NCBI GenBank assembly: GCA_003556525.1 | Contig: PWRH01000095.1 | Location: forward strand, 1-24,805 | DNA length: 24,805 nucleotides | From: Candidatus Nealsonbacteria bacterium | GTDB taxonomy: Bacteria > Patescibacteriota > Minisyncoccia > Minisyncoccales > RBG-13-42-11 | Reading direction: 5' to 3' | Part shown: one piece after another, positions 1-24,805 of the stretch | How positions within the stretch are numbered: position 1 is the first letter of the stretch | How the letters are laid out: every line of letters starts with the position of its first letter | Program-made: the position numbers and the translations under genes | The notes under the pieces: model-generated | Database searches by the model: none | Seen by the model: the letters and a program-made list of their open reading frames with translations, nothing else | What the model was told of the DNA's origin: nothing

Positions 1-1040
1 GAAGGAAAGTGAAAAATTCCGGCCAATTCCGCTGCTGATAAAACCATTGATTCGGAATTGTTAAAAATTCTAAAAGAAAAAAGATAAAAATTTTTTTTAA
101 GGCTTTTTGCCAAAAAATTTTTCCGAAAAACTATTTGATTGAAAAGAGGATGGCTAAACTGGTCAAAAGCGCTTTTTAAACCCAAGAGTATTTGCTCCGC
201 TTTTTCTTTTGTCGGAGCAGAAGCCAAAACCCGTAAATTAACGTCGAAGAGAGGCTGGGAAATTTTTTCAGAAATTGCATTAATTGTTTTTTGCTGGTTT
301 GGACTAATTTCGGTTGGCAATTGAGGTTCTTTTTCTTTTTTTAAAAGATCCGAGGGTTTGGCTGAATCCGGAGGTTTTTTTATTGATTTATAGATAGAGT
401 CAATCATTTTTCTACCTATTTTTTCAACAGGTTTTCTGGTCGGTCTGATTAAAATTTGTATGGCTGCACCTTCGTCTTCCTTAGCCAGCTTGGTAAGCAC
501 ACTGGTAATCGAAGACAAAGGGTCTGTTCCAAAATCCTGAAAAGTCTTTAAGGGTAGGGCTAATGATTTTTTAAGGCAAGCACTGGCAGCTACTGAAAAA
601 CCGGTCGGATTGAAAATATTATAATCGGAAGTTTGTTGAATTTGGGCTTTGGGCCAAAAGCCCAAAACCTCTTTCTCAACCATTGAAGCTATATTTCTGG
701 GGCAGGCAAAATAAAAATGAATCTGTTCTCCAACCCGATGAACCGCAATTTCAAAAACAATAGCCGGATTGCCAAAAAAAATCTTTTTTAAAGAATCACT
801 TTCTTTTATTCCTGCCAAAGAAGAATAAAATTGCTGGCTTGTTTTTAAAAACTCTTCCAGGGAAACTTGTTTGTCTTTTTCAATTCTTTGAGGCAGGGCA
901 ACTGAAAAAAGCACCAAATTCATGCTTCTGTTTAAAAATGTTTTTTCTTTTATTTTGAGAAAAAAAACGTAAAAAATTAAAAAAATAACCGCTAATGCTC
1001 CGGTTAAAATTATTGCCAAATAAATATTTGAAAGCTCCAT
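1..1040 (-). CDS. N-terminal part of a membrane-anchored VirD4/TraG/DUF87-like protein of the CPR type; runs off the left edge
   Basis: Not in the ORF track. Manual translation from ATG 1040 is open to base 1: MELSNIYLAIILTGALAVIFLIFYVFF (TM)...FEIAVH...EKEVLGFWPKAQI..DYNIFNP..DPLSSITSVLTKL..EGAAIQILIRP..LSAAELAGIFHFP. These motifs resemble the N-terminal region of CPR coupling-protein-like ATPases as I recall them. The P-loop is outside the window. Confidence 0.7.
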   Translation of the reverse strand, partial: MELSNIYLAIILTGALAVIFLIFYVFFLKIKEKTFLNRSMNLVLFSVALPQRIEKDKQVSLEEFLKTSQQFYSSLAGIKESDSLKKIFFGNPAIVFEIAVHRVGEQIHFYFACPRNIASMVEKEVLGFWPKAQIQQTSDYNIFNPTGFSVAASACLKKSLALPLKTFQDFGTDPLSSITSVLTKLAKEDEGAAIQILIRPTRKPVEKIGRKMIDSIYKSIKKPPDSAKPSDLLKKEKEPQLPTEISPNQQKTINAISEKISQPLFDVNLRVLASAPTKEKAEQILLGLKSAFDQFSHPLFNQIVFRKNFLAKSLKKNFYLFSFRIFNNSESMVLSAAELAGIFHFP

Positions 1041-1047
1041 AATGTTT

Positions 1048-1470
1048 TTATTTCGGTTTTATAATGCCTTTTTTTACCAAGCTGTCGTAATGCTGGTCGA
1101 TTAAAATATCGTGAAATTCATCCAAAATAGCCGGGTTATTCAAACCCTTGGCAATTGTAATCGCCTTTTCAATTCCTTTTTCAAAAGCCAAAGAAACCAA
1201 AACACCTACTTGCTGGCTGGCAGGAAACCTTTTAATTTCTTTTACTTCATCGCGAGTTGCCAAAGGAGAGGCAGTACTTGAAATTTTTTGAAGCTCCTTT
1301 AAGTAGCCTTTGATTTCTTGCCTGGCTATTTTTTCCTGCTGTTCCGGAGCTGCCGGCAAGCGCTCTTTTAGGCGTGATTCGAGCTCTTCAACCCTTTTTT
1401 GCAAAGCCTCAACCTCTGTTCCGGGCTCGGAGGACGATATTTTTTCCGGTTGAATATTTTTTTCTTCCAT
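1048..1470 (-). CDS. Conserved hypothetical protein (acidic/coiled-coil N-terminus, helical C-terminus)
   Basis: 140-aa ORF ending 7 bp before the VirD4-like start. C-terminal LVSLAFEKGIEKAI...NPAILDEFHDIL looks like a CPR-type conserved block. Confidence 0.75.
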   Translation of the reverse strand: MEEKNIQPEKISSSEPGTEVEALQKRVEELESRLKERLPAAPEQQEKIARQEIKGYLKELQKISSTASPLATRDEVKEIKRFPASQQVGVLVSLAFEKGIEKAITIAKGLNNPAILDEFHDILIDQHYDSLVKKGIIKPK

Positions 1471-1476
1471 TTTTTA

Positions 1477-1505
1477 AGAATATCACAATTTAAGGCTTAA
1501 AACAA
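1477..1505 (-). promoter_or_regulatory. Putative sigma70 promoter with leaderless geometry
   Basis: Minus strand TTGTTT-N17-TATTCT with an extended TG, 6 nt before ATG 1470. Confidence 0.45.
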
Positions 1506-2519
1506 AGCACATATTTTAACTATAAAAACAACGTAGAGCAGAAAATACATTGCTCCTTCCCAGAGATGAATTCTACGCGAAATTCCCGAAATAATGAAAA
1601 GAAGTGTTGCTACGACCAAAAAGGGTAAACCGATTAAAAAAGTGTTGTTGTCTATTGATAAAGGTTTTATTAAGGCAGGCAGGCCCGCTACCAGCAAAAT
1701 ATTAAAAACATTCGAGCCGAAAATATTTCCCAGGGCAACTTCATATTTTTTCTTTAAAGCGGATCTTACGGAAACTATTAATTCGGGTAAAGAGGTTCCA
1801 AAAGCTATAGCAGTAATGGCAATTAGAGCGGAAGGTATGTTTAATATTTCGGAAATCTCCAAAACCGATTCAACCGTATAGTTTGCTCCGAGAGCCAGCC
1901 CGATTACACCCAAAACCAACAAAACAATAACTTTAAAGTTTAATTCGGACTCGGGCTTTTTCAGCCCTTTTTTTCTTCTTCTTTCAACTCTTGAGGGTAA
2001 AATCTTAAATTCCACACCGTCGGGCAAAACTTCCGTCAATTCAGGAGTAAGAATTTCGTCTCTCCTTTGAAAAACAACATACAAAAGATAAATTAAAAAA
2101 GCGCTTAAAAGTAAAATCCCCTCGCTAAAGACAATTACTCCGTCCCAAGCAACAAAAATAAACAAAGCAGTGGCTGCAGCCAAAAGAGGTGCGTCAAGGT
2201 CAATTAAGCTTTTTCTGATAACTAAAACCCGGGCAGCCAAAGCGGATAGGCCGACAATTAAAAAAATATTGGTAATATTGGAGCCGACTATATTTGCCGC
2301 AACAATCTGATTGGCACTTTCAGTGCCTTTTAGGACAGCAACAAGAGCTGAAGCCAATTCCGGAAAAGACGTGCCAACAGAAACAATGGTCACGCCAATA
2401 ATAAAAGGAGATATCTTTAGGGCCAGACCGACTTTTTCCGAGCTTTCAACAAACCAGTCAGCTGATTTTATGGTTAAAGATAAACTGATAATAAAAACTA
2501 TAATCCAAAAAAACAACAT
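1497..2519 (-). CDS. Calcium/sodium antiporter (CaCA family, YrbG-like)
   Basis: Two alpha-repeats GTSFPEL and GTSLPEL, GSNITN/GSNVFN motifs, about 10 hydrophobic segments. Confidence 0.92.
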   Translation of the reverse strand: MLFFWIIVFIISLSLTIKSADWFVESSEKVGLALKISPFIIGVTIVSVGTSFPELASALVAVLKGTESANQIVAANIVGSNITNIFLIVGLSALAARVLVIRKSLIDLDAPLLAAATALFIFVAWDGVIVFSEGILLLSAFLIYLLYVVFQRRDEILTPELTEVLPDGVEFKILPSRVERRRKKGLKKPESELNFKVIVLLVLGVIGLALGANYTVESVLEISEILNIPSALIAITAIAFGTSLPELIVSVRSALKKKYEVALGNIFGSNVFNILLVAGLPALIKPLSIDNNTFLIGLPFLVVATLLFIISGISRRIHLWEGAMYFLLYVVFIVKICALF

Positions 2520-2528
2520 AAAAACTCT

Positions 2529-5411
2529 TTAAGAGCCGGCTAATTCAATTGATAAAATTATTTTTTTTCCGGCTATTTCCGTTTCTTTTTTCGCCTTAAA
2601 ATTATTTTTTTCCGGCTTATCGTTTAAGGACAGTTTTTTAATTTTAGCCTCCTTGGTTATAAAGCCTTCTTTTTCAAGTAAAATTTTATTTAACTCATTG
2701 TCGCTAAAATAGCTGACAAAAATCTCGTCTTCAGGCCTTAAGCCAGCTCTTTTTCTCATTTCTTGTATCTGCCTTACAGTTTCTCTGGCAATTCCCTCTT
2801 TTTTAAGTTCCAATGTAATTCTGGTGTCCAGCTTGGTTTTTTTTCCAAAACCGATTTCTTTAACATTTACCTCTTCTTTAATTAATTCCAAAAGTTCTTT
2901 TTCTTTTTGAAGCTCTCTTGGAACAATTGTCAATTTTTTTAAAGGCTGTCTTATTTTAATTCCATATTTAACTCTTTGTGCCAAAGCCAAAGCAACAACC
3001 TCTCTTGTTTTTTTCATTTTGCTTTCAAGGTTTTTATTAATAAGTTTTGATTTCTGTTCCGGGTAAGAACAAAGATGAATTGATTCGAAAGACTCAAAGC
3101 CGAGCGAACGATAAACATGCTCGCTGATAAAGGGCATAAACGGAGCTATTGTTTTTGATAAAATAGCTAAACTGAGATAAAGGGTTTGGCAAGCATCTTC
3201 TTTTTCTCCGCTACTTGCCGGATTTTGAAATCTCTTTCTGGATCTTCTGATATACCAATTGGAAAGATCATCTATTAATTCAGCAATGGGTCTGGCAGCC
3301 TTGGTAAGGTCAAATCTGTCCATCCAAAAAGCAACTTCTTTATTGGCTGAATAAACCCTTGAAATAATCCACTTATCAAGTTTGGACTTGGGTTTAAAGC
3401 CTTTTTTGGGTTTAAATTTTTTATCTTTGTAAGTATTAAAAAAAGAATAACTGTGCCAAAAAGTTGAAACAATGTTTCTATAAACCGACTCCACCCCTTT
3501 GGCTGAAAAAAGATAATCTTCGCCTATCGGGGTTGAATAAAGAAGAAAATACCTTAAAGAATCTGCTCCGTATTTTTCAAAAACTTCGCTTGTTTCAGGA
3601 TAATTTTTTAATTTTTTACTTAGTTTTTTGCCTTCCGAATCCAAGACCAAGCCGTTGACAATGCTGTTTTTAAAAGCAGGCTTGTTTTTTCCAAGACCTA
3701 TGTCTTTTAGAGTTAATGCCGAGGCAAGTACATGAAGAGTATAAAACCAGCCCCTGGTTTGGTCCAGTCCTTCGGCAATAAAATCCGCCGGAAATGTTTT
3801 TTCAACCAGTTTTTTATTTTCAAAAGGATAGTGCCATTGGGCATAAGGCATTGAACCGGACTCAAACCAACAATCAAAAACCTCTTCTATTCTTTTCATT
3901 TTTGATTTGCATTTATTGCAACTAAAAGTAATTTTGTCTATAAAAGGCCTGTGCAAATCTTTAACTTTTTTTCCGCTTAATTTTTCCAGCTCTTTAATCG
4001 AGCTTACAACTTTAATATTTTGACATAACTCGGGTTTTGAGCAGAGCCAAATCGGTATTGGAGCACCCCAAAAACGATTCCTGGAAAAAGCCCAGTCTTT
4101 TGCACCCTTAAGCCATTTGCCGAAACGTCCTTGTTTTATATGTCCGGGAACCCAACGTATTTTTTTATTATTTTCAATTAAGTTCTTTTTAATTTTTGAA
4201 ACGGATATATACCATGTTTCAAGTGCATAATAAAGCAAAGGTGCATCGCATCTCCAGCAAAAAGGATAAGAGTGGGTAATGGTTTCTTTTTTATATAAAA
4301 GACCTCTTTTATCAAGATTATTTGTAATTTCATCTTCTGTTTCTTTAACAAGCCTGCCCTGCCAGTCAGACACCTCTTGTTTAAACCTGCCTGATTGGTC
4401 AACGGTATGAAAAGCCGGCAAGTTATATTTTTTACCCAAATTAAAGTCATCTTGACCATACATAACCGCAGTATGAACAATGCCCGTCCCCTCATTAGTC
4501 AAGACAAAAGAAGCAGGCAAGACCCTAAAAGCGTTTTCAATTCTTTCTACCTTGCTTAAATAATCAAACAAAGGTCTGTATTTTAAACCGCTCAACTCTT
4601 TTCCTTTAAACTGCTTAATTTTTTTGTATTTTGAATTTATAATTGAAAGCCTCTCTTTTGCCAAAATAAATCTTTGCCTACTTTCGTCTTCAATTAAAAA
4701 ATAGTCGGTTTTGGGATTAACAGCCAAAGCAACATTGCCGGGAAGAGTCCAGGGTGTGGTTGTCCAAGCCAAAAAATAAGTATTGTCAAACCCGGAGCTT
4801 TCAATTTTGAATTTAATATAAATTGAATCGGTTTTAACGTCTTTATATCCCTGATTAACTTCAAAATTTGAAATCGGCGTACCGCATCTGAAACAATACG
4901 GACTGACTCTATAGTCTTTGGCAATTAATCCTTGCTCCCATAATCTGGTAAAAACCCACCAAACAGACTCAATATAATTATTGTCCAGAGTTGAATAAGA
5001 ATTACTGTAATCTGCCCAACGGCCGACTCTTTTTAGAGTGACTTCAAAATCATTAACACATCTGAAAACAGAACTCCGGCAAAGACTGTTAAACTTTTCA
5101 ACACCAAACTGTTCTATTTCTTTTTTGGTTTTTATTTTTAATTCTTTTTCTATTAAGTTTTCGATCGGCAACCCATGGCAGTCCCAACCCACCCTTCTCG
5201 GAACATGGTACCCTTTCATTGTCCAATAACGCAAAACAGTGTCTTTAATTGTTGTTGCTAAAATATGGCCGTAATGAGGCTTGCCTGTGGCAAAAGGAGG
5301 CCCGTCGTAAAAACTAAAAAACGGTCTGTTTTTTCTAACCGACTTTTCAAATATTTTATTTTCATCCCAAAATTTCAATATTTTTTTCTCTATTTCCGAA
5401 AAATTATCCAT
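2529..5411 (-). CDS. ileS: Isoleucine--tRNA ligase, type 2 (archaeal/eukaryote-like)
   Basis: YDGPPFATGKPHYGH (HIGH), GWDCHGLP, WTTTPWTLP, SRNRFWGAP, FIAEGLDQTRGWF, KLSKK (KMSKS variant), C-terminal EGIARETVRQIQEMRK typical of IleRS2. Confidence 0.96.
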   Translation of the reverse strand: MDNFSEIEKKILKFWDENKIFEKSVRKNRPFFSFYDGPPFATGKPHYGHILATTIKDTVLRYWTMKGYHVPRRVGWDCHGLPIENLIEKELKIKTKKEIEQFGVEKFNSLCRSSVFRCVNDFEVTLKRVGRWADYSNSYSTLDNNYIESVWWVFTRLWEQGLIAKDYRVSPYCFRCGTPISNFEVNQGYKDVKTDSIYIKFKIESSGFDNTYFLAWTTTPWTLPGNVALAVNPKTDYFLIEDESRQRFILAKERLSIINSKYKKIKQFKGKELSGLKYRPLFDYLSKVERIENAFRVLPASFVLTNEGTGIVHTAVMYGQDDFNLGKKYNLPAFHTVDQSGRFKQEVSDWQGRLVKETEDEITNNLDKRGLLYKKETITHSYPFCWRCDAPLLYYALETWYISVSKIKKNLIENNKKIRWVPGHIKQGRFGKWLKGAKDWAFSRNRFWGAPIPIWLCSKPELCQNIKVVSSIKELEKLSGKKVKDLHRPFIDKITFSCNKCKSKMKRIEEVFDCWFESGSMPYAQWHYPFENKKLVEKTFPADFIAEGLDQTRGWFYTLHVLASALTLKDIGLGKNKPAFKNSIVNGLVLDSEGKKLSKKLKNYPETSEVFEKYGADSLRYFLLYSTPIGEDYLFSAKGVESVYRNIVSTFWHSYSFFNTYKDKKFKPKKGFKPKSKLDKWIISRVYSANKEVAFWMDRFDLTKAARPIAELIDDLSNWYIRRSRKRFQNPASSGEKEDACQTLYLSLAILSKTIAPFMPFISEHVYRSLGFESFESIHLCSYPEQKSKLINKNLESKMKKTREVVALALAQRVKYGIKIRQPLKKLTIVPRELQKEKELLELIKEEVNVKEIGFGKKTKLDTRITLELKKEGIARETVRQIQEMRKRAGLRPEDEIFVSYFSDNELNKILLEKEGFITKEAKIKKLSLNDKPEKNNFKAKKETEIAGKKIILSIELAGS

Positions 5412-5412
5412 T

Positions 5413-5997
5413 TTAATTAAGGGCTCTTAACTCTCCTGTTTTAGGAATTCCTGTTTCTTTTTTAATTTTAAGCAATTCTTCCAATGACAAATTTTTTATT
5501 GCACCTTCTAAAAGCCATAACGGGTCGCCATGGCTGACAATTAAAATGTTTTTTCCTTTAAACTTTTTATCGATTTCTTTTAAAAAGCCAACCATTCTTT
5601 GCCGGCAATCAAGCCAGTTTTCTCCCTTAGCCGGAGCATGGCTGAATCTTTTCATCGAAAACTTGGGAAATTCTTTATAAAAATCTTTTTTAGATCTTCC
5701 GTGATAAGTTCCAAAACTAAGATCTCTTAGCCGTTTGTCAAAAATAATTTTTGTTTTTGTTTTTTCATTGACAATTTTGGCGCTTTGCTTTGTTCTCCAA
5801 AAATCAGAAGCGAAAATTAGATCTATTTTTTCTTTTTCAAGTTTTTGAGCAGCTTTTTTAATTTGATTTTTTCCTTTTAAGGTAAGTTCAACAGGCGGCT
5901 TTTTCGAAAAACAAGGATAAACAACGTCTCTTTTTAGAGCGGTCTGATAAATAGTTTGGCCGTGCCTTAAAATAAAATACTTATTTCTTAATTTCAT
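5413..5997 (-). CDS. Histidine phosphatase (phosphoglycerate mutase-like) family protein
   Basis: LRHGQT, IFASDFWRTKQSA, LIVSHGDP motifs. Confidence 0.92.
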   Translation of the reverse strand: MKLRNKYFILRHGQTIYQTALKRDVVYPCFSKKPPVELTLKGKNQIKKAAQKLEKEKIDLIFASDFWRTKQSAKIVNEKTKTKIIFDKRLRDLSFGTYHGRSKKDFYKEFPKFSMKRFSHAPAKGENWLDCRQRMVGFLKEIDKKFKGKNILIVSHGDPLWLLEGAIKNLSLEELLKIKKETGIPKTGELRALN

Positions 5998-6003
5998 GAA
6001 TTA

Positions 6004-6032
6004 AAAATACCATTTTTAGTTGCCTTAATCAA
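6004..6032 (-). promoter_or_regulatory. Putative promoter for the phosphatase-ileS-antiporter unit, leaderless geometry
   Basis: TTGATT-N17-TATTTT with an extended TG, 6 nt before ATG 5997. Confidence 0.5.
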
Positions 6033-7604
6033 TCACATTTTTTCCGGAGAAGAAATACCCATTAAGTCAAACGAATTCTTGAGAACTGTTTTTGTTGCCA
6101 AGGCAAGATTAATTCTGGCATTTCTTAGTCCTTGGTCTCTTGTTAGCACTTGGCAAGAAGAATAAAAGCGATGAAAATCAGCTGCCAGGTCAATTGAATA
6201 TTGGGGTAATTTTTGAACCTGGTAGTCTTTGCCAATATCCTCTATAACTTCGGGGAATCCAATCAATTGCCTGATTACCCTTAATTCACTTGAGTGACTC
6301 AACAGCTTATAATCAATTTGTTGTTTTTTATTTTTTGCTGTCGATAAATTTTTCTCATCCTTTGTTTTTCTTAAAATACTCGAAATCCTGGCATAGGCAT
6401 ATTGAAGATAATAAACAGGATTTTTTTCCGACTGCTCTTTGGCCAGCCTCAAGTCAAAATTCAAATGGGTTTCCGGACTTTTTGTCAAAAAGAAAAATCT
6501 GGCTACGTCCAGCCCAACCTCATCAATCAGCTTGTCTATGGTAAAATACTTTCCCGCTCTTTTAGACATTCTTATCTCTTTATTACCCTCAAAAAGACGA
6601 ACCAGCTGCATAACAATAATAGCTATTTTTTCGCTATCAAGGCCGAATGACCGGCCTGCTGATTCAATCCTTTTAACATAACCATGATGGTCTGCTCCCC
6701 AAAAATAAATTAATTTGTCAAAGCCACGGTTAATTTTATTTTTTAAGTAAGCAATATCCGAAGCCAAATAAGTAAACTGGCCGTTGCTTTTAACCAAAAC
6801 CCTGTCTTTATCATCGCCAAAAAAAGAAGACTTAAACCATAGGGCATTGTCTTTTCTATAAGCCAATTTTTTTCTTAAAAGAGAGTTCAGGGCTTTTTCC
6901 ACCTCATTTTTTTTATACAATTCTTTTTCCGAAGACCAAACATCAAAATTTATCCCCATTTTTTTGACTGTAGGCTTTATCATTTTTTTTAAAACGTATT
7001 TTGACGCTTGTTCACCCGCCTTTTCAGGGTCTTTTTCTTTTATTTCATTTCTTAATTGATAAATATAGTCTCCCTTATAAACAGCGTTTGAGTCTCCGAT
7101 AACCGAATGACCGAGCTTTTTAATCTGCTCGCCAACATCATTAATATAATATTCTCTTGTTACCCGGCAACCTGATTTCTCCAAAATATTTGCCAAAACA
7201 TCTCCGCAAAAACCTCCCCTGCCGTTTCCCAAAGTTAACGGACCGGTCGGATTTGCGGAAATAAACTCAACATTAACTTTATCTTTCAATAAAGAGTTTT
7301 TTCCAAAATCTTTTCCCTGTTTTAAAATTTCATGAATTTGGTTTTGAAAATATTCTTTTGAAATAAAAAAATTAATAAATCCCGGATGAGCCACTTCAAT
7401 CTTTTCAAAAATATCCTTGTCTGATTTTTTTATTTTTTCAACCAACAAATTTGCGGTTTCAATTGGATTTTTTTTAAAGTTTTTGGCAAAAACCATGGCA
7501 AGGTTGGTTGAATAATCACCATACTCGGTATTGTTTTGCCTTTCAACCTTAGCTTCAATTCCGGTTAATTCTTTAATTGTTTTTTTGATTTTTTGCCTAA
7601 TCAT
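6033..7604 (-). CDS. argS: Arginine--tRNA ligase
   Basis: YGDYSTN, VEFISANPTGPLTLGNGRG (HIGH variant), WGADHHGY, RMSKRAG, NPVYYLQYAYARI, C-terminal PEKM. Confidence 0.96.
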   Translation of the reverse strand: MIRQKIKKTIKELTGIEAKVERQNNTEYGDYSTNLAMVFAKNFKKNPIETANLLVEKIKKSDKDIFEKIEVAHPGFINFFISKEYFQNQIHEILKQGKDFGKNSLLKDKVNVEFISANPTGPLTLGNGRGGFCGDVLANILEKSGCRVTREYYINDVGEQIKKLGHSVIGDSNAVYKGDYIYQLRNEIKEKDPEKAGEQASKYVLKKMIKPTVKKMGINFDVWSSEKELYKKNEVEKALNSLLRKKLAYRKDNALWFKSSFFGDDKDRVLVKSNGQFTYLASDIAYLKNKINRGFDKLIYFWGADHHGYVKRIESAGRSFGLDSEKIAIIVMQLVRLFEGNKEIRMSKRAGKYFTIDKLIDEVGLDVARFFFLTKSPETHLNFDLRLAKEQSEKNPVYYLQYAYARISSILRKTKDEKNLSTAKNKKQQIDYKLLSHSSELRVIRQLIGFPEVIEDIGKDYQVQKLPQYSIDLAADFHRFYSSCQVLTRDQGLRNARINLALATKTVLKNSFDLMGISSPEKM

Positions 7605-7628
7605 ATATTTTCAGTTTATCTTAGTTTT

Positions 7629-7637
7629 TGCTAAAAT
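7629..7637 (+). promoter_or_regulatory. Extended -10 element upstream of smpB
   Basis: TG-C-TAAAAT, 8 nt before ATG 7646. Confidence 0.45.
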
Positions 7638-7645
7638 AAAAGAGT

Positions 7646-8095
7646 ATGAAAATATTGGCGGAAAATAAAAAAGCAAACTACAAATATTCAATTTTGGAAA
7701 AATTTGAAGCCGGCATTGTCTTAAAGGGGCAGGAGGTTAAATCAATAAAAACCAAGGGGGTAAATTTGACAGGGTCTTATGTTGCTCTTAAAAATCAGGA
7801 GGTTTTTTGGCTGGGCTCAAAAATTCCGGCCTATCAGCCGAAAAATGCACCTCAAAATTACCAACCGGAAAGGCCGAGAAAACTGCTTTTAAAAAAAAAT
7901 GAAATCAAACAGCTGATCGGAAAAACAAAAGAAAAAGGCTTGACTTTGGTGCCTTTAATGGTGTATATTAAAAAAAATAAAATAAAACTAAAGTTTGCCA
8001 CGGCAAAAGGCAAAAAAAAGTTTGATAAAAGAGAATCAATCAAAAAAAGAGAGATTGAAAGAAGTATTAAAAAAGAGTTGAAAGTAAGGGGATGA
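7646..8095 (+). CDS. smpB: SsrA-binding protein
   Basis: ENKKA..Y...EAGIVLKGQEVKSIK, RPRKLLLKK, GKKKFDKRESIK; adjacent to tmRNA. Confidence 0.97.
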   Translation: MKILAENKKANYKYSILEKFEAGIVLKGQEVKSIKTKGVNLTGSYVALKNQEVFWLGSKIPAYQPKNAPQNYQPERPRKLLLKKNEIKQLIGKTKEKGLTLVPLMVYIKKNKIKLKFATAKGKKKFDKRESIKKREIERSIKKELKVRG

Positions 8096-8435
8096 AAAGA
8101 TTCGATGGAGCATTGATTAAAATAAGCAGGCCAAGTTTTTTGGAGCTTGTAAAAACCAATAAAAAAATAAGTGCAAACTTATTCAAACAAGAACCCGCTT
8201 TAGCTTACGCTTAAAGCGGCATCTGATTTGCTGATTCTCGCTAGGCAAAACCCAGGTGTAATATTTAGCGGGACGAAATAACTGCTTTCCGGTTCAAAGG
8301 CGTTATTGGAAAAAATTGGACCAAAAATAAAGAAATTTTTCCTGTTTCAATTCTTTATTTTTAAAAAAACAGGATAAGCTTGTAGAATTATTTTAAAAAA
8401 TGTTTCAGACGCGGGTTCAAATCCCGCCATCTCCA
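8088..8435 (+). ncRNA. ssrA: Transfer-messenger RNA
   Basis: 5' GGGGATG (8088-8094) pairs with CATCTCC (8428-8434) including the G3.U Ala determinant, discriminator A8435. T-arm GCGGG-TTCAAAT-CCCGC. Internal tag frame preceded by ATAAGT. Confidence 0.96.
8173..8214 (+). other. tmRNA tag reading frame, (A)ANLFKQEPALAYA*
   Basis: GCA resume codon at 8173 and TAA at 8212-8214. The stop lies in the CCGCTTTA...TAAAGCGG hairpin. Confidence 0.85.
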
Positions 8436-8461
8436 CATTTAATTAATAATTTTTAAAAAAC

Positions 8462-8974
8462 TTGATAAAAAAACTACTTATAAACAACCAAATAAAAGCC
8501 GGGAAATTAAGAGTGATTGATGAAGATGGAAATCAAATCGGAATAATCACACTACAAGAGGCTCTTAAAATTGCCAATGAACGCAATTTAGACTTAATTC
8601 AAATTACGGAAAAGGCCGATCCTCCGGTTTGTAAAATAGGCAATTACGGAAAATACCTTTATAAAGAAAAAAAGAAAGAAAAAGAGGCCCATAAGCATAA
8701 AACCAAAGAAATAAAGGGAATCAGGCTCACTTTTAACATTTCCCAGCATGATTTGGAGACAAAGGCCAAACAGTCTGAAAAATTTTTAAAAAAGGGTAAT
8801 AAAATAAGAATAGAATTGCCGTTAAGGGGAAGAGAGAAGGCGCTTCAAGATTTTGCCAAAGAAAAAATAGAAAAATTTATTCAAATTTTAAAAGAAAACA
8901 CTTCAATTAAAATAGAGCGCGAACTGAAAAAAGAACCGAGAGGCTTTACCGTAATAATCAGCAAAGAAGAATAA
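8462..8974 (+). CDS. infC: Translation initiation factor IF-3
   Basis: INNQI...LRVIDEDG, LDLIQI...PPVCKI..YGKYLY, KEIKGIRL, HDLETK, LRGRE. Start is TTG (or the next codon ATA); there is no ATG in frame. Confidence 0.96.
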   Translation: MIKKLLINNQIKAGKLRVIDEDGNQIGIITLQEALKIANERNLDLIQITEKADPPVCKIGNYGKYLYKEKKKEKEAHKHKTKEIKGIRLTFNISQHDLETKAKQSEKFLKKGNKIRIELPLRGREKALQDFAKEKIEKFIQILKENTSIKIERELKKEPRGFTVIISKEE

Positions 8975-8993
8975 TAAAAAATCCGAAAATAAA

Positions 8994-9179
8994 ATGAAAA
9001 AAACAAGAAAATCAATTACAAAAAGATTTAAGGTTACCAAGACCGGAAAAGTATTAAGAAGGCAAACCGGCCTTGATCATAATCTTGCAAAAAAATCAAG
9101 CAAAAAAACCAGACAAAGCAGAAAATGGGTCAAGGTTTCCGAGCCCGAATCCAAGAAAATTAAAAAACTTTTAAAATAA
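8994..9179 (+). CDS. rpmI: 50S ribosomal protein L35
   Basis: KTRKSITKRFKVTKTGKVLRR..G..H; position between infC and rplT. Confidence 0.93.
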   Translation: MKKTRKSITKRFKVTKTGKVLRRQTGLDHNLAKKSSKKTRQSRKWVKVSEPESKKIKKLLK

Positions 9180-9182
9180 ATT

Positions 9183-9530
9183 ATGGTCAGAGTAAAAAAG
9201 GGTAAAACAGCCCATAAAAAAAGAAAAAGGACGCTAAAAGAAACCAAAGGGTTTCGCTGGGGCAGAAAATCAAAATACAAATCAGCCAAAGAAGCTTTGA
9301 TGCATGCCAGAGAATATGCTTATCGGGACAGAAGAACAAAAAAAAGAGAGTTCAGAAAACTTTGGCAAATCCAAATTAATGCCGCTACCAGAAAATTAGG
9401 CATGCCTTACTCAAGGTTTATCGCCGGGCTTAAGAAAAAAGAAGTTGAAATTGACAGAAAAATTTTGGCGACTTTGGCAAAAAAACATCCTCAAGTTTTC
9501 GAAAAAATAGTTGAAGAGGTAAAAAGCTAG
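9183..9530 (+). CDS. rplT: 50S ribosomal protein L20
   Basis: MVRVKKG, AYRDRRTKKREFRKLWQIQINAATR, YSRFIAGL, IDRKILA. Confidence 0.97.
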   Translation: MVRVKKGKTAHKKRKRTLKETKGFRWGRKSKYKSAKEALMHAREYAYRDRRTKKREFRKLWQIQINAATRKLGMPYSRFIAGLKKKEVEIDRKILATLAKKHPQVFEKIVEEVKS

Positions 9531-9533
9531 ACC

Positions 9534-9968
9534 CTAATTACTGATAAAACTATTTGCTTTTATCAGTATTTTTTTGGCATTTTTAAAAGAAAGCTTATTT
9601 AGTGCATTTTCAAAATCAAGCCACTTAAAATCAAGATGCTCTGATGAGAGTTCTATTTCTTTGGTTTTTGCTTCAGTCAGAAAAAAAATCACTTTTTTAA
9701 AAACCTTTTCTCCTTTTCTTGAAAAAAAATATTCTTCTTCCTCCTTAAACCCGGAAATAAATTCAATATCTTTCAGGCCTGTTTCTTCTTCAATCTCTCT
9801 TTTGGCTGCCATATAAGCAGTTTCTTTTTTTTCAATACCCCCCTTGGGAAAACCCCAATATTCTTTAACCGGATCGCTTGAGCCGGAAGGATACAAAAGA
9901 ACCAGATAATAAATTTTTTTATCTTCTTTAAAAAAAATAATCGCTCCGGCTGATTTTTCCATTAACAT
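9534..9968 (-). CDS. Nudix hydrolase (Ap4A hydrolase-like)
   Basis: Complete Nudix box G-x5-E-x7-REIEEETGL, with WGFPKG and SSEHLDFKW. The start may be the second Met at 9962. Confidence 0.92.
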   Translation of the reverse strand: MLMEKSAGAIIFFKEDKKIYYLVLLYPSGSSDPVKEYWGFPKGGIEKKETAYMAAKREIEEETGLKDIEFISGFKEEEEYFFSRKGEKVFKKVIFFLTEAKTKEIELSSEHLDFKWLDFENALNKLSFKNAKKILIKANSFISN

Positions 9969-9984
9969 AATTTAATTATTGGCG

Positions 9985-10012
9985 TAAAATAAAAGCTATG
10001 GCTTTTATTTTA
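9985..10012. repeat. Perfect 12-bp inverted repeat (possible terminator or operator)
   Basis: TAAAATAAAAGC-tatg-GCTTTTATTTTA between polX and the Nudix gene. Confidence 0.8.
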
Positions 10013-10019
10013 TAAAAAC

Positions 10020-11753
10020 TTATCTGAAATTTTTTAATAATTTTTCAAAAGAATCGGTGTTGATAATATCTTTTTTCTCAGCCCATCCCCTTCTTGCCTG
10101 ACCAACACCAAAACCAATAAAATCAAGTTGGTCTTTATGGTGGGCATCTGAGTTTATCACCATCTTAACTCCTGCCTGTTTTGCCCGATAAATATTTAAA
10201 TCGTTTAAGTCCATTCTTTTCGGGTAAGAATTTATTTCTAAAGCTTTGTTATATTGTTTTGCCGCTCTTAAAATTTTATCAAAATCTATTTGGTACTCAT
10301 CTCTTTTTTTTAATATTCTGCCTGTGGGATGAGAAATAATATCTATTTCGGGATTTTTAACAGCCTTAATTATCCTTTCGGTTATTTTTTGCCTGCTCAT
10401 TTTAAAGCCGGAATGAACCCCGGCAACAACAAAATCCATTTTTTTAAGAAAACTGTTTTTAATGTCGATTGAGCCATTAGTTAAAATATTCGCTTCGCAA
10501 CCATGCAGCAATCTAAAATTTAAATTCCTGCTGCTTATTTTCAAGTTTATTTTATCTATTTCTTTTTTTTGCAAAGACAACCGCCTTTCATCAAGCCCGT
10601 TTTCAATTTTTAAAAATTTGGTATGGTCTGCGATGCCAAGATATTGGTAGTTCATTTCGATTGCCGACTCAGCCATTTCCTCAATCGTATTTTCTCCCCC
10701 ACTCCAATCAGAATGGCAATGCAAATCTCCTTTAATATCTTTAACGGTTATAAGTTCGGGCAAAACGCTTTTTTGGGCAGCTTCAATTTCTCCTCTGTTT
10801 TCTCTAAGTTCAGGCTCAATCCAATCAAGTCCGAGAATTCTATAAATTTCTTTCTCATCCCATCCGGCAATCATTTTTGACCCCCTAAAAAGGCCGTATT
10901 CGGAAAGTTTCAATTTTTTTTCAATGGCAATCTTTCTTAAAACAATATTATGGTCTTTTGATCCGGTAAAATATTGGAGAGTTGAACCATAATTTTTTTT
11001 CTTAACCACTCTTAGGTCGATATCAAACCCTTGTTCCATTCTTACCGAAGATCTGGTTGGTCCTTTCATCCAAACCTTAACAACCCCGGGCAATTGAACA
11101 AAATAGCCCATTATTTCTTGAGGATTTTTAGCTGTTATTAAAATATCAACATCTCCAACAGTTTCTTTTTTTCTTCTTACCGATCCGGCCACGCTTATTT
11201 GTTCAACTTGCTTTAATTTTTTCAGCTTTTTTAAAATGTCTTCAACCAAAGGTAAAATTTCTCCGAGCAAAAATCTTCCTTTGCTTTTTTTCAAAAAAGC
11301 AATGCTTTCCAAAATATTTTTTTCTGTTTTCTTGTCAAAACCGAACAAAGCAGCTATTTTGTTTTTTTTAGCTGCTTTTTCCAAATCATCCAAATTTTTA
11401 ATTTTGAGTTTTTGATAGAGAGTTTTCGCTTTTTTAGGTCCGATTCCCTGAACTGAAATAAGTTCATCGATATTTAAGGGGAAGCTTTTTTTGTATTCTT
11501 GATAGCGCCTTATTTTGCCTGTTTTTAAATACTCCTCAATCTTTAGAGCAATGCTTTTACCTATACCGGGCATGCTTTCAAGTCCTTTCAACCCTCCTTT
11601 GGCATAAACACTTTCAATATTTTCTTCCATGCCCTCCAAAACAAAAGCTGCTTTTCGGTAGGCTCGAGGCTTAAACTCAACTCCTTCCATTTCCAAATAC
11701 TCCGCTATTTCATAAAATATTTTGGCCAAAATACGATTTTTGGCAAAGTCCAT
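10020..11753 (-). CDS. polX: DNA polymerase X family protein with C-terminal PHP domain
   Basis: RAYRKAA, HhH motifs GIGKSI and GIGPKK, AGSVRRKKETVGDVDIL, DIDLRVV, YFTGSKDHN; PHP motifs DLHCHS, DHT, HPTGR, EINS, NSDAH. Confidence 0.95.
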   Translation of the reverse strand: MDFAKNRILAKIFYEIAEYLEMEGVEFKPRAYRKAAFVLEGMEENIESVYAKGGLKGLESMPGIGKSIALKIEEYLKTGKIRRYQEYKKSFPLNIDELISVQGIGPKKAKTLYQKLKIKNLDDLEKAAKKNKIAALFGFDKKTEKNILESIAFLKKSKGRFLLGEILPLVEDILKKLKKLKQVEQISVAGSVRRKKETVGDVDILITAKNPQEIMGYFVQLPGVVKVWMKGPTRSSVRMEQGFDIDLRVVKKKNYGSTLQYFTGSKDHNIVLRKIAIEKKLKLSEYGLFRGSKMIAGWDEKEIYRILGLDWIEPELRENRGEIEAAQKSVLPELITVKDIKGDLHCHSDWSGGENTIEEMAESAIEMNYQYLGIADHTKFLKIENGLDERRLSLQKKEIDKINLKISSRNLNFRLLHGCEANILTNGSIDIKNSFLKKMDFVVAGVHSGFKMSRQKITERIIKAVKNPEIDIISHPTGRILKKRDEYQIDFDKILRAAKQYNKALEINSYPKRMDLNDLNIYRAKQAGVKMVINSDAHHKDQLDFIGFGVGQARRGWAEKKDIINTDSFEKLLKNFR

Positions 11754-11762
11754 GGCTTTAAA

Positions 11763-12395
11763 TTAAAATTGGCTTTCCGGTTTTTCTCCGGAAATAAACT
11801 TTGGCTTAAAATGCTCTTTTGAAAAAAGATTTTTTTGAATCAAAGATAAAAATGAAGCGGAAATCAGTCCAAAAAAACTTACCAAAATAAAAACAGCTTT
11901 GAATCCCAAAAAGCTGGCTATTATTCCGCCAAAAGCAGCGGCAAAAGCGGCTGCAAAACCGATTGCCGTACTTTGAAGACTCCAAGAAAAAGCTTCCCAG
12001 CCCTTATCAATGTGTCTGGTAAAAATACCGAACCAACTTGGGACAACACAAGCCATGGCCAAACCTCTAATAATTTCAAGTAAAAAAATATGCCAAAGCT
12101 CGGAAGCGAAAAAATAACCCAAAGGGACCAGGTTGGCAACATACATTCCGTAAATCAAAAACTTAAAATCATCTTTTTCTCCTTTGGTTATATCGAGAAA
12201 ATGAGCAATAAAAGGCTGAGCAATGGATTTAATCATCCAATAGGTTGCGGCAATAAAACCAACAATAATCAAACTTCCGCCCTTAATTTGAGTTGTTATA
12301 AAAATAGCAAAAATCGGTCCGATTAAACCCCAACCGCTGTGGAGAAAAAAATCTGAAAAAATAAGAGTTTTAATAACCTTGTTAATTCCAATCAT
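11763..12395 (-). CDS. Half-size (6-TM) MFS-type membrane protein
   Basis: 210 aa with six hydrophobic helices; GLIGPIFAIF..., EIIRGLAMACVVPSW, GGIIA..LGF patterns of an MFS N-terminal half. Confidence 0.82.
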   Translation of the reverse strand: MIGINKVIKTLIFSDFFLHSGWGLIGPIFAIFITTQIKGGSLIIVGFIAATYWMIKSIAQPFIAHFLDITKGEKDDFKFLIYGMYVANLVPLGYFFASELWHIFLLEIIRGLAMACVVPSWFGIFTRHIDKGWEAFSWSLQSTAIGFAAAFAAAFGGIIASFLGFKAVFILVSFFGLISASFLSLIQKNLFSKEHFKPKFISGEKPESQF

Positions 12396-12401
12396 TTTTT
12401 A

Positions 12402-12429
12402 ATCTTATCTTATTTCAAAAAATATTCAA
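12402..12429 (-). promoter_or_regulatory. Putative promoter for MFS-polX, leaderless geometry
   Basis: TTGAAT-N16-TAAGAT, 6 nt before ATG 12395 and just downstream of the gre terminator. Confidence 0.5.
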
Positions 12430-12441
12430 ATTTTTTCAATT

Positions 12442-12475
12442 AAAAAACAGCAGCTTGCTTTCATGCAAACTGCTG
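12442..12475 (-). terminator. Intrinsic terminator after the Gre-family gene
   Basis: CAGCAG-T-TTGC-ATGAAA-GCAA-G-CTGCTG followed by TTTTTT on the minus strand. Confidence 0.85.
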
Positions 12476-12488
12476 CCTGACAAATCAA

Positions 12489-12965
12489 TTAAGAAAGACG
12501 GTACTTTATTTTCTTAATCTTATAAGTTGTCTTAACAGGATAAGATATAATAACCTCGTCTTTAACTTTTGCCCCCAAAAGAGCCTTGCCTACCGGAGAT
12601 TCATTGGAGATTTTACCCAAAGAAGGGTTTGCTTCGAGCGAACCGACAATGGTAAATTCATCGTCTTGACCGTCTATTTCAACTAAAACGGTTGCTCCCA
12701 AGTCAACAAGATTTTGACCTTCTTTTTTGGGGGGAGCGATTAATCGGACATTTTTCATAACTTTTTCAAGTTCAGCTATTTTTGAATCCAAAAAAACCAT
12801 ATCTTCCTGAAAAACAAGATATTCCGGATTAAGATCTTCGGAATGTAAAACTTCGGGAGATTCTCCCTTGCTCTTGGTAGCCCTTAATCCTTTCAGTGCT
12901 TCGTATTCTTTCTTTATTTTTTCCAAACCCTTTTTTGTTAAATAAAAACTTTTTTCTTCTGTCAT
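12489..12965 (-). CDS. greA: GreA/GreB family transcription factor with a divergent coiled-coil tip
   Basis: LTKKGLEKIKKE, NPEY, GATVLV..DG, IVGSLEANP..GKISNESPVGKALLG. The GDLSENAEY tip is altered, so the gene symbol is tentative. Confidence 0.88.
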   Translation of the reverse strand: MTEEKSFYLTKKGLEKIKKEYEALKGLRATKSKGESPEVLHSEDLNPEYLVFQEDMVFLDSKIAELEKVMKNVRLIAPPKKEGQNLVDLGATVLVEIDGQDDEFTIVGSLEANPSLGKISNESPVGKALLGAKVKDEVIISYPVKTTYKIKKIKYRLS

Positions 12966-12993
12966 TAAAATAAATAATTTATTGATATTTTTT

Positions 12994-13020
12994 ATAAAAT
13001 CCCCTGTAATTAAGGGGATT
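12994..13020 (-). terminator. Terminator-like hairpin in the gre leader
   Basis: Perfect 8-bp stem AATCCCCT-taattac-AGGGGATT with a TTTTAT tail, ending about 30 nt before the gre ATG. Confidence 0.65.
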
Positions 13021-13066
13021 AGAAGAGAAATCTTATGTTTGTTATTTTTAAAAACTCACTAATCCC
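13015..13066 (-). promoter_or_regulatory. Candidate antiterminator helix, mutually exclusive with the leader terminator
   Basis: GGGATTAG (13066-13059) pairs perfectly with CTAATCCC (13022-13015), which overlaps the terminator left arm. It can extend by GAG/CTC and TTTTA/TAAGA. Confidence 0.6.
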
Positions 13067-13070
13067 ATTT

Positions 13071-13154
13071 TCAAAAAACCTTTTTTCCAATCAAGGCAAC
13101 GACAAAGCAAATTGTCCAGGGTAACTCAAAATAATTTGTAAAATTTGATGCCAT
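13071..13154 (-). CDS. Candidate 27-aa leader peptide, MASNFTNYFELPWTICFVVALIGKKVF
   Basis: ATG about 28 nt after the predicted TSS; TGA ends 4 nt before the antiterminator 5' arm. No independent evidence of translation. Confidence 0.35.
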   Translation of the reverse strand: MASNFTNYFELPWTICFVVALIGKKVF

Positions 13155-13188
13155 TTTGAAAAAAGACCGAAATGATAATTAATATTTA

Positions 13189-13216
13189 ATTATAGGTGGA
13201 AAATAAATCTTGTCAA
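13189..13216 (-). promoter_or_regulatory. Consensus sigma70 promoter driving the gre leader
   Basis: Perfect hexamers TTGACA (13216-13211), N16, TATAAT (13194-13189). Confidence 0.8.
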
Positions 13217-13238
13217 CCTAAGATTAAATGATTAAAAT
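13210..13238 (+). promoter_or_regulatory. Promoter for ispH-ispG, leaderless geometry
   Basis: TTGTCA-N17-TAAAAT, 5 nt before ATG 13244. Confidence 0.65.
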
Positions 13239-13243
13239 AAACA

Positions 13244-14074
13244 ATGGAAATAATTTCAGCTAAAAATATAGGATTTTGTTTTGGAGTCAAAAGAGCGATT
13301 TCTATTACAAAGCAAACCTTAAAAGAAAAAGAAAGGCCGGTCCAGTTTTTGGGTAGCTTAATTCATAATGAAAATGTTGTTAATGGCTTTTTAAAAAAGG
13401 GAGTGGTTTTTAAAAAAAACATCAAAGAAATAAAATCCGGTGTTTTAATAATTCAAACCCATGGCATTCCGCCCTTTTTTAAAAAATTAAAAGTCAAAGT
13501 AGCAATAAAAGACGCTACTTGCCCCTTGGTTAAAAAAGTCCAGTTGCTGGCCCAATCTCTTACGGAAAAAGATTATCAGGTAATTATTATTGGAGAAAAA
13601 AAACATTCCGAAGTAAAAGGAATCAAAGGGTATGCAAAAAAAAGTATAATAATAGAAAACGAAAAAGAAGCGGAAAAAATTCCTTTTTTTAAAAATAAAA
13701 AAGTTGCCTTAATTTCTCAAACAACTCAAAACCTAAAAAAAGTAAGAAAAATTTTTAAAATTTTGAAAAAAAACAATCCCGGCATTAAAAACTTTAAAAC
13801 GGTTTGCCCTGAAGTTGAAAAAAGGCAAAAAGAAACAAAACAAATTATTAAAAAAGCGGATCAAATTCTAATAATAGGGTCTAAAAAATCAGCCAACACC
13901 AAAAGGCTCTATGAAATTTCAAAAAAATCAGGCAAGCCGGTTTATTGGATAAATTCTTTAAAAGAGTTAAAAAAAGAAAAAATAAACAAGCATGCTTCAA
14001 TAGGGCTGATGTCCGGAACGTCAGCTAATGATACTGAAATTGAAAAAATTAAAAATTATTTACTGAAGATATAA
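13244..14074 (+). CDS. ispH: 4-hydroxy-3-methylbut-2-enyl diphosphate reductase
   Basis: Three Fe-S Cys (GFCFGVKRA, DATCPLV, TVC) plus HN, THG, HSEV, SQTT and SANT motifs. Confidence 0.93.
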   Translation: MEIISAKNIGFCFGVKRAISITKQTLKEKERPVQFLGSLIHNENVVNGFLKKGVVFKKNIKEIKSGVLIIQTHGIPPFFKKLKVKVAIKDATCPLVKKVQLLAQSLTEKDYQVIIIGEKKHSEVKGIKGYAKKSIIIENEKEAEKIPFFKNKKVALISQTTQNLKKVRKIFKILKKNNPGIKNFKTVCPEVEKRQKETKQIIKKADQILIIGSKKSANTKRLYEISKKSGKPVYWINSLKELKKEKINKHASIGLMSGTSANDTEIEKIKNYLLKI

Positions 14075-15165
14075 TGAAAATTAAAAGAAAAAAGACAAGA
14101 ATAATAAAGATCGGCAATAAAAAAATAGGCGGAAACTTTCCGATACTTGTCCAATCAATGACAAATACGCCAACCTCCAATTTTGAAAAAACAATCAAAC
14201 AAATCAAAAGTCTTGAAAAGGCCGGCTGCGAAATAGTAAGAGTCGGAGTACCTGATTTGAAATCAGCCAAAAATATTTCAAAAATAAAAAAACAAATCAA
14301 GATCCCCTTGGTTGCGGATATTCATTTTTCAGCCGAATTGGCAATCGAATCAATTGAGCAAGGTGCGGATAAAATAAGAATAAATCCGGGAAATTTCCCC
14401 AAAAATCAACTGAAAGAAATAGTTGGCCGGGCAAAAAAAAGAAAAATCCCCATAAGAATCGGTATTAACAGCGGGTCCTTGGAGAAAGATCTTTTAATTA
14501 AGCACAACCAAGTAACTCCCGAGATGATGGTTAAGTCAGCACTAAGAAACATTAAATTAATGGAAGATTTAAATTTTTATGAATTGGTAATCTCTCTTAA
14601 GGCACCTGATGCTTTAAGAACAATCAGTGCTTATAAAATGCTTTCTTTAAAAACCAACTATCCTCTTCACCTGGGTATTACCGAAGCGGGAACCGAAGTT
14701 TCAGGAACAATAAAGTCGGCTGTTGGCATAGGTCATCTGCTTTTGGGAGGCATTGGAGACACAATAAGAGTTTCTTTGAGTGCCGATCCGGTAAAAGAAA
14801 TAAGGGTTGGTTGGGAAATTCTTAAAAGCTTGGAAATAAGAGAAAAAGGCGCAAAAATTGTCAGTTGTCCGACTTGTGCCAGAAGTGAAATTAACGTAAT
14901 TGAACTCTCTCAAAAAATTGAACAAATAACGGAAGAAATGGAAACGCCCATTAAAATAGCAATAATGGGATGTATTGTTAACGGCTTGGGCGAAGCAAAA
15001 GAAGCGGACCTGGCAATTGTCGGAATAAAAAAAGCTGCCTTAATTTTTAAAAAAGGCAAAGTGCTCAAAAAAATACCTCCTAAAAAGGCTTTGGGCGAAC
15101 TTAGAAAAGAATTGGCTTTAAAAAAAATTAAGAAGAAAAGTGGCAATCGAAAAATAAATAATTAA
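14074..15165 (+). CDS. ispG: HMBPP synthase (flavodoxin/ferredoxin dependent)
   Basis: VQSMTNT, PLVADIHF, RINPGN, LHLGITEAG, GDTIRVSL, CPTC, MGCIVNGLGE. TAATG coupling with ispH. Confidence 0.96.
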   Translation: MKIKRKKTRIIKIGNKKIGGNFPILVQSMTNTPTSNFEKTIKQIKSLEKAGCEIVRVGVPDLKSAKNISKIKKQIKIPLVADIHFSAELAIESIEQGADKIRINPGNFPKNQLKEIVGRAKKRKIPIRIGINSGSLEKDLLIKHNQVTPEMMVKSALRNIKLMEDLNFYELVISLKAPDALRTISAYKMLSLKTNYPLHLGITEAGTEVSGTIKSAVGIGHLLLGGIGDTIRVSLSADPVKEIRVGWEILKSLEIREKGAKIVSCPTCARSEINVIELSQKIEQITEEMETPIKIAIMGCIVNGLGEAKEADLAIVGIKKAALIFKKGKVLKKIPPKKALGELRKELALKKIKKKSGNRKINN

Positions 15166-16125
15166 ACTCAGCACATCTCTGATGATTGTTCCGATAGGGC
15201 CCGAAGCAATAGCCGGGTCCTTTTTTAATTTATTGAAAAGATAAGGAACAATAATTCCCAAGATAAAAGAGCTGACAATGGTAAAGAAAAGAGAAGCCCC
15301 TAAAATAATACCTATATTTAAAAGGCTAAACATCAGATAAGAAATTAAACCGAGTAAAATTCCCAAAACAAAGGCAATAATAAGGCTGACCTTTATTTCC
15401 TTTAGAAAATATTTTCTAAAATCCAGCTGATAAACCAGACTCCTGACAAACAATGTCTCGGTTTGAGTTCCAACAGCATCTGCCATATAAACAATTAGGG
15501 GAATAAAAGCCGTTAAAATAAACTGATCTCTTAGCGTGCTTTCGAAAAAATGAACAACTTGAGCTGCAAAAAGACCGCCAAAAAGTCCTAAAACAAGCCA
15601 GGGAAGCCTTAATTTTGTTAAGACTTTTGGTGAGGCCTGAAAAATTTTACCGGCAAAACCTTCATTATACTTTGCAATACCGGCAAACTTTAAAACGTCT
15701 TCAATATTTTCAGAGTGCAAAATTTTTAAAATAATATCGGACGGAACAACTCCTAAAAATAAATTTTTCCCATCAACTATCGGAATAGCCTTTAAGTTGT
15801 GTTCTAAGGCTAAAAAAGCGATTTTTTCCTGTTCGATCTCGGGCCGGGCTTTAATAATTTTTTTAACCATTATATCTTCAACTACAGTATCTTCCGCTTG
15901 GCGAAAAATATCTTTTAGGGAAAAAACACCGACCAAAATATCTTCTTTGTCAGTAACATAAATATAATTTAGGGTTTCAAAATCTTTAGCTTGATTAAAA
16001 AGCTTTTCTCTGACATCTAAAATCTTCTCTTCGGGCAATACTTTCGGGACATTAGCTATCATGCTTCGGCCGGCTGATTTCAAAGGATACTTGGGCTTAA
16101 AAATTTTATCAATAATTTTTTGCAT
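15118..16125 (-). CDS. mgtE: MgtE-type magnesium transporter (CBS pair plus TM domain, no N-domain)
   Basis: TLNYIYVTD...LVGVFSLKDI, AIPIVD, RLPWLVLGL, DPAIASGPIGTIIRD. Confidence 0.88.
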   Translation of the reverse strand: MQKIIDKIFKPKYPLKSAGRSMIANVPKVLPEEKILDVREKLFNQAKDFETLNYIYVTDKEDILVGVFSLKDIFRQAEDTVVEDIMVKKIIKARPEIEQEKIAFLALEHNLKAIPIVDGKNLFLGVVPSDIILKILHSENIEDVLKFAGIAKYNEGFAGKIFQASPKVLTKLRLPWLVLGLFGGLFAAQVVHFFESTLRDQFILTAFIPLIVYMADAVGTQTETLFVRSLVYQLDFRKYFLKEIKVSLIIAFVLGILLGLISYLMFSLLNIGIILGASLFFTIVSSFILGIIVPYLFNKLKKDPAIASGPIGTIIRDVLSLIIYFSIATFLLNFF

Positions 16126-16133
16126 AATCCAAA

Positions 16134-17381
16134 CTAAAATAATGTTTTTTGATGGAATAATTTACCTTTCTTTTTAAAAGATGAAACTTTAATTTTACCA
16201 AAAACTCCGTCATAACCGGGCTCTTTTAAAACATCCCCTGCTCTTACTTTAATTATTGAATTTGCAATATCAAACAGGGTTGATTTTTCCAACTCTTCCA
16301 TAGAAGCATTAAGGAGAATATTGAATTCCGGACCGGCTTTTTTTATCAATTCTTCATATCTTTTTTCCACTTCCTTGGTTTTTGTATTGCAATTAAGAGC
16401 GTCCGCTATTATTTCTTCTAAGGGAACCAAACTTTTAAAGGGAATACTGTTTGCCGGCTTAAAACCCTCGGGCTTATCTGCCAATTCTTCCACTCTGTTT
16501 AAAACTCCGACAGTCAAAGGTTTTGCACAAACCGGACAGGTTCCGCTATACTCTTTGGTTTGTTTGGGAGAAGAAATAATTTGGCAAGATCTGTGACCGT
16601 CAAAGTGGTACTTTCCTTCTTCCGGAAAAAACTCAATTGTGTATAAAAATTGCTTTGGATCTTTGTTTTTTATTGCTTGGACTATGTCTTTATAGCTGAT
16701 TTTCGTATTAAAAACATTTGCCTCTCTGCCAATCTTGGCAGGACTATGGGCGTCTGAATTGCTTATCAGGCAAATTTTCCGGCAATCCGGCATTTGCCAG
16801 AGCATGGCCGGGTCGGCGGACAGCCCTGTTTCTCCGGCAAAAATATATTTTGAATATTCTTCAAAGCATTCTTTCAAAGAATCAAAGCCCGATTTTGAAC
16901 CGAATAAAGAAAACCAAGGAGTCATTATATGGGCCGGCACAACCAGGCAGTCTTCTGAAATATTAAAGACAATTTTAACCAGCTCTTTTGCGTCAAGCCC
17001 GAGAATCGGACGGCCATCGGATTTTAAATTACCAATCCGACCAAGCTGGGTGTTAATTTTTTCTACAATAGTAAAACAGGGTGCAAAAATCAAAAGATGA
17101 ATTTTTCTGACTTTGTTTTTAGCGGAATAAATACAGCTTATTTCCGCGGTTAAAAGAAAACGGGTTTCCGATTTTTTATTTTTCAACCTAAACAATCCCT
17201 GTTCAGCCGGCTCCAAATCTTTTTTTAAAGACTTAAACCATTCAGGATGAGAAAAATCCCCGGTTCCCAAAACTTTAATTCCTTTAATATTCGCCCACTT
17301 ATCAAGATTTTCCAAATCCATGTTTTTGGAAGTTGCCCGGGAATATTTACTATGAATATGAAAATCAGCAACAAACTTCAT
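16134..17381 (-). CDS. Endonuclease Q family PHP-domain protein
   Basis: ADFHIHSKYSRATS, GTGDFSHPEW, DGRPILGLD, PAHIMTPW, SNSDAHSP..IGREAN, EEGKYHFDGH..C...CPVC, PGYDGVFG. Confidence 0.88.
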   Translation of the reverse strand: MKFVADFHIHSKYSRATSKNMDLENLDKWANIKGIKVLGTGDFSHPEWFKSLKKDLEPAEQGLFRLKNKKSETRFLLTAEISCIYSAKNKVRKIHLLIFAPCFTIVEKINTQLGRIGNLKSDGRPILGLDAKELVKIVFNISEDCLVVPAHIMTPWFSLFGSKSGFDSLKECFEEYSKYIFAGETGLSADPAMLWQMPDCRKICLISNSDAHSPAKIGREANVFNTKISYKDIVQAIKNKDPKQFLYTIEFFPEEGKYHFDGHRSCQIISSPKQTKEYSGTCPVCAKPLTVGVLNRVEELADKPEGFKPANSIPFKSLVPLEEIIADALNCNTKTKEVEKRYEELIKKAGPEFNILLNASMEELEKSTLFDIANSIIKVRAGDVLKEPGYDGVFGKIKVSSFKKKGKLFHQKTLF

Positions 17382-17644
17382 TCAACTTTATAAACTTTAT
17401 AACCCTCTCTTGCCTTTTCTTTTATTTTCATTCCGACAGAATCTCCCTTTTTCGCCTTTTTTATTTTTTTATGGTCAACCTCCATTGAGCCAACCTTTTG
17501 GCTAAAATCGGTTTCACCACCAACAATCCTGATTTTATCCCCTGCTTCAAGTTTGCCCGAAAGATCAATCACAGCCACTTTAATATTATTGAAATAATGC
17601 GATATTTTTCCTATCAATTTTTCTTTGGATATTTTTTTAGGCAT
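17378..17644 (-). CDS. Small EF-Tu domain II-like / U32 peptidase C-terminal-like beta-barrel protein
   Basis: IGKISHYFNNIKVAVI, L..GDKIRIVG, QKVGSMEVDH..I..AKKGDSVG.K, R.G.KVYK. ATGA overlap with the EndoQ-like gene. Confidence 0.8.
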   Translation of the reverse strand: MPKKISKEKLIGKISHYFNNIKVAVIDLSGKLEAGDKIRIVGGETDFSQKVGSMEVDHKKIKKAKKGDSVGMKIKEKAREGYKVYKVE

Positions 17645-17696
17645 AATTTTAAAAAATAAAATTGTTTTTTTGTTTTAATAAAATGACCTTTAGCTT

Positions 17697-17705
17697 ATTT
17701 TAACA
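17697..17705 (-). promoter_or_regulatory. Extended -10 element for the barrel-EndoQ-mgtE unit
   Basis: TG-T-TAAAAT just downstream of the strong terminator. Confidence 0.4.
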
Positions 17706-17719
17706 TAATTAAATGTATC

Positions 17720-17758
17720 AAAAAACAAAAAATCCCGCGCCCAAAAAAGGGCGCGGAA
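17720..17758 (-). terminator. Strong intrinsic terminator
   Basis: 8-bp all-GC stem CCGCGCCC-TTTTTT-GGGCGCGG followed by GATTTTTTGTTTTTT on the minus strand. Confidence 0.9.
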
Positions 17759-17894
17759 CTTTTAAAGAGGAGGAATTATTTCTGACAAACTTGACATTAA
17801 CTCAAGTCCAGGTGGACATACTGGGCAGCTGCTGTTATAGTCTCCTTTATCAAAAATAACTTGTCCTTTTGGGCAAAAAAACCCTCACCCCCTC
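17725..17894 (-). ncRNA. Candidate structured small RNA of about 170 nt (possibly 6S-like)
   Basis: Has its own promoter and terminator and no intact ORF. Predicted 5' end GAGGGGG pairs with CCTCCTC (17773-17767) just before the terminator; internal helices are present. Confidence 0.45.
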
Positions 17895-17901
17895 AACTAT
17901 C

Positions 17902-17929
17902 AATTTAAAGAAAAAGAAAAATTTGTCAA
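17902..17929 (-). promoter_or_regulatory. Sigma70 promoter for the orphan transcript
   Basis: TTGACA (17929-17924), N16, TAAATT (17907-17902). Confidence 0.6.
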
Positions 17930-17961
17930 ATTTAAGCATTAACTCTTTTTCCCCAGTTTAT

Positions 17962-18672
17962 TCACAAAGGCTGCTTTTTTGCTATAATATAAATATTGGT
18001 CCTTGGGTCTTTCCCGTCCTGCCAAAGTTTTTCCAAACTAAAACCGCTTTTTTTTGCCAAGCCAATAAGGCTTTTTTTGGTAAAGCAATGAAAATACCTT
18101 TGAGCAATAACCTCTTTTTGCGAATTTTTCCAAGAAACAAAAACATCGAAAAAATCCAACTTTGATTTGCCGATAAGTTTTAAAATAAAATATTTTAAAA
18201 TAAGCTTTCTGCCCTCTTTTCTCCTCCAAAAGTCCCAAACTCTTAAAACTAAAAGCCCTTCAGGCTTTAAAACCCTTTCTATTTCCTTTAAATATCTTAT
18301 TCTTAGTTCTTTTGAAGGAATATGGTGTATTACGGAAATACTGAAAACCTTATCGAAAAAATTATCCGGAAAAGGCAAGTTTAAAGCGTCAGTTACTTGA
18401 AAATTTGCTTGAGGATATCTTTTTTTGGCTATTTCGATCAATTCTTTGGAAATATCAATACCAAAATAATCAATTTTTTTGTCTTTTAAGACCTCAAAAA
18501 AGCGGCCACTGGCACAACCCGAATCCAAAACTTTTTCTCCCTCTAAAACATAATCAGCCAAGCCCCTGATATTGTCCGGAATAAAAGATCTGGTTCTTGT
18601 ATAGTCTTGTGCCAAAATATCGTAATCTTTTTCGGTTTGATCCATTATTTTTTTTGCATAATTTAAATTCAT
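17962..18672 (-). CDS. Class I SAM-dependent methyltransferase, Trm9/ALKBH8-like
   Basis: VLDSGCASGRF (motif I), GIDIS, DALNLPF, SISVIHHIP..ELR, LRVW, DVFVSW, RYFHCF. Start reassigned from TTG 18714 to ATG 18672 (MNLNYAKK, 236 aa). Confidence 0.88.
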   Translation of the reverse strand: MNLNYAKKIMDQTEKDYDILAQDYTRTRSFIPDNIRGLADYVLEGEKVLDSGCASGRFFEVLKDKKIDYFGIDISKELIEIAKKRYPQANFQVTDALNLPFPDNFFDKVFSISVIHHIPSKELRIRYLKEIERVLKPEGLLVLRVWDFWRRKEGRKLILKYFILKLIGKSKLDFFDVFVSWKNSQKEVIAQRYFHCFTKKSLIGLAKKSGFSLEKLWQDGKDPRTNIYIIAKKQPL

Positions 18673-20242
18673 GAATTTTTTAGAAGAAACAATTAAAGAA
18701 TTAATCAAAAGCAATGCTCAAGATTTTGAAAAATTGGCCCAAATTAAAAGAAAGGTTGCCAAAAAACATAAAATTTCCTGTCCGAGCAATGCCAATCTAT
18801 TAAAAGCTTATCACGGCCTTTTAAATAAAAAAAGAGTTAAAAAGTCGCAAAAAATTGAACATTTACTTCAAACAAAACCAATTCGGTCCATTGCCGGAAT
18901 AGTCAATGTGTCTGTTTTAACAAAACCCTACCCTTGTCCGGGCAAGTGCCTTTATTGCCCTCAAGAAAAAAATATTCCCAAAAGCTATTTATCCGGGGAG
19001 CCTGCTGTTGAAAGAGCTAAAAAATTAAACTACAACCCCTATCTGCAAGTAAGTAAAAGAATTGAAATGCTGGAATACGGAGGCCATCCCACAGATAAGG
19101 TTGAAATAAGAATTGTTGGAGCAACCTGGTCTTATTATCCCTTGAAATACCGGGAAAATTTTATTAAGCAGTGTTTTAGGGCATGTAATAGCAAAACAAA
19201 AAAAACCGATTTAACTCTTAGTCAGGAACAGAAAAAAAATGAAAAGGCCAAACACAGGGTTGTCGGTCTTTCCATTGAAACAAGGCCTGATTTTATCAAT
19301 CAAAAAGAGATTGAAAGACTGAGAATGTTTGGAGTAACAATGGTTGAGCTCGGGGTCCAGTCAATAAATAACGATGTTTTAAAAATAAATCTAAGAGGGC
19401 ACGAAATTCAAGAAACAATCTCAGCAACAAAAATGCTAAAAGATGCCGGCTTTAAGGTTTTATACCAAATAATGCCCAATTTACCCGGGTCAAATCCAAA
19501 CAAAGACAAAAAAATGTTTATCGAGCTTTTTTCAAACCCGGACTTTCAGCCGGATCTCTTAAAAATATACCCTTGTGCTCTTTTAAAAAACGCTCCGCTT
19601 TATAATCTTTGGAAAGATAAAAAATATAAACCTTACACCGAAAAAGAGTTGATAAATCTTGTTAGAGAAATCAAAAAAACAATTCCTTGCTATGTCAGAA
19701 TACAAAGAATAAGTAGAGATATTCCCTCAAAAACCATTGTTTCAGGCCCTGCTAAAATTTCCAACCTACGGCAAATTCTTAGTGAGGATGCAAAAAAAAA
19801 TAAAAAAGTTTTTTGCATTAACGATAGGCCGTGCCGCTGCATCAGATGTCGCGAGGTCAAAGAAAAATATATTAAAAAAGAAAAAGTTTTACTTTGGAGA
19901 GAAGATTATCGGGCATCCGAAGGGAAAGAAATTTTTTTAAGCTTTGAAAACAAACAAAGAACAAAACTTTACAGTTTGCTCCGTCTCCGCTTAACTTCCG
20001 AAAATAAAGCTATTATCAGGGAAATCCATACATATGGAAAGCTTGTTCCCATAAATAAAAAACAAGAAGCTCCCCAGCATAAAGGTTTGGGAAAAAAACT
20101 TGTTTTGGAAGCGGAAAAAATAACAAAAAAAGAGTTCAATCTCAAAGAAATAAGCGTAATTTCTTCGGTTGGAACAAGAGATTATTTCAGAAAGCTGGGC
20201 TATAAATTAAAAAACACCTATATGGTCAAGTCTTTGAAATAA
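18671..20242 (+). CDS. elp3: Elp3 radical-SAM/KAT tRNA U34 modification enzyme
   Basis: RSIAGIVNVSVLTKP, CPGKCLYCP (CX3CX2C), ETRPD, VELGVQS, MPNLPG, KIYPC, RIQRISRDIP, CRCIRCRE, IREIHTYG, QHKGLGKKL..EAE, GTRDYFRKLGY. Confidence 0.95.
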   Translation: MNFLEETIKELIKSNAQDFEKLAQIKRKVAKKHKISCPSNANLLKAYHGLLNKKRVKKSQKIEHLLQTKPIRSIAGIVNVSVLTKPYPCPGKCLYCPQEKNIPKSYLSGEPAVERAKKLNYNPYLQVSKRIEMLEYGGHPTDKVEIRIVGATWSYYPLKYRENFIKQCFRACNSKTKKTDLTLSQEQKKNEKAKHRVVGLSIETRPDFINQKEIERLRMFGVTMVELGVQSINNDVLKINLRGHEIQETISATKMLKDAGFKVLYQIMPNLPGSNPNKDKKMFIELFSNPDFQPDLLKIYPCALLKNAPLYNLWKDKKYKPYTEKELINLVREIKKTIPCYVRIQRISRDIPSKTIVSGPAKISNLRQILSEDAKKNKKVFCINDRPCRCIRCREVKEKYIKKEKVLLWREDYRASEGKEIFLSFENKQRTKLYSLLRLRLTSENKAIIREIHTYGKLVPINKKQEAPQHKGLGKKLVLEAEKITKKEFNLKEISVISSVGTRDYFRKLGYKLKNTYMVKSLK

Positions 20243-20279
20243 AAGTATTGACTTAAGGTACTTTAATGCTTAAACAAAA

Positions 20280-21761
20280 CTATAGATTTTTTTCTATTTT
20301 TTGAAAATCTTGAGCAAGTTTTATCAAATATCTTGTTCCACTGCCGGTAGACCCTTTTGCCAGTCCCTGATTTTCAATCGAAGCCATTGTCGGCGCTATA
20401 TCCAAATGAATCCAAGGATTGTCTTCCACAAAATACTTAAGAAACAAAGCTCCACTAATCGCACCTCCTTGTTTTAAATATTTACCCAAGTTGGCGACAT
20501 CTGCAAAAGTTCCCTTAATTTCTTCTTCATATTCCTCCCAGCAAGGCAAGGGCCAAACATAGTCTCCGGAATCTTCACCAACTCTAATAAGTTCTTCCGT
20601 ATTTAAAATATTTGTAAACAAGGCTGTTGCCCGATAACCCAAAGCAACCAAGGATGCTCCGGTTAAGGTGGCAACATCAACAATTATCTTGGGTTTATGA
20701 TTTTTAATCGAGTAAGAAATTGCATCAGCCAAAATAATCCTTCCCTCTGCATCCGTACTTAACACCTCAATTGTTTTTCCACTGTAAGACCTTAAAATGT
20801 CTCCTTGTCTTAAAGCTTCTCCGGAAGGCATATTTTCAACAGCAGGAATCAAGCAAATAATATTTAAAGGTATTTTAATTTTAGAAATTGCCAGAATAGC
20901 TCCTAAAACAGCTGATCCTCCGGACATATCCATATACATACCTTTCATTGAATCAAAGGGCTTTATATCGAGACCGCCTGTATCAAAAGTTATTCCTTTC
21001 CCAACAAAAGAAAGGTCTATTTCTTTACTTTTGGCTCTGCCAAAATATTTTAAAATTATCAACCTGGGCTTAAGTACACTTCCTTGTGAAACTCCAAGAA
21101 TTCCTCCCATTGATAATTTTTTTAATTTTTTCTCATCAAAAACTTCCAGGCTAATATTATTTCCTTCGTTTTTAACTTTTTTCGCAGCCTCAACTAATCC
21201 TTGGGGAGTCATATCTTTACCGGGGGTATTTGAAAGGTCTCGAGTAAAATTTACCGCCCTGCCAACTATTATTCCATTATCAAGCTCTTTTTGATATTTT
21301 AAATTATCCGGCCAAACAATTTCAATAATATTAATTTTATGCCAGCCTTCTTTGGGCTTTTTTTTGTAGCGGACAAATTCATAAAAAGCCAATAAAATAT
21401 TTTCCGAAAGCTGTTTTGTTAAATTGGGCAAATCGGCTTTTTCGGGAATAATCCGATCAAGAACAAAAACAGCTTCTTTGTTCCTATTTTCTTTTAAAAC
21501 AAGAACAGCTTTTCTTAGGTTGACCAAAAATTTTCTTTGATTCCAGTTCTTTTTTTCGCCAAGATTTACCAAATAAAAATCACTGTTATCTGAAAAAAAC
21601 ATCTTACTTTTCCCTTCTTTAACTAAAGAAGCTTCTTTTAAAATATCGCTCTTGTCTTCAAATCCGTCGAATTTAATTTTTTCTCCGGAAAAAAACGGCA
21701 AAAAATAAAATTTATTTTTTTTAAAGCTTATTTCTTGTCTTTTTTTTAGTTTTATTTTCAT
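20280..21761 (-). CDS. pepA: Leucyl aminopeptidase (M17 family)
   Basis: VGKGITFDTGGLDIK, DMSG, ENMPSG, STDAEGRIILAD, DVATLTGA, WIHLDIA. Confidence 0.94.
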   Translation of the reverse strand: MKIKLKKRQEISFKKNKFYFLPFFSGEKIKFDGFEDKSDILKEASLVKEGKSKMFFSDNSDFYLVNLGEKKNWNQRKFLVNLRKAVLVLKENRNKEAVFVLDRIIPEKADLPNLTKQLSENILLAFYEFVRYKKKPKEGWHKINIIEIVWPDNLKYQKELDNGIIVGRAVNFTRDLSNTPGKDMTPQGLVEAAKKVKNEGNNISLEVFDEKKLKKLSMGGILGVSQGSVLKPRLIILKYFGRAKSKEIDLSFVGKGITFDTGGLDIKPFDSMKGMYMDMSGGSAVLGAILAISKIKIPLNIICLIPAVENMPSGEALRQGDILRSYSGKTIEVLSTDAEGRIILADAISYSIKNHKPKIIVDVATLTGASLVALGYRATALFTNILNTEELIRVGEDSGDYVWPLPCWEEYEEEIKGTFADVANLGKYLKQGGAISGALFLKYFVEDNPWIHLDIAPTMASIENQGLAKGSTGSGTRYLIKLAQDFQKIEKNL

Positions 21762-21773
21762 TTTTGATATTTT

Positions 21774-21947
21774 TTACGCTGATGATTTTTTCTCAACAGA
21801 AGGTTCTTTTTTTGTTTTTAAATTCAGTTTTTGATAAATTTCGTTTATCAATTTTTTTTGTTTTTCAATATCAGAAACCTCCCGGCGAATTCGGGCTTTT
21901 TCTTTCCTGATATATTTTCTGATGCTTTTGGGAAGCTTTTTTACCAT
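21774..21947 (-). CDS. Small basic hypothetical protein, 57 aa
   Basis: Below the ORF-track cutoff. MVKKLPKSIRKYIRKEKARIRREVSDIEKQKKLINEIYQKLNLKTKKEPSVEKKSSA*; fills the rtcB-pepA gap and stops 12 bp before the pepA ATG. Confidence 0.72.
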   Translation of the reverse strand: MVKKLPKSIRKYIRKEKARIRREVSDIEKQKKLINEIYQKLNLKTKKEPSVEKKSSA

Positions 21948-22035
21948 AGACCTCTTGAAAAACTATAATTATTAAGTTCAAAAATTGAAACAAGTTCAAA
22001 ATATTTTTTTAAACTTTTAACATTTAATATTTAGC

Positions 22036-23481
22036 TTATTCTCCTTTAATAACAGCCAAAGGGGCAAGCTTTGCAACCTTTAAGGACAATCCGGCATTAT
22101 CTACCACGCTAACAACTTCTTCTATGTCTTTATATGCAAAAGGAGCTTCTTCGGCAATCCCACGCTGATTTTGACATTTAACAATAACACCTTTTGATTT
22201 TAGTTCATTTATTACGTTTTGTCCAGAAATAGCTCTTAATGCCGCTTTACGTGACATTGTCCTACCTGCCCCATGAGCGGTTGAATAAAAAGAATTTTTA
22301 CCTTTTTCCGTTCCTGCCATAATATAAGAAAAAGTCCCCATTGTGCCGGGAAGAAGAACCGGTTGGCCGACATTTTTATAGCTCAAAGGAATCTCGGGAT
22401 GACCCGGAGGAAAGGCCCTGGTTGCACCTTTTCTATGAACAATAAGCTCTGTTTCTTTTCCTTCAATATAATAATTTTCTTTTTTAATAATATTATGAGC
22501 AACATCGTATAGGACAGGTAGTGAATATTTTTTTTCCAAAATATTTTGCCATGCCTTTCTAATAAAATAAGTTATTGCCTGCCTGTTCGCCCATGCGTAA
22601 TTCGCAGCTGCAGCCATGGCTTGAAAATATTTTTGGCCATGAGAAGAATTAAAGGGAACACAAGCAAATTCTCTGTCCGAAATATTGATCTTATACTTAT
22701 TTTTCATTAAAGGAATAAATTCTTCCAAATAATCACTGCAAACCTTATGACCCAACCCTCTGCTTCCGCAATGTATCATAATAACGATTTGACCCTTAAA
22801 TAAACCGAAAGTTTCCGCCTTTTTTTCATCAAAAATATCAACTACTTTTTGGATTTCGCAAAAATGGTTTCCGCTTCCAAGGGTACCAAGCTGGTCTCTG
22901 CCTCTGTTTTTTGCTTTTAGTGAAACCGTCTCCGAGCAGGCCCAGCCCATTCTTCCAAAAGACTCACAATGATCAATATCTGCTTTTTCTCCATAACCCT
23001 GATCAATCAGTCTTTCCGCTCCTTGGTTTAAAATTTTATCAACCTCTTTAATGCTAATCTTGATTTTTCTTCCCCTACCCAGTCCTGAGGGAACAATTTT
23101 CTCAATTTCAAAAATCAATTTTTCCAAAAAAGGTTTAATTTCATGCTCTTGCCATTCGGACTTAAGCAGTCTTACTCCGCAATTAATATCAAACCCGCAA
23201 GCACCCGGAGATATAATGCCATCGGAGGACCTTATCGGCCCTACAAAACCTATTGGCACGGAATAACCTTCATGGCAATCAGGCATAGCTATTCCATAGT
23301 TAACAATTCCGGGCAAAGCGGTTCCGTTTATCAGCTGAGCAATCGATTTATCTTTTAAAATATCATCTATCATTTTTTCAGAAGCGTAAACTCTGGCAGG
23401 AACTCTCATTTCAGCACGAAAAGACCGGTCTATTTGCCATAAATAATCATTTATTTTAATAAAGTTTTTTTTGCCTATCAT
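22036..23481 (-). CDS. rtcB: RtcB family RNA-splicing/repair ligase (archaeal-type long form)
   Basis: MPDCHEGY, GFDINCGVR, GTLGSGNHF, IHCGSRG, YDVAHN, HRKGAT, PGTMG, HGAGR, EEAPFAYK. Confidence 0.95.
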   Translation of the reverse strand: MIGKKNFIKINDYLWQIDRSFRAEMRVPARVYASEKMIDDILKDKSIAQLINGTALPGIVNYGIAMPDCHEGYSVPIGFVGPIRSSDGIISPGACGFDINCGVRLLKSEWQEHEIKPFLEKLIFEIEKIVPSGLGRGRKIKISIKEVDKILNQGAERLIDQGYGEKADIDHCESFGRMGWACSETVSLKAKNRGRDQLGTLGSGNHFCEIQKVVDIFDEKKAETFGLFKGQIVIMIHCGSRGLGHKVCSDYLEEFIPLMKNKYKINISDREFACVPFNSSHGQKYFQAMAAAANYAWANRQAITYFIRKAWQNILEKKYSLPVLYDVAHNIIKKENYYIEGKETELIVHRKGATRAFPPGHPEIPLSYKNVGQPVLLPGTMGTFSYIMAGTEKGKNSFYSTAHGAGRTMSRKAALRAISGQNVINELKSKGVIVKCQNQRGIAEEAPFAYKDIEEVVSVVDNAGLSLKVAKLAPLAVIKGE

Positions 23482-23492
23482 GTTTAAATAAT

Positions 23493-24719
23493 TTATTTAC
23501 CTCCAATTAAGTTAAATTCTTCTTTAACTATTTCCCTGTCGTCCCAAGGAATTTTTTTATCATTAGCCAAACACATCCAGGGCTCCGAGCCTTTTCCGGT
23601 TATTAAAACTACGTCCCCGGGCTTTGCCAATTCAAGCGCTTTTCCAATCGCCTTTCGTCTGTCCAAAATCTCCCATAAATTGGAAATTGGAAATTTAGAG
23701 TTGGAAATTCCGGATTTTATCATTGATAAAATCCGGTAAGGGTCTTCGTCGTAAGGATCTTCGTTTGTAATTATTATTTTATCGCAATATTTTGCAGCAA
23801 TTTTTCCCATAACCGGTCGCTTCCAATTGTCTCTTCCTCCTCCACAAGAACCGAAAACAGCAATAATATTATTTATGGGAAATATTTTTTTAATTTCCAA
23901 GTAAAGCTTTTCCAAGCTGTCCGGAGTAACCGCATAATCAACAAAAACCTTAAAGGGCTTGGAAATAACTTCCTCCATTCTTCCGGAAATAATTGCTACT
24001 TCTTCAACCGATTTTTTAGCTTGATTCAAACTTATATTTTGAGAAAACCCCAACGAAATTGCAGCCAGTGCGTTATAAATATTAAAATCTCCGACCAGCT
24101 TCAATTTTAAATCAAGCTCTCTGTTATTTATTTTGCCTTGTTTTAAACCATAGTCGTATTTTTTTTGAGCCCTGAACTGTAGAAAATAATTTTTGTTCGG
24201 GTCGTCAAAATTAATAATATGGATTTTTTTCGTTGCCTTAAAAAGCTTGCCCTTGGCCTGCCTGTATTTTTCAAAAGAACCATGTGATTCAATATGCTCG
24301 GGAGTTAAGTTGGTCAATACGGCTGCTTCAAAACGAATAAAGCAATGCCTGTGTTGTTTTATACCCTCGGAAGTGACTTCCAAAACAACATACTGGCAGC
24401 CTTCTTTCAATGCTTGTTTTAAAAATTTCTGAATCTGAAATCTACCGGGCATGGTCATTTTAAACATATTTTTCCGCTCCCTATCTTTAACTTTAAGCTT
24501 TATCGAAGATAAAAAAGCCACGCTATAGCCCTGATCTCTTAAAACTTTTGCAATTAACTCAACTGTTGTTGATTTACCGTTTGTCCCGGTAACCCCAACC
24601 ACCTTTAATCTTTGGGAAGGGAAAAAATAAAAAACCGCTGCAATAAAAGCTAAAAAATAATGGTAATAACCGATTAGAAATCCAGGAATAATTTTTTTGG
24701 CAAATTTCTTAAAACTCAT
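23493..24719 (-). CDS. murE: Mur ligase, MurE-like (lacks the N-terminal domain)
   Basis: VTGTNGKSTT, LEVTSEG, TNLTPEH, FNIYNALAA, GRME, DYA.TPD, FGSCGGGRD.WKRP.MG, GKGSE. Confidence 0.88.
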   Translation of the reverse strand: MSFKKFAKKIIPGFLIGYYHYFLAFIAAVFYFFPSQRLKVVGVTGTNGKSTTVELIAKVLRDQGYSVAFLSSIKLKVKDRERKNMFKMTMPGRFQIQKFLKQALKEGCQYVVLEVTSEGIKQHRHCFIRFEAAVLTNLTPEHIESHGSFEKYRQAKGKLFKATKKIHIINFDDPNKNYFLQFRAQKKYDYGLKQGKINNRELDLKLKLVGDFNIYNALAAISLGFSQNISLNQAKKSVEEVAIISGRMEEVISKPFKVFVDYAVTPDSLEKLYLEIKKIFPINNIIAVFGSCGGGRDNWKRPVMGKIAAKYCDKIIITNEDPYDEDPYRILSMIKSGISNSKFPISNLWEILDRRKAIGKALELAKPGDVVLITGKGSEPWMCLANDKKIPWDDREIVKEEFNLIGGK

Positions 24720-24726
24720 TGTTTTA

Positions 24727-24755
24727 ATAATAACTCAAAGAAGCAAGCTTGCCAA
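24727..24755 (-). promoter_or_regulatory. Promoter for murE-rtcB, leaderless geometry
   Basis: TTGGCA-N17-TATTAT, 7 nt before ATG 24719. Confidence 0.6.
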
Positions 24756-24805
24756 TTTTTATTTTTTTTGTTATTCTTTATTTATTATTATGCCAATAAC
24801 CAAGA

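Follow-up and report, generated by a model that had tools for sequence, protein, structure and literature searches.

The smpB–tmRNA junction

The window, the whole 24,805-nt stretch analysed here, belongs to a Candidatus Nealsonbacteria genome of 644 kb in 105 contigs, which contains one smpB gene and one tmRNA gene only. The smpB coding sequence (7646–8095, forward strand) is present in the list of open reading frames and encodes a protein of 149 amino acids that ends in ELKVRG and is followed by a TGA stop codon. The protein matches Pfam family PF01668 over positions 2–142 of the 143-position model (E-value 1.2e-50, 171.6 bits). Its C-terminal tail is complete, as it aligns to residue 158 of 161 in 7LJP and to residue 151 of 156 in 1P6V, both of which are solved SmpB chains. 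The tmRNA gene (ssrA; Rfam RF00023) is found on the same strand, with the mature form extending from 8088 to the discriminator base A8435. The Infernal match (8088–8438) covers the full covariance model (positions 1–374) with a score of 141.2 bits (gathering score 47; E-value 1.1e-55). The acceptor stem pairs GGGGAUG (8088–8094) with CAUCUCC (8428–8434) and is tRNA-Ala-like, including the G3-U wobble, while the T arm reads GCGGG-UUCAAAU-CCCGC in the Infernal alignment. The 3′-terminal CCA is not encoded, and A8435 is followed by CAT in the genome. The tag reading frame (8173–8214, forward strand), located from the sequence, the list of open reading frames and the Rfam alignment, opens with the resume codon GCA (Ala), encodes the peptide ANLFKQEPALAYA with its hydrophobic end, and closes with a TAA stop codon. 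The tag peptide given in the first-pass annotation of this DNA matches this frame.

Positions 8084–8095, read directly, are GTA AGG GGA TGA and form the 3′-end of smpB. The two genes share the sequence GGGGATGA (8088–8095, forward strand), whose 8 nt correspond to tmRNA nucleotides 1–8 and, in smpB, to the last two nucleotides of the Arg148 codon, the Gly149 codon and the TGA. The smpB stop codon (8093–8095) coincides with tmRNA nucleotides 6–8 and is located 3′ of the tmRNA +1 position (8088) on the same strand. The first-pass annotation had claimed an 8-nt overlap that includes the stop codon, and the sequence, the reading frame, the Pfam match and the Infernal match all bear this out. An alternative genetic code with TGA as a sense codon was considered and ruled out, as the genome encodes RF2 with its SPF motif and TGA terminates 49 of its 379 long open reading frames. 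ARAGORN called no tmRNA in the window or in the whole genome, despite the 141 bits scored by Infernal. Loci of this type will be misannotated by gene callers that forbid overlaps between coding sequences and RNA genes, and annotation pipelines that depend on ARAGORN will miss this tmRNA.

Distribution of the overlap

tmRNA genes were located in 150 genomes across the phylum and in 150 genomes across the order to which the window belongs, and the junctions were then retrieved. The gap was measured between the final base of the smpB stop codon and tmRNA +1. Among the 133 tmRNA genes examined in the order, 131 have smpB directly upstream on the same strand, and 52 of these 131 junctions (approximately 40%) overlap. 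Exactly −8 is the register of 35 junctions, in which SmpB ends in RG or WG and its stop codon is the tmRNA’s own UGA. The remaining 17 overlaps are in other registers (−1, −10, −11, −12, −16, −17, −18, −29 and −30) and comprise all three reading frames. A further 40 of the 131 junctions have a spacer of 0–8 nt. The median gap in the order is +1 nt, and the gaps form a continuum from −30 to +371 nt. The −8 register is found in 23 of the 72 families of the order, junction states are mixed within 12 families, and a single genus holds −8, +1 and +2. In the family of the window, 17 of 23 genomes are at −8, while in the other six the genes are separated by 4 to ~70 nt. On these counts from sequence, the −8 layout is far above chance, since this single register accounts for 35 of the 131 junctions sampled from the order and for 17 of the 23 family members.

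Outside the order, smpB adjoins ssrA in about half of the genomes by a hand tally of the phylum sample, and one of the 17 tightest junctions retrieved there overlaps, at −12. The survey of smpB–ssrA distances proposed in the first-pass annotation thus shows the overlap to be recurrent within the order, but finds it at a single one of the tightest junctions elsewhere in the phylum. The −8 junction is also seen in public records, among them those of UBA2211, a Staskawiczbacteria bin, Minisyncoccales bins, a single-cell genome and a closed chromosome, and is therefore not a binning artefact. A UGA at tmRNA nucleotides 6–8 is also carried by 34 of the 95 non-overlapping genomes. On an SmpB protein tree, 34 changes of junction state were counted, compared with ~45 when the labels were shuffled; a tree of 150 amino acids is too weak to count origins, and the family and genus tallies were used for junction states in place of a tree-based count.

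Three genomes with a spacer of 0–2 nt (L088, L073 and L121; AGAGGATAA followed by GGGG) have an SmpB that likewise ends in RG, encoded by a near copy of tmRNA nucleotides 1–8 situated just before the real tmRNA. This arrangement suggests that a short repeat, the near copy of tmRNA nucleotides 1–8, creates or removes overlaps when it is deleted or duplicated. Three members of the family of the window have spacers of +61 to +70 nt (L216, L224 and L207). The spacers of L216 and L224 share a similar hairpin-rich insert that ends in ctttgtataga right before tmRNA +1, while that of L207 looks different. The insert common to L216 and L224 may represent a small mobile-like insertion or an additional promoter.

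A predicted promoter embedded in smpB

A sigma-70 promoter for ssrA is predicted within the smpB codons for G-L-T-L-V-P-L-M-V-Y-I (7940–7969, forward strand), with 10 of 12 matches to the consensus. The consensus scan places its −35 hexamer TTGACT at 7940–7945 and its −10 hexamer TATATT at 7964–7969, with an 18-nt spacer that falls within the 16–18 nt expected of a sigma-70 promoter. The first-pass annotation had stated that no promoter could fit between the two genes. This is correct for the junction itself, but a predicted promoter does lie further upstream, inside smpB.

The conservation of this promoter was assessed in a codon alignment of 148 genomes with ssrA immediately downstream of smpB. 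The −35 hexamer has the form TTGAC[TAGC] in 138 of 148 genomes (TTGACT in 95, TTGACA in 30, TTGACG in 9 and TTGACC in 4), and the −10 hexamer is TATAnT or TATGAT, also in 138 of 148 (TATACT in 106, TATAAT in 12, TATAGT in 8, TATATT in 7 and TATGAT in 5). The spacer measures 18 nt throughout, and the whole promoter is kept in ~135 of the 148 genomes. Synonymous codon choice follows the same pattern and exceeds the demands of the protein sequence: the Leu codon of the −35 hexamer is TTG in 140 of 144 genomes, compared with 19% of the Leu codons elsewhere in smpB, the Thr codon that closes the −10 hexamer is ACT in 106 of 108 (24% elsewhere in smpB), and the Tyr codon at −10 is TAT in 143 of 147 (70% elsewhere). 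When all 129 alignment columns were scanned without bias, the −35 Leu codon emerged as the top synonymous outlier and the −10 Thr codon as the third. The control set comprised 40 genomes of the same phylum in which ssrA does not adjoin smpB. Their homologous codons are diverse (CTG, CTA or TTA, with Tyr-Leu, Tyr-Phe or Gly-Leu in place of Tyr-Thr). TTGAC[AT] is found in 3 of the 40 and the full motif in one, a genome without a good tmRNA match, such that the motif is absent from 37–39 of 40. The homologous codons of E. coli K-12 (TATACC...TACTGG) do not form a promoter.

A scan for −10-like hexamers anchored at tmRNA +1 gave a peak that shifted with the coding frame and not with +1. A coding artefact was considered as the source of this peak, and was overturned by the codon-level analysis and by the non-adjacent control. 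The end of the −10 hexamer and tmRNA +1 are 118 nt apart in 29 of the 35 genomes at −8. Judged from the position of the −10 hexamer, the tmRNA precursor is predicted to carry a 5′ leader of ~110 nt (7976–8087, forward strand), equivalent to the last ~37 codons of smpB. The comparative evidence thus points to an ssrA gene driven by a promoter embedded in smpB, which probably also serves infC-rpmI-rplT downstream. The smpB coding sequence appears to have been moulded around the promoter of the downstream gene, even in the amino acids that it encodes (Tyr-Thr in place of Tyr-Leu or Tyr-Phe). Such a promoter would also account for why the spacer could be lost, since an intergenic spacer has no job when the ssrA promoter sits inside smpB.

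Other columns of the 148-genome smpB alignment, outside the promoter, also have a strong synonymous bias (7883–7888, 7736–7742 and 7691–7694), for example two adjacent Leu codons that favour CTT. Upstream of smpB, a second promoter-like site (7608–7637, forward strand) consists of TTTTCA, an 18-nt spacer and TAAAAT, with a TG before the second hexamer and 9 of 12 consensus matches. It is located in the 41-nt gap between smpB and the divergent argS gene and is presumed to be the smpB promoter.

Transcription and processing of the locus

A terminator scan found no terminator-like site on the forward strand between 7300 and 8195. Inside the tmRNA, at 8195–8219, is a hairpin followed by a short T-rich tail. 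Expression of the tmRNA is shown by an exact 342-nt contig over 8095–8436 in one alkaline-sediment metatranscriptome (X5). The ends of this contig are close to the predicted ends of the tmRNA, but as an assembled contig it places the 5′-end only approximately. The assembled RNA contigs cover the tmRNA alone, and so carry no information on co-transcription with smpB or on cleavage.

The 5′-end of tmRNA is matured by RNase P (reviewed in PMC3985003). The gene for the RNase P protein (rnpA) is present in this genome, with a score of 77.7 bits. No RNase P RNA was found with RF00010 or RF00011 in this 105-contig assembly. The RNA was found in 30 of 30 relatives, several of which have the −8 register, and was often situated near contig ends. 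We treat the missing RNA as an assembly gap, given the rnpA gene in this genome and the RNA in each of the 30 relatives. Among the factors that could act on stalled ribosomes, their mRNAs or their products, ClpP is present in the genome, while ClpX, the FtsH protease domain, RNase R (RNB) and an ArfB-like small RF-1 domain protein were not found in this incomplete, 105-contig assembly.

Predicted consequences of the overlap for SmpB synthesis

The gene order, the overlap and the embedded promoter are consistent with smpB and ssrA forming a nested unit without a spacer, in which the last third of smpB would double as the 5′ leader of the tmRNA. In a lineage with small genomes, the spacer would have shrunk to zero and beyond, such that smpB now stops on the UGA that the tmRNA carries at nucleotides 6–8. 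From this arrangement we infer read-through transcription, cleavage of the resulting transcript by RNase P, and tagging of SmpB. An smpB mRNA started at the upstream promoter would have to read on into ssrA, because no terminator fits between the genes. Once the tRNA-like domain had folded, RNase P would cut between A8087 and G8088 and thereby remove the smpB stop codon. The same activity would remove the smpB-derived leader of ~110 nt from precursors made at the embedded promoter. The cut smpB mRNA would end in GUA-A, and a ribosome that reached this end would stall with Val147 in its P site. This would be the preferred substrate of tmRNA–SmpB, because rescue is most efficient on short 3′ extensions (reviewed in PMC3985003). 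Rescue would add (A)ANLFKQEPALAYA to SmpB residues 1–147, and the mRNA would be discarded. Full-length SmpB, with its KVRG end, would be produced only before the cut. SmpB output would thereby have an inherent ceiling, which would scale with the maturation of tmRNA and with rescue capacity.

The first-pass annotation had proposed that smpB mRNA becomes nonstop in this way. In its support, the RNase P site precedes the stop codon, neither a promoter nor a terminator fits between the genes, and rnpA is present. Against it, ssrA has its own conserved promoter inside smpB, and most tmRNA need not derive from the smpB transcript. As evidence to the contrary, the annotation had itself named an ssrA promoter within smpB together with an smpB mRNA that keeps its stop codon. 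The first half of this was found, because the conserved promoter does lie inside smpB; the second was not. We consider it moderately probable that smpB and ssrA are a nested unit in which nonstop smpB mRNA is a real but tolerated consequence of compaction, and not a selected regulator. Self-tagging of SmpB would then probably be a built-in brake that has not been selected for.

An alternative is an autoregulatory loop maintained by selection, with the ArfA-like logic put forward in the first-pass annotation. Self-tagging would here match the level of SmpB to tmRNA and to rescue capacity. The −8 register is shared by 17 of the 23 family members and by every member of several genera, and it occurs in 23 families; its persistence in the family and across the 23 families could reflect selection beyond mere tolerance. 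The overlap rate of 40% is also far above the ~0.2% of t(m)RNA genes that are overlapped by an upstream coding sequence (PMC4131195), and as no ArfB-like protein or RNase R was found, tmRNA–SmpB may be the sole rescue route in these cells. However, the gaps are continuous from −30 to +371 nt, the overlaps occur in all three frames, and junction states are mixed in 12 families and within one genus. The continuum of gaps, taken together with the mixed states, fits loss of the spacer at least as well as selected regulation, and the mixed states within families and within a genus (−8, +1 and +2) fit a labile, weakly selected junction. Nor does the −8 peak call for regulation. Such a peak is expected if smpB loses its own stop codon in the frame that meets the UGA carried by many tmRNAs at nucleotides 6–8, including those of 34 of the 95 non-overlapping genomes. 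Without a backup factor, moreover, a cell short of SmpB could not free SmpB from the nonstop mRNA, and the loop would thus miss the “on” arm of ArfA. The embedded promoter also uncouples most tmRNA synthesis from smpB mRNA. For these reasons, a selected loop at this locus is regarded as unlikely. The broader proposal of a selected homeostat across this CPR order, in which the embedded promoter, the fixed −8 overlap and infC are combined and tmRNA maturation obligatorily turns smpB mRNA into a substrate of tmRNA–SmpB, is doubtful to the same degree. If it were true, SmpB would be matched to tmRNA and to free rescue capacity in cells without a backup rescue factor.

It is also possible that smpB mRNA keeps its stop codon in practice, with tmRNA made almost exclusively from the embedded promoter and nonstop smpB mRNA at a negligible level. 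This could come about if smpB transcripts ended inside ssrA before the 3′ strand of the acceptor stem, or if ribosomes or mRNA decay acted before RNase P. The embedded promoter is near consensus and highly conserved, while the upstream one is weak. The hairpin at 8195–8219, with its short T-rich tail, could be read as a site where smpB transcripts end, but it is the usual tmRNA helix around the tag stop codon, and the tail does not amount to a genuine U-tract. A ribosome terminating at tmRNA nucleotides 6–8 must unwind the acceptor stem, which would favour retention of the stop codon. RNase P, however, cuts any precursor that folds, irrespective of the length of its leader. No contig that spans smpB is present among the assembled RNA contigs, but this lack shows nothing. 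Retention of the stop codon is on balance considered improbable. It is extremely improbable that the overlap is an artefact, whether of a wrongly placed tmRNA 5′-end, of faulty assembly or of a TGA that is not a stop codon, as the failure of ARAGORN to call the tmRNA and the origin of the genome as a metagenome bin of 105 contigs are outweighed by the full covariance-model match with its correct acceptor stem and G3-U pair, by the same junction in dozens of independent assemblies (among them the single-cell genome and the closed chromosome), by the RF2 gene and TGA-terminated reading frames described above, and by the presence of the stretch in DNA sequencing runs.

Comparison with known systems

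The idea of a feedback through nonstop smpB mRNA had already been published when it was put forward for this locus. In Candidatus Carsonella ruddii, the smpB coding sequence extends into ssrA, which has the same orientation (Hudson et al., 2014, Front Microbiol 5:421, PMC4131195). The overlap is also credited there to Mao et al. (2009). Hudson, Lau and Williams pointed out that tmRNA maturation in Carsonella should yield a nonstop smpB mRNA, termed this a feedback situation, and found the overlap nowhere else among ~2000 complete genomes (PMC4131195). As in Carsonella, the smpB stop codon of the window comes after the site of tmRNA 5′ processing, with both genes in the same orientation. The Carsonella SmpB lacks its C-terminal tail, the intrusion into ssrA is variable and looks random, and ssrA is decaying in some strains. 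In the genome studied here, by contrast, both partners are intact and the register is fixed at −8 on the tmRNA’s own UGA; the overlap recurs in 23 families of a free-standing CPR order, and a conserved ssrA promoter is found inside smpB. What is new relative to Carsonella is thus the intact system, the fixed register on the UGA of the tmRNA, the spread through an order, and the promoter embedded in the upstream coding sequence. In the literature searched, nothing beyond PMC4131195 was found on the overlap, with no report of it in CPR bacteria and none of a promoter within smpB. The sole published case is in decay, whereas many members of a large group of free-standing ultra-small bacteria have the layout described here. 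As SmpB and tmRNA are both intact in this group, self-tagging of SmpB becomes a testable question, for which close relatives with spacers of +1 or +2 nt, even within one genus, offer natural controls for the −8 overlap.

In E. coli, the arfA mRNA is truncated by RNase III into a nonstop mRNA, whose product is tagged by tmRNA–SmpB (Garza-Sanchez et al., 2011, as described in PMC4131195). By analogy, SmpB would be another rescue factor encoded on a nonstop mRNA made by an RNase, with the tmRNA system deciding the fate of the product. The two cases differ in that ArfA is a backup factor, which accumulates when tmRNA fails and can release itself with RF2, whereas SmpB belongs to the primary system, RNase P would make the predicted cut as it matures the partner RNA, and the search for a backup release route found none. 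E. coli and B. subtilis share with the window the position of smpB immediately before ssrA, in the same orientation, and RNase P generates the tmRNA 5′-end (PMC3985003). In E. coli K-12, however, ssrA starts 214 nt past the smpB stop codon and has its promoter in the spacer. Overlaps between coding sequences and tRNA genes are rare, with 250 overlaps by an upstream coding sequence among 115,660 t(m)RNA genes (PMC4131195, Table 4). In these overlaps, as here, maturation of the downstream t(m)RNA removes the end of the upstream coding sequence, but in the order of the window 40% of smpB–ssrA junctions have this arrangement.

Downstream genes and genome compaction

The gene for initiation factor IF3 (infC; 8462–8974, forward strand; Pfam IF3_N and IF3_C) begins at most 26 nt past the tmRNA 3′-end and is followed by rpmI-rplT. 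infC follows the tmRNA on the same strand in 28 of 29 loci examined in the order, in some cases after a spacer of 0–6 nt, and infC-rpmI-rplT are probably part of the same transcription unit as ssrA. The tmRNA seems to be excised at both ends from an smpB-ssrA-infC transcript, and its 3′ processing would then create the 5′-end of infC mRNA. A promoter-like site is also found inside the 3′ part of the tmRNA, ~75 nt before infC (8360–8388; TTTAAA, 17-nt spacer, TAGAAT).

Tight junctions are not confined to smpB and ssrA. For 11 of the 38 tRNAs of this genome, among them the one at C1:1254–1327, an open reading frame of at least 100 amino acids on the same strand ends between −1 and +28 nt from the tRNA 5′-end. 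Such tight junctions between coding sequences and tRNA genes across the genome fit compaction, and RNase P cuts near stop codons may be general in this genome. In one case, a TAG stop codon shares its G with the +1 position of a tRNA-Lys.

Follow-up and report, generated by a model that had tools for sequence, protein, structure and literature searches.

The window, by which we mean the whole stretch of 24,805 nucleotides analyzed here, comes from a 644-kb CPR genome and carries on its minus strand a gene of the Gre family. The sequencing runs listed for it are all DNA metagenomes, taken from salt and soda lakes. The first-pass annotation had read the region upstream of this gene as a candidate attenuator made of a consensus promoter, a 27-codon uORF, complementary arms, a terminator stem and the gre ATG, and all of these parts were found in place on the minus strand. 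The features, numbered by their positions in the window, are as follows.

13211..13216, minus strand: -35 hexamer TTGACA, followed by a 16-nt spacer to the -10 hexamer
13189..13194, minus strand: -10 hexamer TATAAT, with the transcription start predicted near 13182
13071..13154, minus strand: uORF encoding the leader peptide, 27 codons plus TGA at 13073-13071
13055..13066, minus strand: region 1, the 5' arm of the antiterminator, with the core GGGATTAG at 13066-13059 and extended pairing to 13055
13013..13027, minus strand: region 2, the shared arm, with CTAATCCC (13022-13015) as the partner of region 1 and AATCCCCT (13020-13013) as the partner of region 3
12998..13005, minus strand: region 3, the 3' arm of the terminator stem, AGGGGATT; terminator hairpin of -10.0 kcal/mol
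12988..12997, minus strand: U-rich tract UUAUAAAAAA, AUUUUAU including the last stem bases; the predicted termination site
12489..12965, minus strand: gre paralog of 158 aa with both Gre domains (Pfam), ATG at 12965
12478-12445, minus strand: strong terminator 3' of the gre paralog

The promoter matches TTGACA-N16-TATAAT at 12 of 12 positions and is the only such match, and the top site, in the 2 kb scanned; with a start near 13182 the leader would be about 217 nt long. The upstream neighbor, ispH (LytB), starts at 13244 and is divergent, so the 278-bp spacer belongs to gre. Within the leader, the core of region 1 (GGGATTAG) starts four bases 3' of the uORF stop, and CTAATCCC is its exact complement. 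The terminator consists of an 8-bp stem (AATCCCCT/AGGGGATT) and a 7-nt loop, followed by UUAUAAAAAA. Because the antiterminator and terminator helices both use 13020-13015, they are mutually exclusive, as had been claimed at first reading; the U-tract, which had been called short, is indeed weak in this copy.

Searches against Rfam 15 returned tmRNA alone at threshold in the window, and on the leader itself chance-level matches only (E of about 1 or more). The fold of the whole leader (218 nt) is no more stable than that of shuffled sequences (z -0.07), so folding energy alone would miss the element. With a covariance model built on the antiterminator pairing, referred to as R1, the window copy reaches 56.5 bits (E 8e-8 within its own genome). 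This score and the same parts in 52 loci of relatives indicate that the layout is more than chance.

The gene downstream of the leader

The product matches the two Gre domains of Pfam (GreA_GreB_N, 27.8 bits; GreA_GreB, 73.1 bits), and its earlier assignment to the Gre family therefore stands, but it does not have the features of canonical GreA. Its tip, SEDL--NPEY, is conserved in 30 orthologs, and when HMMER aligns the paralog with E. coli GreA (1grj), a gap of two residues falls opposite K43-E44; the canonical acidic tip GDL(K/R)EN, which includes the counterparts of D41 and E44, is not present. A second Gre gene of the same genome, on contig C31, has the canonical tip GDLRENAAY, is not preceded by a leader and lies about 40 nt from the gene upstream. 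Outside the order, the identity of its best matches drops to about 40% and does not exceed that of the canonical paralog. By these comparisons, the gene that the leader would control is not the housekeeping GreA but a Gre paralog specific to the order, whose tip is altered. As the paralog has no E44 equivalent, it may not stimulate transcript cleavage, and it might instead inhibit cleavage in the manner of Gfh1 or act in some other way, which would bear on the purpose of the circuit.

Distribution and conservation of the leader

When 40 relatives were searched with the Gre protein, 30 orthologous loci were recovered; they come from different genera and are 55-72% identical. The spacers upstream of the gre orthologs are typically 220-520 bp, irrespective of the neighboring gene or its orientation, and 27 of the 30 loci have the same order of parts despite varying upstream neighbor and orientation: the promoter is followed by the uORF, with a G-rich box at its stop; the complement of this box lies 20-35 nt further on and is reused in a hairpin, after which come a U-tract and, about 10-13 nt on, the ATG.

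At the scale of the order, R1 finds one copy per genome in 31 of the 151 sampled genomes, and 29 of the 30 matches that were fetched lie directly upstream of a gre ortholog on the same strand. Among 146 genomes from other orders of the class, R1, which would miss more diverged versions, gives one weak match; it is not near gre and looks spurious. The gre paralog itself occurs in 100 of the 151 genomes of the order. When 20 paralog loci negative for R1 were inspected, 11 were found to keep the same architecture in other sequence (GGAGGUUUAGUA / UACUAAACCUCC / GGAGGUUCUU) and nine to have a plain promoter with no leader. About one third of the closely examined paralog loci are leaderless or variant (three of the first 30 plus nine of the 20 R1-negative ones), and the loci with a plain promoter and no leader imply that leader control is dispensable.

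The first-pass annotation had proposed that relatives be checked for conservation and covariation, and that the energies of the two states be compared. Conservation is seen in the upstream region of the same gene, across genera and families, in 52 loci called by an automatic pipeline as having all parts. These loci belong to different genera of one CPR order and carry the labels Ca. Nealsonbacteria, Ca. Staskawiczbacteria or Patescibacteria; they are related to one another, so all statistics given here overstate independence. A promoter matching TTGACA-N16-TATAAT at 10 or more of 12 positions lies upstream of the uORF in 49 of the 52 loci. Terminator hairpins across the loci range from -6 to -16 kcal/mol, as predicted at the sequence level, and every one has a U-tract 3' of the stem, mostly of four to six U in the relatives. 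From the end of the terminator stem to the ATG the median distance is 12 nt, which leaves no space for a second promoter; at least eight loci keep the element despite insertions of 50-167 nt between hairpin and ATG. Terminator-like hairpins are enriched after genes (37/344) compared with the inside of genes (8/354), and the host polymerase probably uses signals of this kind.

Two competing helices

Covariation is present in both helices, by model-guided alignment as well as by swap tests. In the model-guided alignment of 26 sequences, which leans towards the model, standard pairs fill 84% of the cells and nine of the 11 pairs have changed on both sides; none of 500 column shuffles reached the observed values, and slid controls, with partners shifted by 1-3 columns, pair in 40-58% of cells. 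This alignment replaced a plain MAFFT alignment analyzed with RNAalifold, which, owing to register shifts, gave just five terminator pairs.

Because the alignment leans towards the model, an alignment-free swap test was added, in which RNAduplex paired region-1 windows with region-2 windows in all combinations of loci; an earlier swap test had been run on the first 27 loci. Over the 52 loci, region 1 pairs with its own region 2 at -18.1 kcal/mol, compared with -13.3 kcal/mol (sd 0.38) for permuted partners, and region 3 with region 2 at -13.6 compared with -10.7 kcal/mol. In neither test did any of 20,000 permutations reach the observed mean, a count that overstates independence, the loci being related. 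Among the 52 loci there are 46 distinct 12-nt region-2 cores, and hence the result does not come from one sequence counted repeatedly.

For the energetics, each of the 52 loci was folded from region 1 through the end of the stem. The antiterminator state, obtained with region 3 blocked, has a mean of -17.4 kcal/mol; with region 1 blocked the terminator forms, and the mean is -11.8 kcal/mol. Unless region 1 is masked, the antiterminator is the stabler state in 50 of the 52 loci, and the unconstrained MFE structure is without the terminator in 40 of them. Since the naked RNA prefers the antiterminator, region 1 must be covered for the terminator to form. No conserved fourth region that would pair with region 1 from upstream was detected, the result being negative or marginal (mean z -0.76; swap test 230/5000). 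Thus, from the 2:3 versus 3:4 attenuator layout proposed at the outset, the competing helices hold, but the four-region arrangement of trp does not: with no upstream partner for region 1, the element would be a three-region switch, and a naked or untranslated leader should read through. Nor was a riboswitch ligand core found between regions 1 and 2, where the gap is 5-38 nt, A/U-rich and without conserved columns. We regard the element as very probably a real cis-regulatory terminator/antiterminator switch.

The window copy is atypical of its family. Its uORF has 27 codons and not 34, and region 1 starts to pair 7 nt after the stop, where overlap is usual, so that a terminating ribosome would mask region 1 only partly. 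The antiterminator is weaker (-12.8 kcal/mol, compared with -10.4 kcal/mol for the terminator state), the distance from terminator to ATG is 32 nt instead of about 12, and, besides the weak U-tract, the unconstrained MFE structure already includes the terminator.

Position of the uORF

A uORF is present in all 52 loci, and its frame is open, counted from the in-frame stop before it, for a median of 43 codons, compared with 10 in the other two frames. The commonest uORF length is 34 codons (20 of the 52 loci), a peak that is somewhat inflated because the choice among in-frame ATGs favored about 34 codons. The distance from the uORF stop to the first paired base of region 1 has a median of 0 nt (range -11 to +30). 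Typically, the stop and region 1 together read UGAGGGGAUUAG opposite CUAAUCCCCUCA in region 2, and the stop codon is inside the helix. In the second (GGAGG) class, the stop comes 10-15 nt after region 1, which the uORF traverses. In either class, a ribosome that completes the uORF would therefore lie on or against region 1. The earlier suggestion that a ribosome at the uORF stop masks the antiterminator gains from this geometry, with the stop codon normally predicted to fall within the 5' arm of the antiterminator.

Measured from the uORF stop, region 2 lies at a median distance of 32.5 nt, and the terminator stem ends at a median of 58 nt. In expressome structures with close coupling, the ribosomal P site and the active site of the polymerase are about 30-40 nt apart. 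At that spacing the polymerase would be starting region 2 as the ribosome reaches the stop, an agreement that we infer from the distances and that may be coincidence. Shine-Dalgarno sequences precede 6.9% of starts in the genome, compared with a background of 8.3%; in a genome without Shine-Dalgarno usage, the missing Shine-Dalgarno sequence before the uORF is no objection to its translation. Region 3 was considered as a Shine-Dalgarno site and rejected, as there is no genomic Shine-Dalgarno signal and the spacing is long and variable. In the uORFs of the gre leaders no run of cognate codons was found, and no residue is enriched beyond the K/N/I bias of an AT-rich genome.

A variant upstream of metE

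The sole fetched R1 match that is not at gre (genome G069, locus L056) has the same promoter, uORF, regions 1 and 2 and terminator, and eleven nucleotides after the terminator begins metE (Pfam Meth_synt_1 and Meth_synt_2). In the uORF of this leader there are four internal Met codons, and three of these fall in a stretch of five residues; in the 52 gre-leader uORFs, any five-residue window holds at most one Met. By analogy, the metE copy fits the classical design in which charged tRNA or an amino acid is sensed through the position of the ribosome, and it supports the view that the switch depends on the ribosome. The variant is that of one genome, and metE in a relative of the same genus has no leader. 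The metE gene is rare in the order (two of 151 genomes), and the gre paralog of G069 itself has a class-2 leader.

Proposed mechanism

Taken as a whole, the leader is probably a ribosome-dependent, three-region transcription attenuator upstream of the Gre paralog. A strong constitutive promoter would drive a leader that encodes a short peptide. In the usual class, the UGA stop of the uORF would provide the first base pairs of the helix between regions 1 and 2, whereas a uORF of the second class would run through region 1 and stop about 10-15 nt later. A ribosome close behind the polymerase would stand at the uORF end during the synthesis of regions 2 and 3, and region 1 would be occluded. Regions 2 and 3 would then pair into the terminator, and transcription would stop about 12 nt before the ATG of the gre paralog. 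If the ribosome is late, has stalled upstream or never initiated, regions 1 and 2 would pair once region 2 emerges; as this helix is predicted to be the stabler one, no terminator would form and the Gre paralog would be transcribed. Expression of the Gre paralog would consequently rise when translation lags behind transcription. In this scheme we infer translation of the uORF, termination at the hairpin and the physiological condition that is read out. That a ribosome translating the uORF sets the switch appears likely. The signal that matters may be the uncoupling of transcription from translation or the pausing of polymerase, a suggestion that we make tentatively and would put well below an even chance.

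The leader peptide

The N-terminal half of the leader peptide is variable and K/N-rich, and its last ~16 residues are conserved. The C-terminus of the main class is approximately K-(K/W)-V-Y-A-I-I-V-L-T-F-G-K-(M/L/I)-I-(R/C)-stop; among 33 peptides, position -6 is F in 25, position -4 is K or R in 25, position -8 is L, V or I in 28, and the last residue is R or C. This conserved C-terminal peptide is absent from the first-pass annotation. Compared with Pfam and NCBIfam, the leader peptides gave no match. For 20 pairs of uORFs at 70-98% nucleotide identity, pN/pS is 0.46 in frame, compared with 1.02 and 0.78 in the other frames; over all pairs of the 33 class-1 uORFs it is 0.82, 0.85 and 0.75 in the three frames, where saturation and imperfect anchoring make the values uninformative. 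These figures give a modest to weak indication of selection on the leader peptide at the amino-acid level. In a pure race model a conserved peptide is unneeded, and its presence hints at something more specific.

One refinement of the ribosome-dependent attenuator would make the nascent peptide itself the sensor. Its C-terminal residues, lying in the exit tunnel, would slow release at the stop as TnaC does; the input might alternatively be a small molecule, a release factor or a recycling factor, so that the state of termination or of the tunnel, and not simply coupling, would be sensed. Such a sensor agrees with the conserved C-terminal residues beside a variable N-terminal half, with the pN/pS of close pairs, and with a final Arg that is spelled by both CGN and AGR codons (CGU, CGA, CGG, AGG and AGA). 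It would also account for the strong preference for UGA, which ends 33 of the 52 uORFs (UAA makes up 74% and UGA 13% of stops in the long ORFs of the genome), but this preference is equally explained by the pairing of its GA with UC of region 2. The C-termini differ in the GGAGG class, where the uORF runs through region 1, so there is no universal motif; the pN/pS over all pairs adds nothing, and no likeness to a known arrest motif was seen. We consider the refinement unlikely. A dedicated coupling sensor would go further: the conserved nascent peptide would hold the ribosome on the antiterminator arm, and the controlled protein, a Gre paralog without an E44 equivalent and thus a non-canonical factor of the secondary channel, would rescue or restrain polymerases that had outrun their ribosomes. 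This proposal is speculative, and we would give it well below an even chance.

Alternative explanations

The Gre paralog might regulate its own synthesis as in the GraL system, by acting on paused or backtracked polymerase in the leader, with the uORF in a secondary role; this would be compatible with the ribosome-dependent attenuator. E. coli GreA represses itself through a cis leader and terminator and needs to be catalytically active to do so (PMC6829880), and greA/rnk ranks seventh among families with predicted attenuators (PMC2965389). That 29 of the 30 matches fetched for the present leader stand before a single kind of Gre-family gene points the same way, but the same switch stands at metE in one genome. 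Nothing in the sequence requires the factor, and a paralog without an E44 equivalent may not stimulate cleavage. Moreover, autoregulation leaves the most conserved geometric feature, the uORF stop on the antiterminator arm, unexplained, and we judge it to be a rather improbable explanation.

According to another reading, the uORF is an independent small-protein gene with a leaky terminator, gre is the promoter-distal member of a two-gene operon, reached by a fixed level of partial read-through, and the pairing of regions 1 and 2 merely stabilizes the short transcript. A strong promoter and the conservation of the ORF, its length and its C-terminal residues would be expected of such a gene, but a stabilizing hairpin need not share an arm with the terminator or overlap the stop, and here both helices covary around one shared arm. 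The peptide has no family match, its ~11 hydrophobic residues are too few for a membrane helix, and among the fetched R1 matches the element is never found away from the 5' end of a regulated gene. This reading seems to us very unlikely. Least credible of all is translational control, in which the hairpin of regions 2 and 3 would hide a ribosome-binding or standby site of the gre paralog, the alternative helix would free it and the U-tract would be incidental. In its favor, most loci have the hairpin end about 12 nt before the ATG, and region 3 is G-rich, with AGGAGG in the second class. Against it, the genome does not use Shine-Dalgarno sequences, the G-run lies 13-19 nt from the ATG, the element is kept in the at least eight loci with insertions of 50-167 nt between hairpin and ATG, and a U-tract follows the stem in all loci.

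Comparison with known systems

Leader terminators on Gre genes are already established. For their sensing, the comparative data give a concrete and testable candidate mechanism, namely occupancy of the antiterminator arm by a ribosome at the conserved end of the uORF. As the target acts on RNA polymerase, the status of translation would feed back on the transcription machinery; if true, a coupling sensor would form a feedback loop that matches polymerase to ribosome speed in bacteria with minimal regulatory repertoires. A literature search found no paper joining Patescibacteria with transcription attenuation, and the leader would be among the few cis-regulatory RNAs defined for CPR bacteria, with about 50 natural sequence variants. 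The metE copy with its Met-rich uORF, in one genome, suggests that the switch is modular and has been transplanted.

In E. coli, the leader of greA terminates to give GraL and mediates autoregulation of GreA in cis (Potrykus et al. 2010, PMC2836576; Dylewski et al. 2019, PMC6829880), and the leader terminator attributed to E. coli greA in the first-pass annotation agrees with this literature. GraL and the present leader share an intrinsic terminator in the leader of a Gre gene, a strong promoter and an output set by read-through. One difference is the leader peptide: none has been described for GraL, but the present leader has a conserved uORF whose end falls on the antiterminator arm. The two leaders are also unrelated in sequence (Rfam below threshold), and the gene here is a divergent paralog and not canonical GreA. 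Leaders of greA/rnk, seventh in rank, have been predicted in Proteobacteria, bacilli and clostridia, each with an antiterminator (Naville & Gautheret 2010, PMC2965389). They too offer terminator and antiterminator alternatives upstream of Gre-family genes, but belong to other phyla and different sequence families, in a survey that did not include CPR bacteria, and neither a ribosome-dependent mechanism nor a conserved uORF was proposed for them.

In the attenuators of trp, his, leu, thr and pheA, a leader ORF is translated and the position of the ribosome picks the fold. The present leaders resemble them in having a leader ORF, a terminator before the structural gene and a mutually exclusive antiterminator, and the metE copy with its Met-rich uORF would fit the class directly. 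In contrast, the gre leaders have no run of regulatory codons but a conserved peptide C-terminus, and three regions instead of four, so that an untranslated leader is predicted to read through and super-attenuation would not occur. Furthermore, the product is a transcription factor and not a biosynthetic enzyme.

Attenuators induced by ribosome stalling include PA5471.1-armZ of Pseudomonas aeruginosa and ermK, bmrB-bmrCD and vmlR of Bacillus. As proposed here, full translation of their leaders leads to termination and a held-up ribosome to the antiterminator and induction (for vmlR, PMC9226507), and the induced gene copes with consequences of impaired translation. However, those systems respond to antibiotics and control efflux, a methylase or an ABCF protein, whereas the target here acts on RNA polymerase.

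The pyrBI attenuator of E. coli, in which a close ribosome prevents the terminator hairpin and gives read-through, likewise reads the distance between the leading ribosome and RNA polymerase, that is, coupling itself. Its polarity is opposite, since a close ribosome should here favor termination. By analogy, the ribosome-stalling-induced attenuators appear to be closest to the gre leader in mechanism, and pyrBI closest in the sensing of coupling.

Gre-family genes and neighbouring RNA elements

The genome of the window (G000) contains two Gre-family genes, only one of which is controlled by the three-region leader. The features of this genome considered here are as follows.

Window 12489-12965, minus strand: leader-controlled Gre paralog, with the non-canonical conserved tip SEDL--NPEY
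Contig C31 (locus L081) 700-1152, minus strand: second Gre-family gene, with the canonical tip GDLRENAAY and without a leader
Window 12445-12478, minus strand: strong terminator, a 14-bp hairpin followed by a U-tract, immediately 3' of the gre paralog
Window 8088-8438, plus strand: tmRNA gene (Rfam RF00023, 141 bits)

The SEDL--NPEY tip of the leader-controlled paralog lacks an equivalent of E. coli E44. The terminator behind this gene precedes an MFS-like gene at 11763-12395. Elsewhere in the genome, contig C74 carries the hairpin GTCTGCGGTAAGCGCAGAT followed by UUUUU, 35 nt 5' of a 171-aa ORF (start 835, plus strand); it has a complement upstream (-18 kcal/mol) and may be a further attenuator.

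Promoter, translation signals and repeat insert

Across the 52 related loci flagged with all parts of the leader, TTGACA-N16-TATAAT is nearly unchanging as the leader promoter (window copy 13189-13216): 49 loci match at 10 or more of the 12 positions, 25 of them at all 12, a closeness to consensus that is unusual given the divergence of these loci. No Shine-Dalgarno signal was found upstream of 346 long ORFs in the whole genome G000 (6.9% vs 8.3% background); these upstream regions are poor in G and rich in A/U, and the stop codons are 74% TAA, 13% TGA and 13% TAG.

At L014, a gre-paralog locus of a relative, the leader terminator and the gre ATG are separated by one further feature.

L014 1975-2057, minus strand: insert, roughly 80 nt long, that contains an inverted repeat

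Such inserts occupy the same position at L002, L010 and L012, in several genera, and form a multi-copy repeat in the genomes that carry them, with up to 9 matches (related genome G012), possibly representing a miniature mobile element.

A leader copy at metE

In a single related genome (G069, contig C4; locus L056, 1496-1760, minus strand), metE rather than gre lies downstream of a copy of the three-region leader. Because its uORF is rich in Met (VVMGMVMSF), this copy looks like a methionine-sensing leader-peptide attenuator.

Follow-up and report, generated by a model that had tools for sequence, protein, structure and literature searches.

Palindromic RNA segments mediate homodimerisation in the HIV-1 DIS, in the PAL1 and PAL2 elements of MLV, where the two palindromes adjoin hairpins, and in the self-assembling RNA DsrA. 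Documented examples of RNA homodimerisation have so far come mainly from very large "ornate" RNAs. The CPR/Patescibacteria account for a large share of bacterial diversity; to our knowledge their non-coding RNAs are all but unstudied, and our search of the literature on CPR/Patescibacteria ncRNAs, 6S or SRP found nothing relevant. Among the closest comparisons for the RNA described here are OLE, ROOL and GOLLD, structured non-coding RNAs whose function is unassigned. In these RNAs covariation preserves palindromes, including their adjacent central nucleotides (Kretsch et al. 2025, PMC12286853), and cryo-EM has shown that the palindromic covariation in OLE and GOLLD reflects symmetric intermolecular base pairs (PMC12286853).

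The locus lies on the minus strand of a 24,805-nucleotide stretch of DNA from a Candidatus Nealsonbacteria bacterium, which is referred to here as the window. An earlier note made from this sequence had proposed a promoter, a start, a terminator and paired transcript ends, and we recovered all four on the minus strand at the positions it gave. The sigma-70-type promoter TTGACA-N16-TAAATT (17929-17902) has its -35 hexamer TTGACA at 17929-17924 and, after a 16-nt spacer, its -10 hexamer TAAATT at 17907-17902; the predicted start, near G17894, falls 8 nt past the latter. From here a predicted transcript of ~170-179 nt (17894-17716) comprises a conserved core of ~130 nt (17894-17767), a terminator hairpin and a U tail. 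The intrinsic terminator (17763-17716) consists of a 15-bp stem (17763-17728) that includes 8 G-C pairs, followed by a U-rich tail, and is the strongest in the window, as had been claimed; the runner-up across the whole window has 14 pairs, 6 of them G-C. Among 92 homologous loci, TTGACA is nearly invariant at the equivalent position, and a terminator hairpin of unrelated sequence begins within a few nucleotides of the end of the core in 87. The higher G+C content that the note had remarked on was also borne out (~0.40 in the core, 0.23-0.26 in the adjoining spacer), and the minimum free energy of -65.4 kcal/mol compares with -43.5 +/- 4.1 in 200 shuffled sequences, none of which was as good (z -5.3).

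Promoter, start and terminator enclose a stretch free of ORFs. On the sense strand no start-to-stop ORF of at least 20 codons lies within it, in agreement with the note's reading of no intact ORF, and although stop-to-stop frames reach 40 codons, none has a usable start. One may postulate that the locus is nevertheless a small protein gene, given that the 40-codon stop-to-stop frame contains CPKG...CPVC, or that it is no more than the 3' end (3' UTR and terminator) of the mRNA from the upstream methyltransferase gene, past which this terminator is the first. Both variants seem to us barely credible. The CxxC frame lacks a start codon and is not conserved, most runs of indels have lengths not divisible by 3 (31 and 13 versus 10), and open frames are no commoner than expected by chance. 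A conserved promoter separates the upstream gene from the RNA, and RNA and terminator are also found together behind tRNA-Arg or unrelated genes, so the terminator does not merely serve the methyltransferase mRNA. Long table-11 ORFs occupy the window, which led us to reject a reading of TGA as a sense codon. The locus has the features of an independent sRNA gene, namely a conserved promoter and an intrinsic terminator of its own and no coding signal. On these sequence features, 17894 to ~17720 (minus strand) is a stand-alone gene that carries both a near-consensus sigma-70 promoter and an intrinsic terminator, and from which the transcript is predicted.

We then consider how widely this RNA is distributed. 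The earlier note had allowed for a locus with no conserved homologs; homologues are in fact conserved, with E-values as low as 1e-31, and a covariance model matches the window RNA itself with 124.6 bits (E 1.3e-26). The RNA is single-copy in the source genome. With the covariance model, a single full-length RNA per genome was found in nearly all of the family (25/26 genomes) and in about half of the order (74/151); beyond the order there was one outlier among the remaining genomes of the class and none in a sample of the phylum. Carriers are thus confined to part of one Patescibacteria order, a group of ultra-small bacteria, under the labels Parcubacteria, Nealsonbacteria or Paceibacterota. 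About half of the order lacks the RNA, closed genomes included, which indicates that it is not essential to the lineage. A descriptor search (GAGGGGG...CCCCCTC) of the RNA-negative genomes for divergent homologues gave no match.

The comparison of homologues revealed a fold with compensatory changes at 30/32 base pairs across 92 sequences, counts that overstate the number of independent events because the sequences are phylogenetically related. Paired combinations fill 95.9% of pair cells, compared with 82% after shuffling and ~50% in a slid alignment, and an independent MAFFT/RNAalifold analysis of 14 sequences returned the same helices. The many G-U pairs fix which strand is transcribed. As predicted from this covariation, helix P1 closes the core, which otherwise consists of a small hairpin, P2, and a long arm made up of P3, P4 and P5; P1, P2 and P3 meet in a three-way junction. 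P1, which is the end closure that had been proposed from the single sequence, begins with GAGGGGG (17894-17888); 5/6 modelled pairs have compensatory changes and 99.5% of its cells are paired in the 92 sequences. All three pairs of P2 (17884-17871; GGG, a U-rich loop and CCC) covary, the middle one alternating between A-U (56 sequences) and G-C (32). The 5' strand of P3, a 16-bp stem with compensatory changes at 15/16 pairs, lies at 17861-17846 and is followed by the conserved AAGGAG region (17845-17840; AAGGAGR is conserved at ≥90%), which holds GGA of the internal loop (17845-17843) and GAC, the 5' strand of P4 (17842-17840; 3/3 pairs covary). The P5 hairpin (CCAG/CTGG, 17824-17808) covaries at 4/4 pairs. 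The 3' strands run from 17795 to 17767 in the order P4 (17795-17793), the AAG that faces GGA across the internal loop (17792-17790), P3 (17789-17774) and P1 (CCTCCTC, 17773-17767).

The junction and the P5 loop are joined by a further pairing. GGACA in J2/3 (17866-17862) and TGTCC in the P5 loop (17818-17814) had been noted as a possible hairpin; the pairing is real, but it connects a junction to a hairpin loop and is a pseudoknot. In 89/91 sequences the P5 loop holds the exact complement of the J2/3 tetranucleotide, with four types of compensated variant (GGGC/GCCC, GGAU/AUCC, GGCC/GGCC and AGGC/GCCU). On this comparative evidence, GGAC of J2/3 and GUCC of the P5 loop form a covarying pseudoknot; the contact may be made within one molecule or between two, as covariation fits both. 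Among the other internal pairings suggested earlier, TTGATA/TGTCAA belongs to the long stem, while ACTTGA/TCAAGT and GACAAG/TTTGTC lack covariation support. With its 92 sequences, near-complete covariation of pairs and a pseudoknot, the new family is ready for modelling and searching.

Both strands that flank P5 are self-complementary. Immediately 5' of P5, the junction strand contains pal1, a loop-less palindrome (GCAGCTGC, 17832-17825), and immediately 3' lies pal2 (ACTTGAGT, 17807-17800), which is self-complementary with one U-G pair. A palindrome of at least 8 nt is present at pal1 in 95% of 91 sequences versus 10% in a shuffled null, in 47 distinct versions whose central dinucleotides cover all four self-complementary types (GC 46, AU 16, UA 16, CG 10), so that even the centre covaries. 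The signal at pal2 is weaker: allowing Watson-Crick and G-U pairs, 59% of sequences have at least 8 palindromic nucleotides versus 17% after shuffling, and in ~40% of members the self-complementarity there covers fewer than 8 nucleotides, although pal2 is a perfect 8-10-mer in many members (e.g., GGUUCGAACC, CAAGCUUG and CGAAUUCG). Control regions within the same RNA showed zero excess of palindromes. Self-duplex energies, computed on isolated strands only, were -13.4 kcal/mol for pal1 (shuffles -5.3) and -7.8 kcal/mol for pal2 (shuffles -4.5).

An alternative scenario is that the RNA is real but monomeric, the palindromes being DNA-level sites, either operators bound by a dimeric DNA-binding protein or restriction-modification-type sites within the gene, or else tiny intramolecular hairpins. 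Most versions of pal1 are indeed perfect 6-8 bp Watson-Crick palindromes resembling type II sites (CAGCTG, GATATC, GAATTC, GACGTC), and the sequence varies by genome as restriction-modification specificities do. However, G-U combinations, which would be G-T in DNA, make up 70% of the non-Watson-Crick positions at pal1 and 46% at pal2, against 17% by chance, and U-G pairs are frequent in pal2 (55/282); this enrichment argues for symmetry at the level of RNA rather than DNA. Both palindromes moreover abut P5 at fixed structural positions in every lineage, and an operator for a conserved protein is incompatible with 47 differing sequences. Small hairpins would leave the covariation of two adjacent central nucleotides unexplained, an argument also made for the ornate RNAs' palindromes (PMC12286853). 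We therefore regard a monomeric RNA with such sites or hairpins as unlikely. Because adjacent nucleotides are unable to pair within a chain, pal1 and pal2 each most likely form a symmetric duplex with the copy in a second molecule, and the palindrome-keeping variation suggests an RNA homodimer or oligomer.

The self-pairing reading draws on a working analogy with OLE, ROOL and GOLLD: the feature taken there to mark a homo-oligomeric RNA, a palindrome maintained through its adjacent central nucleotides, is found at pal1 and pal2, where the signature is the same and stronger. In other respects the RNAs differ. OLE, ROOL and GOLLD are 550-830 nt long, use kissing loops of 2-4 bp together with A-minor contacts, and come from Bacillota and others, whereas the window RNA has ~130 nt plus a terminator, two junction strands of 8-10 nt, and a range of one CPR order; oligomers of OLE and GOLLD have been seen by cryo-EM, whereas that of the window RNA is predicted from sequence statistics alone. 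No match to the window RNA was obtained with the OLE, ROOL and GOLLD families of Rfam. The retroviral elements and DsrA are parts of viral genomes or a base-pairing sRNA, and show neither homology to the window RNA nor a comparable scaffold of three-way junction and pseudoknot.

The explanation we find best overall, and consider probable, is a stand-alone RNA gene outside Rfam whose product would combine the pseudoknot with self-pairing. Such an RNA could form a homodimer or higher oligomer in which two intermolecular helices are stacked around P5. More speculatively, it may be abundant and work in trans, as a scaffold or by sequestration, with probable protein-binding surfaces in P1 (G-rich), in the P2 loop (U-rich) and in AAGGAG at its GGA/AAG internal loop. 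The fuller version, which we put forward only tentatively and which may well fail in one or other of its parts, is a self-assembling RNA of ~130 nt, held together by pal1-pal1' and pal2-pal2' helices and possibly by GGAC-GUCC pairing in trans, that would build RNA-only dimers or higher-order rings or filaments and whose production would be wired to DnaA; this last element is, like the scaffold or sequestering role, among the more speculative. Homodimerisation, as predicted by the two covarying palindromes, would be cheap to test. If true, among natural bacterial RNAs whose quaternary structure is evolutionarily enforced it would be the smallest, and the CPR would have their first example; at 130 nt it would offer a tractable model for asking how and why bacteria assemble RNAs into quaternary structures.

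The earlier note had left the choice between a 6S-like RNA and an unrecognised structured ncRNA. A 6S-like RNA would imitate a promoter, binding the sigma-70 RNA polymerase holoenzyme by way of an open central bubble until pRNA synthesis sets it free, and the window RNA is similar to 6S RNA (RF00013) in several ways: its length (~170 nt), termini that pair with one another, an extended helix, a P4-P5 internal loop of ~13 x 13 nt, a strong housekeeping-type promoter and a single copy. The RF00013 model furthermore found no 6S RNA in the source genome as a whole. Nevertheless, RF00013 and the other 6S models of Rfam have no match at 17600-18000 (E ≤ 10) or in 20 other members (E ≤ 0.05). The predicted fold branches at a three-way junction and contains a covarying pseudoknot, unlike an unbranched rod with an open bubble; the helix past the would-be bubble has just 4-5 bp, and both strands of that bubble are selected for self-complementarity, which a mimic of an open promoter does not need. 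The patchy, lineage-restricted distribution, with the RNA missing from half of the order, is also unlike that of 6S RNA. We consider the 6S-like alternative improbable, and it was the other half of the proposal, an unrecognised ncRNA, that conservation, covariation, promoter and terminator upheld.

A divergent version of a universal RNA was likewise considered, since neither SRP RNA nor RNase P RNA was detected in the assembly, RnpA is present, and the G/C-rich paired ends recall 4.5S RNA. For RNase P, canonical type-A RNA (102-130 bits) occurs at other loci in 5/5 relatives, four of which also carry the window RNA, and its absence from this assembly is an assembly gap. For SRP, the models RF00169 and RF01854 had no match in the region, the genome or 61 relatives, and the domain IV-like AGCAGC word sits in the freely variable pal1. 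An SRP RNA would also have no partner, because no SRP54-type GTPase (Ffh, FtsY) was found in the genome or in any relative searched: PF02978 and PF00448 had no match in the source genome, its six-frame translation was free of DTAGR motifs and of P-loop ORFs of the Ffh or FtsY type, and 31 relatives plus closed genomes of the order yielded no credible SRP54 match, only short P-loop matches at or below the cut-off. A universal RNA in disguise is accordingly a reading to which we give next to no credence, and models, fold, partner searches and relatives together led us to reject the 6S, SRP RNA and RNase P RNA identities.

Searches of Rfam as a whole pointed in the same direction. At gathering thresholds only a tmRNA was found in the window and only tRNAs at 20 homologous loci, and an E-value scan of 20 further members (E ≤ 0.05) had no match on the RNA. 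The sole match at the locus, in a 401-nt search, was Listeria rli32 (RF01468; 32.9 bits, E 4e-5), with an alignment that spans the end pairing, the small hairpin, the long stem and the terminator. This score is far below the gathering score of RF01468, 100 bits, and 0/20 other members match; membership was rejected in favour of a chance match driven by architecture and terminator. The Rfam search and homologue comparison that the earlier note had recommended gave no family membership alongside compensation at nearly all pairs, and on this comparative evidence the RNA family is genuine, uncatalogued, non-coding and structured, and lies outside Rfam.

The genes downstream suggest a further alternative, in which the RNA is a cis-acting leader, a riboswitch or attenuator, that controls an operon of a SLOG gene and an EF-Tu-domain-2 gene through the terminator. 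The same two genes follow on the same strand at 43/52 loci, and riboswitches usually consist of a conserved structured domain with a terminator behind it. However, the downstream gene has an extended -10 promoter of its own beyond the terminator, separate from the RNA (TGTTAAAAT, 17705-17697, minus strand), which argues that the RNA is an independent unit; TGnTAnnnT occurs within 150 nt downstream in 78/91 loci, where 25 would be expected. The SLOG ATG lies 6-11 nt past this -10 in 32/37 loci, so the SLOG mRNA is probably leaderless, and as the gene also lacks a Shine-Dalgarno sequence, read-through transcripts would be poorly translated. In a closed RNA-negative genome the syntenic site is empty while the backbone of methyltransferase, tRNA-Arg, SLOG and EF-Tu-domain-2 genes is the same. 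The terminator sequence shows no covariation with any part of the core, and signals for dimerisation in trans are unexpected in a nascent leader. We consider a leader very unlikely, and rejected it because a promoter intervenes and the gene downstream is probably leaderless.

Upstream of the RNA promoter lie two nonamers that resemble DnaA boxes by sequence match to TGTGGATAA (17966-17947, minus strand). TGTGAATAA (17966-17958), with one mismatch, overlaps the methyltransferase stop codon, and TGGGGAAAA (17955-17947) has two mismatches; they start 37 and 26 nt ahead of the -35 hexamer, respectively. Across 91 loci, 47 boxes with at most one mismatch to TTATCCACA occur in 33, compared with an expected 2.2; 45/47 share one orientation, and most start ~16, 27 or 38 nt from the -35. 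Speculatively, a helically phased, promoter-proximal array of this kind in a third of lineages would tie synthesis of the RNA to DnaA status, and suggests that a regulatory RNA may be coupled to replication status in regulator-poor organisms. An origin of replication, another reading prompted by the boxes, was not retained. The RNA locus sits at 48%, 62% and 77% of the length of three contigs that are closed or almost so, with no assumption made as to where the records begin, and we did not find dnaA near it. The RNA locus is also contained in DNA runs from salt- and soda-lake metagenomes.

The stretch from 17894 to about 17720 on the minus strand is a single-copy, independent, conserved and structured RNA gene, and its conservation, covariation, conserved promoter and terminators bear out the reading of an unrecognised structured non-coding RNA put forward in the earlier note. 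The promoter described there, TTGACA-N16-TAAATT, is present on the minus strand (17929-17902; -35 element 17929-17924, 16-nt spacer, -10 element 17907-17902), and the predicted start, G17894, lies 8 nt past the -10 hexamer. The terminator (stem 17763-17728, minus strand; 15 bp with 8 G-C pairs, then a U tract) does rank strongest among the terminator-like sites of the entire window. The RNA stretch is also more GC-rich than its surroundings, as had been noticed (about 40% versus 23-26% in the adjoining spacer), and 179 nt of it fold at -65.4 kcal/mol, whereas dinucleotide-shuffled sequences give -43.5 +/- 4.1 (z -5.3). Within the stretch, start-initiated open reading frames on the sense strand all stay below 20 codons, in keeping with the claim that no intact frame lies between promoter and terminator; the longest noted stop-to-stop frame, 40 codons (CPKG...CPVC), has no start. 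A coding gene is excluded, as the lengths of most indel runs between homologues are not divisible by three (31 and 13 versus 10), and open frames in these sequences are no more frequent than chance.

Homologues, whose collection the earlier note had proposed, do exist. With blastn, 13 genomes from the window's own family yielded stretches of 70-78% identity that cover promoter and core and leave out the terminator. The RNA is present once in the genome of the window. A first covariance model recovered it in full length, and never more than once, in 25 of the 26 family genomes, the sole exception being 85% complete. In the order it was found once each in 74 of 151 sampled genomes, and members of one family agree in having or lacking it. 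As half of the genomes, closed ones included, are without it, the RNA is dispensable at the order level. A rebuilt model, used for the class and phylum samples, detected the RNA in only one class genome outside the order, and the sample from other parts of the phylum gave no hit. That one copy, from a different order (G284:C22:3777-3914, locus L077), scores 126 bits in the same gene context and suggests taxonomic misplacement, a binning error or lateral transfer. Labels of the relatives that carry the RNA include Candidatus Parcubacteria, Nealsonbacteria and Paceibacterota, and DNA of the locus was found in salt- and soda-lake metagenomes.

A comparison with Rfam covariance models (6S, SRP and others) returned for this locus only a match to rli32 of 32.9 bits, below the 100-bit threshold and reproduced by none of 20 other members of the RNA family; no further Rfam family matches. 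The suggestion of a 6S-like RNA is not supported: no 6S model matches, and the fold has a branch point, a pseudoknot and a distal helix of 4-5 bp. RNase P RNA was likewise rejected, canonical type-A genes being found at other loci in 5/5 better-assembled relatives. It is not detectable in the 105-contig assembly of the window's genome, which encodes the RNase P protein RnpA (C77:2746-3069, locus L119), and was probably lost in an assembly gap. SRP RNA was rejected too, as neither RF00169 nor RF01854 matches in this genome or in 61 relatives, and Ffh and FtsY were not found. SRP54-type GTPases (PF00448, PF02978) were not found in this genome, which also has no DTAGR motif in six frames, in 31 relatives and closed genomes of the order, or in 61 class-sampled and 61 phylum-sampled genomes, in a search whose controls scored 14/14. 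Unless the set of genomes itself creates this pattern, the SRP pathway is missing from the whole lineage; our literature search found no paper on such an absence.

The fold is supported by covariation. From 14 sequences aligned with MAFFT, RNAalifold derived 32 pairs, of which 12 show compensatory changes. In an alignment of 92 homologous sequences, 30 of the 32 pairs show both-sided changes and 95.9% of cells hold standard pairs, versus 82% for shuffled and about 50% for slid partners; this larger alignment was fitted to the model, and the separate 14-sequence alignment yields the same helices. Abundant G-U pairs fix the transcribed strand. On the minus strand, helix P1 (17894-17888 with 17773-17767) is the pairing of GAGGGGG with CCTCCTC at the two ends that the earlier note had recognised. 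It is followed by the P2 hairpin (17884-17871), the junction strand J2/3 (AAGGACA, with GGACA at 17866-17862) and the 16-bp P3 (17861-17846 with 17789-17774), then by a 3 x 3 internal loop GGA/AAG (17845-17843 / 17792-17790) inside a conserved AAGGAGR, and by the 3-bp P4 (17842-17840 with 17795-17793). Beyond an A-rich linker come pal1 (17832-17825), the P5 hairpin (17824-17808) and pal2 (17807-17800), which a second linker joins to P4. In 89 of 91 sequences the P5 loop contains the exact complement of the J2/3 tetranucleotide, and since variants are compensated on both sides (GGGC/GCCC, GGAU/AUCC, GGCC/GGCC, AGGC/GCCU), this contact is a covarying pseudoknot.

Both pal1 and pal2 are loop-less palindromes that remain self-complementary as the sequence varies. 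Among 91 sequences pal1 occurs in 47 distinct versions, including GCAGCUGC, GGAUAUCC, GCAAUUGC, GCGGCCGC, GGACGUCC, AUAAUUAU and GAAGCUUC, and many versions of pal2 are perfect 8-10-mers. Palindromes of at least 8 nt are present in 95% of sequences at pal1 (10% of composition-matched shuffles) and in 59% at pal2 (17%); no such excess is seen in two control regions within this RNA. The two central nucleotides of pal1 covary (GC in 46 sequences, AU in 16, UA in 16, CG in 10); being adjacent, they are unable to pair within one chain, and their covariation thus implies that one copy of the RNA pairs with another. Cryo-EM bore out the same reasoning for the kissing loops of OLE and GOLLD (PMC12286853). 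One may postulate instead a palindromic protein site in the DNA; G-U accounts for 70% of non-Watson-Crick positions in pal1 and 46% in pal2, compared with 17% by chance, and pairing at the RNA level is therefore preferred. As isolated strands, pal1 and pal2 have self-duplex energies of -13.4 and -7.8 kcal/mol (shuffled, -5.3 and -4.5). Taken as RNA-level pairing, these patterns strongly suggest that the RNA self-associates via pal1 and pal2. Because both abut P5, a dimer would have two short intermolecular helices bridging two P5 junctions; this arrangement is putative, and the GGAC-GUCC contact may be made either in cis or in trans.

Across homologous loci, the -35 TTGACA is nearly invariant and lies at a constant distance from the conserved GAGGGGG, and a terminator hairpin, differing in sequence from lineage to lineage, begins within a few nucleotides of the core 3' end in 87 of 92. 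An extended -10 element (TGnTAnnnT) lies downstream of the terminator at 78 of 91 loci (25 expected), and in the window right after it (17697-17705, minus strand). Where a SLOG-family gene is next, its ATG stands 6-11 nt past this element in 32 of 37 cases, with no Shine-Dalgarno sequence, which implies a leaderless mRNA made from a promoter of its own. Synteny around the RNA is strong throughout the order: Elp3, a class I methyltransferase, tRNA-Arg(CCG) and the RNA, then the SLOG cluster-4 gene (PF18306, TIGR00725-like), a small EF-Tu-domain-2 protein and an MgtC or PHP/TIGR00375 protein. In a closed genome without the RNA this backbone is intact, tRNA-Arg and the SLOG gene standing only about 90 nt apart, so the synteny belongs to the backbone and is no evidence for a cis-regulatory link. 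The tRNA-Arg(CCG) lies directly upstream on the same strand in most loci (L025-L077), sometimes abutting the -35 element. It is missing from this position in the window, nor was a tRNA found anywhere else in it. A SLOG gene is likewise lacking there, and the next gene is that of the EF-Tu-domain-2 protein. A conserved motif, AAAGGTC(G/A), occurs at 17684-17691 (minus strand) and at the corresponding site of 43 out of 51 loci. It precedes the start codon of an 87-88-aa EF-Tu-domain-2-like gene, in most cases by 23-48 nt, and coincides with or lies close to the 5' end predicted for the mRNA; RNA-less genomes have it as well. Further downstream (16134-17381, minus strand) lies a 415-aa PHP-domain protein (PF13263, TIGR00375 family; N-terminus MKFVADFHIHSKYSRATS), which may resemble endonuclease Q.

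Speculatively, the RNA might be abundant and serve in trans as a scaffold or for sequestration, its duplicated conserved surfaces (P1, the GGA/AAG loop and the P2 loop) perhaps binding a protein. Upstream of the -35 element, 33 of 91 loci have DnaA-box sequences (TGTGGATAA, up to one mismatch), 47 in total, whereas 2.2 would be expected and downstream controls of equal length contain 2. All except two share one orientation (45/47), and they start mostly about 16, 27 or 38 nt before the -35 element, an 11-bp phasing; it is conceivable that DnaA modulates synthesis of the RNA in part of the lineage. Loci with a phased, co-oriented array include L025, L028, L062, L066, L110, L115 and L116. In the window, a DnaA-box-like TGTGAATAA (17966-17958, minus strand) overlaps the stop codon of the methyltransferase gene, and TGGGGAAAA, at 17955-17947 on the same strand, is a weaker match.

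Follow-up and report, generated by a model that had tools for sequence, protein, structure and literature searches.

The window, which is the whole stretch of 24,805 nucleotides analysed here from a Candidatus Nealsonbacteria bacterium, an ultra-small member of the CPR (Patescibacteria), contains an elp3 gene and, start against start with it, a gene encoding a Trm9-like methyltransferase, and this pair quite probably constitutes a wobble-uridine module that makes mcm5U34 and stands in for MnmE/MnmG without the Trm112 activator. In the proposed route, stand-alone Elp3 would use acetyl-CoA and SAM to place a carboxymethyl group on C5 of tRNA U34, giving cm5U34, and its divergent neighbour, a putative bacterial orthologue of Trm9 and of the methyltransferase domain of ALKBH8, would convert the carboxyl group of cm5U34 to its methyl ester in a SAM-dependent reaction, giving mcm5U34. 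Subsequent 2-thiolation by MnmA would lead to mcm5s2U34 on tRNA-Glu(UUC), tRNA-Lys(UUU) and, if present, Gln(UUG), a hybrid route in which archaeal/eukaryotic C5 chemistry would be joined to bacterial thiolation. We infer this methyl-ester chemistry, these tRNA substrates, the independence from Trm112 and the thiolated product; gene identities, residue conservation, co-distribution, adjacency and exclusivity with MnmG are shown below.

The elp3 gene (18671..20242, plus strand) encodes a protein of 523 aa whose N-terminal extension is basic (18 K/R within the first 75 residues). The methyltransferase gene (17962..18672, minus strand) encodes a class I SAM methyltransferase of 236 aa from the ATG at 18672, predicted to be a tRNA (carboxymethyluridine34-5-O)-methyltransferase. 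In the public gene call the start is at 18645, nine codons later, which results in a 227-aa protein (P0001); the longer N-terminus fits the family consensus M....A..IL.KT, and the profile match extends to 18672. Both start codons are inside the palindrome AAATTCATGAATTT (18665..18678), with the elp3 ATG at 18671-18673 and the methyltransferase ATG at 18672-18670, overlapping by 2 nt and with zero intergenic DNA. The direct adjacency given in the preliminary description is correct; the two genes are transcribed divergently and do not form an operon. An 88-aa EF-Tu-domain-2-like neighbour (17378-17644) and a PHP protein were considered as a third partner of the module and both were discarded, their synteny being limited to the 10-11 closest loci. 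In public runs the sequence is present only as DNA, from salt-lake and soda-lake metagenomes.

Elp3 shows all the domains and motifs of a full radical-SAM/KAT enzyme, as had been claimed from the sequence. It matches TIGR01211 with 539.2 bits (cut-off 350) over residues 8-522 of 523, and contains the Pfam domain ELP3_N as well as Radical_SAM, Radical_SAM_C and GNAT domains in the expected order; against the PDB it aligns with the archaeal MinElp3 (6ia8) over residues 18-522 (E 5.9e-125). According to the translation, the radical-SAM Cys motif CPGKCLYC (Cx4Cx2C; 18935..18958, plus strand) covers residues 89-96, within the Radical_SAM match (89-277), and the acetyl-CoA motif of the KAT/GNAT domain, QHKGLGKKL (20075..20101, plus strand), covers residues 469-477 and adjoins the Acetyltransf_10 match (468-512). 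The prokaryote-type Cys cluster of the linker, CINDRPCRCIRC (19814-19849, plus strand; residues 382-393 from the translation), may be the Zn site, an assignment that follows the description in PMC6367351 and not a residue-by-residue alignment. Domain order and Cys cluster are the same as in DmcElp3 of Dehalococcoides mccartyi (PDB 5L7J) and MinElp3 (6IA8), which are likewise stand-alone, without Elp1, 2, 4, 5 or 6. Like MinElp3 (420.7 bits), the window Elp3 keeps the basic N-terminal extension; DmcElp3 (363.9 bits) is a shorter protein.

The four motifs quoted in the preliminary description, DYTRTR, SISVIHH, DVFVSW and RYFHCF, were all found in the methyltransferase, and their residues were equated with those of yeast Trm9 by profile alignment and the S. 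cerevisiae (Sc) and Y. lipolytica (Yl) numbering of Table 2 in PMC4678810, with conservation counted in 54 Elp3-linked homologues. All the following blocks are on the minus strand. DYTRTR (18589..18606) is the Trm9 'FSxTR' block, and its last Arg, R19 of P0001, corresponds to ScTrm9 R29 and YlTrm9 R40 (Arg in 54/54). SISVIHH (18322..18342) contains H107 and H108, which correspond to ScTrm9 H115 and H116, the latter essential (His in 50/54 and 48/54, respectively). RVWDFW (18226..18243) contains W137, equivalent to the essential ScTrm9 W145 (Trp in 54/54), and DVFVSW (18130..18147) contains W172, equivalent to the essential W168 (Trp in 45/54, the rest Phe or Tyr). In RYFHCF (18082..18099), R183, Y184 and F185 correspond to ScTrm9 R241, Y242 and Y243 (Arg in 53/54 at the first position). 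RTNIYIIAKK (17974..18003) contains N217, which is probably the equivalent of ScTrm9 N271 and YlTrm9 N222, the proposed uracil reader (Asn in 49/54); this assignment was obtained by transitive profile alignments, from Yl ...EKDNWWVVAK to the haloarchaeal profile and from this to the CPR profile. In addition, D64 aligns with YlTrm9 D83 and ScTrm9 D72, the acidic residue ending strand 2, and is invariant in the family. Thus, of the eight residues that yeast Trm9 cannot do without, seven are kept (the equivalents of R29, D72, H116, W145, W168, R241 and N271), and these positions, together with that of H115, are 83-100% conserved in the 54 homologues. The exception is Y243: the proposed match to the Trm9/ALKBH8 blocks (FSxTR, SIAVIHH, DVFVPW and RYYH) stands for the blocks but fails at this residue, which is Phe here and Tyr in only 22/54. 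The change from Tyr to Phe is conservative and the position varies across the family; the Y243 mutant of ScTrm9 shows 10% activity (PMC4678810).

This variable position, which the yeast model places close to the carboxyl group of cm5U, is one of the points in favour of a different product, that is, a methyltransferase which acts on the U34 side chain made by Elp3 and gives another methylated or processed xcm5U derivative specific to these bacteria instead of mcm5U. Motif I of the enzyme is GCASG, an unusual GCA(N/S)G variant kept in the close clade, and H. volcanii shows unidentified cm5U-related species (PMC6144793), both of which would fit such a product. However, all the other proposed holders of the carboxylate and the uracil ring (equivalents of R29, H116, R241 and N271) are conserved, which speaks for an unchanged substrate geometry and for O-methylation, and we consider a product other than mcm5U improbable.

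The curated libraries give no specific name to the methyltransferase: Pfam shows only the generic Methyltransf_11/25/31 and Ubie_methyltran families (Methyltransf_11 E 3.4e-24), and every NCBIfam match is far below its cut-off. When a family profile (A1) built from 129 representatives was searched against 177,635 PDB sequences, the top match was YlTrm9 (5cm2_Z; 105.9 bits, E 1.5e-29), followed by one of 91.4 bits, a modest margin over generic methyltransferases. The alignment with YlTrm9 spans the FSxTR, IAVIHH, VW, VPW and RYYH blocks. With the single sequence, PH0226 (1ve3) was the best PDB match and YlTrm9 the second. The AF2 model (pLDDT 97.6) was compared with Swiss-Prot using Foldseek, and S. 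pombe Trm9 was first (E 1.7e-21, TM 0.80/0.80), followed by microsporidian homologues, ScTrm9, AtTRM9 and ALKBH8, with identities of 20-27%; ranks 1, 3, 4 and 7-11 are Trm9 or ALKBH8, and MenG/UbiE are placed below the Trm9 proteins (3e-16, TM about 0.66). Among PDB structures, the uncharacterised M. mazei protein 3sm3 is just above 5cm2, and among AFDB clusters TRM9/ALKBH8-type entries are in the top structural matches. The CPR methyltransferase family aligns with haloarchaeal and korarchaeal Trm9-like proteins in hhalign (probability 100, E 4.8e-53), and this archaeal set in turn shows YlTrm9 as its first PDB match (109.8 bits vs 74.9 for the next). Profile and structure comparisons thus place Trm9/ALKBH8 above enzymes of the UbiE/MenG type, in agreement with the original reading, and point to a resemblance to Trm9 that is more than chance. 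PDB 6f5z was discarded as a reference for Haloferax volcanii Trm9 (HvoTrm9), since it is Hvo_0019 and HvoTrm9 is HVO_1032, and its low rank carries no meaning. In a maximum-likelihood tree of 66 non-eukaryotic methyltransferases, the bacterial Elp3-linked proteins are on one side and the archaeal and 'generic' rows on the other, but with many open forks and long branches the family is not cleanly separated from generic methyltransferases, and the tree is given no weight here; three of the rows labelled 'generic' (L066, L084 and L087) are family members. Several homologues are named 'tRNA (uracil-5-)-methyltransferase TRM9' by JGI automatic annotation. Cluster listings and the protein atlas provided extra taxa and no function, and no paper describing a bacterial Trm9 was found in the literature.

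Among 84 related methyltransferase loci, 54 show Elp3 in the flank, 50 of them head to head, and this layout has gaps of about 0-60 nt in 42 of the 84 loci. It is retained in loci with as little as 25% identity and in archaeal ones, and in methyltransferase genomes without an adjacent Elp3, the protein is encoded elsewhere in 5/5 tested. Elp3 is present in 86/201 Patescibacteria genomes, and 68 of the 70 that contain the methyltransferase (called at E<=1e-31) also carry it; in 55 of these 68 the two genes are within 5 kb, always divergent. The remaining Elp3-positive Patescibacteria (18/86) contain no methyltransferase, and Elp3 can therefore function without it. In Chloroflexota, Elp3 is present in 23/121 genomes and a full-length methyltransferase in exactly those 23, with none in the 98 Elp3-negative genomes. 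Several of the carriers are single-contig genomes of 1.4-2 Mb, presumably Dehalococcoidia. Genomes within each phylum sample are kin, and these counts overstate independence. The tight co-distribution in two phyla, usually with adjacency, bears out the expected co-occurrence across CPR. The preliminary description had reported the route 'in a bacterium', which is correct as to bacterial occurrence and understates its scope, the pair being widespread in Patescibacteria and Chloroflexota.

Co-distribution and adjacency show a functional link and not a chemistry, and the genes are divergent and not co-transcribed; a methyltransferase tied to Elp3 could have another target, such as a different nucleotide in those tRNAs, the Elp3 protein or a metabolite related to a cofactor. 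This is somewhat less probable than a different U34 product, as Trm9/ALKBH8 proteins are matched best, both in sequence and in structure, along the whole chain and also in the C-terminal blocks peculiar to Trm9, and the residues that mutagenesis has shown to bind the substrate are kept. Very unlikely, and the weakest of the alternatives, is a generic small-molecule methyltransferase (UbiE/MenG-like) located beside elp3 by chance: some JGI records do name homologues UbiE and the library matches are generic or UbiE-type and below cut-offs, but the co-distribution with Elp3 in both phyla, the conserved head-to-head position and the structural rank of MenG/UbiE all stand against it, and CPR bacteria generally do not have quinone synthesis.

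The reading as a Trm9-like partner of Elp3 also agrees with the rest of the genome. The genome to which the window belongs shows no TIGR00136 match for MnmG, and its best TIGR00450 match for MnmE has 41.5 bits (cut-off 252.6) and covers the GTPase domain only. MnmA is present (367 bits), and the U34 tRNAs include Glu-UUC, Lys-UUU and Gly-UCC. No PF03966 match for Trm112 was found in a six-frame search of this genome (completeness 100%, 105 contigs), a caveat being the shortness of the model (40 positions). Since MnmE, MnmG and Trm112 are absent and MnmA is present, a hybrid, Trm112-free route to mcm5(s2)U34 is predicted. Among the sampled genomes, MnmG was found in 0/86 Elp3-positive vs 11/115 Elp3-negative Patescibacteria, and in 0/23 Elp3-positive vs 61/98 Elp3-negative Chloroflexota (0/109 vs 72/213 for both phyla); it was also absent from five of five larger genomes carrying the pair. 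No sampled genome has both Elp3 and MnmG, which supports the replacement of MnmE/MnmG suggested from the window; with the pair confined to bacteria that have no MnmG, it probably takes the place of the usual bacterial route. Across the 201 Patescibacteria, PF03966 exceeds its cut-off in seven, each time within an ORF of 200-760 aa; just four of the 68 genomes with the methyltransferase have such a match, again only within long ORFs. Because Trm112 was not found, the methyltransferase is classed as a Trm112-independent variant and not as a canonical Trm9 holoenzyme, and it seems to work without this partner. The hydrophobic Trm112-contact residues of YlTrm9 (V59, F78, V102, A110, P112 and F116) were also compared, and two of them are polar in the CPR family (V59 to K, F78 to D/E); this was rejected as an argument, since the Trm112-dependent haloarchaeal proteins carry T and R there.

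The window methyltransferase shares the class I fold with Trm9-Trm112 of S. cerevisiae and Y. lipolytica (PDB 5CM2) and with the methyltransferase domain of animal ALKBH8-TRMT112, shows the Trm9-specific N-terminal FSxTR helix and C-terminal VPW, RYYH and N blocks, and has an Elp3 able to supply cm5U encoded next door. It differs from them in being bacterial and stand-alone, of about 230 aa, without the ScTrm9 insertion or the RRM and AlkB domains, and in having Phe for Tyr243 and the motif I mentioned above. Another difference is that Trm112 is not detectable in the window genome or in most carrier genomes, whereas every characterised Trm9 needs it for solubility and activity (PMC4678810, PMC6144793). 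A prokaryotic stand-alone Elp3 with Trm9 is also present in Haloferax volcanii, where HvoTrm9, of about 213 aa, makes mcm5U in vivo and requires Trm112 for solubility and in-vivo activity (PMC6144793). Clustering of elp3 and trm9 was already noted in Sulfolobus solfataricus (PMC6144793, PMC5372719), and is shown here by the archaeal loci L056, L058 and L077; the range in archaea had been taken to comprise only Sulfolobales and Halobacteriales (PMC5372719). Unlike these systems, the window pair is bacterial and head to head, with MnmA instead of an Ncs6/Tuc1-type thiolase. A 2020 review confined bacterial Elp3 to Dehalococcoides and stated that evidence for bacterial xcm5U was lacking (PMC7663514), in contrast to the Elp3 distribution in Patescibacteria and Chloroflexota described above. 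MnmE/MnmG, with MnmC or MnmL/MnmM, has the same target atom, C5 of U34, in the same tRNA set and with MnmA thiolation alongside, but its enzymes and chemistry are unrelated to those of Elp3/Trm9. MnmE/MnmG uses GTP, FAD, methylene-THF and glycine to produce cmnm5U.

A wider reading, for which we see about equal grounds to accept or doubt it, is that Elp3 and a bacterial Trm9 that needs no Trm112, their genes locked together at the starts, may form the standard C5 wobble-uridine pathway in about one third of Patescibacteria and one fifth of Chloroflexota, including cultured Dehalococcoidia-sized genomes. There it would fully replace MnmE/MnmG and, with MnmA, give mcm5s2U34, and the zero-length divergent junction would act as a control element common to both genes, with transcription running in both directions and possibly leaderless. 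To our knowledge, mcm5s2U34 has so far been credited only to eukaryotes, with mcm5U also known in one archaeon.

The textbook division between domains assigns MnmE/MnmG and (c)mnm5U to bacteria, and Elp3 or Elongator with Trm9-Trm112 and mcm5U to archaea and eukaryotes. The data point to a complete Elp3 and Trm9 route, common in two large bacterial phyla, exclusive with MnmG and without Trm112. If this is true, mcm5(s2)U would join the bacterial modification repertoire, and these bacteria would supply a Trm9 that is soluble by nature and needs no partner, an advantage in studies of structure and mechanism because eukaryotic Trm9 is insoluble without Trm112, as well as a clean natural experiment in which one essential decoding pathway has been swapped for another.

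The product of elp3 (18671-20242, forward strand), 523 aa long, matches NCBIfam TIGR01211 over residues 8-522 (539.2 bits, cut-off 350) and has the Pfam domain order ELP3_N, Radical_SAM, Radical_SAM_C and GNAT. The translation shows the Cx4Cx2C radical-SAM motif, a linker Cys cluster and the acetyl-CoA motif QHKGLG, and the closest solved structure is archaeal MinElp3 (6ia8, E 5.9e-125), ahead of Dehalococcoides and eukaryotic Elp3. Its N-terminus is highly basic (18 K/R among residues 1-75), similar to the basic N-terminus that binds tRNA in archaeal Elp3 (PMC6367351). A gene encoding a class I methyltransferase (17962-18672, reverse strand) abuts elp3 head to head. In the public annotation this gene begins at 18645, giving 227 aa (P0001, whose residue numbers are used here). 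The ATG at 18672 adds nine N-terminal residues matching the family consensus M....A..IL.KT, and the family profile match reaches this position; the two start codons therefore share 2 nt, within the perfect 14-bp palindrome AAATTCATGAATTT (18665-18678). Since the ATGs overlap and no Shine-Dalgarno sequence is visible at either start, each promoter must sit within the opposite gene, and both transcripts may lack a leader. Many relatives likewise have a near-zero gap between the head-to-head genes (23-60 nt by tblastn, measured from the shorter gene model). The preliminary description had reported Elp3 directly adjacent to a methyltransferase with four Trm9/ALKBH8-like motifs: the motifs are all found in the translation of this gene and the adjacency is real, with a divergent and not a co-directional orientation.

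Curated libraries (Pfam, NCBIfam) give only generic names for the methyltransferase, and a single-sequence PDB search places Yarrowia Trm9 (YlTrm9, 5cm2_Z) second, after the uncharacterised PH0226. An exhaustive homologue search gave 320 representative clusters (E<=1e-30), nearly all of ~230 aa and aligned full-length. Against the PDB, the profile built from 129 of them (A1) shows YlTrm9 as top match (105.9 bits, E 1.5e-29; runners-up 91 and 88 bits), in an alignment which spans the FSxTR block, IAVIHH, VW, VPW and RYYH. The AlphaFold model (pLDDT 97.6) has S. pombe Trm9 as best match among the Swiss-Prot models (E 1.7e-21, TM 0.80 both ways), followed by two microsporidian homologues, S. cerevisiae Trm9, Arabidopsis TRM9 and five ALKBH8 proteins. 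A relationship to small-molecule enzymes of the MenG/UbiE type is disfavoured by both comparisons: Trm9 is first in the A1 search and in the Swiss-Prot structural search, where MenG/UbiE enzymes first appear at rank 12 (TM ~0.66). TRM9- and ALKBH8-type entries are among the best matches in the AFDB fold clusters, and among solved structures 3sm3, of unknown function, is slightly ahead of 5cm2. Haloarchaeal proteins of ~213 aa, reached through a korarchaeal-like homologue adjoining Elp3 (locus L056), are as long as expected of the Haloferax volcanii Trm9, which has been validated by experiment. Their profile (A2) has YlTrm9 first (109.8 bits; next 74.9) and aligns with the Patescibacteria (CPR) profile over 205 columns (hhalign probability 100, E 4.8e-53).

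Residues R29, D72, H116, W145, W168, R241, Y243 and N271 of S. cerevisiae Trm9 are required for activity (Letoquart et al., PMC4678810). The A1-YlTrm9 numbering was checked against the published Sc/Yl table (chain index + 35 = Yl number at every tested site), and the equivalents in P0001 are R19 (R29), D64 (D72), H107 and H108 (H115 and H116), W137 (W145), W172 (W168), R183 (R241), F185 (Y243) and, via the A2-CPR and A2-YlTrm9 profile alignments, N217 (N271). The mapped positions are 83-100% conserved in 54 Elp3-linked homologues, except that of Y243, where only 22/54 have Tyr. Motif I has the unusual form GCASG, which is the usual one in the close clade (~96/120 sequences) and therefore not decay.

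Three long contigs of close relatives show both genes again as divergent neighbours. A locus scan with one genome per species gave 80 loci, which brought the total to 84. Elp3 flanks the methyltransferase in 54 of these and is its immediate head-to-head neighbour in 42, and in 8 more the upstream sequence is too short to tell. This arrangement is kept down to 25% methyltransferase identity and occurs across many CPR lineages as well as in Chloroflexota, one Fermentibacteria MAG and DPANN/korarchaeal-type archaea. Five genomes with the methyltransferase and without adjacent Elp3 all encode Elp3 elsewhere. Of 201 evenly sampled Patescibacteria genomes, 86 have Elp3 and 70 have the methyltransferase (E<=1e-31); 68 of the 70 are Elp3-positive, which favours the proposed pairing. 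The two genes are at most 5 kb apart in 55/68, always divergent. The methyltransferase is missing in 18/86 Elp3-positive genomes, eight from one family (f27: G017, G045, G070, G094, G137, G157, G174 and G191) and three from another (f21: G011, G132 and G187); both families have Elp3 and lack the methyltransferase as a whole, and their pathway may end at cm5U/ncm5U or rely on a different enzyme. In 121 Chloroflexota genomes sampled independently, Elp3 is found in 23 and a full-length methyltransferase (at least 110 bits) in exactly the same 23, adjacent in 20; the remaining genomes show only N-terminal partial matches (<=95 bits). Thresholds were chosen by score and coverage and without regard to Elp3 status. 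Relatedness among the genomes of each phylum means that the counts cannot be read as independent trials; even so, the pattern is repeated in two phyla and several clades in each. In three cases not adjoining Elp3 (G199:C1:344785-345477, G127:C3:57469-58125 and the 570-aa ORF of L070), the Trm9-like domain is in an open frame of ~500-570 aa, possibly a fusion protein. The complete Peregrinibacteria genome G205 (locus L069, C1:968770-970338) has an Elp3 match divided into three successive parts (103, 111 and 242 bits) that differ in open-frame length, the gene being either frameshifted or split.

All characterised Trm9 enzymes require Trm112 (PMC4678810; PMC6144793). A six-frame search of the window's source genome gave no match to PF03966 (Trm112), a short Pfam model, which qualifies this result. 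The model is over cut-off in 7/201 Patescibacteria, each time as part of a 200-760-aa ORF, and just 4/68 methyltransferase-positive genomes are among them. The zinc-knuckle matches belong to G095, G093, G085, G142, G188, G115 and G156, none as a small stand-alone protein. Locus comparison shows no other small gene accompanying the pair beyond close relatives, and Trm112-interface residues do not discriminate between the CPR family and Trm112-dependent haloarchaeal proteins. From sequence, we infer a Trm112-independent variant.

The source genome comprises 644 kb in 105 contigs (marker completeness 100%). Profile searches of it show no MnmG and only 41-bit GTPase-domain matches to MnmE (cut-off 252.6 bits), which agrees with the proposed replacement of MnmEG; MnmA is kept (367 bits). 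MnmG is found in 0/86 Elp3-positive and 11/115 Elp3-negative Patescibacteria, in 0/23 and 61/98 Chloroflexota, respectively, and in 0/5 larger pair-carrying genomes (2.2-6.9 Mb; Elp3-negative class not applicable). Exclusivity therefore holds where genome reduction is no explanation. The U34 tRNAs of the source genome include Glu-UUC, Lys-UUU, Gly-UCC and others. As regards the decoding of AUA, the 38 tRNAs found include only tRNA-Ile(GAU) and two CAU tRNAs, and no PF01171-type protein (TilS/TtcA/TtuA/Ncs6-type PP-loop) matches anywhere in the 644 kb; a missed gene is possible, the assembly being in 105 contigs.

Downstream of the methyltransferase, on the reverse strand, are genes encoding an 88-aa EF-Tu domain 2-like protein (17378-17644), which overlaps the start of the next gene, and a 415-aa PHP/MJ0043_C-type protein (16134-17381); they are found there together only in the 10-11 closest loci. 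An RtcB RNA ligase gene (22036-23481, reverse strand, 528 bits) is 1.8 kb from elp3, and may form with the pair a local cluster of tRNA-maturation genes. In the related loci L004 and L007, Archease precedes RtcB, again near the elp3 pair.

Bacterial Elp3 is known from Dehalococcoides, and a 2020 review limits it to that clade and reports no evidence for xcm5U in bacteria (PMC7663514); a 2026 paper mentions Elp3 in 'numerous bacteria'. Trm9 orthologues have been reported from eukaryotes; the only archaeal ones reported are from Halobacteriales and Sulfolobales, and elp3 was noted to cluster with trm9 in Sulfolobus (PMC5372719, PMC6144793). A full-text literature search turned up no paper on a bacterial Trm9; JGI automatic annotation names some homologues TRM9, and the NCBI name is 'class I SAM-dependent methyltransferase'. 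Apart from the partnership with Trm112 and a single variable residue, all features of Trm9 that could be compared are present, which supports the reading of the preliminary description. The window methyltransferase is quite probably a Trm112-independent bacterial Trm9 variant, predicted to act with a stand-alone Elp3 in place of MnmE/MnmG. The end products would be mcm5U34 and, on Glu/Lys(/Gln), mcm5s2U34 via the bacterial thiolase.

What the first reader, a model, noticed from the sequence alone, without database searches (positions are those of the whole stretch)
18665..18678. Two divergent genes start on the same CATG within a 14-bp palindrome
Seen: AAATTCATGAATTT is a perfect palindrome; the elp3 ATG is 18671-18673 and the likely methyltransferase ATG is 18672-18670, leaving no intergenic DNA. 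Each promoter must lie in the other gene's coding region (a weak TTGATC-N16-TAATTT-N6-ATG is visible for elp3). Inference: enforced co-inheritance and possible mutual transcriptional interference, or one dimeric regulator site covering both starts.
Basis: partly seen in the sequence, partly recalled or inferred. Interest (0 to 1): 0.66.

Follow-up and report, generated by a model that had tools for sequence, protein, structure and literature searches.

The report
Two divergent genes sharing one CATG start
In this tiny CPR bacterium, two back-to-back genes for tRNA wobble-uridine modification (Elp3 and a Trm9-like methyltransferase) start on the same four bases, CATG; relatives keep this spacer-free layout, but the surrounding 14-bp palindrome is a chance by-product.

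Summary
AAATTCATGAATTT (18665-18678) is a perfect palindrome. The elp3 ATG (18671-18673) and the methyltransferase ATG (18672-18670, minus strand) overlap by 2 nt.

The refuting case, a methyltransferase start at 18645, is rejected. In 112 distinct homologous N-termini, an ATG aligns with 18672 every time. Tyr5 and Ala6 are conserved, Ala with all four codons. The residue matching 18645 is Leu in 91 and Met in 4.

The palindrome is not conserved: 29 of 37 CATG-sharing clusters have nothing beyond CATG. It exists because both genes begin ATGAATTT, so it is not an operator.

What is conserved is the missing spacer. In an even sample of the order, 70 genomes carry both genes on one contig. Of these, 23 have CATG, 13 have CATATG, and 55 have starts within 9 nt. 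A second, more distant class shows the same pattern. Other divergent pairs in this genome lie a median of 123 nt apart.

The genome rarely uses Shine-Dalgarno sites (6.7% of genes) and has leaderless-type promoters. Elp3 has a weak one, TTGATC-N16-TAATTT-N6-ATG. Each promoter must lie inside the partner gene. No RNA data were available, so this mechanism is inferred.

The parts
18670..18673 (.). CATG shared by the two start codons. ATG 18671-18673 is elp3 (+). The complement of 18670-18672 is the methyltransferase ATG (-). The coding sequences overlap by 2 nt.
   Evidence: The same CATG sharing occurs in 36-37 of 59 clusters, in 23 of 70 genomes of an even order-level sample, and in the distant L024.
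18665..18678 (.). 14-bp perfect palindrome AAATTCATGAATTT. It exists because both genes begin ATG AAT TT.
   Evidence: It is not conserved and is at chance level.
18671..20242 (+). elp3: a radical-SAM/GNAT tRNA U34 carboxymethylating enzyme, 523 aa.
   Evidence: TIGR01211 scores 539 bits against a cut-off of 350. E = 6e-125 to M. infernus Elp3 6IA8 and 1e-107 to D. mccartyi Elp3 5L7J. Pfam finds Radical_SAM, Radical_SAM_C, ELP3_N and GNAT.
17962..18672 (-). Trm9-like class I SAM methyltransferase, 236 aa, starting MNLNYAKKIMDQ.
   Evidence: Pfam Methyltransf_11. The family profile aligns to Y. lipolytica Trm9 5CM2 over positions 49-215, including the DVxVPW and RY[YF]H blocks. Some JGI homologs are named TRM9.
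18643..18645 (-). Internal Met codon (residue 10) that the public gene call used as the start. Rejected as the start.
18659..18664 (+). Candidate -10 box TAATTT for elp3, 6 nt before its ATG (leaderless geometry). It is made from methyltransferase codons 3-5, including Tyr5.
   Evidence: Sequence. A TAnnnT hexamer sits at exactly this spacing in 30 of 37 CATG clusters, against 22.5 expected from synonymous shuffling (z = 2.8). The genome shows a peak of -10-like boxes at spacer 6. Inference only.
18637..18642 (+). Candidate -35 box TTGATC, 16 nt upstream of TAATTT, inside methyltransferase codons 11-12.
   Evidence: Sequence. It is not conserved in relatives and is below the threshold of the strict scan. 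Weak.
18677..18682 (-). Best -10-like hexamer for the methyltransferase (TAAAAA), 4 nt before its ATG. It lacks the final T and sits too close, so it is not a convincing promoter. The methyltransferase promoter is unidentified.

Best explanation
SHOWN: elp3 and a Trm9-like methyltransferase gene sit head to head with no spacer, and their ATGs interlock in CATG. This is one state of a deeply conserved layout in Patescibacteria. The two start codons overlap (CATG, ATGCAT), abut (CATATG) or lie a few nt apart in most genomes of the window's order and in a second, more distant class. The 14-bp palindrome is a by-product of both genes beginning ATGAATTT.

INFERRED: the layout is possible because this organism starts translation without Shine-Dalgarno leaders and uses leaderless or very short-leader mRNAs, so no untranslated DNA is needed between the genes. 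Each gene's promoter lies in the first codons of its partner. For elp3, the -10 box would be formed by methyltransferase codons 3-5, with conserved Tyr5 giving the 'TA', placed 6 nt before the ATG so that transcription would begin at the A. RNA polymerase footprints at the two promoters would overlap, so initiation in the two directions would be mutually exclusive. Every base of CATG belongs to a start codon, so only small insertions can change the junction, for example a duplication of AT giving CATATG. This fits the alternative states seen.
For: Start codons.

Conservation:
- All 16 orthologous genome loci have a divergent Elp3 neighbour, and 12 of 17 including the window share CATG.
- Of 59 clusters at 90% identity, 36-37 have CATG, 6 CATATG, and 9 a gap of 1-3 nt.
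- In the even order-level sample (101 genomes, 78 families), 70 carry both genes on one contig: 23 CATG, 13 CATATG, and 55 within 9 nt.
- CATG is scattered over the tree, needing at least about 12 changes.
- A distant SAG has CCATGG.
- In its class, 22 of 29 loci with a methyltransferase hit have a divergent Elp3. Seven of these are CATATG and 12 of 22 have starts within 4 nt.

The pair is exceptional: the 26 divergent pairs in this genome have a median gap of 123 nt.

Initiation without leaders:
- Only 6.7% of 539 genes have an SD core at -18..-4.
- -10-like boxes peak 6 nt before the ATG, for example TTGACA-N17-TATTAT-N6-ATG.
- TAnnnT lies 6 nt before the elp3 ATG in 30 of 37 clusters.
- Relatives with a larger gap carry TATAAT-like boxes 8-13 nt before the methyltransferase ATG, for example L135, L172 and L152.

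Literature: divergent overlaps are the rarest overlap class, attributed to the demands of initiation signals, and are commoner in Archaea (PMC2174442).
Against: - There is no transcript evidence. No RNA run was listed.
- A strict sigma-70 scan finds no promoter on either strand in 18450-18900.
- The elp3 motif matches only 7 of 12 consensus positions, and its -35 is not conserved.
- The TAnnnT excess over synonymous shuffling is modest (z = 2.8), the clusters are related, and protein sequence plus AT-rich codon usage largely explains it.
- No acceptable -10 box lies at a leaderless distance for the methyltransferase. The common TAAAAT is only 4 nt away, which is too close.
- The layout could be a passive result of deletion bias.
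- The junction is not truly locked, since it changed state many times.
Confidence: 0.6

Rival explanations
1. Long overlapping 5' UTRs. Both promoters lie well inside the partner gene, so the two mRNAs are antisense to each other over tens of nt. The pair would then be regulated by transcriptional interference or by RNA duplex formation (excludon-like).
For: No convincing promoter lies close to the methyltransferase ATG. TAnnnT boxes 10-13 nt upstream of the methyltransferase ATG exceed the synonymous null in some clusters (z = 4-6.5). In several relatives a conserved GC-rich hairpin lies just upstream of the methyltransferase ATG inside elp3 and would be part of such a leader.
Against: No strong sigma-70 match occurs deeper in either gene in the window. 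The genome's clear promoters sit very close to their start codons. Long leaders without an SD are not this genome's usual style. There are no RNA data.
Confidence: 0.25
2. Passive compaction. The missing spacer has no regulatory meaning. Deletion bias in a streamlined genome removed all dispensable DNA, and start-codon constraints then held the junction in place.
For: The genome is small (644 kb), with same-strand gaps of median 21 nt. Every base of CATG is constrained by a start codon. The alternative states differ only by small insertions.
Against: Other divergent pairs in the same genome keep a median of 123 nt. The tight spacing persists through at least about 12 changes of state and across two classes, which suggests a bound on spacer length rather than a frozen accident. 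This reading still requires promoters inside coding DNA, so it does not replace the mechanism.
Confidence: 0.25
3. One reading: the 14-bp palindrome is the binding site of a dimeric regulator that covers both starts.
For: The palindrome is perfect and centred exactly on the shared CATG. Only 0.2% of CATG sites in the genome extend this far.
Against: It is not conserved. Of 37 CATG clusters, 29 have no extension, which is no more symmetry than two random gene starts would give. The arms are simply codons 2-3 of both genes (ATG AAT TT). 14-bp palindromes occur at chance frequency in the window.
Confidence: 0.04
4. The methyltransferase starts at Met 18645, as in the public gene call, leaving an ordinary 25-nt gap.
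For: The database protein for this window is 227 aa. A few homologs were called at that position.
Against: An ATG aligns with 18672 in 112 of 112 distinct N-termini. Y5 and A6 are under amino-acid-level selection. The 18645 position is Leu in 91 of 112.
Confidence: 0.04

Closest known systems
Head-to-head (divergent) overlapping genes of prokaryotes
   Same: Two genes on opposite strands whose 5' ends overlap. Surveys describe this class as the rarest kind of overlap (PMC2174442, PMC2716372).
   Different: Many reported cases are suspected start-codon mis-calls. Here both starts are fixed by homolog N-termini. The overlap is the minimal 2 nt of interlocked ATGs. The layout is conserved across an order and a second class, and it joins two enzymes of one pathway. 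I found no paper describing a conserved CATG start sharing.
Divergent overlapping promoters with leaderless mRNAs (C-protein-controlled restriction-modification systems, qseC-qseM of ICEMlSymR7A)
   Same: Two divergent promoters overlap so closely that they cannot act independently. At least one transcript is leaderless (PMC8789080, PMC5333194).
   Different: Those systems have an intergenic operator region bound by a dedicated dimeric regulator and act as switches. Here there is no intergenic DNA, no conserved operator and no regulator gene nearby, and the products are housekeeping tRNA-modification enzymes.
Symmetric bidirectional promoters (shared -10 element, divergent starts about 18 bp apart; recalled from Warman et al. 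2021, not read here)
   Same: Divergent transcription arises from one short AT-rich stretch.
   Different: In that type the two transcripts point away from a shared -10 box and do not overlap. Interlocked ATGs force each start to lie at or behind the other, so the transcripts must overlap by at least 2 nt. The geometry is incompatible.
Eukaryotic/archaeal Elongator-Trm9 pathway (Elp3 makes cm5U34; Trm9-Trm112 makes mcm5U34)
   Same: The Elp3 is full-length and scores above the family cut-off. The methyltransferase shares Trm9's fold and most of its functionally mapped residues.
   Different: The host is a bacterium. No Trm112 was found. The counterpart of H116 is Asn in most relatives (His in the window) and Y243 is Phe. 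The bacterial MnmA is present, while MnmG and MnmE are not found. The product has not been measured.

Membership tests
Elp3 (TIGR01211) | Whole-protein score above the curated cut-off, with radical-SAM and GNAT/KAT domains in one chain | tested here: met
   539 bits against a cut-off of 350. Pfam finds Radical_SAM, Radical_SAM_C, ELP3_N and Acetyltransf_10. The protein aligns end to end with solved Elp3 6IA8 at E = 6e-125.
Elp3 (TIGR01211) | Cysteine triad for the radical-SAM 4Fe-4S cluster | tested here: met
   CPGKCLYC aligns with CPHGKCIFC of M. infernus Elp3.
Trm9/ALKBH8 tRNA (cm5U34) methyltransferase | Class I SAM methyltransferase fold with the SAM-binding Asp (ScTrm9 D72) | tested here: met
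   Pfam Methyltransf_11 at E = 3.6e-24. The Asp of LDSGC is invariant and aligns with VDIGC of YlTrm9.
Trm9/ALKBH8 tRNA (cm5U34) methyltransferase | Residues needed for activity in ScTrm9: R29, H116, W145, W168, R241, Y243, N271 (PMC4678810) | tested here: inconclusive
   W145, W168 and R241 have invariant counterparts in the HMMER alignment to YlTrm9. R29 (the R of RTR) and N271 (TNIY) are matched only by motif and position, because they lie outside the aligned 49-215. H116 is His in the window but Asn in most relatives. Y243 is Phe throughout.
Trm9/ALKBH8 tRNA (cm5U34) methyltransferase | Closest solved relative is Trm9 | tested here: inconclusive
   YlTrm9 5CM2 ranks second (4e-15), just behind the uncharacterised PH0226 1VE3 (1.7e-15). 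No NCBIfam model is passed.
Trm9/ALKBH8 tRNA (cm5U34) methyltransferase | Obligate Trm112 partner | tested here: not met
   No PF03966 match in G000 (completeness estimate 100%), while the control genomes give matches.
Trm9/ALKBH8 tRNA (cm5U34) methyltransferase | Methyl-esterifies cm5U34 to mcm5U34 | not testable with these tools
   The only support is conserved adjacency to elp3.
Head-to-head overlapping gene pair | Both 5' ends verified, with coding sequences overlapping on opposite strands | tested here: met
Leaderless mRNA | Transcription starts at the A of the start codon; -10 box about 6-7 nt upstream | tested here: inconclusive
   elp3 has TAATTT 6 nt upstream, and 30 of 37 clusters carry TAnnnT there. 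The methyltransferase has no suitable box. No RNA data exist.
Operator for a dimeric regulator | Inverted repeat conserved among orthologous loci | tested here: not met
   29 of 37 CATG clusters have no symmetry beyond CATG.
Symmetric bidirectional promoter (shared -10) | Divergent, non-overlapping transcripts with starts about 18 bp apart | tested here: not met
   Interlocked ATGs force the transcripts to overlap (geometry).

The most novel reading that the evidence does not exclude
The junction is a compact, two-way leaderless expression unit. The first four or five codons of each gene encode the -10 box of the other, and both transcripts begin at the interlocked AUGs. RNA polymerase can then fire only one way at a time. 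This would tie together the output of two successive tRNA U34-modification enzymes (Elp3, then the Trm9-like methyltransferase), and selection would hold the spacer near zero across Patescibacteria.
Probability: 0.3. Interest if true: 0.75.

Novelty: new variant of a known kind. Interest (0 to 1): 0.55.

Why it matters
Divergent gene overlaps are the rarest overlap class because two sets of initiation signals normally need room. Here a zero-spacer, start-sharing pair is verified and kept across two classes of CPR bacteria.

That implies promoters embedded in coding sequence and translation without leaders in organisms whose gene expression has hardly been studied. It gives a small, testable model (about 100 bp) for overlapping divergent initiation.

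It also corrects a start codon that automatic annotation places 27 nt too far downstream.

The pair marks a lineage-wide tRNA pathway: Elp3 and a Trm9-like enzyme are present, while MnmG was not found in 101 sampled genomes. That pathway may replace the usual bacterial MnmEG route.

Tried and rejected
- RNA evidence: two searches of public runs listed only DNA runs from salt- and soda-lake metagenomes and no RNA run.
- A strict sigma-70 and terminator scan of 18450-18900 gave no promoter and one weak terminator-like site inside the methyltransferase gene.
- TTG 18714 as the methyltransferase start was rejected. The extension is not conserved and only two gene calls have one.
- A TTGAGC-N18-TTTAAT-N19-ATG promoter for the methyltransferase, found by eye, was rejected because the hexamer lacks the essential A at position 2.
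- The palindrome as an operator was rejected.
- The 3' end of 16S rRNA was sought to judge the anti-SD. Only a possible fragment at a contig edge (C28) turned up, which is inconclusive.
- The GC-rich hairpin of relatives has no credible Rfam match and does not occur in G000.
- One genome search failed on a parameter error and was corrected.
- The literature searches found no paper linking Elp3 with Patescibacteria or CPR and none on conserved CATG start sharing. The library is not exhaustive.
Full report
**1. What is in the sequence**

Positions 18665-18678 read AAATTCATGAATTT, a perfect palindrome centred on CATG at 18670-18673.

On the plus strand, ATG 18671 opens a 523-codon frame. It is the first ATG/GTG/TTG after an in-frame stop 12 nt upstream.

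On the minus strand, a frame runs from 18714 to 17962 with three possible starts: TTG 18714, ATG 18672 and ATG 18645.

**2. The genes**

The plus-strand protein is an Elp3:
- It scores 539 bits on TIGR01211, against a cut-off of 350.
- It aligns end to end with the solved Elp3 of Methanocaldococcus infernus (E = 6e-125) and of Dehalococcoides mccartyi, including the cluster cysteines.
- Pfam finds Radical_SAM, Radical_SAM_C, ELP3_N (from residue 3) and GNAT domains.

The minus-strand protein is a class I SAM methyltransferase (Methyltransf_11).
- A profile of its family aligns with Yarrowia Trm9 (5CM2) over positions 49-215. This includes the blocks that lie beyond the generic fold, DVxVPW and RY[YF]H. 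The E-value is 4e-15, just behind an uncharacterised Pyrococcus protein.
- Seven ScTrm9 residues shown to matter for activity are listed in PMC4678810.
- W145, W168 and R241 have invariant counterparts in that alignment.
- R29 and N271 have plausible counterparts by motif only.
- H116 is His in the window but Asn in most relatives.
- Y243 is Phe.
- No NCBIfam model is passed.

I call it Trm9-like, not a proven Trm9.

**3. Which start does the methyltransferase use?**

The public gene call for this window starts at 18645 (227 aa).

Thirty-three homologs at 60-69% identity mostly begin M-[DE]-x-x-Y-A-x-Y-L-L. This aligns without gaps to the window's MNLNYAKKIM.

I collected junctions from three sources: species-representative genomes, metagenomes and an even sample of the order. 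They gave 112 distinct N-terminal sequences:
- The codon aligned with 18672 is ATG in all 112.
- Tyr5 is present in 90.
- Ala6 is present in 108, written with all four Ala codons. That pattern shows selection on the amino acid, so the stretch is translated.
- The residue aligned with the 18645 Met is Leu in 91 and Met in 4.

**4. Is the palindrome meaningful?**

As a 14-bp palindrome it is ordinary. The window has five, and Markov simulations give 5.4 +/- 2.4.

It is symmetric because both genes begin ATG AAT TT.

Among 37 related clusters that share CATG, the symmetry beyond CATG extends as follows:

| Extra symmetric bp per side | Clusters |
|---|---|
| 0 | 29 |
| 1-4 | 7 |
| 5 | 1 (the window) |

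Two random genes of this genome share their first 5 nt after ATG with p = 0.014. That predicts about 0.5 such cases in 37 clusters. The palindrome is a by-product, so the 'dimeric regulator site' reading fails.

**5. What is conserved**

All 16 orthologous loci from species-representative genomes have Elp3 as the divergent neighbour. In 12 of 17, counting the window, the in-frame Elp3 ATG overlaps the methyltransferase ATG as CATG.

With metagenome loci added there are 93 loci in 59 clusters at 90% identity:

| Junction state | Clusters |
|---|---|
| CATG | 36-37 |
| CATATG | 6 |
| 1-3 nt gap | 9 |
| ATGCAT | 1 |
| Gap over 40 nt | 2-3 |

To avoid bias towards close relatives, I searched an even sample of the window's order (101 genomes, 78 families). 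Elp3 scores above its cut-off in 76 genomes and the methyltransferase profile hits 75. Seventy genomes have both genes on one contig:

| Junction state | Genomes (of 70) |
|---|---|
| CATG | 23 |
| CATATG | 13 |
| Gap of 1-4 nt | 12 |
| Gap of 6-8 nt | 4 |
| Overlap of 6 or 8 nt | 2 |
| Gap of 11-37 nt | 9 |
| Gap of 56-116 nt | 3 |
| Gap over 300 nt | 3 |
| Unclear | 1 |

So 55 of 70 have the two starts within 9 nt of each other.

On a weakly resolved tree, CATG against other states needs about 12 changes, or 3 if only well-supported branches are counted. CATG is clustered, but it is present in at least 21 families. The junction is therefore dynamic, yet it stays tight.

A distant single-cell genome (Elp3 44% identical, methyltransferase 30%) has CCATGG with the same interlocked starts. 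In a sample of its class, 22 of 29 loci with a methyltransferase hit have a divergent Elp3. Seven of these are CATATG, one is CATG, and 12 of 22 have starts within 4 nt.

By contrast, the 26 divergent pairs I could define in the window's own genome have a median gap of 123 nt. Only one other candidate CATG pair exists (dnaE/rnhB), and its rnhB start is ambiguous.

**6. How it may work (inference)**

With no spacer, each promoter must lie in the partner's coding sequence. Either the mRNAs have no leader, or their leaders are antisense to the partner.

Three observations favour short or absent leaders:
- Only 6.7% of 539 long ORFs have an SD core at -18..-4.
- -10-like boxes peak exactly 6 nt before start codons. 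Textbook examples include TTGACA-N17-TATTAT-N6-ATG.
- Relatives with a larger gap carry TATAAT-like boxes 8-13 nt before the methyltransferase ATG.

For elp3, the window has TTGATC-N16-TAATTT-N6-ATG. The TAnnnT box at this exact spacing is present in 30 of 37 CATG clusters. It is formed by methyltransferase Tyr5 (giving TA), codon 4 and the last base of codon 3. Synonymous shuffling predicts 22.5, so z = 2.8.

This evidence is suggestive only:
- The clusters are related.
- The excess over the null is small.
- The -35 is not conserved.
- A strict scan finds no promoter.

For the methyltransferase I found no acceptable box at a leaderless distance. The common TAAAAT lies 4 nt from the ATG, which is too close. 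Its promoter is unknown, and the overlapping-UTR rival stays open.

If both starts are near the ATGs, polymerase footprints overlap and firing is mutually exclusive. No RNA run could be listed.

**7. Comparison with what is known**

Surveys of prokaryotic overlaps describe divergent overlaps as strikingly under-represented, attribute this to the demands of initiation signals, and find them commoner in Archaea (PMC2174442; PMC2716372).

Divergent overlapping promoters with leaderless transcripts are known in C-protein-controlled restriction-modification systems and in qseC-qseM. Those have an operator region and a dedicated regulator (PMC8789080).

I found no description of a conserved start-codon-sharing pair, and none of Elp3 in Patescibacteria.

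I therefore rate this a new variant of a known kind.

**8. Context**

G000 has an estimated completeness of 100% and contamination of 4.2%. It has no MnmG, no MnmE above cut-off and no Trm112, but it does have MnmA. MnmG is above cut-off in 0 of 101 genomes of the order. The pair may therefore supply the lineage's only route to C5-modified wobble uridines. The product has not been measured.

Noticed in passing
L003:2764-2795; also L132, L148, L149, L127 (just upstream of the methyltransferase ATG, inside the elp3 frame): A GC-rich hairpin, CCCCGTAGG-[variable stem-loop]-CCTTCGGGG, sits in frame as a 12-17 aa insert (e.g. TPKESLRDPTGQ) after about residue 6 of Elp3 in several families. The inner stem shows compensatory changes. 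Further copies lie elsewhere in genomes G073, G068 and G041; none is in G000. There is no credible Rfam match. It looks like a dispersed palindromic element that tolerates in-frame insertion, as I recall for Rickettsia palindromic elements, or a regulatory hairpin.
   Followed up: partly
whole genome G000 and its order: No MnmG, no MnmE above cut-off and no Trm112 were found in G000 (completeness estimate 100%), while MnmA is present at C4:3167-4180. MnmG is above cut-off in 0 of 101 sampled genomes of the order and Elp3 in 76 of 101. This suggests a lineage-wide Elp3-based route to xm5U34.
   Followed up: partly
G000:C21:8787-8792 (L187:3388-3393): dnaE (minus strand, PHP domain from residue 5) and rnhB (plus strand) may also share a CATG. 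However, rnhB has three further ATGs 21-27 nt downstream and its Pfam domain begins at residue 28, so this case is unproven.
   Followed up: partly
window 18643-18672: The public protein for this gene starts at Met 18645 (227 aa). The homolog N-termini show the start is 27 nt upstream, so this is an annotation error likely to recur in relatives where position 10 is Met, or Leu read as a start.
   Followed up: yes
methyltransferase codons 5 and 8 across 112 loci (window 18658-18660 and 18649-18651): Tyr5 is TAC in 63 and TAT in 27, while Tyr8 is TAT in 62 and TAC in 11. TAT followed by GCN creates an out-of-frame ATG 11 nt after the start. Avoiding a competing AUG near the 5' end would fit leaderless initiation. 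The window itself has TAT GCA.
   Followed up: no
window 8088-8438 (+): Rfam finds a full-length tmRNA (141 bits) that ARAGORN did not report. Its 5' end lies inside the end of the 7646-8095 ORF, as another first-stage note says.
   Followed up: partly
whole genome G000: The genome is SD-poor: 6.7% of long ORFs have an SD core, and position -3 is A in 59%. A sub-population of promoters has its -10 box exactly 6 nt before the start codon, e.g. upstream of C2:1815 and C4:6717.
   Followed up: partly
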